DNA of 64,000 nt. Origin: Escherichia coli (GTDB lineage: Bacteria > Pseudomonadota > Gammaproteobacteria > Enterobacterales > Enterobacteriaceae). The translations under genes and the position numbers were made by a program. Positions 1 through 64,000 of the stretch are shown one piece after another; positions within the stretch are counted from its first letter, which is position 1, and each line of letters starts with the position of its first letter. Under the pieces are notes generated by a model that did no database searches, was not told the origin of the DNA, and was given only the letters and a program-made list of their open reading frames with translations. The stretch lies in assembly GCF_016903815.1 (NCBI RefSeq), contig NZ_CP069972.1. The stretch is one strand, 5' to 3'.

Positions 1-171
1 CTGAACGATGAAAAAAGAAAATGGTTAACTGAATATACAACCAGGCAGAATACAACAATGTCTTTGCGACGCGTCACGTTGAGACCTGGCCTTGCCGAGA
101 ACCTTATTACAGGGCAAATACTACCTGTTAGCTTATTTAATACGTCTTTATTACCCTGGTAAATACCAGAT
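1..171 (+). CDS. 3' end of upstream tra gene, cut by window edge (position suggests traE)
   Basis: Frame open from base 1 for 56 codons to TAA at 169-171; no start in window; directly upstream of traF-like gene. Confidence 0.3.
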
Positions 172-247
172 AGTACCAAAGTAAAAAATTACGGCACATC
201 CGTGTCATAGCGTTGTTTTGTCTAAATTCTGATAAACAGGAAATTAA

Positions 248-1450
248 ATGATGAAGAAAAATCATATTACCCGCACCATCATTGCATCTGCTGTATTATT
301 TTCCTTTAACGCTGCAGCAGCGACGTCATATTTTGAAGCGCGTAACGATGCAATGGGTGGCACCGGGGTAGCATCTTCCCATTATGGTGTGGCACCTCTG
401 GCAAACCCGGCTTTACTGACAAAGCACAACAGCAATGATGATTTCAGCCTTCTTCTGCCGTCTGTTGGGGCACAAGTTGCTGATCCTGATGATGTATCAA
501 ATAAAGCTGATGATGTTAAAGATGACTGGGATTTGTTTGACAGTGCTGTAGATAACCAGCATGGCGTACAACAGGCAGCGGCAAATCTTAAACATCGTCT
601 GCAGGAATTCCGCAATATCAATGCAGATGCTCAGGTAGGTGTATCAGCTGTAGCAGCCATGGCAAATGACACTCTGCCGTTTGCCCTTATGGTCAAGTCT
701 TACGGAACTGTCAGCGTAAACGGAAAAGTAAACGATGCAGACCTGGATTATCTGGACAAAGTTGCCAATGGAACAATTACCGACGTCGATAAGAATGCCC
801 TGACCTCACGCGCATTCGGGCGTGCAGCTGTAATTACCGACGTCGGAATTTCATTTGCCAAAGAACTGGAAACGGCCGGACAAAAATGGTCTCTTGGCGT
901 CACACCAAAATATCAGCGTGTGGACCTGTTTAACTACAACGTAACGGTTCGTGATTACGACAAAGACGATTTTGACGGTGACAAGTACCACAACACGAAA
1001 AACGGATTCAACGCCGATATTGGTGCTTATACAGACCTGAATGACAACTGGACTGTCGGTCTTGTTGCCCAGAACATCATTCCACGCAGTATTGATACTA
1101 AAGTCGTCAATGGCTTTAAAGAAACCTTCAAAGTTCGTCCACAGGCAACCGCCGGTGTATCCTGGCATAATGACCTGTTTACCACTGCTCTTGACGTTGA
1201 TCTGACTCCTGCCAGTGGCTTCACTTCTGACAGCAAACGTCAGTTTGCAAGTGTTGGTGCTGAATTTAACGCATGGAAATGGGCGCAATTGCGTGCCGGT
1301 TATCGTCAGAACATGGCATCAAACTCCGGAAGCGCCTTCACCGCTGGCGTTGGTATCTCTCCATTTGACGTCGTACATATCGATGTTTCCGGCCTGGTAG
1401 GAACTGACCACGATTACGGTGCAATGGCACAACTTCAGTTCACTTTCTGA
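248..1450 (+). CDS. traF: TraF-like secreted/outer-membrane T4BSS protein (400 aa)
   Basis: AGGA before ATG; N-terminal signal peptide (MMKKNHITRTIIASAVLFSFNAAAA); C-terminus ...AQLQFTF ends in aromatic residue as in OM beta-barrels; symbol by position in IncI1 tra operon. Confidence 0.6.
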   Translation: MMKKNHITRTIIASAVLFSFNAAAATSYFEARNDAMGGTGVASSHYGVAPLANPALLTKHNSNDDFSLLLPSVGAQVADPDDVSNKADDVKDDWDLFDSAVDNQHGVQQAAANLKHRLQEFRNINADAQVGVSAVAAMANDTLPFALMVKSYGTVSVNGKVNDADLDYLDKVANGTITDVDKNALTSRAFGRAAVITDVGISFAKELETAGQKWSLGVTPKYQRVDLFNYNVTVRDYDKDDFDGDKYHNTKNGFNADIGAYTDLNDNWTVGLVAQNIIPRSIDTKVVNGFKETFKVRPQATAGVSWHNDLFTTALDVDLTPASGFTSDSKRQFASVGAEFNAWKWAQLRAGYRQNMASNSGSAFTAGVGISPFDVVHIDVSGLVGTDHDYGAMAQLQFTF

Positions 1451-1509
1451 TTACAGTCCCCGCCCCCGGCACTAAACCCGGGGGTATTTTTATATTCAGT
1501 TTAAATAAC

Positions 1510-2094
1510 ATGATGAAACCACGTTCTTCTTATTCAAAGACAGCATTCATTCTTTTATTTTCTGTTTTCCTGGTAGCTGCAGTGACAAAAGCAAAAAGCT
1601 CGCTTCCCGATATCACCCTGGAACAGGCAAAAGAAATTAATGCTGATAACACCGTTATTTTCCTTTTCCGCCATGGAGAACGTTGCGACCGTTCAGATAT
1701 GCCCTGCTATTCGGATAAGAGCGGAATCACTATTACCGGTACAGAGAAAGCACAGCAGGAAGGTATTAAGTTCGCAACAATCTTCAGTGAATATGATATT
1801 TACTCCAGCAATGCGGTAAGAACCATACAAACTGCAAAATTCTTCTCCGGTAAAGAACCCGTCGTTATGGACAGTTTATCAGACTGCAATAATGATCTTT
1901 ATAAGACGCTTGAATCAATCGCAAGAGAATCTCATAAAAGGAACATAGTAATAATGACACATAATCATTGTTTATCATTTCTGGCCAGAGATAGGCTCGG
2001 CAAGAAATTCAAACCGGCGTACCTTGATGCCCTGATCATGCATTACGATGGTACCCGGCTCATACTTGACGGAAAATACAACAAAGAGGCATAG
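1510..2094 (+). CDS. traG: TraG-like exported protein with histidine-phosphatase-like RHGE motif (194 aa)
   Basis: Signal-peptide-like N-terminus; FLFRHGERCDR motif; symbol by operon position. Confidence 0.5.
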   Translation: MMKPRSSYSKTAFILLFSVFLVAAVTKAKSSLPDITLEQAKEINADNTVIFLFRHGERCDRSDMPCYSDKSGITITGTEKAQQEGIKFATIFSEYDIYSSNAVRTIQTAKFFSGKEPVVMDSLSDCNNDLYKTLESIARESHKRNIVIMTHNHCLSFLARDRLGKKFKPAYLDALIMHYDGTRLILDGKYNKEA

Positions 2095-2487
2095 AGATAT
2101 TTGAATTTACATAAATTCTGATATACTCAGTAAGATACAAGAGTGTACGGGCACATGTGCCTGTCTGAATTGCAGGTTATCCGGACGAGGGCCGGGAACT
2201 GTTTCAGGGACAAGCGCCGGTACGTTCGATTCATAAATCGTCGAGTCATCCATCATGGATCGATTCGGCGCGGAGCGTTAAAGATTACGCTCACATTCAT
2301 ATTATGTCTGACGACCAATCAACCAGCCAGTATCAGGAATAATCACCTTCAGTAAACTATGAGGCTATTTACCTGGCCGCACTGGCATTTATTTCCGGTA
2401 ACGCAAGTATAGCCGGAAACAAACATCATCCTGTCTGTACCGGAGCACCGGTATATCCCATTCTGATTTAACTGCTCAGGAATTATT

Positions 2488-2946
2488 ATGAACCGTATTA
2501 TACCTGCGGGGTGTCTTGCCGCCCTTTTTCTGGCTGGCTGCAACTCCCCTTCTCAGCATACTCCTGTTCCGCGTAACTACGGTGCTGCCTCTGATGTGGC
2601 GGTTACCCGGCACACTCAGTACACATTATGGGACAAAGGTGTGTTTTCCGGCCAACTTCCGGTTTCAACGGGGTCTCATCTTCTGACAGCTAACAGCGAT
2701 CGCCTTTCCTTTGACTGGGAAGGTGATGCGATTGAATTACTGAACGAACTGGCCAGAGTCAGGGGGATGCAGTTTAACTACAATGGTGTCCGCCTGCCGT
2801 TACCAGTCAACCTTCACGTCCGGGATATGACGTTTTCCAATACGTTGAGACTTATTGAAGCCCAGACAGCCTGGAGAGCAACAATCCATCAATATCCGGG
2901 CTTGTTACAGGTCAGCTTCATGCAGCCGGAGAACCGGAAAAAATGA
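2488..2946 (+). CDS. traH: TraH-like lipoprotein (152 aa)
   Basis: Lipobox LFLAGC near N-terminus; stop overlaps next start (ATGA); operon position. Confidence 0.6.
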   Translation: MNRIIPAGCLAALFLAGCNSPSQHTPVPRNYGAASDVAVTRHTQYTLWDKGVFSGQLPVSTGSHLLTANSDRLSFDWEGDAIELLNELARVRGMQFNYNGVRLPLPVNLHVRDMTFSNTLRLIEAQTAWRATIHQYPGLLQVSFMQPENRKK

Positions 2947-3761
2947 AAGCACTCACCTCTCTCCTTTTGCCAGTAATACTGCTTACTGGTTGTTCTTCTT
3001 CCCCTACCATCTCGCCAGGTGGTGTCAATACGCCACCACCTGACATTAATGCATGGCTTAAACCACGAAGTGAAAAGCCGGATAGTCTGTCAGAAACACG
3101 CTGGAAAATGCTGACAGACGCAGGTAAAACGCTTGGATTTCGTGGTGGCAAGGCTCAGCGTTCATGGGAGCTGATTCAGGCGCTCAACGCCCGGGAAAGC
3201 ACACTTAATGCCTTATACGATTTCCGGCCACTGATTAGCCCGGAAGGCTGGCTACCACCGGTTATTGATGAAGCACAGGACGTAGCTCATATCACGCCAG
3301 ATCAAATCCGGACCTCTTCCCGGGTCTGGACCATCATTCGCCCTGAACGCTTTGTCAGCAATCCACCGGGCTGGCGTGACTGGCTTCTCCGGGGGCTTTC
3401 AACAACAGCCACTCCGGGTACAGAAGGCAGCGTCGTTCCAGAAGACAGCGTGCAACGAAAAGTGTGGGAAACCGCATTACGGCAGGGATGGCAGGAAGGA
3501 AGACAAAACGCCGACCTGACGCTTGAAGCCAACCAGAAAACCCTCACCCGTGATTACCGGGGCATGATGCTGTACTCACTTCTCTGGCGTCAGGGCATGA
3601 TCACCCGTCCGGATGTTTCTGATCAAATGCAAACCGTTACAGGTGACGGGAAAAAACTGGTCACTGGAGATCGTGTTCGTCGCCTTAAAAATCATGCGGA
3701 ATTCAATCTTCAGAAATCTCACTGGCGTCCGCTTATAGGCACTGAAGGAGGCTCCCGATGA
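2943..3761 (+). CDS. traI: TraI-like lipoprotein (272 aa), Dot/Icm-type
   Basis: Lipobox ILLTGC; translationally coupled to traH and traJ; operon position. Confidence 0.6.
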   Translation: MKALTSLLLPVILLTGCSSSPTISPGGVNTPPPDINAWLKPRSEKPDSLSETRWKMLTDAGKTLGFRGGKAQRSWELIQALNARESTLNALYDFRPLISPEGWLPPVIDEAQDVAHITPDQIRTSSRVWTIIRPERFVSNPPGWRDWLLRGLSTTATPGTEGSVVPEDSVQRKVWETALRQGWQEGRQNADLTLEANQKTLTRDYRGMMLYSLLWRQGMITRPDVSDQMQTVTGDGKKLVTGDRVRRLKNHAEFNLQKSHWRPLIGTEGGSR

Positions 3762-4906
3762 ATATTCCTGATGAGTTTGGTCTTTTTCCGTTTCAGCGTT
3801 TCACTGCAGATGAACTACGGCATTTCTTTGTCTGGTGTGCCTCACATAAAGTCAGTGATGTGGATCTGACCGGCGGGTCACCTGTATCTGTCAGTCGCTT
3901 TGGCCGACGGGTGCGTTGTTCCAGTGCAACGTTACCAACCACACTCATGTCCTCCCTGATTGATGAACTGTTCGGTCGGGAAGTCATTCCCCGCGTTCTG
4001 GCAGGCAATCCGGTTGACAGGACGATACAGATTAACGGGGATGCATCCGGGCGCTATGGTCTTAAACGCGGAGAACGCATCCGGTTACGCTCTCACCTCA
4101 TTCAGGGCACATCTGGTGCGGAGGAGAAAGCAATCTCAATAACCATGCGTGTCATCCCGACAGAAATACCGGACATTCTCTCCATGAACATTGAACCAGA
4201 CCTGCTTGAAGCAATGGTCTGCAAAAGCGGTCTGGGATTTGTATGTGGTGAAACCGGGTCAGGAAAATCAACGCTGTGTTCAGCACTGTACCGTTACATT
4301 ATGGACAATTTCCCCGACGCCAAAATCGTGACATATGAAGACCCGGTGGAATATATCCTGGGAAATGAAAACGATCTGCTCCCACCGCATCAGGCAGAAA
4401 TCGGGCGTGATGTGGTCAGTTTTGCTGCCGGACTGCGTTCTGCTGTACGACGTAATCCCGAAATTATCGGTGTTGGTGAGATCAGGGATAACGAAACCGC
4501 CGACGCAGCGGTACAGGCAGGCAACACCGGGCATTACTGCCTGAGCACCATGCATACGAAATCTCCTGGTGAAACGCTGGCACGTCTTCTTGGGCTGTTT
4601 CCCCCTGTCATCAGGGATTCGATGGCCTGGGCTGTCCTGTCACTGTTGCAGTTCATTCTGGTTCAGGTTCTGGTCAGAACAAATGACGGTGGTCGTAAAG
4701 CCGTCCGGGAATATATCGTCATTAACGATGAGCTTCGCGACAATCTTTCCGGAATGCCGCATGCAGAGTGGGGGCATCACATTGATGCCATAATCCGGCA
4801 GGAGAAGCGCCGTATCCGGGACCAGATTCTGGAAATGTATATCCGGAATGAAGTTGACCGAAGAGAAGCGATTCTTTTTATCCCGCCAGGGGAGTTACGG
4901 TCATGA
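3758..4906 (+). CDS. traJ: TraJ, VirB11/DotB/PilT-like secretion ATPase (382 aa)
   Basis: AGGAGG RBS; Walker A GETGSGKST; size and position match IncI1 TraJ as I recall it. Confidence 0.85.
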   Translation: MNIPDEFGLFPFQRFTADELRHFFVWCASHKVSDVDLTGGSPVSVSRFGRRVRCSSATLPTTLMSSLIDELFGREVIPRVLAGNPVDRTIQINGDASGRYGLKRGERIRLRSHLIQGTSGAEEKAISITMRVIPTEIPDILSMNIEPDLLEAMVCKSGLGFVCGETGSGKSTLCSALYRYIMDNFPDAKIVTYEDPVEYILGNENDLLPPHQAEIGRDVVSFAAGLRSAVRRNPEIIGVGEIRDNETADAAVQAGNTGHYCLSTMHTKSPGETLARLLGLFPPVIRDSMAWAVLSLLQFILVQVLVRTNDGGRKAVREYIVINDELRDNLSGMPHAEWGHHIDAIIRQEKRRIRDQILEMYIRNEVDRREAILFIPPGELRS

Positions 4907-5193
4907 AAAGAGAAGGTTTCTGGCGATATGCAACACCGCCAGTCAACATCCAGGGCGTACCTCTGCCGTTCACCATGATTTATCTGTTTATATGCCCCTT
5001 TCCCTCCAAAACAACCTTCTGGATTTGCACCGGCATCATTTTATTTTTCGTTATTCTCGACCGTTCAGGCTGGACTGTCAGGACTATCTGTACACGCATT
5101 TTCAGCATTCTGAGAGGGGCCATCGCCTCCGGTCGTCCATGGTGGTATCGCCACCATACGGAATCACCACGAGACTGGACTGGCCTCGATTAA
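4903..5193 (+). CDS. traK: TraK-like small membrane protein (96 aa)
   Basis: GGGAG RBS; start overlaps traJ stop; two hydrophobic segments; operon position. Confidence 0.55.
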   Translation: MKREGFWRYATPPVNIQGVPLPFTMIYLFICPFPSKTTFWICTGIILFFVILDRSGWTVRTICTRIFSILRGAIASGRPWWYRHHTESPRDWTGLD

Positions 5194-5207
5194 ATTCTGG
5201 AGTCTTT

Positions 5208-5759
5208 ATGTCAGGTAAAAAAACTATCGTTACTCTGCTCCGGGTATCGCTACTGGCATGCCCGTTACTGTTCACGACACCATCGTTTGCAATGATCGAC
5301 ACGCCATCCGTGAAGGTCGGCTTTTCTCCTGAAGGAAGCGCATCCGCTCTGGTGCTTGACACAATCAACAGTGCGGAAAGCTCCATCAGGATGATGGCAT
5401 ATTCCTTCACCGACCCGGATGTAATGCATGCGCTGGCAAAAGCGAAAAAACGCGGAGTGGACGTCCGTATTGTTGTTGATGACAAGGGGAATACGAACCG
5501 GGCAAGTCAGGAAGCGATGAAATATATCAACCTGCTGGACATTCCTCTCCGGACTGTAGATGCCTTCCCCATCCATCACGACAAAGTCATCATTGTTGAC
5601 GGAAACACGGTTGAAACTGGCTCCTATAACTTCTCTCGTGCTGCTGCACGCAAGAATTCAGAGAATGTCGTTGTGCTCAAGAATATGCCGGATGTAGCCG
5701 CACAATATCTTGAACACTGGCAGGATCGCTGGAATAAGGGTACAGACTGGAAACCCTGA
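5208..5759 (+). CDS. nuc: Phospholipase-D-family (HKD) endonuclease, Nuc-like, secreted (183 aa)
   Basis: ATG 5208 in frame with track ORF 4848..5759; signal peptide; HKD motif HHDKVIIVDGNTVETGSYNFS; resembles plasmid Nuc (pKM101-type). Confidence 0.85.
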   Translation: MSGKKTIVTLLRVSLLACPLLFTTPSFAMIDTPSVKVGFSPEGSASALVLDTINSAESSIRMMAYSFTDPDVMHALAKAKKRGVDVRIVVDDKGNTNRASQEAMKYINLLDIPLRTVDAFPIHHDKVIIVDGNTVETGSYNFSRAAARKNSENVVVLKNMPDVAAQYLEHWQDRWNKGTDWKP

Positions 5760-5789
5760 CAAACATTTCTCCCCCGATTTTCTATCCCC

Positions 5790-5822
5790 CCAGCCACCCC
5801 CGGCTTCCGGCGGTGGTTTTTT
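5790..5822 (+). terminator. Rho-independent terminator-like hairpin after nuc
   Basis: CCACCCCCGG/CCGGCGGTGG imperfect inverted repeat followed by T7 run. Confidence 0.45.
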
Positions 5823-5848
5823 TCCGTCTTTTTTCAGGAGAAGCACTC

Positions 5849-8800
5849 ATGCCGTCTGTATCCCGCTACCGCACCTGGCTTGCCGTGCCTGCAGATGAAA
5901 TAGAAGATCTCAAAAAAGCACATCCCCCGATGAACGGGCACACGCCCGTCATCTGGGACAAGGAGCACAAACTCTGGTTCGCCCGCCCGGGGGCGGACCT
6001 GTCCAGGCTGGACCGCTGGCTGCCCCGGCCACAGGACGTCTCCATGAACGGCAGTGATCCGGTCACCGAGTTTGCCCAGGTTCTGGAGAATGCCGGACTG
6101 GTTCTGAAAGAACTGCCGGTCATGGACGGGAAAATCCACCGTGTCCCGACCGCCGATGACAAAAAAGGACAAAAAAGTGGCGCATATCGCGGATTCCTGG
6201 ACGGCAGACCTGCCGGCTGGTACAGGGATTATCGCAGCGCGGATGATTCGCCGATCACCTGGACCTTCTCCGGCGGAGAACAGACAGATCCCCGCGCAAG
6301 ACTCCACCTGAAAGCGCATTCAATGCAACGCAGGGAGGACGCGGAGCGGGAACTGAAAGCACAGTACAACCGACAGGCCGCGTATGCCCGCCGCTATGTC
6401 AACAAATGGCCGCAGGCCACAGCACATGAATACCTGACCCGGAAAGGCATTCAGGCTGCACCGGGGGTGCGGGTAAACAACAAAAATGAACTGGTTATTC
6501 CCTTCAGTAACCGTAACGGCGCGATACGCTCTTACCAGCGTATTCCGGTCACCGGGGGGAAGGATGCCCGCATCCTGAAAGATTCAGAGAAAACCGGTAA
6601 CTGGTTTGCGCTGGGCACACCGCGCAACGGTCAGCCGGTACTGTTTGCCGAGGGCTATGCCACTGCGGCCTCCCTGCACGAAGCCACGGGCCTTCCGGTA
6701 CTGATGACGGTGGATGGAGGCAACATGATTGCCGTTGCCGAAAATGCCCGGCAAAAGTGGACGCAAAGCCCCTTTATCTTCTGTGCCGACAACGATCATG
6801 CAATCCGGGTTAACAAAGGTATCGTCAGTGCAACAAAAGCCGCAGAACTGACAGGAGGAACGGTCATCTTTCCTGCGTTCACCGATGCCGAAAAAGCGCA
6901 GGGGCTGACCGATTTCAATGACCTGGACGCAAGCCGGGGACGGGCCGCTTTTCAGCATGTCATCAACGCCCAGTTAGAACACATCGGGGTTTCCACCCCC
7001 AACAGTAACACCCCGGAAATCCGCGAGGCACTGGTGATCGGCAACCTCGTTTTTACACCGGTCCACACTGAGGAAAAAACCATGACTCCGACAGAATATC
7101 CTGAAACATCACCCGATACAGGGCACAGCCATGACCAGGGACCTTCTCTGCCGTCCGCCACGCAGCAGGAACAACCAGCTGCTTCCAGCAGTAACATTGC
7201 TGATGAAACACAGTCATTTACCAGTCACGCCACTGAAAATAACGGCAAAGATGAGCGGCACGCTGATAACGTTCAGGCGCAAACGGAAAGCTCTGTAGTT
7301 CAGGACTCCCCTGCAGAATCACCGGCGTCCCCGGAAAGTACAACGGCATCTGCCCCTGATGAACCCGCTCATCCGGCGGAACCTCCGGAAAAAGTTGTCT
7401 CGGTGGCCACAGATAAAGACTGGCGTGAATTTGAAGCCGAACTGTCACAACCGGAAAAAAACGAGTCACAACAGGAATCCGGCACTTCACCTGAAATACC
7501 GGCCCCTGCTGCCGCCCCCGCATCCCCTGAAGACAGTCCCTCATCTGAAACCATGAATGAATCAGCCGAGCCATCACCTTCCCCTGATGCAGTCAAAGAG
7601 GAAATGACCGTGATGACGGAGCCTGATGACAAACAAAGCACCGGAATATCCCCGGATACTCCCCGGGAAGAGGCGGTCAACCATGTAACTGAAGACATTC
7701 CCCTTCAGCCAGAGCCGTTCCTTCCTGAGTCAGATGGCCCCGAAGAATACGAAAACTACAGCGCATATCAGGAGCTGATGAACAATGAAAATCCTGAGCA
7801 TCTGCAGGAAAACAGTGATATGCCGTCGCAACCGGACACAGACCACGTTCAGGCAGATGAGTCAGAACTTCAGGCCACAACAGATACTGCAGAACCGGCT
7901 GTCCGGGATGAACCCACTCCACAGCAACCTGTTCAGAGCACATCACCTTCTGATAATACTTCATCGTTTCTCGACAAAGCGCGTGGCTTTTTTACGCGTA
8001 AAAAAACGGATTCACAGGCACATGAGAACAGTGATCCCACGCCCTCAGCGGAAACCACGACGACTCCACCGATACCTGACAGTATTGTCTACGCCCCGGA
8101 ACGTTCTGATGCACCGATATCGCTCAACATGGACGAAATTCTTAAAGAGCTTGACTGGGAAAAACGAGCAGACAGAACCGTCCTGTACAAACTGGATGGC
8201 AAACCTGCCTTCATTGACCGGGTAAACCGGCTGGAAATGGTCAACGGTGCCAGCAATGACGATCGCAGCGTTCTGGCCGCACTTGCTGTGGCCACCAAAT
8301 TTTATGGGGGCGTCATAGAGCTGACGGGCAGTGATGCCTTTAAGCAAAAAGCAATGCAGTTGATTATCGAGCACAACATCGATGTCCGGATGAAATTGCC
8401 AGATCAACGGGCTGAACTAGAAAAATTACGCAAGGAAATGGCTGTCAGTAAGGATGCAGTTGTCACCCATCAGCCAACACCGGAACTTAACCGGAATACC
8501 CCAGAACAACCGGCTGTCCCTGACCCCGTTCAGGAAAAAGAAGCCACACAATCCCCGGCGTCCCCTGTTGCCCCTGAAGCATCAACCGTCAGCACCGCCT
8601 CTGCACCATCACCGGCTGAACCAGGCAAAACGGCAGATGTGGCACCAGACGAAGAACCACCAGGAAAACTTCGCCCGGGAGAGAGCGTGACTGCCGTACT
8701 GCACAATTTTGGTCGTGCTGAATATGCACCCGGCAAAGGAGAGAGTTTCTTTGTTGAGCTTAAAAACCGCAGTGGCAGCAAACTCTACTGGGGGGAACAA

Positions 8801-9616
8801 CTGGAAAGTCTGGTCAAAAACCATCAGAAAGGTGACGTGGTGACACTGACACTTCAGAACCGCGAACAATTCATCCTCCCGGGAGAGCAAAAAGCACGTT
8901 TCCGGAATAAGTGGTCCATGGAGTCAGTTACCAACGGGATCTCGGTATCACATGATAATCCGGATAAAGGTCAGCGTATTCAGGCGATTCCGGTCGAAAC
9001 CTTTATGAAAGTGGCTGCGCAAATCAGCCAGGGGTGGCCCGAAGAGATGAAAGCGTTACGTATGCCAGAAAACGTCGGCTCACATCTGTTTATCGGTGAA
9101 GACCGACATCCGGTCTCCGCGCCACAGAACGCAAATCAGGTAACAGAAATAACCAGCGCAGCCCCTGACAAGCTGACACCTGTTCTGGGATCAGTGGATA
9201 AGGATACGCGTGAACTCAACCTGCTACTTGTCCAGAGTGCCGATGAACATCTGCAGGGTGTGGTCCGGCTGAACGGCACATTGTATCCGGCACTGGCCAC
9301 CCCATCAGCCGACAACAGTCAGCTGGTTATCAATGCGCTGACCGACAAAGGTTTACGCTTTGCAGGTTATGGTGAAGCGGTAAACCACGATGCTGACAGC
9401 ACGAATCGCCCCGCACCGGAGCTTATGCAGTTTCATCTGAAAACCCGGGAAGAACCGCTTTTTGCTGCTGTCTACACGCCGGAAAAACAACCTGATGCGT
9501 TGTACCGGAACCTGGGCTTCGAGCAGTCATGGCAGCAGTGGTCCAACAGCCAAAAGCCGGAGGACAGGCAGGAAAAAACTCTGCATCAGGATCTCTCCCA
9601 CAGCCCCGGCCGATGA
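5849..9616 (+). CDS. sogL: SogL-type conjugative DNA primase (1255 aa) with TOPRIM domain and long acidic P/E/S/T-rich linker
   Basis: AGGAG RBS before ATG 5849 (13 codons inside track ORF); TOPRIM motifs LFAEGY...CADNDH; 1255 aa equals recalled SogL length; low-complexity middle third. Confidence 0.85.
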   Translation: MPSVSRYRTWLAVPADEIEDLKKAHPPMNGHTPVIWDKEHKLWFARPGADLSRLDRWLPRPQDVSMNGSDPVTEFAQVLENAGLVLKELPVMDGKIHRVPTADDKKGQKSGAYRGFLDGRPAGWYRDYRSADDSPITWTFSGGEQTDPRARLHLKAHSMQRREDAERELKAQYNRQAAYARRYVNKWPQATAHEYLTRKGIQAAPGVRVNNKNELVIPFSNRNGAIRSYQRIPVTGGKDARILKDSEKTGNWFALGTPRNGQPVLFAEGYATAASLHEATGLPVLMTVDGGNMIAVAENARQKWTQSPFIFCADNDHAIRVNKGIVSATKAAELTGGTVIFPAFTDAEKAQGLTDFNDLDASRGRAAFQHVINAQLEHIGVSTPNSNTPEIREALVIGNLVFTPVHTEEKTMTPTEYPETSPDTGHSHDQGPSLPSATQQEQPAASSSNIADETQSFTSHATENNGKDERHADNVQAQTESSVVQDSPAESPASPESTTASAPDEPAHPAEPPEKVVSVATDKDWREFEAELSQPEKNESQQESGTSPEIPAPAAAPASPEDSPSSETMNESAEPSPSPDAVKEEMTVMTEPDDKQSTGISPDTPREEAVNHVTEDIPLQPEPFLPESDGPEEYENYSAYQELMNNENPEHLQENSDMPSQPDTDHVQADESELQATTDTAEPAVRDEPTPQQPVQSTSPSDNTSSFLDKARGFFTRKKTDSQAHENSDPTPSAETTTTPPIPDSIVYAPERSDAPISLNMDEILKELDWEKRADRTVLYKLDGKPAFIDRVNRLEMVNGASNDDRSVLAALAVATKFYGGVIELTGSDAFKQKAMQLIIEHNIDVRMKLPDQRAELEKLRKEMAVSKDAVVTHQPTPELNRNTPEQPAVPDPVQEKEATQSPASPVAPEASTVSTASAPSPAEPGKTADVAPDEEPPGKLRPGESVTAVLHNFGRAEYAPGKGESFFVELKNRSGSKLYWGEQLESLVKNHQKGDVVTLTLQNREQFILPGEQKARFRNKWSMESVTNGISVSHDNPDKGQRIQAIPVETFMKVAAQISQGWPEEMKALRMPENVGSHLFIGEDRHPVSAPQNANQVTEITSAAPDKLTPVLGSVDKDTRELNLLLVQSADEHLQGVVRLNGTLYPALATPSADNSQLVINALTDKGLRFAGYGEAVNHDADSTNRPAPELMQFHLKTREEPLFAAVYTPEKQPDALYRNLGFEQSWQQWSNSQKPEDRQEKTLHQDLSHSPGR

Positions 9617-9633
9617 GCCGGTAAGGAAGCCAT

Positions 9634-9981
9634 ATGAACATGCATAAGTCTCTGGTTGCCGTGCTCGGCCTTATCCTGATTTCATCCACGGCAAGTGCTG
9701 CAACCTGTCGTGCGGGTAGCGCGGCACAGGCCGGTAGTAATACAGGATATGAGCGAGCACGTGCAGCTGCGGATGCATGGTCACAACGTGAAAACGATGT
9801 TTCCTCATCCCTGCAGTCCTGTCTGTCACGAATCAAAAAAATCAGCATAAACCTCCCCCAGTTCCCCAGCCTTGACGACATTCTGTCGCAGCTGGAAAAC
9901 CAGGTCTGCGACGCGGTCGTGGACAAGGTGAATGAAAAGCTGCCGGGGAATATTGATCCCTGGAAGGACTACAACCTATGA
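9634..9981 (+). CDS. traL: TraL-like exported protein (115 aa)
   Basis: AGGAAG RBS; signal peptide; operon position. Confidence 0.55.
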   Translation: MNMHKSLVAVLGLILISSTASAATCRAGSAAQAGSNTGYERARAAADAWSQRENDVSSSLQSCLSRIKKISINLPQFPSLDDILSQLENQVCDAVVDKVNEKLPGNIDPWKDYNL

Positions 9982-10670
9982 CCGAAAATACCGAGCCATC
10001 CTCGCCATCACATCCGGCACCTGACCCGGAAATACTGAAGAGCACAATCAGGGCTATGAAGCAGTCAGAACAGCGGGCAAATAATGTCCCTGCGCTGATA
10101 AAAGCGCTTTTATGTACGGGCACATGTCTTCTTATCAGTATTACTGGTAACGCCATTCAGTACTGGCACTCAACGAATGTGGAGCGCGAATATTTCGCTA
10201 CAGACAATGGTCGTCTGGTCAGGCTGGCACCAACAAATCAGCCAGCATGGAGTCAGAATGACGCAATGGCCTTTGGCAGCCAGGCACTGGCGACCGCATT
10301 CAACCTGGATTTTGTGCACTATCGTTCACAGATTTCCTCTCTGTCTCCGCGTTTTTCTGACGAAGGTTTTGCCGGATATGTGAATGCATTACAGGCATCT
10401 AACATTCTGGAGACGATCAAGAAAGAGAAGATGAATCTGACCGCCACGACAGGCGCTGGCGTTCTGGTACGACAGGGACAAATGTCCGACGGCGTATGGT
10501 TCTGGACATTTCAGTATCCTGTCCGTATGCGTCTGGTCGGCCAGACAACCAGCAAGCCAGAACAGTCTTTTGTTTTCGAAATCACCATCCAGCGTGTTGA
10601 CCCCAGACTGAAACCATCCGGTATGGAAATCCGGCAGATGATCTCCCGTAACGCCGGACCGAACTCCTGA
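9978..10670 (+). CDS. traM: TraM-like T4BSS protein (230 aa)
   Basis: ATGA overlap with traL; one TM segment; operon position. Confidence 0.55.
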   Translation: MTENTEPSSPSHPAPDPEILKSTIRAMKQSEQRANNVPALIKALLCTGTCLLISITGNAIQYWHSTNVEREYFATDNGRLVRLAPTNQPAWSQNDAMAFGSQALATAFNLDFVHYRSQISSLSPRFSDEGFAGYVNALQASNILETIKKEKMNLTATTGAGVLVRQGQMSDGVWFWTFQYPVRMRLVGQTTSKPEQSFVFEITIQRVDPRLKPSGMEIRQMISRNAGPNS

Positions 10671-10680
10671 GATAAGTAAT

Positions 10681-11664
10681 ATGCAATCACGTTATTTACT
10701 GAGCACACTGCTCCTGGTGTGCAGCGCCGCCACGTCTGCAGATAACGCAGGATGGCAGAACGCACGCACACCACAAACGACAAATTCTGCCAGCGATCAC
10801 GTTCAGAACGCCTCCCAAAACACCGGAGGTGTTCCGGCAACACTGGTAAAAGGTGAGCTGCCTGCCCCCGGGCAGGCCAGCCCGCTGGTACAGGATGCGG
10901 CAAGACTTGATTCTGAGCTCTCCGCCGATGAGATTCGCTCACTACGCAGTCTCATGGCGGATAACGAGCGGGCCATCAATGCGCCCATCACCAGTGTTGT
11001 ACCCCGTATCAGCTCTCTGACAGTTAATCTGTCCCCCGGTGCCAGCCTTCCTCTTGTTCGCACAGCCATGAACAACCTGAGCGTAGTGACATTTACCGAT
11101 ATCAACGGTTCACCATGGCCACAATCCGATCCTCCTTATAACGCGGCACCAAAACTCTTTGATGTGCAGTACAACGAGAACATGGTGACAATCACACCAT
11201 TGCGGCCATGGGCATCCGGAAACATTTCTGTCTACCTGAAAGGTCTGTCGGTACCGGTCATCCTGAACGTAACCAGTGGCGAAACAGATACGCCGTCATC
11301 CAGTCAGGAAATGGACAGTCGTCTGGATCTGCGAATACCACGGCAGGGACCAACCAGCCCGGTTGTCTCCATCCCGACGGATAAAATCGCCCTGCATGAC
11401 GCAACATTACAGGCATTTCTGGATGGTATTCCTCCCCGGGACCCTTCAGTTAAGAGGCTGAAATTCACAGGTAATGTCCCGGATACAACGATCTGGCAAC
11501 ACGGCGATGACCTTCTGGTTCGTTCCCGGGCGATATTGCGCGATGAATTTGAACAGACCTTGTCCTCTGCCGACGGAACTCATCTCTGGAAGCTTCCCGT
11601 CACCCCACTACTGACTTTCTCTGTGAATGGCCAGTCCGTTCACGTGACACCAGAACTGGAGTAA
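10681..11664 (+). CDS. traN: TraN-like exported T4BSS protein (327 aa)
   Basis: Signal peptide MQSRYLLSTLLLVCSAATSA; operon position. Confidence 0.55.
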   Translation: MQSRYLLSTLLLVCSAATSADNAGWQNARTPQTTNSASDHVQNASQNTGGVPATLVKGELPAPGQASPLVQDAARLDSELSADEIRSLRSLMADNERAINAPITSVVPRISSLTVNLSPGASLPLVRTAMNNLSVVTFTDINGSPWPQSDPPYNAAPKLFDVQYNENMVTITPLRPWASGNISVYLKGLSVPVILNVTSGETDTPSSSQEMDSRLDLRIPRQGPTSPVVSIPTDKIALHDATLQAFLDGIPPRDPSVKRLKFTGNVPDTTIWQHGDDLLVRSRAILRDEFEQTLSSADGTHLWKLPVTPLLTFSVNGQSVHVTPELE

Positions 11665-11666
11665 TC

Positions 11667-12956
11667 ATGAGTGCTGAACAGGATGCCGGTAAATCCGGAA
11701 AGAAACTGGCTGCCCTGCTTGGGCTGAGCAGCATCATCTTATTTGGCGGCAGCTATATCGCGTTTTCCAAACTATCAGGGAGTAACAGCGATATGCAGTC
11801 AGCCGTGAACATAAACAGTGCTGCAAGTGGCGGTACGCGCAGCGTTACCGAAACGCCTCACTATCGTGAACTGTTAAGAGCGGATAATGAACGAGGGGCT
11901 GCGGCGGCAGCCCGCAATAATCAGACGTTCATTGCCAGTCTTCCGCAGGGGCTTGATATTCCGGACACTCCGGAAAAGCAACAACAGCCTGCAGCAAAAC
12001 CGGAAAACTATGCTTATCGCCAGGCTTCCGGCACACCAGAGGAGGATCGAGCAGCCAGTGAAAAGCGTATGGAACGGCTGCAAAAGCTGATTGTAAGAAT
12101 AAAAGATCAGCATCCTGCCGGTAGTACACCAACCATAGCAACGACTATGTGGAATAAATCTCCGGCTGAAACAACAGGGCAGAATGGTACGCAGCAATTC
12201 GCATTACAGAATGCCAGCCTGTCCACGCCTGTAGCAGAAAAAGGGATACAACTGATACCTGCCCTGACCCGTATACCGGCATATATTGATACTGCAGTGG
12301 ATTCTGATAACCCGTCATCCAAGGTTATCGCAACCATTCCCGCTGGCCCCTGGGCAGGGGCAACGCTGTTCAGTCCGGGAGTCAAACTGGTGGGTAACGG
12401 CGTGGAGATCCATTTCGACCGGATGAGCTGGAACGGCATGGACCTTAAGGTCAATGCATATGCTCAACGGGAAGACAACCTGATGTCATCCGTGGCCAGC
12501 AATGTGAATACACGCTGGTTTAAACATATCATTCTGCCGTCAGTGTTAGGAGGTGTGGGCAGTATTGGCACACTTTATAAAGATGCCAACACGCAGGTTA
12601 TTCAGGGTAACTATGGCACGGTTACCGGACGCGTGGGAATGCCCAGTGGTGAAGCTGTTGCGGGCGTTATTGCCGGTGGTATGGCGGAAAGAGGAAGTCA
12701 GATATTAACCCGCCAGGCAGAAAGTGAGCCCTATAAACAGGTAGAAGTGTATCAGCATGAAGTCGTATCAATTCTGTTTGTTGACCCGGTAATGACAAAC
12801 GACGCCAGGTCATCTTCCCTTTCCAGTGGCATTTCCCCTTCAGTTAATCGTACATCACAGGCGGAACAACGCTCGCAGGCACGAATGCAGACAGCCATGG
12901 AGCAAAGAAAAGCTGTGATGCAACGTCGGTATGATGAACAACCGGAGACACCATAA
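11667..12956 (+). CDS. traO: TraO-like T4BSS core protein (429 aa)
   Basis: GGAG RBS; N-terminal TM then Q/A-rich periplasmic region; operon position. Confidence 0.55.
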   Translation: MSAEQDAGKSGKKLAALLGLSSIILFGGSYIAFSKLSGSNSDMQSAVNINSAASGGTRSVTETPHYRELLRADNERGAAAAARNNQTFIASLPQGLDIPDTPEKQQQPAAKPENYAYRQASGTPEEDRAASEKRMERLQKLIVRIKDQHPAGSTPTIATTMWNKSPAETTGQNGTQQFALQNASLSTPVAEKGIQLIPALTRIPAYIDTAVDSDNPSSKVIATIPAGPWAGATLFSPGVKLVGNGVEIHFDRMSWNGMDLKVNAYAQREDNLMSSVASNVNTRWFKHIILPSVLGGVGSIGTLYKDANTQVIQGNYGTVTGRVGMPSGEAVAGVIAGGMAERGSQILTRQAESEPYKQVEVYQHEVVSILFVDPVMTNDARSSSLSSGISPSVNRTSQAEQRSQARMQTAMEQRKAVMQRRYDEQPETP

Positions 12957-13660
12957 TGAAACCTGAAACAGAAATAGATGAAACCGGCAGCTTCGGTGAA
13001 CCCGAAGAGAAACCCGCCCCCTTCTGGAAACGTTCCGTCTGGGGGATATCTGTAGCAACATGGGGGCTATGTGCAGTCGTGTTGCTCGCAGCCATATGGT
13101 ATCTGTTCCTGAGAGCGCCATCGGAAACAGGCATGCCTCCGTTTAATGATGCGGATGCTGGCGTACAGACCTGGCAAACCACACAAGAATCATCACCTTC
13201 TGTTCAGTCCACTGAGACTATGACTGTCCGGACAGGAGAAGATATGAGCCAGCTTGCCCGGGATGTAAAAACAGAGCTGGATAACCGCGATGAAAAAATT
13301 CAGGCAACACTGAATATGCTTCACGACAGCATTAACAAGCTGGGCGAAGCTATAAAAAAGGATGAAGAATACGCACAGGAAACGCGCCGTCAGCTGGATG
13401 ATATCCGGAGCCGCCTGAACGGAATAATGACACAGAAAAGCGTCACTGAATCCTCTTCCACACCGCATCCAGCAAAGAAAAAAACGTCGTCTGTTCTTAA
13501 CGGAATGAAAATCATGTCGATGGAAACTGGTATGGCCTGGATTCGCTGGCAGGGTAGTACCTGGGCTGTCAGAGAAGGTCAGACGCTGGGCAATGTGGTG
13601 ATCCAGCGGATTGATCCGACTACCCGGACCATCATCACCAGTGCAGGGACGTTACGCTGA
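12956..13660 (+). CDS. traP: TraP-like T4BSS protein (234 aa)
   Basis: ATGA overlap with traO; single TM, coiled-coil-like region; operon position. Confidence 0.55.
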   Translation: MKPETEIDETGSFGEPEEKPAPFWKRSVWGISVATWGLCAVVLLAAIWYLFLRAPSETGMPPFNDADAGVQTWQTTQESSPSVQSTETMTVRTGEDMSQLARDVKTELDNRDEKIQATLNMLHDSINKLGEAIKKDEEYAQETRRQLDDIRSRLNGIMTQKSVTESSSTPHPAKKKTSSVLNGMKIMSMETGMAWIRWQGSTWAVREGQTLGNVVIQRIDPTTRTIITSAGTLR

Positions 13661-14187
13661 TGAACATGGATGCCCTGACCGCCATTGAGAACTTTGCCAG
13701 CAGTATTTTCAGTGCCGGAATGGATTTCCTGTTTACCTGGGGAGAATTCATCGGGGTGATCAGCATGATTACCCTGTTTGCCCGCGCCCGTTCAGCCGGT
13801 CCGGTAAAAATGTCTCCCGGAAAATTTATTGCGGGGATGTTAACCAGCTGCATGCTCGTATCACTCCCGGCAATGATTAACGCCGGAGGCGTACAAATGG
13901 GATTCAGGGCTGACTCATTTGGCCCGATTGCATATGTACAACCTCAGACGTTTGGCGCTGCTGCTGGCGCAGCAAATGCAGTTCTGTCGCTGGCCAAGCT
14001 GGCCGGTGTGGGATTTGTCATGAACGGGATATCCATCTGGCGCAAGGCCGGACTCGATGGACATACCGCACTGAGTGCCAGTGAATCCGTCAGTAAGGGA
14101 AACGTCAAATTTATTGCCGGCGTCCTGCTGGTCTTTATCGATCGTGTCCTCAATGCCCTGCTGGCAAGCATTGGAATCGTCTTCTGA
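13660..14187 (+). CDS. traQ: TraQ-like integral membrane protein (175 aa)
   Basis: ATGA overlap; multiple hydrophobic helices; operon position. Confidence 0.55.
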   Translation: MNMDALTAIENFASSIFSAGMDFLFTWGEFIGVISMITLFARARSAGPVKMSPGKFIAGMLTSCMLVSLPAMINAGGVQMGFRADSFGPIAYVQPQTFGAAAGAANAVLSLAKLAGVGFVMNGISIWRKAGLDGHTALSASESVSKGNVKFIAGVLLVFIDRVLNALLASIGIVF

Positions 14188-14237
14188 TTTTTTTCACCTT
14201 CATATAAACCACTGATATATCCATTTAAGGAGAAACT

Positions 14238-14642
14238 ATGTCACGTATTCGTGTCGTGGCGGCCCGTCTGTACGCCGCATTTATCCATGCACAACTGTTT
14301 GTAATGTCATGCCGGAGCAAACTGACTAAGTACCTGCTGCTCATTCCCATGATGTTGCTGCCCAAAGCCGTTCTTGCCGATGGAGATCTTGCCGATATGG
14401 TTCGCAATGTTGGTGAAGGTGCTAAAACAGCACAGTCATCATCAATCACTATTGCGCAGTTCATCGGCGTAATTCTGTTTCTCGGGGGCCTGATTGGCCT
14501 GAAAAAAGTTGGGAAACAAGGGGGGATGGGACTGGCTGGTTGCATTGTATCTATCGTCATTGGGGCGGTACTTGTCGCCGGACCTGAAATGATGAGTCGC
14601 AGCCAGAAACAGTTGGGGATTTCCTCAATTTCCATTGGCTAA
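14238..14642 (+). CDS. traR: TraR-like membrane protein (134 aa)
   Basis: AAGGAG RBS; two TM segments; operon position. Confidence 0.5.
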   Translation: MSRIRVVAARLYAAFIHAQLFVMSCRSKLTKYLLLIPMMLLPKAVLADGDLADMVRNVGEGAKTAQSSSITIAQFIGVILFLGGLIGLKKVGKQGGMGLAGCIVSIVIGAVLVAGPEMMSRSQKQLGISSISIG

Positions 14643-14705
14643 TCTTGTCCAGGGCACTGGCATTTATCCGGTGCCCTTCCTATTCGGCAATACAAGGAGG
14701 CACAT

Positions 14706-14894
14706 ATGTCTGCCTGGAGCCCGGAGCACATAACGTTACGACGAACAGAAAACGGCAATGTGATTGCCCACGACAGTCGGGACGATCAGGAATTCATTTT
14801 TGCAGAATGCTGTTCCGATGAAATCGCAAACATCATTCTGGAAGCCGTGAAATGTTACACCAGTACGGAGCCTGCTCATGCAACACAGCATTAA
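14706..14894 (+). CDS. traS: TraS-like small protein (62 aa)
   Basis: AAGGAGG RBS 7 nt before ATG; operon position. Confidence 0.45.
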   Translation: MSAWSPEHITLRRTENGNVIAHDSRDDQEFIFAECCSDEIANIILEAVKCYTSTEPAHATQH

Positions 14895-15678
14895 AGACTT
14901 GTGGTTGTATCCCTTTCCAGAAATTGATGTGGTTCATACTCAGGAGGCACTGTTACCGGAACCGGAATTAACAACGCCCGGTCGATGTATCTGCTGCCGG
15001 CAAAACGTCAGGCACCGTTTCAGACTGGATGACTCATGGCCACTCAGACAGCTTACCGACACAATCAGTAACACACGAGTTCGTCTTAATAAGGCCACAG
15101 AACATCTGGTTAAGTTAATCAGGCGTGGTGAACCAGTCGCAACCGGCAAAAAGGAAAAGTACAACACGGCAGTAAAAGCCGCTGAACGGGCGCTTGAGCA
15201 TGCCCGTCTGTCTGCCAGACGTCTTTCACTCCGCCATGTACAGAAAGCTGAAATCACCAGTACAGAGCCGTTGTCAGGGAAAGAGCAGGAGCTGTTTCAT
15301 GAAGACGGCCCGCCTTACAGCTTATGTGCTTTCTGCCACGCCTGGCATTCACTGAATGGTTATGCCGCAGCACAGGGCGTTATGGTGTGGCTACCCGACC
15401 TTCATCCATCCACGGTCGTGGCCCTTAACCGTCGTTCATTACAGGAAGTTTTCAGTAATGATAAGTTCCGGGTCCGGCGAGGACGGGAAGCGCTCTCTGC
15501 ACTGATGCAAAACAGACTGGCGGTTGAGGATAAATTCCGAAGTTTCCGCCCGGCCGATTTCGCTGACGTTTTTCGTCGCTACCCACCTTCCGGTCGTTCG
15601 CCTCTGCGTGAAAAAATGAACGGTATTGCCCTGATTCTGACACCAGATTCATTCATCAAAAAAGAATACGTTGATTGA
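14878..15678 (+). CDS. traT: TraT-like protein (266 aa)
   Basis: Start overlaps traS end; stop overlaps traU ORF; operon position. Confidence 0.5.
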   Translation: MQHSIKDLWLYPFPEIDVVHTQEALLPEPELTTPGRCICCRQNVRHRFRLDDSWPLRQLTDTISNTRVRLNKATEHLVKLIRRGEPVATGKKEKYNTAVKAAERALEHARLSARRLSLRHVQKAEITSTEPLSGKEQELFHEDGPPYSLCAFCHAWHSLNGYAAAQGVMVWLPDLHPSTVVALNRRSLQEVFSNDKFRVRRGREALSALMQNRLAVEDKFRSFRPADFADVFRRYPPSGRSPLREKMNGIALILTPDSFIKKEYVD

Positions 15679-15767
15679 TTTTTCTTCATGCCACTCCAGC
15701 GCGGGGTGGCATTAAAAAAATCAAACTGCACAAACCTCCCTCCTGTAAGTCCGGAGTTCCCTCACCT

Positions 15768-18700
15768 ATGAACATAAACCGTTTAATCTTCACTATCGAA
15801 GACTGTCTGAACACGCTATCCCGTTTCTCTGTCGCAAGCAGTTTTGTTGAGTATTGCGATTTACGTACTGTAATTGGTCTGGACAGACAGGATCGTGAAC
15901 GTCGCCCATGGCTGAATTCGCCCTATATTGCAGCCACAAAGCGTGGAGAATATCTCTCTGTCTTTGAAGTCAGCGGTGCTTTCAGGGAAATGGATGAAGC
16001 ATCCGACCAGACTGGCTCAGGTTCACTGGAATCGCTGATCACCAGCATGAGTGACAGCCTGAATACGGCATATAAAAACAGCGGTCATAAAATCAGCTGC
16101 GTTTTCGAGCGTGACCCTGAAATGGGGAAAGAGGAAATCGAAGACATGGTCGCCCCACAAAAACGCTCACTGGCTAATACAGGTATCCAGTTACAGGATG
16201 TGGTCGATGAGAAAGTCACAACACTGTCCCCATGGCTGGTCCGGGAGCGTTGCTGGCTGGCGATCTGGAGTGGACCCGACCTTATCAGCAACAGCGATCG
16301 CACTGCCCATGATGAGCTTGTCAGAAGACTGGCTGAACGGGTACCGAAAGCACGCTTTGCCCAGTCCCCCTGGCAGTGGACCTTATCTGCACTGAAAATC
16401 CGCCACGAAGCTTTTCTTGATAATGTGGAACAGGCACTGAGACATTCATCTGATGGCCTGATTCTCCGGCTTCTGGATATACACGAAGTCGGGCGTGAAA
16501 TACGTCGTCAGACAGAACGGTACAGCACACCGCGTAACTGGCAACCCCACCTGCCTGAAGATGCCCAGCCAGCAGGATATCGCTGGACTGACGATGAATC
16601 CGTACTACATGCTCCTTCATTGCATTTGCAGTTATTCAACACGCAGGTGACCACACAGGGCAACCTGGTTCAGGCGGGCGGACTCTGGCACGGAATGGTA
16701 TCGATTACTTTACCTCCGCAAAATCTGCAGACGTTTAACGAACTGGTCCGTGCCGTCCCCCGCGCAGTCCCCTGGCGCATCAGAATGGATCTGATGCCCG
16801 GCGGGATGAAGGCTCTTAATCTGAAGAAAACGCTTCTGACTTACAGCAGCTTCATTTCTGCCGTTCGTCCAATGTATGAATCCGTTATGACCCTGGCGGC
16901 AACGGATGAAAAAGAACCTGTCTGCATAATGACCATCATGGCCTCCACGTGGGGAAAAACACGTGAAATATGCGCACGAAACCAGGCCATTCTGAAATCA
17001 GCCATTGAAGGCTGGGGCGTATGTGGCACCACGACAACATTTGGCGATCCCCGACGCGCCTGGGTGAATACCATTCTCGCGGCATCCGGAGGCTCCGGCC
17101 CGGTTCCCCTGTATCCCCCGTTGTCACATGCCATCTCGCTTTTCCCGCTTAACAGGGCAGGCTCTGTCTGGCGAGGCAAAGGGAATCTGATGTTACATAC
17201 AGAAGACGGTTCCGCATTTGAGGTTGGTCTGGCGTCATCCCAACAAAATAAACATACAGAACTGGCACCAGGCGATCCGGGACTGGGTAAATCAGTTCTG
17301 ATTAATACGTTGTCGGAAATACAGATATCATCTGCTCAGAAAAACCTGCCCTTCATTGCCTATATCGATAAGGGATACAGTGCTCAGGGACTGGTTCAGC
17401 TTATTCGCGACAGTCTTCCTCAGGAAAGAAAAGACGAAGCTGTCGGTATTATTCTGAGCAATGATCCGGACTACACCCGTAACCTTTTTGACGTGATGTA
17501 CGGCGCTAAAAAGCCTATTACGCCGGAAAAGAATTTCATGTCATCGGTGCTGTGTGCTCTCTGTGTCGATACCGGTACCGGTCAACCCTGTAACCCCGGA
17601 GACACCCGACAAATTATCAACCAGCTTATCGAGCTGGCTTTTAAAGAGTACGGTGAAAATAATCCGCGACTTTATCGCGCCTCAACGGAAGAACTGGTGG
17701 ATTCAGCACTGCAGGACTCGGGACTGTATGAAAAACATGATGCAGCCTGGTGGGCCAGATCAACCTGGTTTGAAGTCCGGGATATGCTCCACAATGCCGG
17801 GTATATCATGGCGGCTCAGCGGGCACATTATCAGGCAATGCCCCAGCTTCCCGAAGTGTCCTCGATGCTGGGCCATACCAGTCTCAGGGATGTTTTCGGT
17901 ACTGTTCAGCGTGATGGTTCAAACGAGCTTCTGCTGGACTACATCCGCCGCGCCCTGGAGCAGGGACATAACGACTACCCCATGATATCCGGGTATACCC
18001 GGTTTATGATCAACCCGGAAACCCGGGTTATCGCTGTCGATCTGAATAATGTTGCCGGTGACAAAACGCCTGCAGGCAGGCTTAAAACCGGCATCATGTA
18101 CCTGCTTGCAGGTCAGATCGCCGGTGGTGACTTCACCCTGCCACAATACAGGGATGAAGTGTTAAAGCAGCTTCCACGGGAATACCATGAAATCGCTCTT
18201 AAACGTATTAACCAACTTGATCAGGAGGTTAAGACAAAAGTTTATGATGAACTGCATAACGCCCGGGGCATTGACTTCATCTGGGAAAATCTGGATACCC
18301 AGGAGCGTGAGCAACGCAAGTTTGCTATCCGCACGGTTCTGAGTACGCAGTATCTGAGGGACTACCCGGAAAGCGTTCTTAAGTCAGCAAATACTCTCTG
18401 GTTACTGCGCTACAAACCCGAAGATATCCCCGTACTGAGGGATAACTTCAACGTGCCTGAATTTATGCTGAAACGCTTCCTGAAAATGCCGGAAGGCCCG
18501 GCACCAGATGGTAGTGGTGTTCCTGTTCTGGGAGTATTCAGGGTAAAAAGTGGCACGCTTGCGAGAATACTCAAATTTACCGTCGGTCCACTGGAGCTAT
18601 GGGCGCTGAACTCATCGCCAAAAGACAGTGCCCTGCGTAAAACACTGACAAATAAGTTAGGTTCAGTTCGGGCACGTAAGATTCTGGCCGAAAACTTCCC

Positions 18701-18812
18701 CAGAGGTTCTGCAACGTCATTAATTGAGCACCGGGCGGGCCAACATAACAGTGACAATGTTATTGAAGAACTGGCCTCGGAGCTCATCCGAAAACAGGGA
18801 TACAATCTCTGA
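15768..18812 (+). CDS. traU: TraU, DotO/IcmB (VirB4-like) T4BSS ATPase (1014 aa)
   Basis: ATG 15768 is in frame inside track ORF 15675..18812; Walker A GDPGLGKS; 1014 aa equals recalled R64 TraU length. Confidence 0.8.
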   Translation: MNINRLIFTIEDCLNTLSRFSVASSFVEYCDLRTVIGLDRQDRERRPWLNSPYIAATKRGEYLSVFEVSGAFREMDEASDQTGSGSLESLITSMSDSLNTAYKNSGHKISCVFERDPEMGKEEIEDMVAPQKRSLANTGIQLQDVVDEKVTTLSPWLVRERCWLAIWSGPDLISNSDRTAHDELVRRLAERVPKARFAQSPWQWTLSALKIRHEAFLDNVEQALRHSSDGLILRLLDIHEVGREIRRQTERYSTPRNWQPHLPEDAQPAGYRWTDDESVLHAPSLHLQLFNTQVTTQGNLVQAGGLWHGMVSITLPPQNLQTFNELVRAVPRAVPWRIRMDLMPGGMKALNLKKTLLTYSSFISAVRPMYESVMTLAATDEKEPVCIMTIMASTWGKTREICARNQAILKSAIEGWGVCGTTTTFGDPRRAWVNTILAASGGSGPVPLYPPLSHAISLFPLNRAGSVWRGKGNLMLHTEDGSAFEVGLASSQQNKHTELAPGDPGLGKSVLINTLSEIQISSAQKNLPFIAYIDKGYSAQGLVQLIRDSLPQERKDEAVGIILSNDPDYTRNLFDVMYGAKKPITPEKNFMSSVLCALCVDTGTGQPCNPGDTRQIINQLIELAFKEYGENNPRLYRASTEELVDSALQDSGLYEKHDAAWWARSTWFEVRDMLHNAGYIMAAQRAHYQAMPQLPEVSSMLGHTSLRDVFGTVQRDGSNELLLDYIRRALEQGHNDYPMISGYTRFMINPETRVIAVDLNNVAGDKTPAGRLKTGIMYLLAGQIAGGDFTLPQYRDEVLKQLPREYHEIALKRINQLDQEVKTKVYDELHNARGIDFIWENLDTQEREQRKFAIRTVLSTQYLRDYPESVLKSANTLWLLRYKPEDIPVLRDNFNVPEFMLKRFLKMPEGPAPDGSGVPVLGVFRVKSGTLARILKFTVGPLELWALNSSPKDSALRKTLTNKLGSVRARKILAENFPRGSATSLIEHRAGQHNSDNVIEELASELIRKQGYNL

Positions 18813-19426
18813 TGTGTACAATTCATATCACCCCACGCTGCCGGAGACCTGCCAGAGGGCAGGTATTTCTTAAAAAACTTGAGGTAAAAGGTGACAGTTT
18901 CTCATTCACTCTGCCGTCACGTGTCTTCAGGTTACATCCGGCCCCCAATCCCAGAGTGATATACGCCTCGGATGCCAGAACACAGGGAAAGGTCACAGGC
19001 ATGCGGCTGTTGTTGCCGTCCAGCACAGATGAGCTGATAACAACGGCAATATGGCAGGTTTCTGTCCCGGATGAAGCACCATTCGACGTTCAGCATGTCA
19101 TCCAGTGGATACTCCCTTCACCGCTGGCTTCGCTGATGTCCGATGATACCTGGTTATGGCCATCCGTTCCCGGAACGCCGGCACTGAGTGCCGGTGACTG
19201 GCCTGTTATGGATACTGACCCTTCCACCTTACGGCGCGTCAGACGTCGTTCTTTCAGCATCATCGATAACCGGAACAGGAAAGGTTATATCACCAGGCGA
19301 TATCAGTGTTTCCCACTGGCCCCACTACCTGAAGACAGAAAATACGACAGCCTTCCTGACCTTGTGCTCCATCCCGAGCAGGAGACAATAAAATGCAAAG
19401 AAAAACATTACTCGCAGCCCTTATAG
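18812..19426 (+). CDS. traV: TraV-like protein (204 aa)
   Basis: Start overlaps traU stop; operon position. Confidence 0.5.
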   Translation: MCTIHITPRCRRPARGQVFLKKLEVKGDSFSFTLPSRVFRLHPAPNPRVIYASDARTQGKVTGMRLLLPSSTDELITTAIWQVSVPDEAPFDVQHVIQWILPSPLASLMSDDTWLWPSVPGTPALSAGDWPVMDTDPSTLRRVRRRSFSIIDNRNRKGYITRRYQCFPLAPLPEDRKYDSLPDLVLHPEQETIKCKEKHYSQPL

Positions 19427-20595
19427 CCACCCTGAGTGGAACGGCATGCCAGGCTCATGCTTATTCAGTCACCGTCGTCGCCAGCCGGCCTGTTGAAGAG
19501 CAGGTCATCCCCAGAATGGAAGCCATCAAAGATGTCCTTGGCAACATACTGAGTACCCAGACAGCCACGGGTACCGCTATCAATCAGAACTCTGAAAAGC
19601 TGGCAAGTGTCATTGCCCAGAACGGACAGGCGACACGTCAGCAGATGATTTTCAGTAATGAAACTCAGCGCCTCGAGGAGGCTCGGAAAAGCTTCACCGT
19701 GCCGGACTCCATCTGCAGTGAATCCGCATCAGGGATTGCAACAGAAAGCAAAAGTGCCTCAGCATCCGCAGCCTCAAAACTCAGTAAAGGTGGCGGTGTG
19801 AGCAACCGTAGCCTCCGCGACCGTCTGGCCAGCGCAGCAAACTCTCCCGTGCGGGAAGCTTATGATGGCGCGGCCATACACGCCAGTTACTGTACAGAAG
19901 CAGAATATGCACGTTTTGGAGGAACCGCCGTTTGTCCTTCTGTGGGCGAAATACCAGGTGGAGACAGTCAGGTACGCTCGATTTACCACGGCGCAGGTAC
20001 AGCGGACACACCTGCGGCACTGACATGGGATCAGAAGCAAATAGATGCAGCGACTGCTTACATGAAAAACACTTCCCGCCCCTCTGCCGGTCGTGCTCTG
20101 GGTAAAGGAGAAGTGAATACCCAGAGTGGGCGAACCTACGTCGGACTCCAGAACGAATACAACGGCATCATTGATTCTGCGTCGAATCCCCAACTGACGC
20201 TGATTGCTGACAGCACGCCTAATGAAAGCACACGTAAAGCACTGGCTGAAACACTGCAGTCAGACTCAGCGGCCGCTTACTTCGACCAGGTGGCTTCACC
20301 AGAAGCAAAAGCACGGGGATATATGAGTACCCGTGAGTTTGAAGCTTTTGAGGCTGGCCGGCGCTACGCCAACACAGCATACCTGGTGGATTTACAGGAA
20401 ATGCAGGGAGATAACCTGCTCCGTGAACTGGTAAGAATCACTGCGCAAATGAACTGGCAACTGAACGACCTGAAAGAACAGATCCGCCAGGGTAATGTCA
20501 TCTCTGGACAGCAACTGGCTCTGACCGCCCGCCAGTATTATGAAAAACAACTCGGTAGCCTTGAGAAAACAATCAATCAGGCAAACGCACGTTGA
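19393..20595 (+). CDS. traW: TraW-like lipoprotein (400 aa)
   Basis: GGAGAC RBS; signal peptide with Cys (LSGTAC); operon position. Confidence 0.55.
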   Translation: MQRKTLLAALIATLSGTACQAHAYSVTVVASRPVEEQVIPRMEAIKDVLGNILSTQTATGTAINQNSEKLASVIAQNGQATRQQMIFSNETQRLEEARKSFTVPDSICSESASGIATESKSASASAASKLSKGGGVSNRSLRDRLASAANSPVREAYDGAAIHASYCTEAEYARFGGTAVCPSVGEIPGGDSQVRSIYHGAGTADTPAALTWDQKQIDAATAYMKNTSRPSAGRALGKGEVNTQSGRTYVGLQNEYNGIIDSASNPQLTLIADSTPNESTRKALAETLQSDSAAAYFDQVASPEAKARGYMSTREFEAFEAGRRYANTAYLVDLQEMQGDNLLRELVRITAQMNWQLNDLKEQIRQGNVISGQQLALTARQYYEKQLGSLEKTINQANAR

Positions 20596-20623
20596 AAGCT
20601 GACGTCAGAACAGGACTGAAAAA

Positions 20624-21208
20624 ATGAATAAGTTACCGGAAAATTCAGACCAGACGAAAAACGTCAAAAAATCACCATCCATAACCCGCATAGCCACCCG
20701 GGGGATTATTAACATTTTTGTTCCTCTGATGGAGACTCGCCTGATAACGAATTCTGTACAGCATATGCTGGAACAACAAAAACGCAGGCTGGACAGATTT
20801 CGTCAGGTAAATAATAAAAAGGCGCAACTCCACCTCACGTGGGAAGAAGCTCTGCAGGCCAGCCATATGTCAGTAGACGATCTGGATCGTCGTTTCCGCC
20901 GGCGCAGAACAGTATGGCGATTCTGTTGCTGGAGTCTGCTGGCCATCGCTTTGTTTCTCAGTGGTATGCTCTTTGCCGCCTCTTCATTACCTCTTACGAC
21001 TCTGGTACGCGCCATCAGCACTCTTGTGTTGATACTGTCAGGCGTCGCTCTTTGTGCTTCCAGAGCACTGATTGTTACATACCGCCTCTGGCAGTTGCAT
21101 GAACGAAAAGTCAGCGAACCCGAGCAGGGGACTTTCCGTGATTTTCTGAACGACCGCAATGGCTGGCGCAATGCCACATTAATTGCCGTAACCAGTAAAC
21201 AATACTGA
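20624..21208 (+). CDS. traX: TraX-like membrane protein (194 aa)
   Basis: Two TM helices in C-terminal half; operon position. Confidence 0.5.
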   Translation: MNKLPENSDQTKNVKKSPSITRIATRGIINIFVPLMETRLITNSVQHMLEQQKRRLDRFRQVNNKKAQLHLTWEEALQASHMSVDDLDRRFRRRRTVWRFCCWSLLAIALFLSGMLFAASSLPLTTLVRAISTLVLILSGVALCASRALIVTYRLWQLHERKVSEPEQGTFRDFLNDRNGWRNATLIAVTSKQY

Positions 21209-21235
21209 TCACGTCCAGATGCCAGTACCACTGGC

Positions 21236-23473
21236 ATGTCGCCATCCCCCTTAATTAAATCCTGTGTGGCCTTTGCCCATACGCAATTCTATTCCGGAGT
21301 TACTGTGAAAATTTTACTTCGCGCACTCTGTGCAGGCCTTGCTATATCCTCACTGCCGGCAATGGCTTCAGTGACCTATCAGGATATTGTGTCTGCCGCA
21401 ACCAATCCTGACGATCTGTCTCGCCAGGCGCTGGTCACGATATTCGGTGATGTAGTCACCAATCCACTGTCAACCAGCGCCCCCACTCTGATCGGAAGCA
21501 TGTTCGGGGCGTTCAACAGTATCATCGCCGTACTTGCCGTTGTCTGGTTTATGTTCATTGGTATCCGTCATGTTGTGCGTTCGGGGCATCAGGGACAGGT
21601 ATTCAGCACCGGACGCGATATCGTCGGCACACTGAGTGTCGTTGCAGGTTTTCTGATGATCGTTCCAACCGGAAATGGCTGGAGTATCGCTCAGCTCATT
21701 ATGTTATGGGGCGCATCGATAATGGGGGTTGGGTCCGCCAATGTGATGGTGCAACTTGCCGCTGATAATATCGCAAATGGTTATTCAATGACTGTACAGC
21801 CAGTTCAGGCATCCACACGAACAGCAGCGCGTGGCATTTTTGAAATGGAACTGTGTAAGTATGCGGTTAACGCAGGACTAAATGATTTTAATCAGACGGT
21901 CAAATCCTCGACTTCACTGATGACAGAATCAGCTAAAACCGCCAGTGGTAATTACACTGTCACGGTATCCAATGGCAGCGGTATCTGTGGTTCAGCCAGC
22001 CTGTCAGTAGAAGGAAACGGAACAACAGATCAATCGACGATTGGAAAATTCTTTAATCCCTTCAGTAAAAACGAATACAGCGGTGTTATCTCAGCACAAC
22101 GTGCAGCCATGGATAATATGATTAGCGACATGGACAACGCTGCCAGTGAGTTTGTGACAACATTTCTGGAAAAAAGAAATTCTGGCAACGGAACATTGCC
22201 GGATATCGAGACACGGATTCAGAGAGCAGCCGATGAGTATGAACGCGCTGTACAAAAATCGCTACCTATTGATAACGGAGAACAATCCAGGAAAGAAGCT
22301 CTCAAGTCTTATCTCACAACCTATGGATGGGTGACGCTTGGCGCGTGGTATCAGACCTTTGCCACTGCTAACCAGCGTCTGGCAGAGCTGGCTGACAGAG
22401 CTCCAGCTGTAACTTCAATGTCATCACTTGGGGAAGTTGGCGATACTGATTTATTTAGTGCTGTTATGGGGGCATACAAGACTCAATTACAGAACTCCAC
22501 ATATACTCCAACGATAGGAACGATAACAACTCAAGATGAAAGTAATGCAGCTAATAGCACAGACCCACAAAGTGTGGTCATGAAAAGTATAGCGCCAACC
22601 ATATTAAAATGGACAAACCAAGCTGCTACTGAATGGTCAGGAACAGGAACAACCAGCAACCAAGTTAACCCATTAATTAAGATGAAAAACATCGGCGATT
22701 ATACATTGGGTACAACAGAAATTCTCTGGACAGGATATACAACTGTCAGAGTTCTCGCGACAATGGGTGATAACTCTATTTTCGGAAAGGCTGTTAATTT
22801 GTTCTCTGGATTACCTAAAGGATTTGTTGCTCTGCTGGATGCTGCAGCTCCCCCAATATATTTCTTGTTGTTCCTGTTGTTTTGTGCGGGTTTTTCCTTA
22901 TCAATTTACCTACCATTTATACCATTCATTTTCTGGATGACAGGCATTGGGAACTGGATAGTAAGCGTATTAATAGGATGCACCGCCGGGCCTCTGTGGG
23001 CAGCAACACATCTAGGAACATCAGAGGACAGAGGAAGTCGAGCAGCTTACGGATATATATACTTAATTGACAGCATGATAAGACCACCTCTCATGGTATT
23101 CGGTTTCTTTTTTGCCTCTGTCGCCATCATTGCCGTCGGCACAATATTAAACTCACTGTTTGGCGCAGCACTAGTTAACGTACAGGTAAAATCATTAACA
23201 GGGATATTCAGCCTTGCCGGGTTCCTGCTAATTTACGCCCGTATGTGTACAACGTCTGTAGCTGCAATATTTGCTTTACAAGCATATCTTCCTGACCATG
23301 TTATCAATTTCTTGGGTGGTAGAGATGGTGTAAATACTCTTGGCAACCTCACCTCATCAGTAAAAGATATTTTTGCAGGTTCTAATAGAAATATTAGACA
23401 CAGCCCTGGAGTTAGAGAGGACAGACTAAAAAATGTCACAAAGGATGATAATAAAGATGGAATAAAAGGATAA
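21236..23473 (+). CDS. traY: TraY, DotA-like polytopic inner-membrane T4BSS protein (745 aa)
   Basis: Many TM helices at both ends with large soluble middle; 745 aa equals recalled R64 TraY length. Confidence 0.7.
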   Translation: MSPSPLIKSCVAFAHTQFYSGVTVKILLRALCAGLAISSLPAMASVTYQDIVSAATNPDDLSRQALVTIFGDVVTNPLSTSAPTLIGSMFGAFNSIIAVLAVVWFMFIGIRHVVRSGHQGQVFSTGRDIVGTLSVVAGFLMIVPTGNGWSIAQLIMLWGASIMGVGSANVMVQLAADNIANGYSMTVQPVQASTRTAARGIFEMELCKYAVNAGLNDFNQTVKSSTSLMTESAKTASGNYTVTVSNGSGICGSASLSVEGNGTTDQSTIGKFFNPFSKNEYSGVISAQRAAMDNMISDMDNAASEFVTTFLEKRNSGNGTLPDIETRIQRAADEYERAVQKSLPIDNGEQSRKEALKSYLTTYGWVTLGAWYQTFATANQRLAELADRAPAVTSMSSLGEVGDTDLFSAVMGAYKTQLQNSTYTPTIGTITTQDESNAANSTDPQSVVMKSIAPTILKWTNQAATEWSGTGTTSNQVNPLIKMKNIGDYTLGTTEILWTGYTTVRVLATMGDNSIFGKAVNLFSGLPKGFVALLDAAAPPIYFLLFLLFCAGFSLSIYLPFIPFIFWMTGIGNWIVSVLIGCTAGPLWAATHLGTSEDRGSRAAYGYIYLIDSMIRPPLMVFGFFFASVAIIAVGTILNSLFGAALVNVQVKSLTGIFSLAGFLLIYARMCTTSVAAIFALQAYLPDHVINFLGGRDGVNTLGNLTSSVKDIFAGSNRNIRHSPGVREDRLKNVTKDDNKDGIKG

Positions 23474-23522
23474 TTTTAATAAAACAACCTTGCCATAAAC
23501 ACTCAATCGCATTAAAATATCG

Positions 23523-24197
23523 ATGAGTGTTTATGGAGGGTTTATTATGCAAATGGTAAAAACAATCAATAGATATCCTGCTTGGTGGACATTATATTAC
23601 GCCCTTAGATTTATATATTTCATAAGCATACCAGTGTTATCCATTTTTATTCTTTTCGGCGTGCTCTCCATTACATCTTCAAGATATGTGACGCAAGAAG
23701 ATTATATTTATACTTGCGTCTGTCTGTTTTTACTAATTGCCCCTGCAATATTGATGTATTCCCGAGCAAGCTCAAGAAAAGACAAAATAAAAAAAATTGT
23801 CGCGGAGATAAAAAACACCGGTTTTTATTCACCTGACAAAGAATATGAGGGACTATCTTTTACTCAGGGCGTCTATTTTGGCGTGGATACCAAAAAAGGC
23901 ACTATGCTGTATGCTCGTGCTTACCCTGGAAATATAATGGATATTATCGGCTTTGACATTGACAACTTCACACGCACTGTGACCGACGCCAAGACACTAG
24001 AGATTTATACAAAATACATAAATATACCAATGGTCTCAATTCCGTCAGGATGCATCCATCCCAAAATGATGGCGGATACAATGCATGCAATGGCAGAAAG
24101 AGGATATGATTACCCTGTCGACTTTCCTCGCCTAATTCAGGAGAAGCGTAAGGAGTGGGAGCAGATTGCAGGCATGCCTGTAGCCGAAGTATTTTAA
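23523..24197 (+). CDS. excA: Entry-exclusion protein ExcA-like, inner membrane (224 aa; alternative start 23544)
   Basis: Immediately after traY; two N-terminal TM helices; AT-rich relative to tra genes; assigned by synteny. Confidence 0.5.
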
Positions 24198-24216
24198 GAT
24201 AAGCTCCCTCCATAAC

Positions 24217-24243
24217 AGCCGGTTCAAATGAGCCGGCTTTTGT
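24217..24243 (+). terminator. Rho-independent terminator after excA
   Basis: AGCCGG-loop-CCGGCT hairpin followed by TTTT. Confidence 0.45.
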
Positions 24244-24869
24244 TCATTACAACAGATAACTTATGCCGTTACCGATAAATTCGACCAAGTGCTTTAATCG
24301 CAGCAATTTTTATTTCCATATCATCACTTTGACTCAATCTATGTAATTCACGAGTAATGTTCTCCGCCTGACACCGGCCTTCACCTAATGCATAGATCGC
24401 AGCAAGTGTAACGTCTTTTGATTTACTCTTCATCATTTCAAACAAGAAAGTATTAGCTATCGCAGGAGGCATGCTCATAATCAATCCTCTTCATGAAATA
24501 AACAATGGCACTCACTTACAAACAGGAGTCCACTATCGCAAGCGACTCAACTTAGCAATATCTCTCAATTTGAATGAAAAAAACAGATGGCATGTGACAG
24601 GGAACCGTCCGCATGATGTCCGTGACCATTTAACCCCATAAGCTAACCTTGTCACAAACGGGCGCAGAACAGCCTGCCAGACAGACAACAAAACAAAAGT
24701 CCAAGATAAAACATGAATACCGGTATCTCAATGCGAAGAAATAATCTCCGTAGAAACCCCCATGAGAAAAATATCATATGGGAGAAAATCGCAATTATCA
24801 CAGCCAGCGCATTCATTACTTTCGCTGTGTTCTGGCATTAATTATTTTCAACACAAAAAGGAAAAAACA

Positions 24870-25046
24870 ATGAATCTGGTAGACGCCTTTGTCAAAAAAG
24901 TAATATCCGGTCCATATGAAGAATATGGAAAATGGTGGATAGATGTCGAATACATTTCATGGGGTGTTCCCGGGAAAACAAGACTGATGTTTGACTCAAA
25001 GGAGCAGGCACTGGAAGTTAAGGAAGGGTACAAATTTTTAACGTGA
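24870..25046 (+). CDS. Hypothetical small protein (58 aa)
   Basis: A-rich RBS-like stretch before ATG 24870 (inside track ORF 24762..25046); followed by hairpin 25061-25095. Confidence 0.3.
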   Translation: MNLVDAFVKKVISGPYEEYGKWWIDVEYISWGVPGKTRLMFDSKEQALEVKEGYKFLT

Positions 25047-25060
25047 GATCTCTTTTTGTT

Positions 25061-25095
25061 AAAGGGCAGGAAGCGGTAACTCCCTGCCCTTAGTT
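25061..25095 (+). terminator. Terminator-like hairpin
   Basis: AGGGCAGG ... CCTGCCCT perfect 8-bp stem. Confidence 0.4.
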
Positions 25096-25130
25096 ACGTT
25101 TCCAGGCTTATCAGTCGACAAGTTCCCGGA

Positions 25131-25205
25131 TCAGTTCCAGAACAGCAATCAGCGCGTTTGCAACGGCAACTACTGCCCTGAGAACGATGATTAACAGATT
25201 AATCA
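25131..25205 (-). CDS. Candidate type I toxin-like hydrophobic peptide (24 aa, MINLLIIVLRAVVAVANALIAVWN)
   Basis: Not in ORF track (<60 aa); GGAG 8 nt upstream of ATG; almost entirely hydrophobic; sits beside repeated sRNA-like elements. Confidence 0.35.
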
Positions 25206-25277
25206 TCCGCTTCTCCATCACTGGAGGAAATCACCGTTGCTTACTCTTACATTGCCTGTCACAACGGCACTTTCAGT

Positions 25278-25301
25278 GTTAGTTGAAAAGAGACTTCCTC
25301 C
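25278..25301 (+). repeat. Copy 1 of ~24-bp repeat GTTAGTTGAAAAGAGAYTTCCTCC
   Basis: Near-identical to 25465-25488. Confidence 0.6.
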
Positions 25302-25464
25302 TGCCAGAGCACTGAACACAGCACCACCTGTTTGTTCAGCCAGGACTTAAAATCTTGCATCCATAGTCCCGATGGATATCACGGCAGAAGTGTCGCCAGA
25401 CAGAGCTAACCTGCGGATTATAAGGATGGTTGCTATCAAATGAACAGCTCGCTATTATAAGAAC

Positions 25465-25551
25465 GTTAGTTGAAAAGAGATTTCCTCCGGTCAGGGCCAC
25501 CCACTCTGTAACGGAACAGTAAAAAAACCGACCTCACCAGTCGGTTTTTTT
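25465..25551 (+). ncRNA. Candidate ~85-nt small RNA (repeat copy 2 plus terminator)
   Basis: TATTAT -10-like box just upstream; repeat core then strong terminator 25521-25551. Confidence 0.3.
25521..25551. terminator. Bidirectional Rho-independent terminator
   Basis: A7-AACCGAC-loop-GTCGGTT-T7. Confidence 0.65.
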
Positions 25552-25704
25552 ACATCTGTTGTTTCTCAAAATCCGTCCGACATGCCCGTCACACCGGGGA
25601 AACTCATGCTCTGAATCAGAACCAACCATCTCAACTTTGCCGTCTCCTGAAAAAACTGGCACATTCAGTTCGATAACTACCCATAAATACAGAGAGAAAA
25701 TCCG

Positions 25705-25956
25705 ATGTCAGAAAAGTGGAGTAAAGAATTCGACTCTTGCTTTCAGGTGGGGAGCATAGAAGAAATTGCAGATGCTCTCGAGAAACGCAGCGGAAGCGAG
25801 GAAAATGCGTTAGCCATGCTGGCAATGACAGCCTTCACACTCATGACCCGACGTGGTATCTGCGAAATGCAGAACGTGGCCCCCGATGGCAAAGGCATTC
25901 GGCTGGAGCTAATCGGCTTCAGGGAAAATGAAACAATACCGGATACGCTTCATTGA
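25705..25956 (+). CDS. Hypothetical protein (83 aa)
   Basis: Track ORF with weak GAGAG RBS; no recognisable motif. Confidence 0.3.
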   Translation: MSEKWSKEFDSCFQVGSIEEIADALEKRSGSEENALAMLAMTAFTLMTRRGICEMQNVAPDGKGIRLELIGFRENETIPDTLH

Positions 25957-26027
25957 AGAAGAAAGGGCGCAATGAGGTCAGCCTTCGCAACAAAGCGGCG
26001 GCAGAAAACCTGCCGCCGTGTTGCCCG

Positions 26028-26180
26028 TTAACGTTTAACTTCGTAGGCTAACGTTGCCACAAGCACTGTGTTTCCCTGCTGGAGCCGGAGTCCGCAAAGC
26101 GAATCCCTCACCATCCAGACAAAACACAGAATCGTCACACAGATGACGATTAACATCATTAAAAACGTTCGCTGTGGCAT
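26028..26180 (-). CDS. pndA: Hok/Gef-family type I toxin, PndA-like (50 aa)
   Basis: Not in ORF track; translation MPQRTFLMMLIVICVTILCFVWMVRDSLCGLRLQQGNTVLVATLAYEVKR with GGAGG RBS; single TM plus conserved Cys typical of Hok family; hairpin 25996-26018 downstream. Confidence 0.8.
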   Translation of the reverse strand: MPQRTFLMMLIVICVTILCFVWMVRDSLCGLRLQQGNTVLVATLAYEVKR

Positions 26181-26212
26181 CATAGCCCCTCCATTGCCTT
26201 ACGGCGGTTATC

Positions 26213-26295
26213 GGGCTACTATAATGTTGTCTAGGCATTACAGTAGAGCCCTTGGTTGATTGATAAAAAAATCTCCAGGGGCTTTCTGCTGTATA
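26213..26295 (+). ncRNA. Candidate Sok/PndB-like antisense RNA region over the toxin leader
   Basis: TATAAT-like box at 26220-26225; lies antisense to the expected mok/pndC start upstream of pndA; exact ends not determined. Confidence 0.35.
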
Positions 26296-26510
26296 CCGTC
26301 CACAAAACGCTTTCGGCATACAGCCTCAAGCGCCCGCAGCTATTCTAACGACTTTCGTATCGGTAACAATCCTTTTAACCAGCCCCACACATCTTTCGGA
26401 CATGGTGAGTACAAAAGGCTGCGCTCTCGAACATTTGACATTGAAAATGATTCAGGTGACAGCCTGAATGTAGCAGGAGTCCCCGTCCTTCTGGCATAGA
26501 AGATGTCAAC

Positions 26511-26591
26511 GGGCTACTATAATGTCGTTCACGCATTACAGTAGAGCCCTTGGTTGATTGACAAAAATCTCCAGGGGCTTTCTGCTGTATA
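26511..26591 (+). repeat. Second copy (~85% identical) of the sok-like segment
   Basis: GGGCTACTATAATG...CATTACAGTAGAGCCCTTGGTTGATTGA...TCTCCAGGGGCTTTCTGCTGTATA shared with 26213-26295. Confidence 0.6.
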
Positions 26592-26748
26592 TGGTTTAGT
26601 TAACAAAGAGAGCCAGTGTTCCACTGAGCAAAACCAGTAGCTATTCATGCTTACAATTATCTTCTCCATATCTGAAATAACTCAAACAGCCCAATAGAAA
26701 CATATTGTTACATCTAAGATCTTGAAAAGACCTCTTTGAGAAATCAAT

Positions 26749-27735
26749 ATGAGATCACGGTATGTTGATAGGATAATATATATGAAGAAACTATTGATTC
26801 GATTAATACCTGATGCAATATATGAGGCTCTGGAAAAGACAGCTCTGCATTCTGAACGCTCCCTGGAAGCACAGGCCAGATATATCCTTAGTTGCTCCGT
26901 AGATAATGAAAAACAATTAACTGGTGGTGAACGCTATCAAAGAGAAATAACCGCGCGTCTTAATCAAGCGTTATCAGAAGCTAATGAGGTCATAACAGCC
27001 ATTAATCTTGTTCCCGCAAGAATTGCAGAACAATTAGGCCATCATGACGCCATAGAATCCGAAAATTGGTTCACCGGAAATGCTGTTCCTAGCTTTACAG
27101 AGCTTGACGAATTAAGCGATATCTTTGGATGCTCTCCAGATTGGTTAAAGTTTGGCGAAAATGTACCTTATCCAAAGAGTTCTAAAGGAAGGATAAACTG
27201 GAATCGTGGCGGAGAAAAAGATATCGATGCACTTTTAGAGCCTGACAACAAAGGTCGTAAAGTCTCATCTATTCATATTTTCAGGGTAAATGAATCTGGC
27301 AATATACTAATACTGAGAGAATTTGAAAACAGCATAACTACAGATTTTTTCTCAACAAACCTTTACTTATCAGACAAAGAAAAAATAGGACAGGGCGGAT
27401 TCCACGACCTGGTCGATTTCCTTGTAATTTTACAATCCCTTTATTTAAAATATATAAATAGCAATCTGTTAGTGAAAAGCTATAACATTAGCCAATATGT
27501 ACTGGATTCCTGTTATAAGAGCGGAGAAAAGCACCCCATAACTATATGTAGTGCAGGTGAGACAAGTACCTGGTGGGAAGACATATGGCATGAAGACATG
27601 ATAGCTCAATCGAGGAATAATGAGTCCTACTTCTGGGATGGTGACAAACCTCTTATTGATAGCCTTCATAAAGAACTTCAAAAAAATAACAGATTAAAGC
27701 CAAACAGTGAGTTAGATATGCCACTAATTGGTTAA
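26749..27735 (+). CDS. Composite DNA-binding protein: N-terminal Arc/MetJ-type RHH, central XRE-like HTH, ~170-aa C-terminal domain of unknown function (328 aa; alternative start 26782)
   Basis: RHH pattern LLIRLIPDAIYEALEKTALHSERSLEAQARYIL; HTH-like ARIAEQLG...GNAVPSFTELDELSDIFGCSPDWLKFG; AT-rich. Confidence 0.55.
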   Translation: MRSRYVDRIIYMKKLLIRLIPDAIYEALEKTALHSERSLEAQARYILSCSVDNEKQLTGGERYQREITARLNQALSEANEVITAINLVPARIAEQLGHHDAIESENWFTGNAVPSFTELDELSDIFGCSPDWLKFGENVPYPKSSKGRINWNRGGEKDIDALLEPDNKGRKVSSIHIFRVNESGNILILREFENSITTDFFSTNLYLSDKEKIGQGGFHDLVDFLVILQSLYLKYINSNLLVKSYNISQYVLDSCYKSGEKHPITICSAGETSTWWEDIWHEDMIAQSRNNESYFWDGDKPLIDSLHKELQKNNRLKPNSELDMPLIG

Positions 27736-27952
27736 ACACCAATTAAAGATTATCTAGCTAAAACAACATCGTACACGCATACTGCAAAGCCCTTGGTGAG
27801 TTAATAGAAGAATTACTAAGGGCTTATAAAAAATATATACCCCCACATTGGTGACACATTAAAATATTTTTTGTTGATGTGTTACCAGCCTGACCCAAAA
27901 ACAATTTTTAATCTTTCCGTTCGATTTAAATTCCAGAAATGGAGACTTTGTC

Positions 27953-29161
27953 ATGTCTTACAATCGACAGCCTGTCGCAGAAGATCCTATGCAGATATGG
28001 GGCGCTGTTGGTGTCCTTCTTATCCTGCTGCTATTCGTCATATGGTTATTCTTGCCGGAAGTGGTTTACACCAGCTGCCTGATTCTTCATACCTTATGGG
28101 GACTGGTCGACTGGGGACCATTTCATAACTATGCAGCACCACGATACAACCTGCTTGCCATGACCGGTAACAACGCCGCCAACATAAGCTATAGCCAGTG
28201 GGTTAACGTCATGGAACAGACCATAGGTATTCTGTGGATGTACCTCTTACCTGTGACACTCTGGTGTTTGTGGGAATGGTATCAACATCCGGGACAAAGC
28301 CGTTTCACCCGCAGACCAGTAGATATTACCCGACTGCCACACATCTTTGCTTCGTTATCCCCTGCTATCGCCCCTGTACTGGCAGATGGTGATCCGAAAA
28401 AACTCTTTCATGGTGGTAAACGACCTGAACGGCGGGTTGCTCTCACCCCGGAAGCATTTGTCGAACAGCATACTCTCATCACCAATATGCAGCTCGATGT
28501 TGCAGCTGCAAGACGATGTTTCATGGCCCAGTTGGGTAAACCTTTAACGTCCTGGAAAGACATGGCACCACATGAAAAAGCGCTCTTTGCCATATTTGGC
28601 CTTCAGTATTTCCTGGATGATCGGAAGGCAGCATTAAAGCTCATGGATACACTGAACCTCTCATGCAGAATTAAAAGCAAACGGGACAGCGGGAAATTCT
28701 GTACCCCTGTTTATTCATTGGCCAAATCAGCTTTCCAGAGCGTGATTAAAAGCAACGGAGCACAGCAATGGCTGAAACAACATCGCTACGTCCGCAGTGG
28801 GCTGGTCTGGCTGTATGCACATGACCTGCGGCTTACGCCACCCAACTGGATTTGGCTGAAAGGCGTGGACAGAACGCTGTTTTATGCATTACACCGCGCC
28901 AATACCACGAAAGGATTTATTGAAGGCGCTGGCGTGGTGGCCGTTGCACGTGCAGAGGCCGAAGCCATGCGTTTTGGTCTTCCCTGCCCTGAACCCTGTG
29001 TTGATGAAGCGGTGGAAGGCTTACGGCGGGATATGCTCAGTCTCGGTCTTATCTGGGATGAACCACAACCAGATCGCGACCGGAAACGCCGCATCCTGAC
29101 CAACTGGTCCCTCACCGACGACATCCTGCCCCGCACACCTGCTACAGACAACGAATTCTGA
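27953..29161 (+). CDS. trbA: TrbA-like inner-membrane T4BSS protein (402 aa)
   Basis: GGAG RBS; N-terminal TM helices; precedes trbB/trbC; symbol by synteny. Confidence 0.6.
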   Translation: MSYNRQPVAEDPMQIWGAVGVLLILLLFVIWLFLPEVVYTSCLILHTLWGLVDWGPFHNYAAPRYNLLAMTGNNAANISYSQWVNVMEQTIGILWMYLLPVTLWCLWEWYQHPGQSRFTRRPVDITRLPHIFASLSPAIAPVLADGDPKKLFHGGKRPERRVALTPEAFVEQHTLITNMQLDVAAARRCFMAQLGKPLTSWKDMAPHEKALFAIFGLQYFLDDRKAALKLMDTLNLSCRIKSKRDSGKFCTPVYSLAKSAFQSVIKSNGAQQWLKQHRYVRSGLVWLYAHDLRLTPPNWIWLKGVDRTLFYALHRANTTKGFIEGAGVVAVARAEAEAMRFGLPCPEPCVDEAVEGLRRDMLSLGLIWDEPQPDRDRKRRILTNWSLTDDILPRTPATDNEF

Positions 29162-29179
29162 TTATCCGGAGAACTGAAA

Positions 29180-30250
29180 ATGACAATCGAGTACTTTGCA
29201 ACACGCATTGCAAAACATATTTCCGTGCAGGCAATCTGGCCGGATGGCAGGACAGAAATTATTGCCGTCCTTCCACGGGATGCCCTGTCAGGGCTGGTAA
29301 CACGAAATAATCAACTGATTCATATAGCCTTTGACGCCATGGGCACCCGTAACAGAGAAACCGTCCTGATTGATAAACAGGAGCATAACGCTGACCAGAT
29401 ACTTACAGCTATTGATTCCTGCCTGCGCCTTGAATATCTGATGGAACGCCGCTTCAGCAGAACACCTTTGTTCCGTGGCATAATCGCCAGCGTTGTGCTG
29501 TTCGTAATGGCAACGATTGGCTTCTCTCTGTTCCGCTATGTTGATCGTGTATTCTGGGATGATACAACGCCTGAAGCAGTACAGACAGCAGGTGAGCCAC
29601 GACTGCTACCCCCTCACCTGAATCACACTGTGCCATTAAATGAAGGCATTCAACTCCCGGTTCCCCCGAAAAAAGACGTCCAGGTCCCGGAGAAAACAAT
29701 CACAAGCAAAAATCCGGAAGCCGCAGCTGCGCGACATAATCTGGCTACTGTTCTGAAGCGGAACGCCGATCGGGGCATGTTTACCATCAACCTGTCATCC
29801 GGTCATGAACGAACCCTGTTCGCATTTCTCGATCCTGCCTGTCCTAACTGCAGACTTCTGGAGCCGGCCTTAAAACGCCTGGCCAGCGACTTCAATGTCG
29901 TTATCTACCCGGTTTCAGTTATTGGTGGAGAGGAATCCACCGACCGTGTGGCACCACTGCTGTGTGAAAAAGATGCTCAGAAACGTGCTGCCGGCTGGCA
30001 CCGACTGTATTCCGCAGATAACGGAATGATGACGCCATCAGAAGAAACAACGCCTGCAGATGAAACATGCCTGAAAGCAGCCAGAGCTGCGATTGATGTT
30101 AACAATGTCGCCTTCCGTAAGTTCGGATTTGCCGGTACCCCATGGGTGCTGTCCGACACCGGCTGGCATCTGCCTACAGGAATTCTGCAGGAAACTGGCA
30201 CGCTTAATTTATTCCTGAAAACCACCGACAGCGAGTCTGGCCATGAGTGA
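29180..30250 (+). CDS. trbB: TrbB, thioredoxin-fold DsbC-like disulfide isomerase (356 aa)
   Basis: CPNC active-site motif (FLDPACPNCRLLEPAL); N-terminal TM. Confidence 0.7.
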   Translation: MTIEYFATRIAKHISVQAIWPDGRTEIIAVLPRDALSGLVTRNNQLIHIAFDAMGTRNRETVLIDKQEHNADQILTAIDSCLRLEYLMERRFSRTPLFRGIIASVVLFVMATIGFSLFRYVDRVFWDDTTPEAVQTAGEPRLLPPHLNHTVPLNEGIQLPVPPKKDVQVPEKTITSKNPEAAAARHNLATVLKRNADRGMFTINLSSGHERTLFAFLDPACPNCRLLEPALKRLASDFNVVIYPVSVIGGEESTDRVAPLLCEKDAQKRAAGWHRLYSADNGMMTPSEETTPADETCLKAARAAIDVNNVAFRKFGFAGTPWVLSDTGWHLPTGILQETGTLNLFLKTTDSESGHE

Positions 30251-32534
30251 ACATCGCGTTAACCCCGAGCTTTTACACCGTACAGCCTGGGGAAATCCTG
30301 TCTGGAATGCACTCCAGAGTCTCAATATCTATGGCTTTTGCCTGGTGGCAAGTCTTGTGGCCAGTTTTATCTGGCCACTTGCATTACCGGCATGTCTGTT
30401 GTTCACACTGATAACAATGCTGGTATTTAGTCTGCAGCGATGGCGCTGCCCTCTTCGTATGCCCATGACGCTGGAATGTGCTGACCCGTCACAGGACAGA
30501 ATGATTAAAAGAAGTCTTTTCAGCTTCTGGCCAACCCTGTTCCAGTATGAGGTCATTCTGGAATCACCGGCCAGCGGCATATTCTATGTTGGTTATCAAC
30601 GCGTCAGGGATATTGGCAGGGAGTTATGGCTGAGTATGGACGATCTGACCCGCCATATAATGTTTTTCGCCACCACCGGTGGCGGTAAAACGGAAACCAT
30701 CTTTGCCTGGGCGATTAACCCACTTTGCTGGGCAAGAGGATTCACCCTTGTCGATGGCAAGGCACAGAATGATACGGCAAGAACGATCTGGTATCTGGCC
30801 AGACGCTTTGGACGTGAAGACGATGTGGAAGTCATTAACTTCATGAACGGAGGAAAATCCCGCAGTGAAATCATTCTGAGTGGTGAAAAAACGCGTCCTC
30901 AGTCAAATACCTGGAATCCCTTCTGTTACAGCACTGAGGCATTCACAGCGGAGACAATGCAGTCAATGCTGCCCCAGAACGTCCAGGGGGGCGAGTGGCA
31001 GTCCCGGGCCATTGCCATGAATAAGGCACTGGTATTTGGTACTAAATTCTGGTGTGTGCGCGAAGGCAAAACAATGTCGCTGCAGATGCTCCGTGAACAT
31101 ATGACTCTCGAAGGGATGGCCAAACTTTACTGTCGTGGCCTCGATGATCAGTGGCCGGAAGAAGCTATCGCACCGTTACGTAACTACCTTCAGGACGTTC
31201 CCGGTTTCGACCTGTCGCTGGTCAGGACACCATCAGCCTGGACGGAAGAACCCAGAAAACAACATGCTTATCTCTCCGGGCAGTTTTCTGAAACTTTCAG
31301 CACATTCACGGAAGCATTCGGGGATATTTTTGCTGAAGATTCCGGTGATATCGATATCCGTGACAGCATTCACAGCGACAGGATTCTGATGGTAATGATC
31401 CCCGCTCTGGATACATCAGCGCATACAACGTCTGCTCTTGGACGAATGTTTATCACCCAGAAAAGTATGATTCTCGCCCGTGATTTGGGCTACCGCCTCG
31501 AAGGAACTGATTCCGATGCACTGGAAGTCAAAAAATATAAGGGGCGTTTCCCTTATCTGTGTTTCCTTGATGAAGTGGGGGCATACTATACGGACCGTAT
31601 TGCTGTGGAAGCCACTCAGGTGCGTTCACTGGATTTTGCTCTGATTTTGATGGCACAGGACCAGGAACGTATAGAAGGACAGACAACAGCCACGAATACT
31701 GCAACACTGATGCAGAACACGGGGACAAAATTTGCCGGCAGGATTGTCAGCGAGGGTAGTACGGCCAGAACGCTGAAAAGCGCCGCCGGTGAAGAAGCCA
31801 GGGCGAGGATGAACAACCTGCAGCGTCAGGACGGCATATTTGGTGAATCATGGATTGACAGCCCACAAATCAGCATCCTGATGGAAAGCAAGATAAATGT
31901 TCAGGAGTTGATTGAACTTCATCCTGGCGAGTTCTTTTCTATTTTCCGGGGAGAAACCGTACCATCAGCATCATTCTTCATCCCTGACGATGAGAAAAGC
32001 TGCAGCAGCGATCCCGTTGTTATAAACAGGTATATCAGCGTGGATGCGCCACGCCTGGACCGTCTCCGCCGTCTTGTTCCCCGTACAGCTCAACGTCGAA
32101 TCCCGTCACCGGAAAATGTCAGTGCCATCATTGGCGTCCTGACTGCGAAACCCTCCAGAAAAAGACGAAAAATTCGCACGGAGCCGCACACGATCGTGGA
32201 TACATTCCAGCAACGCATTGCAGGACGTCAGGCGGCTATGGCAATGCTGGAAGAGTACGACACGGATATCAACGCACGTGAAAGTGCCTTGTGGGAAACA
32301 GCGGTGAATACGCTTAAAACGACCACACGGGAAGAGCGACGAATTCGCTATATCACGCTGAACAGGCCAGAACTACCTGAAACAAAAGAGGAAAATCAGA
32401 TATCAGTGAGAGCAGAAAGAGCAGGTATAAACCTGTTAACGCTTCCACAGGACAATAACCACCCGACAGGGCGTCCTGTAAACGGGTTTCATCATAAAAA
32501 AACCAACCGTCCGGACTGGGACGGAATGTACTGA
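30243..32534 (+). CDS. trbC: TrbC, type IV coupling protein (DotL/TraD-like ATPase, 763 aa)
   Basis: N-terminal TM helices; Walker A FFATTGGGKTETIF; 763 aa. Confidence 0.8.
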   Translation: MSEHRVNPELLHRTAWGNPVWNALQSLNIYGFCLVASLVASFIWPLALPACLLFTLITMLVFSLQRWRCPLRMPMTLECADPSQDRMIKRSLFSFWPTLFQYEVILESPASGIFYVGYQRVRDIGRELWLSMDDLTRHIMFFATTGGGKTETIFAWAINPLCWARGFTLVDGKAQNDTARTIWYLARRFGREDDVEVINFMNGGKSRSEIILSGEKTRPQSNTWNPFCYSTEAFTAETMQSMLPQNVQGGEWQSRAIAMNKALVFGTKFWCVREGKTMSLQMLREHMTLEGMAKLYCRGLDDQWPEEAIAPLRNYLQDVPGFDLSLVRTPSAWTEEPRKQHAYLSGQFSETFSTFTEAFGDIFAEDSGDIDIRDSIHSDRILMVMIPALDTSAHTTSALGRMFITQKSMILARDLGYRLEGTDSDALEVKKYKGRFPYLCFLDEVGAYYTDRIAVEATQVRSLDFALILMAQDQERIEGQTTATNTATLMQNTGTKFAGRIVSEGSTARTLKSAAGEEARARMNNLQRQDGIFGESWIDSPQISILMESKINVQELIELHPGEFFSIFRGETVPSASFFIPDDEKSCSSDPVVINRYISVDAPRLDRLRRLVPRTAQRRIPSPENVSAIIGVLTAKPSRKRRKIRTEPHTIVDTFQQRIAGRQAAMAMLEEYDTDINARESALWETAVNTLKTTTREERRIRYITLNRPELPETKEENQISVRAERAGINLLTLPQDNNHPTGRPVNGFHHKKTNRPDWDGMY

Positions 32535-32539
32535 ACAGT

Positions 32540-32572
32540 GGCCGCGCCGGATTCTGGCGCGGCCTTTTTTTT
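32540..32572. terminator. Bidirectional terminator between convergent trbC and nikB
   Basis: GGCCGCGCC-loop-GGCGCGGCC then T8. Confidence 0.65.
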
Positions 32573-35270
32573 AACCTGGAGAAGGCGGTTCCCAGCGTTT
32601 ATCCTGCTCCGGCGGAGGCAGTGATGCGTCATCGTTGCTGTTCGCCGCGATATAATCGCGGTAGTAGCGTTCACTTCCTTCACGGTGATGATCCACGTCC
32701 GGTCGCGTAATCCTGTAGTCTTCGTGACCGGTACGGCCTGTCACATTATGCCAGGCAACCATTTCAGCAAAGACCTGGTTAAATTGTTTGTCGTTTCCTT
32801 CTGGTTCAAAACCCATGCGTGGATCACGCCCGAATAATACCGGTGCAATCAAATCCAGTTTATCTGCCAGCGCATTGCGGTCATGGTGATTACGGAAAAC
32901 AACCCTGTCACCATAATCCGTACAGACAAACTCTCCCGTCCGACGATCACGGAAACGAACACTCCCGTTCTTCTGCAAACGGGCCTCGAGATCACCGGTA
33001 TTACCGTATACCGGCGTTCCGCCCGGTTCACAAAGCACGACACAGCGGTCTGTTGTCGTTGTGCGTGACTTATCTTTACGGCGATCGCGATAATCCCAGC
33101 CTCTCAGCTGCGATACAGCAGCCCTGTCTCCCTGAGCAGCCTGAATTTCGACCCACTGACGGTAAGAGGGTGGATACCACTTCCCGTCAGCAATAAGTTT
33201 CTGCCGCTCATTCCTGATGTCTTCTTTCAGCCTGATCAATGCCTGCATTCGCTGAACTTCTGCAATGTGATAATGCAGCTTACGTAATGCCGGATCATCG
33301 TACTGCGCACGAATGTGTGACTTCCGCAGACGGCATGCCTGATGAATTTCCCGACAACGTTCCCCATAACGCAGATCTGGTTTACGCCATTGTTCACGCC
33401 ATGCCAGATAGCGGGCACGCAGGTCAGCACGGGCCTCAGCTCTGGCTTCACGTCGCTGCCGGCGCAGCATTGGGTCACGTTTACTGCTGACCCCGTACCT
33501 GTCACTGACAGCCAGCTCCGGGTTATAGCGACTTTCAGGTTGCACCCTGTCAAACAAATCTGCTGGGGCACTCACAAAAGGTCCGGCCTGTGGCTCTGCA
33601 CGCCCCAGAGTCAGATCAGGATGAATGCTGCTGGCCTTCACCGGCGTTTGCTCATGATTAAAGGCATCAACGACAACAAGCCCGTGATGTTGTTTCTGTA
33701 GCATCAGTCCCTGTTGTGCAAACAACTCATGACAACGCTGCCAGGTAAACTCACCCTGTGTGATCATTTCTTCAATCTGAGGGCTACAATGGCTGATGCT
33801 GTATCCCCACAGACTTTCTTTGTCAGAAAACAGTTCGCGTTTGATAGCCCCCTGCGGCCCCGTACCTGTACGCATACGGTGCCATTCTTTATCGGTCGCA
33901 GGACAGCTCTCCATACGACGACCACGGAAGCGTTCTGTTGGCGTAACCTGGAGGAAAATATCTGTTGGTACAGGCTGCCAGCCACCATCGAGTTGATTCA
34001 CATTGTCGAGCGTCAGCAGTGACCATACGCTGTCAGCACGAACGGGAGTCTGGTTATGATCATAACCGTCACAGATAACCAGGTGACCATGCTGAACACG
34101 CATCCATAATCCCGCTTCAGCCAGTGTGCGGTGAATAGCCTGGCAGTTTTCCAGCCGTCCTTCCCGTGCCATTTCCGGCAGACGTTCTCCAAGATGACGA
34201 CAGGCATACTGCTGCAGACTTTCTGTTTCAGCGATTTTTTCCGGGCGAACATCAGCTGCAATGAAGTCCGGATTATAGCGTCCTGGTGCTTCCACCTGGC
34301 TGAAAATGTCTTTTGGTACTGGCGTGTAGTCACCCATTTTTTTCATGAGTTTTTCTGCACACCAGGAGGGACCAAACGAGTCAAGCTGTACACCTTCCCT
34401 GTTGCGATCCCAGCCATCCATCACCAGAAATTTTCCGTCCATCTGAGACAGGTACAGACCATCTTCCGCAAGACGACGATGCAGGGATAACCAGTCATTT
34501 ACAGGTTCACTGCGTAAACCAGCGACCGCTGTCTGCGCGACATACTCGCGAAAAGTTTGTTTTTTTCCGCGTGTCCAAGCGTTCTGGCGATCACGTTCAA
34601 CGGCAGTTTTGCGAACGATACGATTTCCCGGCGCATGGACCCAGCAACCGTTATCCGGAGCAAAACCATGCTTCAGTTCAAGCTCACGGCAGGCACGACT
34701 GAGTTTTTCCTGACTCCATGATAATCGGTTCAGATAACCCGTTTCAGGGTGTACCCGGTTAACAGCCACATGGACGTGCAGATTATCTGTATCAGTATGC
34801 ACGGCAGAGACATACTGATGGTCGGCAAGGCCGAGTGATTTCAGCGTATGACGTACACTGTCATAAATCTGTTCCGGACGCGGGCTTTCATGTGACTGCC
34901 AGGAAAGGATGTAGTGAAAAACAGGATCAGTGTCATCTTTTGCATAGTGTGCCTGCCGGGCAATGTACTCCATATCTGCAGCGGCAGTTTCAAGAGAAGT
35001 ACAGTTATGAAAGCAGGTGACACCATAAAAGTTGACCCATTCGCAGCCGTCCTTCATGACATCAACCAGCGCCACGAATGACTCATTTCGAAGACGTGTC
35101 GCATAATCAACAAGGCGACTGAAACGGCTTCGGTGCGGTTGTTCAGCCTGCGAAGAAGAAGATAAATCCAGTTCCTCATCGGTCATGTCATCCCGGACAG
35201 AGACGTAGGATACCAGGTCTTCGAACGAAGACTTGCCGTCCCTTCTCTTTTTCGGAATGACTGCATTCAC
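32571..35270 (-). CDS. nikB: NikB, MobP-type relaxase (899 aa)
   Basis: Histidine triad ...NLHVHVAVNRVHPETGY; 899 aa; immediately downstream of nikA/oriT. Confidence 0.9.
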   Translation of the reverse strand: MNAVIPKKRRDGKSSFEDLVSYVSVRDDMTDEELDLSSSSQAEQPHRSRFSRLVDYATRLRNESFVALVDVMKDGCEWVNFYGVTCFHNCTSLETAAADMEYIARQAHYAKDDTDPVFHYILSWQSHESPRPEQIYDSVRHTLKSLGLADHQYVSAVHTDTDNLHVHVAVNRVHPETGYLNRLSWSQEKLSRACRELELKHGFAPDNGCWVHAPGNRIVRKTAVERDRQNAWTRGKKQTFREYVAQTAVAGLRSEPVNDWLSLHRRLAEDGLYLSQMDGKFLVMDGWDRNREGVQLDSFGPSWCAEKLMKKMGDYTPVPKDIFSQVEAPGRYNPDFIAADVRPEKIAETESLQQYACRHLGERLPEMAREGRLENCQAIHRTLAEAGLWMRVQHGHLVICDGYDHNQTPVRADSVWSLLTLDNVNQLDGGWQPVPTDIFLQVTPTERFRGRRMESCPATDKEWHRMRTGTGPQGAIKRELFSDKESLWGYSISHCSPQIEEMITQGEFTWQRCHELFAQQGLMLQKQHHGLVVVDAFNHEQTPVKASSIHPDLTLGRAEPQAGPFVSAPADLFDRVQPESRYNPELAVSDRYGVSSKRDPMLRRQRREARAEARADLRARYLAWREQWRKPDLRYGERCREIHQACRLRKSHIRAQYDDPALRKLHYHIAEVQRMQALIRLKEDIRNERQKLIADGKWYPPSYRQWVEIQAAQGDRAAVSQLRGWDYRDRRKDKSRTTTTDRCVVLCEPGGTPVYGNTGDLEARLQKNGSVRFRDRRTGEFVCTDYGDRVVFRNHHDRNALADKLDLIAPVLFGRDPRMGFEPEGNDKQFNQVFAEMVAWHNVTGRTGHEDYRITRPDVDHHREGSERYYRDYIAANSNDDASLPPPEQDKRWEPPSPG

Positions 35271-35280
35271 CGGAGAATCC

Positions 35281-35613
35281 TCAACCTTCCATTAACTGTT
35301 TACGCAATGTATTTGTAAGTTCGGTTATGGCAACAAGCACTTCTGCGTATTCCTTGTCACCGGTTCTTTTTCCCTGAACAAACAGATGCTTCTGCATCCT
35401 TCCCAGTCTCATTAACTCCTTCAGAAAAGCATCATCTGTCCGGGAGTTAATTCGCTTATTCAGTGCTGCATTTCGGATGTAAGCAGATACAGTAAGTCCG
35501 GAATCTTCAGCATTCTTACAGATAGTTTCATCCTCATCCGGTGAGAACCGGACCGCTCTCAGGATCGTCTTTTGCCGTCTTTCACTACCACTTCTTTGAC
35601 GTTTATCACTCAC
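35281..35613 (-). CDS. nikA: NikA, RHH relaxosome accessory protein (110 aa, GTG start)
   Basis: AAGGAG 7 nt upstream of GTG 35613; protein VSDKRQRSGSERRQKTILRAVRFSPDEDE...; track ORF extends 29 codons further without RBS. Confidence 0.85.
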   Translation of the reverse strand: MSDKRQRSGSERRQKTILRAVRFSPDEDETICKNAEDSGLTVSAYIRNAALNKRINSRTDDAFLKELMRLGRMQKHLFVQGKRTGDKEYAEVLVAITELTNTLRKQLMEG

Positions 35614-35619
35614 GGTCAG

Positions 35620-35720
35620 CTCCTTACTGGGGTGTCGGGGCGAAGCCCTGACCAGGAGGCAATTGTATAATCGCGCGTGCGCGGTTATACAATTGCACAT
35701 CCTGTCCCGTTTTTCAGTCC
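35620..35720 (+). other. oriT: oriT: 10-bp inverted repeats flanking a GC core (35661-35694) and IncP-like nick motif ATCCTG|T (predicted nic 35704/35705, + strand)
   Basis: AATTGTATAA-N14-TTATACAATT followed by GCACATCCTGTCCCG directly upstream of nikA. Confidence 0.65.
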
Positions 35721-35845
35721 ATTATAGCCTGTTATTTTTGTGCATCATAGTCTTATGCAGACGGCAGAGGCAGGGCGCAGCCCTGCCAGGAGTCAGTTTT
35801 TGATGATAAAATCAGGCTTCAACATTAAACGGAGAGAAAGTGCCA

Positions 35846-36181
35846 ATGGCGTCTAAAAAATTTTACTCAGATGATGACATCCAGCTGGCAAAAGCTGCTT
35901 TATCGGAATTGCCAGACCTCACCGCTCAACGGAAAACATTGCGTGATTTTCTTGATGCCATTCGTGATGACATCATTATCCTGGTAAGGACAAAGGGTTA
36001 TACACTGACAGATGTTCGTGACACGCTCAAAAATGCAGGATATGAAGTAGGAGAGAAAGCACTTCGTGACATTATTCGGGAAGCAGAATCGAAAAAACCA
36101 TCCCGCCGTTCTTCCTCTAAAACAGCACCTAAAAAGACAGACTCAGGCAGGAAAGATGGCATCGATATGAACAACAATTGA
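35846..36181 (+). CDS. Hypothetical protein with K/R/S-rich basic tail (112 aa)
   Basis: GGAGAGAAAG RBS before ATG 35846; C-terminal KKPSRRSSSKTAPKKTDSGRK. Confidence 0.4.
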   Translation: MASKKFYSDDDIQLAKAALSELPDLTAQRKTLRDFLDAIRDDIIILVRTKGYTLTDVRDTLKNAGYEVGEKALRDIIREAESKKPSRRSSSKTAPKKTDSGRKDGIDMNNN

Positions 36182-36266
36182 TGTGACAATGTCACATTGT
36201 GTTCTGAGATTATGATGATTACAGAAAAAAAAGCCCCGGCATAAATACCTGGGCTTTTCTGTTTAA

Positions 36267-37118
36267 TCAGACTCGTGGCGGCAATGCACCAGGATAATGC
36301 CGTGCAATAATATCATTCAGTTTTTCAACAAGGTCAGAACGCTTAAAGACAATGTGTACGGTCCCTTTCTGGTAGCCACGCACCGTAAAATATTCCCCTT
36401 CTAACAGCTTACCGACATTGTCACCGTTCCCGAGAAATTCACCATACTGCGCCCCGATGCTGTTCCTGAAGTCAGGAACGTTGCGCCCCTCCAGCAGATA
36501 AAACGGACGTACCAGGTCATCCAGTGCCTCCCGTCCGCTGCAGTCCAGCGTCACACGCCCGTTACTCCAGCGGTACAGTAGGTTTTCAATAATTATTTTC
36601 TTACCCAGACGGCAGGGATTATTGGTTCTGTAATCCCATGACAATTTCCGGTAGACATCAATCAGCCCCTGTTCAAACGTCTGCATCTTGCTGGCATTAA
36701 GATGGCGGAATGTTGCCAGTACATTGTCCAGGGTGATTTCAGGACAGGTGTCGCTCATCAGCTGGCTGTTCCACTCATCACGCTGGCATGAACTCATGAA
36801 GGTGTACATGCCCGTATCTGTCATCAGGCGGTCCCAGATTTTCCGGTCGGCAAGACGGGTGATATTCCTTTTCGCTTCTTCCGTCTTATCCATGCGACGA
36901 ACGGAATCAGTCACGCAGTCTTCAAACCCGTAAAGAAAAATATCACCTGACGCATCGAGCAGAATCTTGCGCGCTGTCGCCAGGCATTCCATCGCCTGCA
37001 TGAACAGTGCAATACCTTCGTTACGCTGCGCGATGATGCGGTCGATAGCTACAGACGGAATAACATCTGTCGTGCCGGCAGTATTCAGGTCAGCAGTGGG
37101 TAAAGTCTGATTCATCAC
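36267..37118 (-). CDS. Leading-region protein of unknown function (283 aa)
   Basis: Long ORF directly downstream (on - strand) of repeat A1; no motif recognised. Confidence 0.55.
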   Translation of the reverse strand: MMNQTLPTADLNTAGTTDVIPSVAIDRIIAQRNEGIALFMQAMECLATARKILLDASGDIFLYGFEDCVTDSVRRMDKTEEAKRNITRLADRKIWDRLMTDTGMYTFMSSCQRDEWNSQLMSDTCPEITLDNVLATFRHLNASKMQTFEQGLIDVYRKLSWDYRTNNPCRLGKKIIIENLLYRWSNGRVTLDCSGREALDDLVRPFYLLEGRNVPDFRNSIGAQYGEFLGNGDNVGKLLEGEYFTVRGYQKGTVHIVFKRSDLVEKLNDIIARHYPGALPPRV

Positions 37119-37159
37119 ATTGTCTCCTCATCGTCACGACTGCCGGGTCAGCCAGGTCA

Positions 37160-37495
37160 TTTCCCGGAGGAGCGAAGCTCCTTCTGCCGTCCGGGTCTTC
37201 GGGGATTTCCCCGCAGTGGACCTTTCCGACGGGGGACGCTCACCACGTCACGGGGCAGTTGTCCGGGGGCAGACGCAAAAGTTTTTGACGCCTGCGGCAA
37301 AAAGTTTTGTGGCTGGTACATCTCTCCCCTGGACGACTGAAACGGGATGTGGTCATGTATGTACCCCCGGAAAGTCCGTCTGCGGAGAACAGGCCGCAGT
37401 GCGGCGGCAGACAGGCAGAGACAGCTGCGCCATCAGGCGCAGTGGCCTTACACACCGTAAGGTGTGCAGGGAGCGCCGCATACGGCGCGACTGAA
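37160..37495 (-). repeat. Family-A GC-rich structured repeat, copy 1 (Frpo/ssi-like single-strand promoter candidate)
   Basis: ~335 bp highly similar to 40553-41055 and 46898-47400; many internal inverted repeats. Confidence 0.6.
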
Positions 37496-37592
37496 GAAAA
37501 ACGACGGCACAACAATGGCATGTGGTGGTCACTGGCACACCACTCCCGCACAGGTGAAAACAGAGAAAACCGCACGACATTTACAACCAAAA

Positions 37593-37680
37593 AAAGTGAA
37601 ATTTCTTCACTTTTTCACGCTTATTTTTCGCGTTGATTTGGTGATTATGATGATAAAATAAAGTGAAATTTTTTCACTTT
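37593..37680 (+). promoter_or_regulatory. Two AAAGTGAAA/TTTCACTTT palindromic operator-like sites bracketing a promoter-like TTGATT..TAAAAT
   Basis: Inverted repeat 37593-37616 and perfect 21-bp palindrome 37659-37679, directly upstream of HTH gene. Confidence 0.45.
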
Positions 37681-37694
37681 TTCAAAGGTGTTTT

Positions 37695-37946
37695 ATGACC
37701 GGCTGGGAACTGCGAATCTGGCGAAAAAGCATGCTCTGGTCACGCGAAAAAGCGGCCAGAGAATTTGGCGTGACGCAGAGAACATGGCACGCCTGGGAAA
37801 ATGCGGAACAGGTGGACGTCACCGTCTGGAGGACCACCCAGGCACTTTCAGTCCGTGACCTGCTGCCTCACATGCAGGGGATGCGTAAGGCAGATATCAT
37901 CAGGCGACTGGAAAATGAACTGGGGGAAACGGCAGGGAATGTGTGA
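37695..37946 (+). CDS. Small HTH DNA-binding protein (83 aa)
   Basis: HTH-like WSREKAAREFGVTQRTWHAWE; preceded by palindromic operators. Confidence 0.5.
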   Translation: MTGWELRIWRKSMLWSREKAAREFGVTQRTWHAWENAEQVDVTVWRTTQALSVRDLLPHMQGMRKADIIRRLENELGETAGNV

Positions 37947-37976
37947 GCGTGATTCACAGCCTGGCTGAATGCCAGG

Positions 37977-38159
37977 CTACTGCTCATCAGGAAACAGCTT
38001 TTTCAGTTCTTCACCGGAAAGTCCCGTGACCTCCTGAATCCGTTCCAGCGGCCAGCCTATATCCCGAAGCCGGCAGGCTATTTCCCGCGCCACTTCAAGA
38101 GCCCCTTGTTTAAAACCCTCGTCGAAACCTTTCTGTATAAGACGTTCTGCAATCGTCAT
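37977..38159 (-). CDS. Free-standing Rpn tail-domain ORF (RpnS-like, 60 aa)
   Basis: MTIAERLIQKG...TGLSGEELKKLFPDEQ parallels the C-terminal tail of the adjacent Rpn protein; lies after the rpn terminator; SD weak and distant. Confidence 0.45.
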   Translation of the reverse strand: MTIAERLIQKGFDEGFKQGALEVAREIACRLRDIGWPLERIQEVTGLSGEELKKLFPDEQ

Positions 38160-38181
38160 GCTGTTTGCTCTGCTCCTGCTG

Positions 38182-38208
38182 ACAAAAAAGCCCGGCATTT
38201 TGCCGGGC
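38182..38208 (-). terminator. Rho-independent terminator after rpn
   Basis: GCCCGGCA-loop-TGCCGGGC; on - strand followed by T6. Confidence 0.55.
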
Positions 38209-38221
38209 TTTGTGGTTCTCA

Positions 38222-39148
38222 TCAGTGAGTGATTTTCTTCAGTTCGTCATCGGAAAGTCCGGTAGCCTGCTTAATCTGCTCCGGCGTCATCCCCATTTTC
38301 TGAAGCTGGCACGCAATAGCCAGGGCTTTTTCAAGCGCTCCTTCCATGCGTCCTTCCATGCGTCCTTCCATCCTGCCTTCCTGGCGACCTTTTTGCTCAA
38401 GACGTTCTGCGATAGTCATCAGTTTATCCTCATGCTGCGGCAGACGCTCAGCCAGCGCCCGCATAAATTCCGGTGATACAGAGTCCCCTGCGTTAACGAT
38501 GTAATGAATCAGAACACGCACCTGCTCGTCTGAAATTTCCACCATGACCTGCGGGAGTTTGTCCAGCAGCTCCATCATGTCACGATGGCGGATATGCTTC
38601 ATCAGCAGCGTCAGTGCGGCCATCCGGCGATGGTTCATGATTTCATTGTCATCAACGACAGTGATATCAACCAGCGGAAACGGCTTTGTGTATATTTTAG
38701 CCGCAAGTGCCGGATTCTCAAAACAGTCCAGCCAGTTCATGCTGTACGGGTACGGGCTGCGCTCACCGTGATAGAACAGCACCGGAATCACCAGTGGCAA
38801 CGTTTTGTGCTGCTCCAGATGTCTCTGCATCGCCGCCACACTGTAGCGTAACATGCGAAAAGGCATGTACAGATTTTCTGTGCTCTGGTGCTCGATGAGC
38901 GTATAAACATAACCATCTTCACCCCCGGTGGTTTTCACGCTCCAGAGGATATCGCTGGCGTACTGATGCAGGTCCGGCTCAACAAAGGTGGCGGGTTCCA
39001 GCTTCAGCGTGGACAGGTCGCACAACTGCCGGTACTCCGCAGGAAGATGCAGTTCCAGAAAATCCCTGGCAACGTCGGGATTCGCCAGGAACGACCGGAA
39101 CGCGGCATCATGCGGCGTGGGCGTTGTGGTGTTTTTCTTCTTACTCAC
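38222..39148 (-). CDS. Rpn-family (YhgA-like) recombination-promoting nuclease (308 aa, GTG start)
   Basis: GGAGG before GTG; N-terminal domain with ...YVYTLIEHQSTEN... motif; C-terminal tail with (EGRM)3 repeat; internal in-frame ATG 38419 with GAGGA SD. Confidence 0.75.
   Translation of the reverse strand: MSKKKNTTTPTPHDAAFRSFLANPDVARDFLELHLPAEYRQLCDLSTLKLEPATFVEPDLHQYASDILWSVKTTGGEDGYVYTLIEHQSTENLYMPFRMLRYSVAAMQRHLEQHKTLPLVIPVLFYHGERSPYPYSMNWLDCFENPALAAKIYTKPFPLVDITVVDDNEIMNHRRMAALTLLMKHIRHRDMMELLDKLPQVMVEISDEQVRVLIHYIVNAGDSVSPEFMRALAERLPQHEDKLMTIAERLEQKGRQEGRMEGRMEGRMEGALEKALAIACQLQKMGMTPEQIKQATGLSDDELKKITH
38340..38387 (-). repeat. Tandem 12-bp coding repeat (CCTTCCATGCGT x3-4) encoding EGRMEGRMEGRMEG
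   Basis: Direct tandem copies inside the rpn tail. Confidence 0.8.
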
Positions 39149-39534
39149 GGTTCCTCCATCAAATCAGCAGCATCGCAGCAATCATCGCCCAAATCCCCAC
39201 AACCGAGAGGACAGCAATTGCGTTCAAAGCCATGACAACAATAGCCGCGTTCTGAGTCACGGCGTATTTCTTCAGCAATCTCTTCTGCGGAAAGGTAATC
39301 AAACTCCTCACGGGCCAGTTCCAGGACCAGTAGATGTTGTTCTGTCGGCAATGTGGCCACAAAATTATCAATAGCAGCACTCAAACGTCGCTGATATAGC
39401 TCATAAACAAGACCACAACGGGGCATTAGTTCTTCGGATAATAGTTCCAGTTTTGAGCGAATTCTGTCAGCGTTGAAAGTGACTTCATCAAAAGACATAT
39501 GAAAAGCTTTGTCAGTATCAAAACAAGACTTCAT
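39145..39534 (-). CDS. Hypothetical protein with Cys-rich C-terminus, translationally coupled to rpn (129 aa)
   Basis: GGAG before ATG 39534; stop overlaps rpn start (4-nt overlap); CCHGFERNCCPLGCGDLGDDCC tail. Confidence 0.4.
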   Translation of the reverse strand: MKSCFDTDKAFHMSFDEVTFNADRIRSKLELLSEELMPRCGLVYELYQRRLSAAIDNFVATLPTEQHLLVLELAREEFDYLSAEEIAEEIRRDSERGYCCHGFERNCCPLGCGDLGDDCCDAADLMEEP

Positions 39535-39710
39535 TGTTATCTCCAGCCCTCCCGGGCCCTGAATGAAAGAGAATCTGTTTCCCTTTTCTGTTTTTTGTGG
39601 AGACACCATGCAACACAGACGTCGTGATGTTTTTCATCTTGCTCACGGTTCCTCCTGGTAAAGTACCTGAACACATCCTGCCACCTGCACAGGCAGACGG
39701 CAGGGGTTAA

Positions 39711-39977
39711 TCAGTGACAGACCCGTTCAATTTCAAGCGCGCGGAGCAGGTGGCCCCATTCGCTGACTTTCATGGCGGGGATACGTACCCGCTTCTGCTC
39801 ACTGCAGCGTCTGGCGATATGACCGCCCATCGCCAGGACGTCCGGGTTAATCTCATCCGGTGCCAGTTCCTGGCGTCTGAAGCGGGTATGGCGGTGCAGG
39901 GGTTTGTTCTCCCGCAGGCACTCTTCACGCAGACGCTTTACATACTCGGCGGTTGCGAAGATAATTGATGGTCTCAT
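39711..39977 (-). CDS. Hypothetical protein (88 aa)
   Basis: GGAG 9 nt upstream of ATG 39977 (internal to track ORF 39711..40073). Confidence 0.4.
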   Translation of the reverse strand: MRPSIIFATAEYVKRLREECLRENKPLHRHTRFRRQELAPDEINPDVLAMGGHIARRCSEQKRVRIPAMKVSEWGHLLRALEIERVCH

Positions 39978-40069
39978 GGCATAATCTCCATAGTTAGTGA
40001 ATGAGATGCCGGACTTCCGTACGGGGAAGCGCCAGCGGAGAAAGGCAGGGTTTATCGCCCTGCTTTTTT

Positions 40070-40504
40070 TCATTCCGGACAGCGACGCAGTGCCAGCGCG
40101 AGCGCTTTCATCTTCCAGCCTTCCGGCGTGCGGTACATCACCTTCCAGTAGCCGTCGATGAACACATAATGGAAGCGCACCTCTTCAGTGCTTTCCGTGG
40201 CGATGGCCTCCCTGAAAGAACGGTACTCACGCGCCTCACTGTCCATCCGGAAACCACTGTCACGTCCGTAATAAGCCGTCACACCGTCCACCGGGTTCTG
40301 AAGCGTATGCCCGGCGGGTTTGTCGCAACGGGGACCGAGGCAACGGATATCACCGTGTTCAACCAGGGCTTCGGCCTGCTGACCGGTGGCATAGTGGGTA
40401 TGCAGGATGCGACCGTTCCAGGTCGGCTCACCGTGCAGGTGGCAGTAAACGGTACGGAACACCCCGTCGCGGCAAAAAACGGAAATCGTGCTGCTGACTG
40501 TCAT
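40070..40504 (-). CDS. Hypothetical protein (144 aa)
   Basis: AGGAG before ATG 40504; first gene downstream of repeat A2; His/Cys-containing, no motif recognised. Confidence 0.5.
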   Translation of the reverse strand: MTVSSTISVFCRDGVFRTVYCHLHGEPTWNGRILHTHYATGQQAEALVEHGDIRCLGPRCDKPAGHTLQNPVDGVTAYYGRDSGFRMDSEAREYRSFREAIATESTEEVRFHYVFIDGYWKVMYRTPEGWKMKALALALRRCPE

Positions 40505-40552
40505 GAAAACGTCTCCTTCTGCTGAATCAGGTCGCCGGGCCGACCGGTTGCT

Positions 40553-41055
40553 CCCCCGGAGGGGCGAAAGCCCCTTCTGCCGTCCACTTCTTCGGGGTTT
40601 CTCCCCGCAGTGGACCTTTCCGATGGGGCAGCGACTGCCACGGCACGGGGCAGTTGTCCGGGGGCAGACGCAAAAGTTTTTGACGCTTGCGGCAAAAAGT
40701 TTTGTGGCTGGTACATCTCTCCCCTGGACGGCTGAAACGTGTTGTGGCCGCTTCAGCCCCCGGAAAGTCCACAGCGGGGAAACAGGCCGCAGGGGGGGCG
40801 GCGGAAGGGCAGACAACTGCGCCATCAGGCGCAGTTTCCTTACACACCGTCAGGTGTGCAGGGAGCGCAGGTCACGGCGCGACAGAGGCGGCGCGACCGG
40901 AACGGTCGCTGCAAGCCTGGTTTTTCAGACATCGGACCGTAGCGGCAGCCCGAAACCGCGCCAGCGGGTTCGGCGGAGACTGGCGGGTGCGCCAGCAGCT
41001 GCCTGTCGGAGTCGGGCCTGACGACCGGATGCCGCCAGGCAGCCGGGAGCCGAAG
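40553..41055 (-). repeat. Family-A repeat, copy 2 (Frpo/ssi-like)
   Basis: ~500 bp; near-identical blocks shared with copies 1 and 3. Confidence 0.6.
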
Positions 41056-41236
41056 GGTGTCCCCGCCCCCGGGAGTCAGAACAACAGAAACGACAAAACA
41101 GAAAAATGCCTCACACTATGACAGGCAGGAAGGGTAGCGCCGCAGGCGCGGCCCTCCTGTATTTCAGGCAGGCGTAAGCCTGCCAGGGTTTTCCGGGGGC
41201 CTGGCAGGCCATCCCCCCGCCGGAGCGGGGAGTAAA

Positions 41237-41737
41237 TCACCGACGGAACACATGACCGTCAATAAAGGTGAAGGAGTCCAGGAATAAATCCCGCGCATAC
41301 GCCTCATAGTCAAAATAGAGCGCCACCGTCTCCGGCACGTCAGCCAGCAGGCCGGTATCACTGACGAACTCAACCGCAAAAGCCTCCTCACTGTCAGCCT
41401 CGCCCCACCAGGCATCGCGGAAGCTGTCAAAATCCGTCTCACCGGTATCATCCACCCAGAGACGATAAGCCTCTTCGCAGCCTTCATCCCGCGCCTGGCG
41501 GAAGCCTTCAACCCAGGCCCAGTTGATATGGCATTCAGAGGCCATATTCCCCGGGAATCCCTCATAATCCTGAAACATCAGTTCCGGGTCGGTTTCATCC
41601 TGGTGAAGGGCACGGCAGGCGGCGAAAAAGTCGCGTTCATCATCAAACGTTGTCAGGTCAAACCAGCGGCCAGCGATGCTTCCACAGTTGTATTTGTGCC
41701 AGGTTCCAACGTATACAGCAGGTGCAACAACAGACAT
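41237..41737 (-). CDS. ardA: ArdA antirestriction protein (166 aa)
   Basis: MSVVAPAVYVGTWHKYNCGSIAGRWFDLTTFDDERDFF..., acidic; matches ArdA as I recall it; ATG 41737 internal to track ORF. Confidence 0.9.
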   Translation of the reverse strand: MSVVAPAVYVGTWHKYNCGSIAGRWFDLTTFDDERDFFAACRALHQDETDPELMFQDYEGFPGNMASECHINWAWVEGFRQARDEGCEEAYRLWVDDTGETDFDSFRDAWWGEADSEEAFAVEFVSDTGLLADVPETVALYFDYEAYARDLFLDSFTFIDGHVFRR

Positions 41738-41761
41738 TCCCGAATCCTCCATAGTCACATG

Positions 41762-42095
41762 TTCTGCGACACCGGGCGGTGCCGTGCCTCCATCTTTGCC
41801 GGGCCTGCAGGGATGCAAGGGCGCAAGGGAAGCCGCAGCCCGACGCACACGGCTGGCGGGAGTTGGAGGGTGAGACCGCGAAATCTGAGCGGGTGAACGA
41901 CCGGAAAATCACGGCAGACGGGAAGGAGGGACCGGGTGACCGCAGCGGTTCATCTTACCTTGCATCCCGCCCGCAGAAGCCCGGCTACGATGGAGGCACG
42001 GCACAGCCCGCACACGACACGGCGGCCACATAACTGAAAACCCACAAGGCCATGCCCCGCATGGCCGGGTAAAAGCGGAGCCGGCGGCGACGTCC
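41762..42095 (-). repeat. Family-B GC-rich structured repeat, copy 1 (Frpo/ssi-like), upstream of ardA
   Basis: ~335 bp near-identical to 51055-51387. Confidence 0.55.
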
Positions 42096-42198
42096 TTATT
42101 CCGGCGAGAGCAGGGAGCACACCGCATGATCTCCAGACCACCCCTGGAACGAAACGATCATGACCGGCATGTCCCTGCGTAAAATATACATGCCTGGT

Positions 42199-42795
42199 TC
42201 ACCGGAGAATATCTGTGATATCCACAAGTTTTCTGTCGCGCAGCCAGTCCTGCGCTTCACGCACCACACAACTGTCCGGTTTCACCGCTTTCAGCGATGA
42301 TGCCAGTCGCTTGATCAACATCACCAGTTCCCGTGTCTGTATGTCCGGCATTGTCTCCGGCGGAGCAGGGGGACTCTCATTTCCGACGCTCATCCCATGC
42401 GCTTCCAGTGTGGCACGGACAAACCAGGCGGCATCGACCAGTTGCTGTCCAATCCAGGCCAGATCGGCATTTCTGTCACGGGCTGCCATTCGCTCGCCCG
42501 ACAGCGCCTTGCTGATATGGCTGCGCACCAGATTATCCAGGAGTGCCTGCGCTTCTTCCGGTGAAAAGCCACCTGGTATCTCTGTGCGCAACAGCCCTTT
42601 CCTGTACAGAAGCTGCAGCAGATCAACCTGCGACCGCACAGCAACTATCAGTACATAACGGACAACATTCGCACTGGCAGTGGTTTCTGTATCATTCAGC
42701 AGTTCTTCCGGATCGTTCCCCCCGGTGTTGCAGAGCAACGGCAACAGAGGTCGCATCCACGCGGGAACCTGGTATTTTTCGTCTGATTTCATCAT
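42199..42795 (-). CDS. Hypothetical protein downstream of psiA (~198 aa)
   Basis: Start adjacent to psiA stop (operon-like); no motif recognised. Confidence 0.45.
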   Translation of the reverse strand: MMKSDEKYQVPAWMRPLLPLLCNTGGNDPEELLNDTETTASANVVRYVLIVAVRSQVDLLQLLYRKGLLRTEIPGGFSPEEAQALLDNLVRSHISKALSGERMAARDRNADLAWIGQQLVDAAWFVRATLEAHGMSVGNESPPAPPETMPDIQTRELVMLIKRLASSLKAVKPDSCVVREAQDWLRDRKLVDITDILR

Positions 42796-43511
42796 ATTAC
42801 GTTCTCCAGCTTGTTCGGGATCATCCACTGCTCAAGTGCACGTACCTGTACCGGTGCACCACGACCGGCCTCACCGGCTTCAAAAATCAGCCGCCAGAGT
42901 GGTTCCTCCTGCCAGAAAAACCGGTCAAATGATGACAGTGATGGAAAACGCCCGCACCACCCCCAGAAAATCGTTTCCAGATCATGCTCCTCAACAACAC
43001 CAGACCAGCGGGACAACCAGCTTCCGACCGTGGCGGGAGTATGAAACGCAAGGTCAATCTGCGCCTGAGCAAAACATGTCTGGTATTCCAGTTCCCGTCG
43101 TTCTGCCTCACGTTCCCGCTGGCGGCTGTATTTCTGCTCTGTCAGCGTGGTTTTCTGACGACGACGCTCACCTTCACGAAAAGGCACGGACGGGAACAGA
43201 CGGTGCCCCGCATCGGATGGCAGGGGAAGAACACAGACTTCCCCAAAACTTTCAATCAGTTTATCCACGGCAGCCAGCCACAGGAGACGGTTGCCATGAA
43301 ATTCCTCCTTCGTCAGCGCAGGGGCAAAAAAGCGGAGATCGGTCAGCGAAATCCGGCGACTGCCATTCAGGCAGCGAAAGAAAGCGGTGGCATAAGGCCA
43401 TGCTGAAAGTGTGCGTCCCTGACGACGACGTTGTTCTGTGACAGCCACCGCCTGCATGGCGGCCTGTTGTTCTGCGCTGAGGGGGATCAGTGCCCGTGAA
43501 CGTGCGCTCAT
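42792..43511 (-). CDS. psiA: PsiA (239 aa)
   Basis: [22 protein letters not shown]...; overlaps psiB stop; psiB-psiA order as in F/ColIb. Confidence 0.85.
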
Positions 43512-43945
43512 GCCTGACCTCCTTCTGCCATCAGGATATGGATGATGTCGTTAACACTGTATCCCTGCGCATCCAGTGTCGCGGCAAGCGCCAGCGTGTG
43601 ACTGATCGCGACAGGCGTGAAGATATGTTGCACCTGAACGACGGCGAAAGGCTGTCCACCACCATTCACCAGAACCAGCATCCAGAGCTGAGAGACGTCT
43701 CCCGGCGAACATAATGCCAGGTGGAAACGTTCGTGGGCTGGCGTGAAACGAACCTGGACGGGGAAAAAGCCCCCGAACTCACTGCCATACTCTCCGTTCA
43801 TCACCCAGTTAGCCGGTGCGTCCACTTCACGCATCACCTCGTGAGTGAGATTACGGCGCATATCGCTTCCCGCAGCACGGATATCTTCATATTCCTGTGC
43901 GTTCATGGACTGCAGGGCATTCAGGGTCAGTTCAGTTTTCATCAC
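43508..43945 (-). CDS. psiB: PsiB, plasmid SOS-inhibition protein (145 aa)
   Basis: [28 protein letters not shown]... closely matches PsiB as I recall it. Confidence 0.9.
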
Positions 43946-43996
43946 GGTATCTCCCTTGCTGCCGCCCCGTCTCCGGCGGGGCGGTGTGGTTGTTCA

Positions 43997-45961
43997 TCAG
44001 GCGGCATCAGCCAGGTTAGCGGTGTGTTCAGTGGCATCCGTCTGTGGACGTGGTGCACACATCCAGCCAGGCACCCAGCGGTTGTCTTTCATATGGAACT
44101 CTGCATGTTCAGCCGCATCGCCTTTCTTCATTTTCTCCGCGTCCCGTGCGGCACCGGACAGTCCGGCCTCATTCAGGGCTGCGATAATCTGCGGCTTTTT
44201 CAGGTGTCCGAAGAAGTTTGCTTTTGTCGGCTGCCACCAGTCGCGCATGTGAAAGCCGATGGCGGTTTCCAGCGAGTCCAGCGGACTGCGTGACGTGTGA
44301 CCACACTCGCGGGTCTGGACACCGTTAAGACTGCACGCGGTACAGAAACTGAGCAGGGATAACAGCACCTCCTGGCTAAGTGACAGGAACGTCGTCATAT
44401 CCCGTTCCCATCCTTCCGGCAGCAGGGCAGCAAAACGAGAGTGTTCTGCCATCAGCGCCATGAATGCGGCACCTTCCTTCCCTGACGGTGCATCGCTGGT
44501 CAGCGCATAATGCTCACATTCCAGGCGAATTCTGGCGGGACTACTATGCGCTTTGCTGTCAAACACATTCAGGCAGAGCGTCCATGCCAGCAGTGCCAGG
44601 GATTTGTCCGGTTGCTGCATCAGTGCTGCCTGGACTGCCAGCGTGCGCTCTGAGGTCAATTTAGTCAGCAACGGCAGACTAATTTCCTCCACTGACGCGC
44701 TCTCCAGCCCCTGTTCCGTGCGGTCAGCGTCGTCAGCCACATCATCCTCACTGCGCAACTGCACACCACGCTGGATACACACATTACCGTAACGCCAGGA
44801 CACCACCACGCCACTTCCGGCACGCATCTCCGGCGTCCACGCCCTGACCTTCGCCATGCAGTCAATCAGCTTCATTTCTGCTGCCAGCAGGTCAGATTCC
44901 TCACACTGGTTTTCCAGCGAGTCGTAACGAGCCATCAGTTCGTTCAGACGTTCGTCTTCCGCCTCCGTCAGCACCGCTTCCGGCTCCGGCAGGTTGCGGT
45001 ATGCCCGGGCATCTTCACGGCACTCACCGACAGGCTCCATGCGTCCGGCGCACCATTCCCAGCCTTCGGCTTCCCGAAGGAACTCTGCGACAGCCTGGAG
45101 TTTTTCCAGCAGGGCGGCATCGAGCGCCACGCGGTCGACATAACCGTCCCCGTCATCGCTGAACAAATCGGTGCGCAGTTCGTCTGGCGAGAAGGCATCA
45201 GCCCCCACGAAGCGGAATTTACTGTTCCCCGCCACCGCCACTTCACTTTCGGTCACCAGACGACGAATGGTCTGTACTTCCGGTTTACCGCCCCATCCCG
45301 ACTGGCAGGCGGCTTCAAACACCTGCACCTGACGCGCGGTGTCGTTCTCCAGCGCCAGCGCCTGACAGTGCTCTGTGGTGATGCGGTCTTCTGCCAGCGC
45401 ATCGAGGATAACCGGAGCAAGGTCTGCCAGTTTCAGCATTCGCTGAACGTGGCGGGGTGAATAGCCCAGCAAATCACCGATTTGTGCAGGCGTTTTGCCT
45501 TCCTGCGCCATTGCGCGGAATCCGGCAATCTGTTCGGCAGGGTGCATATCCCGACGCTGACCGTTCTCGGTCATCGATGCGGCAGTCGCCAGCTCCTGCG
45601 GAATGACCTTCACGCGTACAGGCCAGTCAGCCGGAAGGATGTTGCGCTCTGCCAGCATGTTGAGTGCTGCCAGTCGGCGACCGCCTGCGGCGACAGCGTA
45701 ACGGTCACCAGGCAGGGTATGCACGACCAGATTCTGCAGCAGTCCGACGCCCTTAATGGACTCCGCCAGTTCGCTGACGGACTCCGCAGAATACGGCACC
45801 GTGCGCACATTCAGCGGTGATTTAATCAGCGAGGCCAGCGGCACGCTCACTTCCTCCGTCTGCGCCAGCAGGGCAGACAGGACAGTTTCCTGCGTTTTTA
45901 CAGATTTACGGCTTGCTTTGCGGGTGGTTTCTGGTTCACACTTCGTTACAGGCATAATCAT
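43997..45961 (-). CDS. ParB/Srx-like nuclease-domain protein of leading regions (654 aa)
   Basis: N-terminal ParB-like domain (GLLQNLVVH...AGGRRLAA); long acidic C-terminal region; between psiB and ssb. Confidence 0.75.
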   Translation of the reverse strand: MIMPVTKCEPETTRKASRKSVKTQETVLSALLAQTEEVSVPLASLIKSPLNVRTVPYSAESVSELAESIKGVGLLQNLVVHTLPGDRYAVAAGGRRLAALNMLAERNILPADWPVRVKVIPQELATAASMTENGQRRDMHPAEQIAGFRAMAQEGKTPAQIGDLLGYSPRHVQRMLKLADLAPVILDALAEDRITTEHCQALALENDTARQVQVFEAACQSGWGGKPEVQTIRRLVTESEVAVAGNSKFRFVGADAFSPDELRTDLFSDDGDGYVDRVALDAALLEKLQAVAEFLREAEGWEWCAGRMEPVGECREDARAYRNLPEPEAVLTEAEDERLNELMARYDSLENQCEESDLLAAEMKLIDCMAKVRAWTPEMRAGSGVVVSWRYGNVCIQRGVQLRSEDDVADDADRTEQGLESASVEEISLPLLTKLTSERTLAVQAALMQQPDKSLALLAWTLCLNVFDSKAHSSPARIRLECEHYALTSDAPSGKEGAAFMALMAEHSRFAALLPEGWERDMTTFLSLSQEVLLSLLSFCTACSLNGVQTRECGHTSRSPLDSLETAIGFHMRDWWQPTKANFFGHLKKPQIIAALNEAGLSGAARDAEKMKKGDAAEHAEFHMKDNRWVPGWMCAPRPQTDATEHTANLADAA

Positions 45962-46013
45962 CCCCTTATAATTGCTTATGTCCTGCCGGACGTTCGCGCG
46001 TCCGGCACCTCTC

Positions 46014-46247
46014 TTACTTAAGAATCCCGAAATCCCTGATGTACTGGTTCATCCAGTACCCGGCACAGTCCTCAAAATTCCAGGAGCGCCAGATCAACGT
46101 GCCATCCTGACGGACAACCAGGCGAAAATGCGTTCCCTGATCATCCTCGATAAAGACGTTCCGGTACTGTGCGGCAACGGCTTCCGCCTGTTCGCGGGTA
46201 AAGGAGCCGTCCGGCAGTCCCTGAAGTATTCTGAAATATTCGCTCAT
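46014..46247 (-). CDS. Hypothetical small protein (77 aa)
   Basis: GGAG 8 nt before ATG 46247; between ParB-like gene and ssb. Confidence 0.4.
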
Positions 46248-46304
46248 CCTCATATCTCCGGTGATGCCCCGCACAGGGCGGGGCGGTTGTCACAGTCAGC
46301 CCGA

Positions 46305-46832
46305 TCAGAACGGGATGTCGTCTGAAAACCCGTAATCCTCCCCCTCCGGCGGTTGCGGCTGAGGCTCTGGCTGCGCGGCCTTACGTCCACGGCCTTTCGT
46401 TTTCGCGCCACCTTTTTTCGTCGCGTCAGCACTCTGTGGCTGCCCATTCTGCTGAGGCTTCGGTTGCGCCTGAGCGTTCTGCTGTGGTGCACGTCCCAGC
46501 ATCTGCACGGTGCCCGTGGTCTTAACAAGAATTTCAGTGACGTAACGGGTGATACCGTTATCTTCCCAGCTACGGGTGCGAAGCTGACCTTCGATGTAGA
46601 CCTGCGCACCCTTGCGCAGATATTCACCTGCCACTTCCGCGAGCTTGCCGAACAGCACCACGCGGTGCCATTCCGTCTGCTCCCGCATCTCCCCCGTCTG
46701 TTTGTCACGCCAGCTTTCTGATGTGGCCACCTGCAGGTTTGCCACTGCGCCCCCGTTGGGGATGTAACGGACTTCCGGATCATTGCCCAGACGCCCGACG
46801 AGGATGACCTTGTTGATACCACGTGCACTCAT
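46305..46832 (-). CDS. ssb: Plasmid single-stranded DNA-binding protein (175 aa)
   Basis: OB-fold N-terminus [18 protein letters not shown]; Q/P-rich linker; acidic C-terminal DDIPF tail. Confidence 0.9.
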
Positions 46833-46897
46833 AAGAACCTCCTGACTGAAAGATGTGAGATAAACCGGATACCGGCGACGGGACGTTCATGTGCCCC

Positions 46898-47400
46898 TTC
46901 AGAGGAGCGAAAGCTCCTCCTGCCGTCCACTTCACAGGGGTTTCTCCCCGCAGTGGACCTTTCCGATGGGGGCCCGTTTACCGCCTCACGGGGCAGCTGT
47001 CCGGGGGCGGACGCAAAATTTTTTGCCGGGTTCATGGCTAAAAATTTTGTGGCCGGTGCATCTCACCCTGGACAGATGGAACGGGAGGGGGTTACGTCTG
47101 CCCCCCGGAAAGTCCACAGCGGGGAAACAGGCCGCAGGGGGGGCGGCAGGAGGGAGGACTGCTGCGCCATCAGGCGCAGTTTCCTCACACACCGTCAGGT
47201 GTGCAGGGAGCGCAGGTCACGGCGCGACAGGGGCGGCGCGACCGGAACGGTCGCTGCAAGCCCGGGTTTTCACGCATCGGACCGTAGCGGCAGCCCGAAA
47301 CCGCGCCAGCGGGTTCGGCGGAGACTGGCGGGTGCGCCAGCAGCTGCCCGTCGGAGTCGGGCCTGACGACCGGATGCCGCCAGGCAGCCGGGAGCCGAAG
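46898..47400 (-). repeat. Family-A repeat, copy 3 (Frpo/ssi-like), upstream of ssb
   Basis: ~500 bp near-identical to copy 2; right edge is where the intron begins. Confidence 0.6.
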
Positions 47401-47406
47401 TGGGCG

Positions 47407-49747
47407 GTGCGACAGGAAGTCGCTTAACGTATTGTTTTACATTGATAAAACCAGCTATCCCATTAGCTGTAGCCTACCGGGACAGGCGTTGCCGGCAACG
47501 GCGGGGTCTGAAGCTCCCGGGACAACGAGAGCCGGGCGTCAGCCCGGGTAATGCCCCGTGAGGGGCTTTACCTTGCTGCAAGCATCATGCGGCAGGAGAG
47601 CAAGGCTGGTCAGAAGGGTTAACACATGTGAACTGTTGATAAACACCGTTATCGGCAACAGGCCAAAGATGCTGACAGGCCTGAACCAAAAGGTACGGGG
47701 TCCGGTTGCTACCTCGCGCACAGGGAGCACATGGGCGCAGAGACCCCCGGTGAAGAGACAGAACCCGCCCTGACCCTCTGTATGTTAAGCGGAACCTGGT
47801 AAACCCGTATCGCTGCCTCACAGGCAGGTGAACCGCAAGGAACACTGTTAGCGGTGCGGGCATAGGAGGACGGAAAAAGCGAATGCCCGGCTGTAATAAC
47901 CGGGATACGGGGCAGGTTCCCCGACGCGAAAGCGGGCAGACTTCCGTCTGGTCTTTAATTGCATGAAAAGCTGTAAAGCAGTCAAAAGGATATCAGCGAG
48001 ATGAATACACACATCAGTGTGTCCACGATACCCCACCCGACAGGCTGGCACACCATAAACTGGAAAGCATGCCATGCCCGGGTGCGAAAGCTACAGTTAC
48101 GGATTGCAAAGGCAACCCGACAGCAACAATGGCGGCAGGTCAGAGAACTACAGCGCATCCTCACCCGCTCATTCTCCGGCAAAGCCGTGGCTGTCAGGCG
48201 TGTAACTGAAAATACCGGTAAAAGGACACCCGGTATTGACGGAAAAATATGGCACACACCGAAGGAGAAATGGGAAGGAATATGCAGCCTGAATCTGTGT
48301 GGTTACAGGCCACAGCCACTACGGCGAATACATATCCCAAAATCAAACGGCAAAACGCGACCGCTGGGCATACCCACAATGAGGGACCGGGCCATGCAGG
48401 CACTGTGGCTGCTGGCTCTGGAACCCGTATCCGAGACCACTGCTGACCATAACAGCTATGGTTTCAGACCAATGCGCAGCACGCATGACGCCATTGAGTC
48501 CATTTTTCTGCGGATGAGCCAGAAAGTATCGCCCAAATGGATACTGGAGGGCGATATTAAAGGGTGCTTCGATAACATCAGCCATGACTGGCTGCTTTCC
48601 CATATTCCGATGGACAGGAGACTGCTTAAAAAATGGTTGAAAGCAGGTTACATGGAAAGAGGCGTGTTTAACCATACGAACAGCGGGACACCGCAGGGAG
48701 GCATCATATCCCCTGTTCTCGCCAACATGGCTCTGGACGGACTGGAGAAGGAACTGATGCAAACGTTCAGGAAAAGTGGTTATCACAGTGCAAAGCACCA
48801 GGTGAATTATGTGAGATATGCTGATGATTTCATCTGTTCAGGCAGCTCCCGTGAATTGCTGGAAAATGAGGTCAGACCACTGATTGCAGCTTTCATGCGC
48901 GAACGAGGGCTGGAACTGTCGGAAGAAAAAACAGCGATCACACATATAGATAAAGGCTTCGACTTTTTAGGGCAGAACGTCAGGAAGTACAACGGTAAAA
49001 TGCTGATTAAACCGTCGAAGAAAAACCTGAAGAACTTCCTCTGTAAAGTCAGAGAAATAATTAAACGCAATCCGACGCTCCCGGCATGGAAACTGATAGG
49101 CCAGCTAAACCCGGTGATCCGGGGATGGGCTACCTATCACCGACACGTCGTGGCGAAAGAAACATTTAATTATGTCGACACCCAAATCTGGCGAGCTATA
49201 TGGCGATGGTGTGTAAGACGGCATCCCCGGAAAGGATTGCGGTGGATCGCCGGACGATACTTCTCCTTTGAAGGCAGGCGCTGGATCTTTAAAGCCATAA
49301 CCCCGGAAGGGAAAATTCTGACACTCTTCCGGGCAATGGAAACACCGATAAAGCGCCATATAAAAATCAAAGGCGAAGCAACACCATACACCCCCGGAAT
49401 GGAAATCTACTTTGAACGTCGTCTGGATCTAATCTGGAAAGGCAAATCAAAGAAGATGAAGACAGTAGTTCAACTCTGGAAGAGGCAGGGGAAACACTGT
49501 CCGCAGTGCGGACAACTCATAACCAACCAGACCGGATGGAATATACATCACCGGATCAGGAAAGTTATGGGCGGCAGTGACGAACTGACCAATCTCGAGT
49601 TGTTACATCCGAACTGCCACCGACAGTTACACAGCAGGGAAGCCGGTGCTCACCGAAAGCACTTATAAAGGCTTGAGCGGAGTGCGGGGAAACTCGCACG
49701 CTCCGTTCTTAGGGGGCGGCGGCGCAGCAATGTGCCGCTGCTACCCG
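47407..49747 (+). mobile_element. Group II intron (boundaries approximate)
   Basis: 5' GTGCG at 47407; ORF in domain IV; domain V-like 34-nt hairpin 49675-49708; domain VI-like stem to ~49747. Confidence 0.8.
48001..49668 (+). CDS. Group II intron-encoded reverse transcriptase/maturase with HNH endonuclease (555 aa)
   Basis: RT motifs incl. YADD; maturase X region; C-terminal HNH (HCPQCG...HHRIRKVMGG...HPNCHRQLH). Confidence 0.9.
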   Translation: MNTHISVSTIPHPTGWHTINWKACHARVRKLQLRIAKATRQQQWRQVRELQRILTRSFSGKAVAVRRVTENTGKRTPGIDGKIWHTPKEKWEGICSLNLCGYRPQPLRRIHIPKSNGKTRPLGIPTMRDRAMQALWLLALEPVSETTADHNSYGFRPMRSTHDAIESIFLRMSQKVSPKWILEGDIKGCFDNISHDWLLSHIPMDRRLLKKWLKAGYMERGVFNHTNSGTPQGGIISPVLANMALDGLEKELMQTFRKSGYHSAKHQVNYVRYADDFICSGSSRELLENEVRPLIAAFMRERGLELSEEKTAITHIDKGFDFLGQNVRKYNGKMLIKPSKKNLKNFLCKVREIIKRNPTLPAWKLIGQLNPVIRGWATYHRHVVAKETFNYVDTQIWRAIWRWCVRRHPRKGLRWIAGRYFSFEGRRWIFKAITPEGKILTLFRAMETPIKRHIKIKGEATPYTPGMEIYFERRLDLIWKGKSKKMKTVVQLWKRQGKHCPQCGQLITNQTGWNIHHRIRKVMGGSDELTNLELLHPNCHRQLHSREAGAHRKHL

Positions 49748-49946
49748 ACCAATAAAAGACAGCCAGAAACGGTGACAGTGTCACGGAATATCACACCTGT
49801 TCCCTGCATACAGCCATACACTACCTTCTGACCGGAAAGCCGGGCCGGCAGCGCCGCAGGCGCTGCACCCCGCGTTTCCGGCAGGCGTCAGCCTGCCAGG
49901 GGTTTTCGCGCGGGCTGACAGGCGGCCTCCACCGCCTGCCCCTGTA

Positions 49947-50138
49947 TCACCTGTTTCTGCTGCCCTGAAGGATGTAGTGACCGCCCAGGAAAACCGCCTG
50001 CTGATTCGCCACAAAATCGCAGATTTCATCAACAATCTGCGCGGTGGTGAGCGGTTTCTGCCCCATTTCACGACGCCGCGCATTAATCACGGCCCTGTAA
50101 TTACGCAGAATTTCGCGGGTTTCTGTGCTGATATTCAT
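49947..50138 (-). CDS. Hypothetical small protein (63 aa)
   Basis: Start overlaps stop of upstream ORF (coupling); 3' end runs into the repeat flank, so it may be truncated. Confidence 0.3.
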   Translation of the reverse strand: MNISTETREILRNYRAVINARRREMGQKPLTTAQIVDEICDFVANQQAVFLGGHYILQGSRNR

Positions 50139-50557
50139 GACATCGTCTCCCCGTCCAGCGCCTGCAACACAACGTCCATTGCTTCGAGTTCCTCCCTGAC
50201 GAATGCGTCACCGTCGCCCCCGTTCTCACTCCCGACGGCATACAGGCGCTTCATTTCACTACCTGCCAGCGCCATCACTTTTTCCAGCATCACCGCCGGG
50301 ACTGTCACATGACGGCTGGCGCGCTTTTCTTCCATCAGTTCATTGACAATATCGGAAACAACTCTGTCACATGCGCCATATACAAAAGCATCGTCCAGCC
50401 GCTGCATGACGGTTTCCAGCTCATCGTCTGACAGGTTCCAGTCCTGGGCTATGTGACGCACATCCCCACGGGTCAGCACCACGGCAAAAACGCATTCACT
50501 GTCCGGCACGTCTGTATCCAGTACATCGCGGATGATTTCTTTAACAGTACAGTACAT
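50135..50557 (-). CDS. Hypothetical leading-region protein (140 aa), paralogue of 52260..52694
   Basis: Shared blocks with the 144-aa ORF (LSD[DH]E.[IE]TV...RL[DE]D; VTVPA); downstream of klcA-like gene. Confidence 0.5.
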   Translation of the reverse strand: MYCTVKEIIRDVLDTDVPDSECVFAVVLTRGDVRHIAQDWNLSDDELETVMQRLDDAFVYGACDRVVSDIVNELMEEKRASRHVTVPAVMLEKVMALAGSEMKRLYAVGSENGGDGDAFVREELEAMDVVLQALDGETMS

Positions 50558-50603
50558 GTTCTCGTCTCCTTTACAGGGGCGGCATTGCCGCCCCGTCCGT
50601 TAA

Positions 50604-51029
50604 TCAGTCAAGTGCCGCGTAAATCGCGTTGCATTCGGGGTGAAATTCGATGTGGCTCCACAACTGCGCATCACGCATCCTGTACAGGTGTGTCAACCCT
50701 GCATCCCCGCTGTCGTGGTACAGCCACAACTGGCGGTTAATCACAAGGGAGGTAAGGATGATGCCTGCGGCATCAGCGCTCACGGTACGGTCAAACCAGT
50801 TTGCACCGTTCACCATGTGGAAACGGTCGCCATCCGGCATCATGTAACCGCCACCGTCCGGCAGGCGGATGAAGTGCCAGAATCCGCCTTCATATTCCGG
50901 CATCATTTTTTTCGCCAGCGCGTATACAGACGCTTCGGCATACAGAAAATCCAGGCCAAACAGGTAAGGCAGAAAAGACAGACGGTCGCACTCTTCAACG
51001 TTCAGAGTGACAGGTTTCGCATATTGCAT
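50604..51029 (-). CDS. klcA: KlcA/ArdB-family antirestriction protein (141 aa)
   Basis: Conserved blocks [44 protein letters not shown] as in KlcA/ArdB. Confidence 0.75.
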
Positions 51030-51054
51030 GATGTTTTCCTCCGTTGTTCACATA

Positions 51055-51387
51055 TTCCGCGACACCGGGCGGTGCCGTGCCTCCATCTTTGCCGGGCCTG
51101 CAGGGTTGCAAGGGCGCAAGGGAAGCCGCAGCCTGACGCGCACGGCTGACGGGAGTTGAAGGGTGAGACCGCGAAATCTGAGCGGGTGAACGACCGGAAA
51201 ATCACGGCAGACGGGAAGGAGGGACCGGGTGACCGCAGCGGTTCACCTTACCTTGCAACCCGCCCGCAGAAGCCCGGCTACGATGGAGGCACGGCACAGC
51301 CCGCACACGGCGCTGAGGCCACATAACTGAAAACCCACAAGGCCATGCCCCGCATGGCCGGGTAAAGCGGAGCCTGCGGCGACATCC
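51055..51387 (-). repeat. Family-B repeat, copy 2 (Frpo/ssi-like), upstream of klcA-like gene
   Basis: Near-identical to 41762-42095. Confidence 0.55.
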
Positions 51388-51444
51388 TTTTGCTCTTTCC
51401 GGGGACCGGCTGGAAAAGGCGGAGATTTTTCCCCGCCAGCGTCA

Positions 51445-52215
51445 TCATTTCCGGATTTTCGCCAGTGCATCCGCCATGCTGCGGATTTCAGTCCGGGCTT
51501 CCAGGACCACCTCCCGCAGAATATCCCGGTCAAACCAGCGACGGGACGGTTCATCCGGTATACGCAGCACATCGCAGGCCAGCCCACTGGACAGGATATG
51601 CTCCACACACTCACTGACCAGATACATTTCCACCGACGAAAAACGAGCGCCCCGGTTCAGGATGGCATCGAGCACCACGGGCAGGTTTTCGTCGTCTTCA
51701 TCGAGCCAGCAGGGGTGATCGCTTTCCTTCACAACCAGGCGAAAGCGGCGCGTCTGGCGGGTCAGCAACGTCTGACCGGTTGTGGTCAGCGCCGCCCTGA
51801 TACGCCGCGCATCTTCTGCCACCCGGCAACTGACACTGCGTACCGCATCGTGCACCGCATCAAGAACTGCCCTGATTTCGTCTTCGGTCAGCCATTCTCC
51901 GGCATACGGGAAAGACACCTGCGTTCCGTCTGCCGGAAGTACCGGCAGCGACTGCCACTGACTGCCGGACAGAACAAGTTCCGCCCCGGTTCCGGTCAGT
52001 TTCTGAATGGCAGAGGCCAGGAGCGGCGGCAGTACGCCGCCGTGACGGTTGATAAGTAACGTCGCCAGCCGGGGCGCATCCAGCAGAACATAAATGCTGA
52101 TCCAGCCCGGATACTTCGGGTTACGCTGGTCAACATCCGTCTCTTCCGGCCAGCCCTGCGCCAGCAGCAGGTTACGGGCGTGGCGACAAATCAGTGCATT
52201 CAGCGTTTCGTTCAT
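51445..52215 (-). CDS. Hypothetical leading-region protein (256 aa)
   Basis: Long ORF, no motif recognised. Confidence 0.5.
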
Positions 52216-52259
52216 GATTCATGGTCTCCCTGAATCGCCGCCCGCAGGCGGCGATAACA

Positions 52260-52694
52260 TCAGTCGTTTTCGCGTGTGTTGTTTTTCAGCAGGGCGCGGG
52301 CCTGATTAACCACCGCCTGTCGGCGGGTGACGCATTCCGGGACGGCGAGGCCGTTATCACGGGCGGCCCACTCACGTTTCCACAGTGCCTGTTCGGCGGT
52401 CTGAATCAGGGACGCCAGCAGTTCAGCAGGGACGGTCACCTGGCGGTTTTCTCTCACGTTATTGATGATCTCCATCGCCGCACCGGAAGAAATACCGGAT
52501 TCAGTCCGCTGGTCTTCCGGGATGTCCTCCAGGCGCGCCAGGACAGTCCTGATTTCATGATCGGACAGGGAAATATCCATTCCGTCAGCGAGGGCCTGAA
52601 TTTCTTCCGGGGACCAGATAACCAGCATCAGCGGCGTATCTCCCGGATACTTTGCTGCCAGCGCCCGGCAGAGCGTTTCGCATGTTCCGTACAT
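52260..52694 (-). CDS. Hypothetical leading-region protein (144 aa), paralogue of 50135..50557
   Basis: See paralogue. Confidence 0.5.
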   Translation of the reverse strand: MYGTCETLCRALAAKYPGDTPLMLVIWSPEEIQALADGMDISLSDHEIRTVLARLEDIPEDQRTESGISSGAAMEIINNVRENRQVTVPAELLASLIQTAEQALWKREWAARDNGLAVPECVTRRQAVVNQARALLKNNTREND

Positions 52695-52707
52695 TCTCGT
52701 CTCCTTC

Positions 52708-52929
52708 TCAATCTTTGAAGCAGGAATCCAGTTCCAGAATTTCGGTATACGCTTCCATGAACAGGCGATTGGCGCGATACAGCGTCTGGCGTGTCAGGCG
52801 TTCAACAAGCACATCGGAATCAAAGCGACAGCGATGCTCCATATCGTTCAGCCTGGCCCGAAGGTCACACATGGTGTTGGCCACCTCCGCCACGTCGGCG
52901 CGAAGTTTTTCGTGTCCGGCATAGTTCAT
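52708..52929 (-). CDS. Hypothetical small protein (73 aa)
   Basis: Stop abuts MTase start (52930); operon-like. Confidence 0.4.
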   Translation of the reverse strand: MNYAGHEKLRADVAEVANTMCDLRARLNDMEHRCRFDSDVLVERLTRQTLYRANRLFMEAYTEILELDSCFKD

Positions 52930-53613
52930 TTACGCAGCCTCCGGTTCAAACCAGTTATCATTCGCGGCCCCCTGCTGCATGGCCCGTTGCACGGCGGTCA
53001 GTCGTTGCTGTCCGGCACGGTGATACTGTTCAAGCAGCTCGATACCGATATACCGGCGTCCGGACTGAAGAGCGGCCACGCAGGTTGATCCGCTGCCTGC
53101 AAACGGGTCCAGCACAATCGCGTTCGGATGTGTGAAGCTCTCAATCAGTGGTTGCAGGCTGGTAACGGGCTTTTCCGTCGGGTGATGGCGATTGCCCGAA
53201 TATTTCCAGCCCAGCACGTCCGGCAGCGGGTTTTGTGGCAGACGTGGACGGCCTTTTGCCAGGATGTAGGCACATTCGTGGCGATAGCCCACATATGCGG
53301 CCTTCGATGTGTAGTTTTTGGTGAAGACCAGGTGACCAACAACGCTGAATCCCGCATTTTTCCAGGCAGACATAAAACGATCGACGCGATTCCAGCCATA
53401 GAAGCTCACCATTAACGCGTCTTTTTTGAGTACGCGGTACATCTCATTACAGGCCGGTTGCAGCCATTCATCGGTTTTATCGCCGGCAATGGTACGCCCC
53501 TGACGGTCACGAAAACCGACGAGGTACGGCGGGTCGGTGAGGATGAAATCAATGGCGTTATCAGGGATACGGGCCATAACATCGATGCAGTTACCGAGGA
53601 CAAAACGGGACAT
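52930..53613 (-). CDS. Orphan DNA methyltransferase, N6-adenine/N4-cytosine type (227 aa)
   Basis: Motif IV ILTDPPY near N-terminus; motif I-like DPFAGSGST near C-terminus; no restriction gene adjacent. Confidence 0.85.
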   Translation of the reverse strand: MSRFVLGNCIDVMARIPDNAIDFILTDPPYLVGFRDRQGRTIAGDKTDEWLQPACNEMYRVLKKDALMVSFYGWNRVDRFMSAWKNAGFSVVGHLVFTKNYTSKAAYVGYRHECAYILAKGRPRLPQNPLPDVLGWKYSGNRHHPTEKPVTSLQPLIESFTHPNAIVLDPFAGSGSTCVAALQSGRRYIGIELLEQYHRAGQQRLTAVQRAMQQGAANDNWFEPEAA

Positions 53614-53996
53614 ACCAAACTCCTTCTCTTACAGAGGGCACCGGGAGGGCACCCCTGTGGTGCCCGTTCCCCGCTGCCTGTGGGCTGTTCACCGCGTCCG
53701 GTAACGGGTCAGGCCGACCGTGGAATACCGCAGCCGTCGTCTTTTTGACGGCAAGGCTATGCCGCGAAAGCGGCTTGAAGGGCGTTCATCAGAAAAGGGC
53801 GACGGGCTGGCGTACACTGTCACCGACGCCAGCCGGGAGCGGTAAAAGCGCCCGTCCCGTGCCCGGCCGGACGCGGACACTGACCACAGGCAGCGTTTAT
53901 GCCGCGCCGCGTCAGCCGGCGCAGTAAAAAGAGGAGCACGGCGACATCCTTTACCGGAAAAGAAACGGGCGGTTGCCCGCCCGTCTCCGTCATACT

Positions 53997-54923
53997 TCAT
54001 CCGCCATAATGCGCCACATTGTCGATTATCCACGCAGGTCCGGTGACTTCCGGCAGCTCATCATCATCTGTCGGGGAAGACCATTCCAGTTCCCCCCACA
54101 GCACATCAACGAGCTCTCCGCGCTCATACAACTGCCAGCCACAGAAATTGCAGCCCTGTTCGGCGTACCAGTGCTCCAGCGTGCAGCCGAAACGGCGGCT
54201 TAATTCTGCAACAACGTCGCTTTCCGGCTGACACCACGGCGTGTCGAAATCTACCTGAATGAAGTTTTCCCCCTGACTGCTGATATTCAGGTCATACCCA
54301 CAAGGCCACTTCACGCCATACCGTTCTGTATACCAGTGATATGCAGAAGGAACACCGTTCAGAACACCGCCGTTAAAGCCATTCACTTCAATATCCAGGC
54401 GGGTCGGCAAAACCGTCAGCAGGTCAAACGGCATGGTTTTTTCCGGCAGTACGTTGTCACACAGACGGTTCCACCACACCGATACATCCTCGTTACCCCA
54501 GATGTCACACCAGTCACCTCTTTTTGCGGTGAAATGCACAGTGATAGTTTCCCTGACATCATCCGGTAACTCTTCCCAGCGACGCTGTCCAGTACCGCTC
54601 TGCAGCCAGAGTTCATGCAGCATCAGGCAGTTTTGCTCATCCAGCAGTACACCGTTCTGCAGGTGTGTCAGCCAGCGGGTGAACGCGATATTTTCCGGTG
54701 ATACAGCACCACGTCCGGCAGCCGTCACTCCGGGGCACTGCTCAGAGCGGATATTTTCAGTGATCTGCAGAAGTCCGGCACTTCCGGCCAGAAACAGCTG
54801 AATACCTTCATTTGTGGCGCGGCGATAAAGCGGTGTAACTGCACCGCTGGCCAGTCGTTTAATCTCAGCGATCTGTGCCGGTTCACCAGAAAAATACATA
54901 CGATTCGAGCACCAGTTTGGCAT
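53997..54923 (-). CDS. Hypothetical leading-region protein (308 aa)
   Basis: GAGGAG before ATG 54923 (inside track ORF); W/C-rich; no motif recognised. Confidence 0.5.
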   Translation of the reverse strand: MPNWCSNRMYFSGEPAQIAEIKRLASGAVTPLYRRATNEGIQLFLAGSAGLLQITENIRSEQCPGVTAAGRGAVSPENIAFTRWLTHLQNGVLLDEQNCLMLHELWLQSGTGQRRWEELPDDVRETITVHFTAKRGDWCDIWGNEDVSVWWNRLCDNVLPEKTMPFDLLTVLPTRLDIEVNGFNGGVLNGVPSAYHWYTERYGVKWPCGYDLNISSQGENFIQVDFDTPWCQPESDVVAELSRRFGCTLEHWYAEQGCNFCGWQLYERGELVDVLWGELEWSSPTDDDELPEVTGPAWIIDNVAHYGG

Positions 54924-55275
54924 GGGAATTCTCCTCTCACATGCGGCCTCCATCAGGCCGTGCCGCACCTGTTACCGGGCGACCGCATACGAATGCAGGT
55001 GCGGCCCCGAAGCCGCAGCGCGTGGAGGAGGAACGACGAAACGTGACCGGGTGAGGAGGCCGGCGACAGCGACACACTTGCATCGGATGCAGCCCGGTTA
55101 ACGTGCCGGCACGGCCTGGGTAACCAGGTATTTTGTCCACAGAACCGTGCACAAAATGCTGTGGATAAGCTGGACACAGCAGCCCACAGCAGGCATACAG
55201 CCACACACTCAGAGAATTGAGCGTTTTTTAGTCACAACAATGACATTTGACTGTGTGCGGATTCAGTTATTAGAA

Positions 55276-55295
55276 TACTGTATAAACATACAGCA
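55276..55295 (+). promoter_or_regulatory. LexA (SOS) box upstream of impC
   Basis: TACTGTATAAACATACAGCA fits CTGT-N8-ACAG; 22 nt upstream of impC. Confidence 0.75.
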
Positions 55296-55317
55296 TAAAG
55301 AAAAGGGAGATGAGAAC

Positions 55318-55566
55318 ATGATCCGCATTGAAATTCTTTTCGACCGCCAGAGCACAAAAAACCTCAAATCAGGCACACTTCAGGCGCTACAGAATGAAAT
55401 CGAACAACGTCTGAAACCACACTACCCGGAAATCTGGCTGCGTATAGACCAGGGCAGCGCCCCGTCTGTATCTGTCACAGGAGCCCGCAACGACAAGGAT
55501 AAAGAACGTATCCTGTCTCTGCTGGAAGAAATCTGGCAGGACGACAGCTGGCTGCCTGCAGCATGA
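55318..55566 (+). CDS. impC: ImpC, DinI-like regulator (82 aa)
   Basis: GGGAG RBS; ATG 55318 internal to track ORF; first gene of SOS-boxed operon. Confidence 0.75.
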   Translation: MIRIEILFDRQSTKNLKSGTLQALQNEIEQRLKPHYPEIWLRIDQGSAPSVSVTGARNDKDKERILSLLEEIWQDDSWLPAA

Positions 55567-56000
55567 GTACCGTTTATCACCGTCCGGCTGACCCTTCAGG
55601 CGATGACAGTTACGTGCGACCGTTGTTTGCCGATCGTTGCCAGGCCGGTTTTCCTTCGCCTGCCACTGATTATGCTGAGCAGGAACTGGATCTGAACAGC
55701 TATTGCATCAGCAGACCTGCAGCCACCTTCTTTCTGCGCGCCAGCGGTGAATCGATGAACCAGGCTGGCGTGCAGAATGGTGATCTGCTGGTAGTGGACA
55801 GGGCCGAAAAACCACAACACGGGGACATCGTTATCGCTGAGATCGACGGTGAGTTCACCGTCAAACGACTGCTGTTGCGCCCACGCCCGGCACTGGAGCC
55901 GGTTTCAGACAGCCCGGAGTTCCGCACACTGTATCCGGAAAACATCTGTATTTTTGGTGTTGTCACTCACGTGATACACAGGACGCGGGAGTTACGCTGA
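55563..56000 (+). CDS. impA: ImpA, UmuD/MucA-like S24 peptidase (145 aa)
   Basis: LexA/UmuD-type fold with RASGESM and lysine dyad; ATGA overlap with impC. Confidence 0.85.
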   Translation: MSTVYHRPADPSGDDSYVRPLFADRCQAGFPSPATDYAEQELDLNSYCISRPAATFFLRASGESMNQAGVQNGDLLVVDRAEKPQHGDIVIAEIDGEFTVKRLLLRPRPALEPVSDSPEFRTLYPENICIFGVVTHVIHRTRELR

Positions 56001-57271
56001 TGTTTGCACTGGCTGATATCAACAGTTTCTACGCCTCATGTGAAAAAGTTTTCCGCCCGGACCTTCGCAACGAACCGGTCATCGTACTCAGCAATAACGA
56101 TGGCTGTGTGATCGCGCGCAGCCCGGAGGCAAAAGCCCTTGGCATCAGAATGGGGCAGCCCTGGTTTCAGGTGAGACAAATGCGCCTGGAGAAGAAAATA
56201 CATGTATTTTCCAGCAATTATGCGCTGTACCACAGCATGAGCCAACGGGTTATGGCTGTTCTGGAGTCGCTTTCTCCCGCAGTTGAGCCCTACTCAATTG
56301 ATGAAATGTTCATTGATTTGCGGGGGATAAATCATTGCATCTCTCCGGAGATTTTTGGTCATCAGCTCAGGGAACAGGTAAAGAGCTGGACAGGACTCAC
56401 CATGGGGGTGGGCATTGCGCCTACAAAAACGCTGGCTAAAAGTGCCCAGTGGGCAACAAAGCAATGGCCACAGTTTTCCGGTGTGGTCGCGCTGACGGCA
56501 GAAAACCGTAATCGGATCTTGAAGCTACTGGGGTTGCAGCCAGTTGGTGAGGTCTGGGGAGTAGGACGCAGACTGACGGAAAAGCTGAATGCGCTGGGTA
56601 TTAACACAGCACTGCAGCTGGCGCAGGCTAACACGGCATTCATCCGGAAAAACTTCAGCGTCATTCTTGAGCGTACGGTACGCGAACTCAACGGCGAGTC
56701 CTGCATATCTCTGGAAGAAGCACCGCCGGCAAAACAGCAGATTGTCTGTAGTCGCAGTTTTGGTGAACGAATCACAGACAAAGATGCCATGCACCAGGCT
56801 GTTGTTCAGTATGCAGAGCGGGCCGCAGAGAAACTACGTGGGGAGCGTCAGTATTGCCGGCAGGTGACGACATTTGTACGGACATCCCCCTTTGCAGTAA
56901 AAGAACCCTGTTACAGCAATGCCGCTGTGGAAAAGCTTCCATTGCCCACACAGGACAGCCGGGACATTATTGCCGCAGCATGCAGAGCGTTAAACCATGT
57001 CTGGCGTGAAGGGTACCGCTATATGAAGGCAGGTGTCATGCTGGCTGATTTCACACCATCGGGTATAGCGCAGCCGGGATTATTTGATGAAATCCAGCCC
57101 CGTAAAAACAGTGAAAAGTTAATGAAAACACTCGATGAACTGAACCAGTCGGGAAAAGGGAAAGTGTGGTTTGCGGGGCGAGGAACCGCCCCTGAATGGC
57201 AAATGAAACGGGAAATGCTTTCTCCTGCGTATACCACCAGATGGACAGATTTGCCAGTAGCCCAGTTATGA
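56000..57271 (+). CDS. impB: ImpB, UmuC/MucB-like Y-family polymerase subunit (423 aa)
   Basis: MFALADINSFYASCEKVFRPDLRNEPVIVLSNNDGCVIARS... Y-family N-terminus. Confidence 0.9.
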   Translation: MFALADINSFYASCEKVFRPDLRNEPVIVLSNNDGCVIARSPEAKALGIRMGQPWFQVRQMRLEKKIHVFSSNYALYHSMSQRVMAVLESLSPAVEPYSIDEMFIDLRGINHCISPEIFGHQLREQVKSWTGLTMGVGIAPTKTLAKSAQWATKQWPQFSGVVALTAENRNRILKLLGLQPVGEVWGVGRRLTEKLNALGINTALQLAQANTAFIRKNFSVILERTVRELNGESCISLEEAPPAKQQIVCSRSFGERITDKDAMHQAVVQYAERAAEKLRGERQYCRQVTTFVRTSPFAVKEPCYSNAAVEKLPLPTQDSRDIIAAACRALNHVWREGYRYMKAGVMLADFTPSGIAQPGLFDEIQPRKNSEKLMKTLDELNQSGKGKVWFAGRGTAPEWQMKREMLSPAYTTRWTDLPVAQL

Positions 57272-57292
57272 ATATGTAATCCACCCATAATA

Positions 57293-57366
57293 TTGTTATC
57301 CTGTTATCCTGCTATCTTGTTATCTTGTTATCTTGTTATCTTGTTATCTTGTTATCTTGTTATCTT
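57293..57366. repeat. Upstream array of ~9 direct 8-bp repeats (TTGTTATC): centromere-like iterons
   Basis: Tandem unit read directly. Confidence 0.8.
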
Positions 57367-57379
57367 AATTAATCTATAA

Positions 57380-57490
57380 ATCAAATACTTAACAACTTGC
57401 TAAGTTGTTAACATAACAAAAATAATTGCATGGTTCGCGTTCAGATGGCAATATTAAGTTGTTAACTTAACAGCTTAATATGAGGCTATA
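57380..57490 (+). promoter_or_regulatory. par promoter/operator region with palindromes
   Basis: TTAACAACTTGCTAAGTTGTTAA and TTAAGTTGTTAACTTAA upstream of parA-like start. Confidence 0.4.
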
Positions 57491-58117
57491 ATGATAATAG
57501 TATTAGGTAGTCAAAAGGGTGGGGTAGGTAAAAGTACACTGGCGGTATCTATAGCTGCGTATCTGATGTCACTAGGCAATAGAGTGATTATTGTCGACGC
57601 AGATGACCAGAAATCAGTATTAACCTGGTACAACAATCGCCCTGAAGATCTCCCTCATATTCCGGTTACAGGCGCGACAGGTAACATCAAAGCCATGTTA
57701 AAGGAACACGAAAAATCCTATGATTTTGTTATTGCAGACTGTGCTGGCCGTGATAGCGCAGAAATGCGTAGTGGATTGATGGCCGCAGATGTATTCATTT
57801 CTCCTTTGCGCCCATCTCAGATGGACCTGGATGTTGTGCCTCATACATGCTCCGTTTTTACAGCAGCAAAAGATTTTAATGAGGATGTTCGGGGATATCT
57901 CGTTTTAAACATGACGCCCACAAATATGTTTGTTAATGAAGCCAATGAGGCAGCTGAAGTACTTAAGGATTACCCTGAAATGCATCTGGCAAACTCCCGG
58001 GTATGTGATCGTAAAGCACATCGAGATGCTTGGGCCGAATCAATGACAATTTTTGAAACGCAAAATGATAAAGCCCAGCAAGAAATCGAAGCGTTAGTGA
58101 AAGAGGTTATTCTGTGA
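57491..58117 (+). CDS. parA: ParA/ParF-like small Walker-type partition ATPase (208 aa)
   Basis: Deviant Walker A GSQKGGVGKST. Confidence 0.85.
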   Translation: MIIVLGSQKGGVGKSTLAVSIAAYLMSLGNRVIIVDADDQKSVLTWYNNRPEDLPHIPVTGATGNIKAMLKEHEKSYDFVIADCAGRDSAEMRSGLMAADVFISPLRPSQMDLDVVPHTCSVFTAAKDFNEDVRGYLVLNMTPTNMFVNEANEAAEVLKDYPEMHLANSRVCDRKAHRDAWAESMTIFETQNDKAQQEIEALVKEVIL

Positions 58118-58416
58118 GAAATAGAGCAAACACTTCACCTCGTGACGAGGCAGCATTTATTAACGGTGGCACGGCTGGCCTTGATAATACCAAAAAGTCA
58201 TCAGATAAATCATCGGTTGTAAGCAAAGCAAAACCAGTGAGTATTTCTTTTTTTGAAGAAAACCTAAAAGACATTGATGCCCTTATAACGGCTGAGATGG
58301 TTTCAGGTAAAGGCAGAGTGAATCGTTCTGATGTTGTCAGGGCGGCGGTAGAAGCACTTAAAACACTATCAAAAACAGAGGTATCACGATTGATAGCAGA
58401 AGTAAAACAAAGATAA
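58114..58416 (+). CDS. ParG-like centromere-binding protein with C-terminal RHH (100 aa)
   Basis: Translationally coupled to parA; C-terminal GRVNRSDVVRAAVEALK RHH-like. Confidence 0.6.
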   Translation: MRNRANTSPRDEAAFINGGTAGLDNTKKSSDKSSVVSKAKPVSISFFEENLKDIDALITAEMVSGKGRVNRSDVVRAAVEALKTLSKTEVSRLIAEVKQR

Positions 58417-58420
58417 CACC

Positions 58421-58486
58421 TTGTTATCTTGTTATCTTGTTATCTTGTTATCTTGTTATCTTGTTATCTTGTTATCTTGTTATCTT
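58421..58486. repeat. Downstream array of ~8 direct 8-bp repeats (TTGTTATC)
   Basis: Same unit as upstream array. Confidence 0.8.
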
Positions 58487-58541
58487 CAATGTATTTTAGG
58501 ATGACCTATGTTGAATAGAACCTAAAACAAAACAAATATTA

Positions 58542-58833
58542 ATAGGGGTCCGCTTGGAAAAGGGAAATTTTCCCACGCTAAGAGAATTGAGTTGAACGAG
58601 TGGTTACATCCAGGCCAGCTAACTCACTGAACGTAAAGGCTGTACGAAATGTTCCGGCCGTCCGATAACCGTTTGGCTTACTTCCGTACATTCCCTTGCG
58701 TAGATGTACAGAATTGTACGATTTCGGACACCAAAACCGCTGTTGTCCCGCCATTCTGGCGATTCCTGAAAGTCCTTTGACTAAAAAATAGTCTTAACGT
58801 GGTTTATTTTCCGAATTCCAAGCGGACCCCTAT
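58542..58833. mobile_element. 292-bp element bounded by 18-bp perfect terminal inverted repeats (MITE/IS-remnant-like)
   Basis: ATAGGGGTCCGCTTGGAA at 58542-58559, reverse complement at 58816-58833; no ORF inside. Confidence 0.4.
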
Positions 58834-59035
58834 CAGGCCTGCCGTGGGGATTTTGTGGTGCGTCTCGACGGCAGCACCTGTCTGCAGTTATGGAATAAAG
58901 AAGGCAGGGTGGTACGCCGGGAGGGCGATCCGCTGGAAGTGGCGCAGTGGCTGCTGGCCTGTCATGACGCAGGAATAGAAGTTCGCGTACAGATAAATGA
59001 AAGTGCCGCTCCGTAAGAACACGCCTGTGCACGGT

Positions 59036-59383
59036 TTACACATCATCCCATGGTGGCAGCCGGTTAACTTTCCTGCGCCACCAGTGGAAAGAGGCCATGC
59101 ACAGTCCGAACAAAAAACCCCCCGTGATACTTATAATAATGGCCTCACCTGCCACCATTCCTGACGGCCCCCAGTAGATAAACCACATTGCACATCCCCA
59201 GGAAATGCCCCATAAGCCCCCCGTCAGCACCGTGACCTGCCAGAACGGCATAAAGGGTAATGGCGGAAGCCGGATACCCAGCCGCCATAGAATACGCAGA
59301 AGAGGAGGGGCATAATTGCTCCGCCACATCTTTTTGCTGTCCATCAGGGCAATGGCCCGGGCTTTTTTCTGCTCAAAGGTCAC
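59036..59383 (-). CDS. Hypothetical Trp-rich membrane protein (115 aa, GTG start)
   Basis: GGAGG 7 nt before GTG; 2-3 TM helices; adjacent to immunity gene. Confidence 0.45.
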   Translation of the reverse strand: MTFEQKKARAIALMDSKKMWRSNYAPPLLRILWRLGIRLPPLPFMPFWQVTVLTGGLWGISWGCAMWFIYWGPSGMVAGEAIIISITGGFLFGLCMASFHWWRRKVNRLPPWDDV

Positions 59384-59511
59384 AGGAGCACCTCCGTTCC
59401 ATGATGTAAACGTGACACAGCTTATTGTTATTGATTATTATTATCATGCTGTGGTTATGTTGTCATGCATCAGTACACTGACAAAAGTGCAAAAGAAAGG
59501 AAAACAGGCAG

Positions 59512-59847
59512 ATGAACAGAAAATATTATTTTAATAATATGTGGTGGGGATGGGTGACGGGGGGATATATGCTGTATATGTCATGGGATTATGATTTTAA
59601 ATACAGATTACTGTTCTGGTGTATTTCTCTCTGCGGAATGGTTTTGTATCCAGTTGCAAAATGGTATATTGAGGATACAGCTCTGAAATTTACCCGGCCT
59701 GATTTCTGGAACAGCGGTTTTTTTGCTGATACACCTGGAAAAATGGGATTGCTTGCTGTTTATACGGGTACTGTTTTCATATTATCTCTTCCGTTAAGTA
59801 TGATATATACTCTTTCTGTTATTATAAAAAGGCTGTCTGTAAGATAG
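59512..59847 (+). CDS. iia: Colicin Ia-type immunity protein (111 aa)
   Basis: MNRKYYFNNMWWGWVTGGYMLYMSW...; 3 TM helices; opposite strand to colicin gene as in pore-former colicins; Ia versus Ib rests on recalled 111-aa length. Confidence 0.8.
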   Translation: MNRKYYFNNMWWGWVTGGYMLYMSWDYDFKYRLLFWCISLCGMVLYPVAKWYIEDTALKFTRPDFWNSGFFADTPGKMGLLAVYTGTVFILSLPLSMIYTLSVIIKRLSVR

Positions 59848-59866
59848 ACAGCCTGTCTTATATTTT
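59821..59866. terminator. Bidirectional terminator shared by convergent colicin and immunity genes
   Basis: GGCTGTCT-loop-AGACAGCC with T/A-rich flanks. Confidence 0.55.
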
Positions 59867-59868
59867 AT

Positions 59869-61749
59869 TTAAATACCCCAGAACTTATTCGCTTTTTCCA
59901 CAAGCGATTCATCAATCAGCGCACCGGTGACAGCCATCAGTAAACCATACCCGATAATGCCTAAAGCGCTTCCGGTAAGAATACTGAAGACCAGTGCAAC
60001 AAGAGCCGTTGCGGCATTGCCTGCTATAATGGCTTCTGTTTTAACAAAAAGAGGACGCCAGTTCTCTGTCCGGACAGCCTTACCAAACTCAGTGATCCAG
60101 TCAGCAAGACTTGTAAATTTTCCTGCATATCCCAGTCCCCGACTGAATCTGTTCAGATTAGACGATATATCAGACAGCTTCACAGACTCAAGGGCTGCGG
60201 CAATCGCTGCACGATCTTTTGCATTAATTTTTTTGTTAATGTCAGCCCGGTACTTTTCATACGTTTTTAATGCCTCTTCAACATTACGTATTTTCTTCCC
60301 TTTAGCCTGCCCGGCCATCTCTCTGGCTAACTGCTCAGCTTTTGCACCATATTTTTCTGAAACTGATTTCAGGAACTCTGTTGTGAAATTAATTGCGTCT
60401 TTCGTTTCCTTCAGTTCATCCTGTTTTCTTTTCTCTTCCGCTATCTTCTGATTGATGCCGGCAAGCTGGTTACGGATATTCTCTTTTTCCTTCAACAGGG
60501 CATTAAGAGCGTCATTTGCATGCTTTTGCTCATTTGTTCTGGCACTGAGGTTATTTCTCGCCGAATTTACCGCAGATTCAGCAGAGGTGATTTTATTTCT
60601 GGCATCAAGCAATCTTTGCCGTAACTTATCCCATTCAGCAACTTCAGCATTATAAATTTTCTTGTCACCTTCCACATCCTCTGTCACCACCGGATTCCGG
60701 TCATTCAGAATATTGCGTTTATAGTCCAGACCGGAATGGGTCAGAAGATAATTCAGGTTTGCACGGTTATCGATGACTGCGCTGGTTGTGATTTTTATCG
60801 TACCGGCAAATCTCGGATCACCGCTCACAACAATAGAATGATTTGTTGATGAACGCCCCGGGAATTTTTCAGGGGAAACTATCGTTTTGCCGTCAGGCGT
60901 GTTTTTCTGTTGCGTCAGCTGTTGTTCAGCTCTGGTTAATGCATTACGGGCCGTGTTAAGCGATTCCGTCACTGAACTGAGTTTATTCCGGGCCTCTGAA
61001 ATGGCCCTGTCATTCCGTGTCTGCTGCCCGAGCAGACGGGCCTGTTGTGCATCAAGAACGGCAAGGGCTGCCCCGCCATTTTTTTCCAGCTCTGACAACC
61101 GCGTGTCCAGAATACCTTTTCTGCGCTCGTATTCAGCAAGCATATCAGCGGCCTTCTTGTCTGCGTTCTGCGCATCCTTCTGCCGTTTTTCAGCCTGTTC
61201 GATTAACGACCTGGCCTCCCGGGGAGATATACGAAGAGAATCAGCATCAGCAAAGAGCATCCGGCTCTCTGTATGCAGCCGGAGGGCATCATATCCGGCG
61301 ATTTCAGTACGGAATCCGTATTCTCTCAGCTCTGCCTGCAGGAGTCTGAACTCCTGTCGTGTAATATCAGCGGCATCTGCGTTTCCGGCACGGAGTGTTT
61401 TCAGTGTGTTTTCATCTTTTTCCCTTGCAGCAATCGCCGCAGAGAGGCGTTTTCCGGCTTCAGTACGCTTATTCTCATTCTCTTTCTGCTGCGCGCTGAG
61501 CGTGTTTTTGTACGCTGTGATTTCCTTGTCCCTTTTTTCGATATCACTTCGGGTTGGGGAATCATCAACCCACTCGTTTCCGCCCCAGATGGTTTTGTTC
61601 CCGAAGGAACTCCATGCAGGCGGGGTACCATGAAAGACATCGACACGTGGAGGGTTTACATAAATATCAACGGCCATAATTTCATGGCCATCTGAATCAT
61701 ACCCCAGCGATTCTGCACCGGGATTTGTAATACGTACAGGGTCAGACAT
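59869..61749 (-). CDS. cia: Colicin Ia/Ib-family pore-forming colicin (626 aa)
   Basis: MSDPVRITNPGAESLGYDSDGHEIMAVDIYVNPPRVD...; long coiled-coil; C-terminal hydrophobic hairpin; 626 aa. Confidence 0.9.
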   Translation of the reverse strand: MSDPVRITNPGAESLGYDSDGHEIMAVDIYVNPPRVDVFHGTPPAWSSFGNKTIWGGNEWVDDSPTRSDIEKRDKEITAYKNTLSAQQKENENKRTEAGKRLSAAIAAREKDENTLKTLRAGNADAADITRQEFRLLQAELREYGFRTEIAGYDALRLHTESRMLFADADSLRISPREARSLIEQAEKRQKDAQNADKKAADMLAEYERRKGILDTRLSELEKNGGAALAVLDAQQARLLGQQTRNDRAISEARNKLSSVTESLNTARNALTRAEQQLTQQKNTPDGKTIVSPEKFPGRSSTNHSIVVSGDPRFAGTIKITTSAVIDNRANLNYLLTHSGLDYKRNILNDRNPVVTEDVEGDKKIYNAEVAEWDKLRQRLLDARNKITSAESAVNSARNNLSARTNEQKHANDALNALLKEKENIRNQLAGINQKIAEEKRKQDELKETKDAINFTTEFLKSVSEKYGAKAEQLAREMAGQAKGKKIRNVEEALKTYEKYRADINKKINAKDRAAIAAALESVKLSDISSNLNRFSRGLGYAGKFTSLADWITEFGKAVRTENWRPLFVKTEAIIAGNAATALVALVFSILTGSALGIIGYGLLMAVTGALIDESLVEKANKFWGI

Positions 61750-61790
61750 TCGGTATCTCCTTCATCCTCTGAGGAAAACAAATGAATTAA

Positions 61791-61820
61791 CTGCTTACGC
61801 ATATGGATACATATACAGTA
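61791..61820 (-). promoter_or_regulatory. Overlapping double LexA box in the colicin promoter
   Basis: Coding-strand TACTGTATATGTATCCATATGCGTAAGCAG, ~40 nt upstream of the start. Confidence 0.55.
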
Positions 61821-62027
61821 TTAATTTATTAAGGAGAAAATGGCATGTCAAGATTTGATGATAGTGATTATCATTAACATGAAGTGATGTTACACCGTTC
61901 AGAAAGCCTGCTGACGCTGTGGCAGCATCACAGTCTGGGTATTCTCTGGTGCAATACAAAAACCGGACTTTCCCGTAACAACAGACAATGTTACGGGAAA
62001 AGTTACAGAACTGAGCCACAAAATATC

Positions 62028-63374
62028 TCAGTACCTGAGATGCATAAAAACACCGTACATATGTTTCTTAAAAGGGGGATGCTCGTTATCCAGCCATTTC
62101 GGTGGATCGGTATGCAGAACACCAATCTGCTTCATGCCGGTATGCTGCCTGGATTTTCTCGCGCAGTAATCACTGTCTTCATATCCCATCGTTTCGATGA
62201 CCACTCTGGCCGTCTTTCCGTCAGGAGCCCTTGCTGTGACAATGAAATCCGGCAGTACATATTTCTTTTCACCATTAACATAAACTTCTGTATCAAACAG
62301 GGGCCTTTCCAGACTTAATTCCGGCGTACCTGGCTTTCTTTTAAGCCAGCTGGCCACATTCAGAAGAGCAGTGAGCGTGTTTCGTTCCAGTTTGCTGTCC
62401 ACAGGCACCGGACATGTCAGTTGATAAAGAGCATGAGCATACCCTTCACTGCAGATGATTCTGCCATCGGCACTCCGGCAAAAAGCAAGAATAACCCAGT
62501 AAGGGGGACGTATTCCGCCCTGCGCTTCACCATTAATACTGATCCCCCGCACAGGTCTGATGACCTGAATATTACCGTTCGCCCAGTGAATTTCCACAGC
62601 ATCACGACAGATGTGCTGCGCCATAAAAATCTGAAAGAACATATGCTTTCTTCTGGCAGGCCAGTGTCGTTCTGAATTCTCCAGCGTTTCCATTAACCGC
62701 TCCTGAGACCTTTCAGACATTCCTGGCCGGAAATGGATAATTTCAGATAAGGCTCTTCCCCGAATATACTCCTGCTGTAGTGTAACCTGCCGTATGGCAT
62801 CAAGACACTCACGATAATTAGTCCGGATACGGGGATTAGCCAGGGAATCCAGTTTATTCAGCCCTGCATCTTCAATAAGCGACAGGAGTAAACGGCCAAG
62901 GCGCGGACGTTTCTTGCGAACGGAGGAGCGCTCACCATTATGGTAAGCAGAGCGGGCCTGCAGTCTGATAACAGAATTACTGTCATCAGGTGGTAAAAAG
63001 TTTCTGTAATTTATACGGGTGCTAACGGGATGCCGGCTTGCTCCGAAGGATGTTTCCTCTTCATTTCCGGATAACTGACGATACATGGGGCATTCAGGTG
63101 CATGCTCATGATTAAAACTGGACAGATAAAGAGTACCCGTATTGTTTTTAAGAGCAGCAAAATTCATGGCCGGCGAATCTCCCGGAATACAGTCACACTG
63201 TAACCATGCATCATACTCACGCATTTCCCGGAGAAGATCATTGGCCAGGTTATGTTGTGCCATGGTTGCTGGCCTTTTCAGTCCACAGACCGTCTTTACT
63301 GCAGTCTCTTCCTCACTGCTAAGCTCCCGAATCACTTTGCCCCGGGGATTCTTCTTTACAAGTATCATTGGCAT
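62028..63374 (-). CDS. Hypothetical protein (448 aa)
   Basis: AAGGAG before ATG 63374 (M24 of track ORF); no motif recognised with confidence. Confidence 0.5.
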   Translation of the reverse strand: MPMILVKKNPRGKVIRELSSEEETAVKTVCGLKRPATMAQHNLANDLLREMREYDAWLQCDCIPGDSPAMNFAALKNNTGTLYLSSFNHEHAPECPMYRQLSGNEEETSFGASRHPVSTRINYRNFLPPDDSNSVIRLQARSAYHNGERSSVRKKRPRLGRLLLSLIEDAGLNKLDSLANPRIRTNYRECLDAIRQVTLQQEYIRGRALSEIIHFRPGMSERSQERLMETLENSERHWPARRKHMFFQIFMAQHICRDAVEIHWANGNIQVIRPVRGISINGEAQGGIRPPYWVILAFCRSADGRIICSEGYAHALYQLTCPVPVDSKLERNTLTALLNVASWLKRKPGTPELSLERPLFDTEVYVNGEKKYVLPDFIVTARAPDGKTARVVIETMGYEDSDYCARKSRQHTGMKQIGVLHTDPPKWLDNEHPPFKKHMYGVFMHLRY

Positions 63375-63727
63375 AATGAAAGCACTCCTTATGTACATGC
63401 TTAAACAGTAAGTAAAATATACAAAGAACCCCCCATGAAACAAAGGCAGAGATGAACTGTGCGCCCCGATATCTTCTTCTGATATCCTTTCAAATGAATT
63501 GTTTTTATTTATATCATGACAACATTAAAGTGAGAGAATATATCAACCATGTTTCTGTCAGGGTTCAGTAGAATATCAATTCGACTGTCACGCCATAACT
63601 GTAACTACCTCGAGTATAAATATTCAGAGAATGGACTTATTAGCCATGAAAAATCACCTGATGGGAAATTTACTAATTTATGGATTGTGATATTATTAAA
63701 GAGTAAAACCAGCCAGCCGAGGTATTT

Positions 63728-64000
63728 ATGGGAAAAAATCAGGAAGAAAGGAAAACTCCCGTCATTGTGGTGAAAAAACGTCGTACTTTTTCGCCACCGT
63801 CCTTATCCGAAAAAACAGATATTATCGCACCTGTATTTACTGAACAGACGGCAGAATCAGCCCCCGCCGGAATAAATTCATCTGCCGTCGAAACACATAT
63901 CCCCGAAGCGCCAGCCAGGAAGAAGAAAAAGAAAAAACGCCGTTTCCCACGTCCCTCCCACTGGACCCGTGAGTATACTCACGAGTGCGTGGAAAAAATA
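63728..64000 (+). CDS. Window-truncated ORF (>=91 codons), basic K-rich N-terminal region
   Basis: ATG 63728 open to window end; not in track because no stop. Confidence 0.3.
   Translation, partial: MGKNQEERKTPVIVVKKRRTFSPPSLSEKTDIIAPVFTEQTAESAPAGINSSAVETHIPEAPARKKKKKKRRFPRPSHWTREYTHECVEKI

Follow-up and report, generated by a model that had tools for sequence, protein, structure and literature searches.

What is the small protein encoded beside the colicin Ia immunity gene in this Escherichia coli sequence, and what could it do for the plasmids, prophages and hosts that carry it? The reading frame lies near the right-hand end of the window (the whole stretch of DNA analyzed here, 64,000 nucleotides) and had been singled out in an earlier note as a 115-aa ORF with a GTG start and a strong Shine-Dalgarno sequence. 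All of these features are present (GGAGGT, 6-nt spacer). The protein had also been called Trp-rich, which is borne out by its composition (10 Trp, or 8.7%, and 11 Gly among 115 residues), and the position given for the gene, left of the immunity gene (111 aa) and on the strand of the colicin gene, is correct as well: it is separated from imm by 128 bp, is divergent from it, and is encoded on the minus strand like cia (Table 1). On its other side, an intact 196-aa hypothetical gene converges on the reading frame in other plasmids, and of this gene the window retains only a remnant; the module shared with matching plasmids ends at ∼58831 in the window (breakpoint, query position 432). No RNA family match was obtained when positions 54000-64000 were scanned against Rfam.

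Table 1. Features in and around the ybaA locus of the window (positions are those of the window; strand is left empty for sites without a single orientation).
Feature	Position	Strand	Description and basis
ybaA CDS	59036..59383	-	115 aa, GTG start, DUF6404/PF19942; ORF list, Pfam, phrog_31022, PGAP annotation
Shine-Dalgarno sequence GGAGGT	59390..59395	-	6 nt before GTG; read from sequence
ybaA promoter-like site	59437..59466	-	-35 ATGACA (59466..59461), 18-nt spacer, -10 AATAAT (59442..59437); consensus scan, 10/12 matches, predicted
Fur-box-like site GATAATAATAATCAATAAC	59427..59445		16/19 to consensus; overlaps the predicted -10 of ybaA and that of divergent imm
G6T6 homopolymer run	59112..59123	-	Within ybaA codons 87-91 (T-G-G-F-L); frameshift hot spot
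Colicin Ia immunity gene iia/imm, 111 aa	59512..59847	+	ORF; Pfam PF03526, E 2.6e-7; annotated 'colicin 1A immunity protein' in matching plasmids
Bidirectional hairpin terminator at the ends of cia and imm	59830..59854		Terminator scan, both strands; tails GTCTTATATT (+) and TTTTTATAATA (-)
Colicin Ia structural gene cia, 626 aa	59869..61749	-	ORF; annotation in matching plasmids
Fur-box-like site upstream of cia	61860..61878		17/19; adjoins the cia promoter-like site (TTGACA at 61851)
LexA-box-like sequence near the cia promoter-like site	61801-61820		Sequence scan
53-codon C-terminal remnant of a 196-aa hypothetical gene	58855..59016	+	Matches the intact L006 protein (residues 144-196) with 96% identity

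The reading frame is ybaA, a real and expressed gene of the DUF6404 family, and far beyond a chance ORF. The only Pfam match of its product is PF19942 (DUF6404), which is reached with 128.1 bits against a cut-off of 27.6 bits (E 2.7e-37), residues 1-114 aligning to positions 1-114 of the 115-position profile. Support for the GTG start comes from the profile, which aligns from residue 1, and from the homologs, whose alignments begin at their own Met1. In PHROG, only phrog_31022 is matched strongly; it is labeled 'unknown function'. The PGAP label 'DUF6404 family protein' is found on more than 3,000 plasmids, and the name ybaA is used in older annotations of IncI and ColV-Ia plasmids, namely, on pSTM709, where the gene lies beside cib and imm, and for pS88106 in the ColV-Ia plasmid pS88. 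In the latter, the transcript was detected by qRT-PCR (PMC3438092). Compared with DUF6404/YbaA of these IncI1 and ColV-Ia plasmids and with phrog_31022, the gene of the window agrees in length, in motifs and in its position adjacent to a colicin Ia or Ib immunity gene; nothing differs.

The family is large. A translated search returned 3,118 plasmid records, ∼2,100 of which showed at least 90% identity and derive from E. coli, Salmonella and Shigella; another 954 were below 60% identity, and among the matches listed at that level these are Klebsiella plasmids. At least 80% of ybaA together with its upstream region is present in 1,599 of 5,426 complete E. coli genomes (∼29%). An exhaustive HMMER scan yielded 762 clusters (50% identity) at E ≤ 1e-3, nearly all with a length of 110-135 aa. 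ybaA is a widespread gene that has already been catalogued and annotated, so that the finding itself is ordinary, its function being without assignment. The gene can therefore not be regarded as 'extra' or orphan, as the earlier note had it, because it is a catalogued gene that accompanies the modules of both colicin Ia and colicin Ib; the statement that no assignment could be made from the sequence alone is right. No paper mentioning DUF6404 was found in the literature search. The name ybaA has also been given to genes that have no relationship to this one, on class 1 integrons and on the F plasmid, and most of the literature matches concern such genes.

An AlphaFold model of the protein, built with an alignment of 72 sequences, was obtained with a pLDDT of 97.1 and a pTM of 0.84; it contains helices at residues 3-16, 21-24, 27-34, 47-71 and 78-106. 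Kyte-Doolittle analysis on its own clearly flagged just the second membrane helix. Averaged across the family, the number of Lys and Arg residues is 7.3 in the N-terminal 46 residues, 0.9 in the 6-residue loop between the membrane helices and 3.8 in the C-terminal tail, from which the positive-inside rule yields an N-in/C-in topology. YbaA is predicted, with good support, to be a small inner-membrane protein folded as a two-helix hairpin, with both ends in the cytoplasm and a periplasmic loop of ∼6 residues. An equally well-supported prediction is that the ∼45 N-terminal residues form three short helices, cytoplasmic or interfacial, which include the motif PPLxRLLWxLG...PP. Almost no part of the protein would be exposed to the periplasm. 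From the '2-3 TM' proposed initially, two membrane helices (47-71 and 78-∼101) are retained, and the third is dropped, as both the model and the distribution of Lys and Arg place the short N-terminal helices in the cytoplasm or at the interface.

Both membrane helices bear glycine zippers (small-xxx-small), formed by G55/G59/G63 in the first and by G89/G93/A97 in the second. In the first helix, ∼90% or more of the family members have small residues at positions 55, 59 and 63 (Gly alone, 60-79%), and in the second, G89, G93 and A97 are found in 89%, 99% and 82% of members, respectively. Outside the membrane helices, P26 and P41 (93% each) and L109 (90%) are conserved, and the basic C-terminal tail ends in a conserved LPxW motif in which W112 is invariant (100%). 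The protein of the window has all of the DUF6404 motifs, that is, PPLxRLLWxLG...PP, GxxxGxxxG in helix 1, GxxxGxxxA in helix 2, and LPxW. Ladders of small residues of this kind usually serve tight helix packing or oligomerization, and they may do so in YbaA.

An immunity-like or abortive infection (Abi)-type membrane protein had been proposed for this gene, and the homology search named with it as a check gave no such similarity. In PADLOC-DB 2.0, no family was matched at E ≤ 0.1 by YbaA itself and none at E ≤ 1 by 16 diverse members of the family. A search of NCBIfam with YbaA gave no match. The profile of E1-type immunity proteins, PF03526, was not matched by YbaA, whereas the product of the neighboring gene, Iia, matches it (Table 1), and alignment of the family profile (A1) with Iia by hhalign resulted in a probability of 0.07%. 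Fold searches with the YbaA model returned nothing specific, and no fold likeness to immunity, exclusion, Abi or defense proteins. The best hit of a profile search against PDB sequences (pMMO subunit C, E 0.13) is not credible. Holin matches in BFVD all had E > 2, and no detectable sequence or fold similarity to viral proteins of known function was found in PHROG and BFVD. The abortive-infection genes of IncI plasmids, ibfA and ibfC, are separate genes located 2-3 kb further to the left than ybaA.

In its general properties, YbaA does resemble E1-type immunity proteins (Iia, Iib, Cei; PF03526), which likewise consist of ∼110 aa, are helical, aromatic-rich and located in the inner membrane, and are encoded beside the gene for a pore-forming colicin. 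E1-type immunity proteins act via helix-helix contacts within the membrane, and the same mode is proposed for YbaA. However, there is no sequence relationship between the two, and the predicted two membrane helices of YbaA differ from the three described for the E1-type class. In addition, an E1-type immunity protein pairs with its cognate colicin, whereas the DUF6404 homologs on Klebsiella plasmids, in prophages and on chromosomes have no colicin partner. Near-identical ybaA genes (∼97%) adjoin the immunity genes of both colicin Ia and colicin Ib; thus, ybaA is not the specificity determinant of either. In classical cloning work, specific immunity to colicins Ia and Ib has been attributed to imm alone. 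An apparent redundancy of imm reported in Salmonella was considered as a clue to ybaA and rejected; the report ascribes it to CirA and describes it also for a strain stated to carry neither cib nor imm.

The genomic context of the homologs was surveyed on the basis of a close alignment (A3), which leans toward Enterobacterales. Copies on IncI and IncF plasmids adjoin the immunity genes of colicin Ia or Ib. On Klebsiella IncFII plasmids, the gene directly follows finO and traX, with no colicin nearby; some plasmid copies lie beside an 'anti-phage transmembrane ATPase' and others near cvaAB. In two P22/E217-like prophages (L007 and L033), the gene is flanked by ejection or tape-measure-like genes on one side and by the arc/ant region on the other, the slot in which P22 carries sieA. 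Other prophage copies follow tail-fiber and tail-fiber-assembly genes (L026-L032, L041), and the gene is also present in phage-plasmid-like contigs (L037-L040) and in two records of 109-kb Klebsiella phages. The prophage copies occupy moron slots and not lysis cassettes; phage holins, in contrast, sit in lysis cassettes by the endolysin gene, and no holin family is matched. Isolated copies, devoid of a Fur box, lie between housekeeping genes on Klebsiella, Enterobacter and other chromosomes.

Clustering of the neighboring genes at 11 genome loci from different Enterobacterales genera revealed no shared partner beyond near-identical loci, and none of the neighbors was conserved among 16-17 viral or prophage loci. 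The context of two more distant relatives was equally uninformative. Two candidate partners were rejected: yagA, envisaged as forming with ybaA an ancestral pair later split by the colicin module, because the neighbor in Klebsiella is unrelated to YagA; and a recurring β-propeller protein, because the one in E. coli has no relationship to the one in Klebsiella. It can firmly be stated that ybaA is encoded as a stand-alone unit moving among plasmids, prophages and islands. With imm Ia, ybaA is tightly linked on plasmids. The colicin Ia immunity gene is present in ∼1,012 plasmid records, with ybaA adjacent in 954 of them, but with the adjacent part of cia in only 425. Thus, the orphan imm-ybaA pair is more common than the complete colicin locus, and more than half of the plasmids with both imm Ia and ybaA have lost most of cia.

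The 128-bp gap between ybaA and imm contains promoter-like sites in both directions, one for ybaA and one for the divergent imm (consensus scan); such sites are no more frequent in the region than expected from shuffled sequence. Both sites are overlapped by a Fur-box-like sequence (Table 1). Fur-like sites with no more than three mismatches occur at only two places in the 64-kb window, compared with 0.01 expected by chance, the other place being upstream of cia. Expression of colicins Ia and Ib responds to iron as well as to the SOS response, and the site at cia can therefore be regarded as an internal positive control. The Fur box at ybaA is identical in ColIb-P9. Furthermore, a box with 15-16 of 19 matches, located 45-80 nt ahead of the start codon and coinciding in the alignment, is found upstream of homologs that are ∼55% identical and have different neighbors; these are located on an Enterobacter chromosome (L016), on a Kluyvera/Serratia element (L019, L020, L028) and in a prophage (L026-L032). 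As their upstream regions are related, they represent one lineage and not several independent ones. The members of this subgroup also share the Shine-Dalgarno sequence (GGAGG) ahead of the start codon (alignment A4). In a second lineage, which comprises copies on the Klebsiella chromosome and plasmids, in Kosakonia and elsewhere, the upstream region is a different one and lacks the box.

In plasmids, the conserved ybaA unit always reaches to ∼-95, even where the Ia-specific sequence stops, and therefore takes in the Fur box and the -35 element. On these grounds, ybaA appears to have a promoter of its own which is overlapped by a Fur box and which would be switched on when iron is scarce. The Fur box could serve imm instead, because it also overlaps the promoter-like site of that gene. 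As far as could be found in the literature searched, a Fur box at ybaA has apparently not been reported. The available transcript data are suggestive in this respect, as ybaA mRNA trends upward in iron-poor media in parallel with cia. In pS88, quantified by qRT-PCR that was not strand-specific, ybaA increased 5.25-fold with an iron chelator (dipyridyl; p 0.197) and 4.87-fold in serum (p 0.189), neither being significant, as well as 8.9-fold in urine (p 0.096, not significant) and 3.27-fold in urine in vivo. The corresponding values (iron chelator, serum, urine, urine in vivo) were 5.1, 21, 6.0 and 70 for cia, and 1.1, 5.6, 3.5 and 3.2 for imm (PMC3438092).

What, then, could be the role of YbaA? 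Our preferred reading, which is speculative and only weakly held, is that ybaA encodes a stand-alone ('moron'-type) protective membrane protein, induced by iron starvation and carried by plasmids and prophages for the benefit of the host. When iron becomes scarce, repression by Fur would be lifted and YbaA would be made; under the same condition, Cir, Fep and Fhu receptors are most abundant on the cell, and its exposure to TonB-dependent colicins, microcins and phages is greatest. From within the inner membrane, and probably as an oligomer assembled through its glycine zippers, YbaA would hinder an invader that inserts into the membrane, be it a channel-forming toxin or a phage at the step of DNA entry. 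It would be neither a specific immunity factor for colicins Ia and Ib nor a suicide effector. This reading fits because the gene occupies moron-type and immunity-adjacent positions and is retained together with orphan imm, and because the predicted topology leaves just the membrane helices and the cytoplasmic face for contacts.

Proteins mediating superinfection exclusion (P22 SieA, T4 Imm) and moron-encoded membrane proteins offer a parallel, being, like YbaA, small, stand-alone, located in the inner membrane and encoded in accessory slots. This likeness, however, is positional only, with no detectable similarity in sequence or fold. What YbaA has in common with immunity and superinfection-exclusion proteins is limited to size, location and gene context, and the protective role is a speculation that rests on context and not on homology. 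Context of this sort is circumstantial evidence, accessory regions being home to many kinds of genes. Against a protective role also speak the lack of homology to immunity, exclusion, Abi or defense proteins, the ordinary chromosomal settings of some relatives, and the apparently weak selection on close plasmid alleles. A more far-reaching version, in which DUF6404/YbaA would constitute an unrecognized class of inner-membrane protection factors of mobile elements, with one lineage wired to Fur and with broad, non-cognate activity against channel-forming bacteriocins or phage genome entry, seems unlikely to us.

On these plasmids of E. coli and Salmonella, ybaA could also be a decaying passenger without a selected function, kept there only by its proximity (<130 bp) to the selected imm gene, a reading that we consider unlikely. 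Between five close alleles, dN/dS is ∼0.5-1.2, but this is based on 4-13 substitutions, which are too few for a conclusion to be drawn from it. Truncated and frameshifted variants are numerous, and the G6T6 run provides a hot spot for them. The copy of ColIb-P9 is split into two frames at residue 88/89, which is why the RefSeq table of this plasmid has a gap at ybaA, and in two database variants, P0020 (85 members) and P0021 (50 members), the sequence departs directly after ...ITGG. In addition, ∼2,000 places on E. coli chromosomes still contain a piece of the gene 80 bp in length. The dN/dS values and the common occurrence of frameshifted copies fit weak selection or a cost of the product; part of the frameshifts at G6T6 may be homopolymer sequencing errors. 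On the other hand, most copies are intact, and the full-length clusters are the largest (1,842, 585 and 349 members). DUF6404 is an old and large family with strong conservation and with sufficient covariation signal for a pLDDT of 97, and the Shine-Dalgarno sequence, the start codon and the promoter region are likewise conserved.

A costly or toxic product, which frequent G6T6 frameshifts would also fit, is what one would expect if YbaA served the release of colicins Ia and Ib. Made together with the colicin, it would act as a release or permeabilization factor, or as a holin-like or suicide effector, its zipper oligomers rendering the inner membrane leaky. To our knowledge, there is no recognized lysis gene for colicins Ia and Ib. 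In the operons of colicins E1, A, N and K, the colicin gene is followed by the immunity gene in opposite orientation and then by the lysis gene, and ybaA is in precisely this slot, downstream of cia and on its strand, beyond the oppositely oriented imm. The Fur box resembles that of cia, the pS88 transcript goes up in parallel with cia, and membrane hairpins with glycine zippers are common among pore formers.

Nevertheless, we regard a function in colicin release as distinctly improbable. In the operons of E1, A, N and K, the lysis lipoprotein has a signal peptide with a lipobox Cys and a mature part of ∼30 aa, whereas the N-terminus of YbaA is a charged helix (MTFEQKKARAIALMDSKK) without signal peptide or lipobox. 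Its only Cys residues (64 and 95) are buried in the membrane helices, and the second of them differs from allele to allele. YbaA is also about twice as long as colicin lysis proteins. Colicin lysis genes are transcribed together with the colicin gene from the SOS promoter. Between cia and ybaA, a strong bidirectional terminator is predicted, behind which ybaA has its own promoter-like site, and the scan for LexA boxes revealed no LexA-like box near ybaA. Most homologs are far from colicin genes (after finO on Klebsiella plasmids, in moron slots of prophages, on chromosomes), and ybaA is kept beside imm in many plasmids without cia. Neither colicin lysis nor holin families were matched, and the PHROG annotation is the same 'unknown function' as above. 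YbaA thus belongs neither to the E1-type immunity proteins or the colicin lysis lipoproteins nor to the catalogued defense systems or the holins, a defining feature of each having been looked for and not found.

That ybaA is a Fur-regulated helper in iron homeostasis (uptake of iron, siderophores or heme, or a stress response), its proximity to the colicin genes being linkage only, would agree with the Fur box at its promoter, the upward trend of its pS88 transcript in iron-poor media, its common occurrence on ColV/ColIa virulence plasmids rich in iron systems, and a chromosomal remnant in an island adjoining fecIRA, but is quite unlikely because the 11 genome and 16 viral loci show no conserved linkage to a transporter or receptor, many homologs are without a Fur box, the moron positions in prophages are atypical for iron-uptake genes, and iron genes are simply abundant on such plasmids.

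The elements carrying ybaA include IncI1 and ColV-type plasmids, which spread resistance and virulence. If YbaA were an iron-regulated protective or exclusion factor, as in our preferred reading, it would extend the textbook picture of the colicin Ia/Ib locus by one component and define a new defense family of mobile elements; if its protection were broad, this could help to explain why the orphan imm-ybaA pair resides on hundreds of plasmids without a colicin gene. Were it a release factor instead, it would bear on an old question, the exit of colicins Ia and Ib from cells in the absence of a lysis gene. The Fur box provides an inexpensive and testable lead on the function of ybaA.

The colicin gene is flanked on its upstream side by a cluster of putative control signals, followed by a further open reading frame (Table). 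The stretch at 61801-61878 contains the predicted sites for the dual control by SOS and iron that is expected for colicin Ia. The adjoining YagA-like ORF matched nothing when Pfam and PADLOC were searched, and its sole annotation in related plasmids is "protein YagA"; it is another conserved neighbour in the colicin module.

Features of the colicin module and its left flank (positions in the window; scores versus consensus)
Feature	Position	Strand	Location or description	Score or basis
DinI-like (impC-type) ORF	within 55147-58416		left of colicin module	
umuD/umuC-like genes	55563-57271		left of colicin module	
ParA-family ATPase	57491-58117		left of colicin module	
100-aa partner gene	within 55147-58416		overlaps ParA-family ATPase gene	
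Gene remnant left of ybaA	within 58831-59016		last 53 codons of 196-aa hypothetical gene	96% identical
G6T6 homopolymer run	59112-59123		coding strand of ybaA, codons 87-91	sequence
LexA-box-like sequence	61801-61820		upstream of cia	15/20
Promoter-like site TTGACA/TAAATT	61851-61823		upstream of cia	
Fur-box-like site	61860-61878		upstream of cia	17/19
YagA-like ORF, 471 aa	62028-63443	-	adjoins cia	

On the opposite side, the shared module ends at ∼58831 in the window, where only the 3′ remnant of the gene to the left of ybaA persists. In ColIb-P9 (the colicin Ib plasmid used for comparison) and in other plasmids, this gene is intact, preceded by an 85-aa gene, and convergent with ybaA; the intact 196-aa protein yielded only weak matches, to AbiEi_4 (E 0.024) and JetA (E 0.0024). 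The sequence at 58400-58830, which separates the parA-like operon from the colicin module, has matches in at least 5000 plasmid records, hundreds of them from Klebsiella. As this number far exceeds that of the carriers of the colicin module, 58400-58830 must contain very widespread plasmid sequence. The gene set at 55147-58416 is typical leading-region and maintenance cargo of IncI/IncF plasmids.

Within ybaA, the G6T6 run is the position at which the copy of ColIb-P9 is frameshifted and at which several multi-member database variants, among them P0020 (85 members) and P0021 (50 members), lose the reading frame. These frameshifts could stem either from slip-strand switching or from homopolymer sequencing errors.

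Complete E. coli genomes contain 2195 chromosomal matches. The six listed and the two inspected ones cover no more than 80 bp at the 3′ end of a DUF6404 gene and share 90-94% identity with ybaA. In both loci inspected (L047, 6001-6080, and L048, 4001-4080), the fragment is truncated by an IS66 element, next to a phytase-like gene; in one of the two, the island carrying it adjoins fecIRA.

A preprint reported that S. Typhimurium SL1344 deleted for cib and imm retains resistance to colicin Ib, which its authors ascribed partly to CirA, terming imm "functionally redundant"; strain D23580, which is reported to lack cib and imm, behaved like the deleted SL1344 (bioRxiv 10.1101/2024.06.29.601355). 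ybaA was outside the scope of that study (bioRxiv 10.1101/2024.06.29.601355).

How often imm and ybaA occur with the colicin gene was assessed by comparison across plasmids (window 59512-59888). The imm Ia gene is present on ∼1012 plasmids, only 425 of which retain the adjacent 3′ part of cia; among the matches listed, many end at query position 377, that is, ∼20 bp inside cia. ybaA, on the other hand, is still found beside imm on 954 of the ∼1012. Thus, the orphan imm-ybaA pair is more common than the intact colicin Ia locus.
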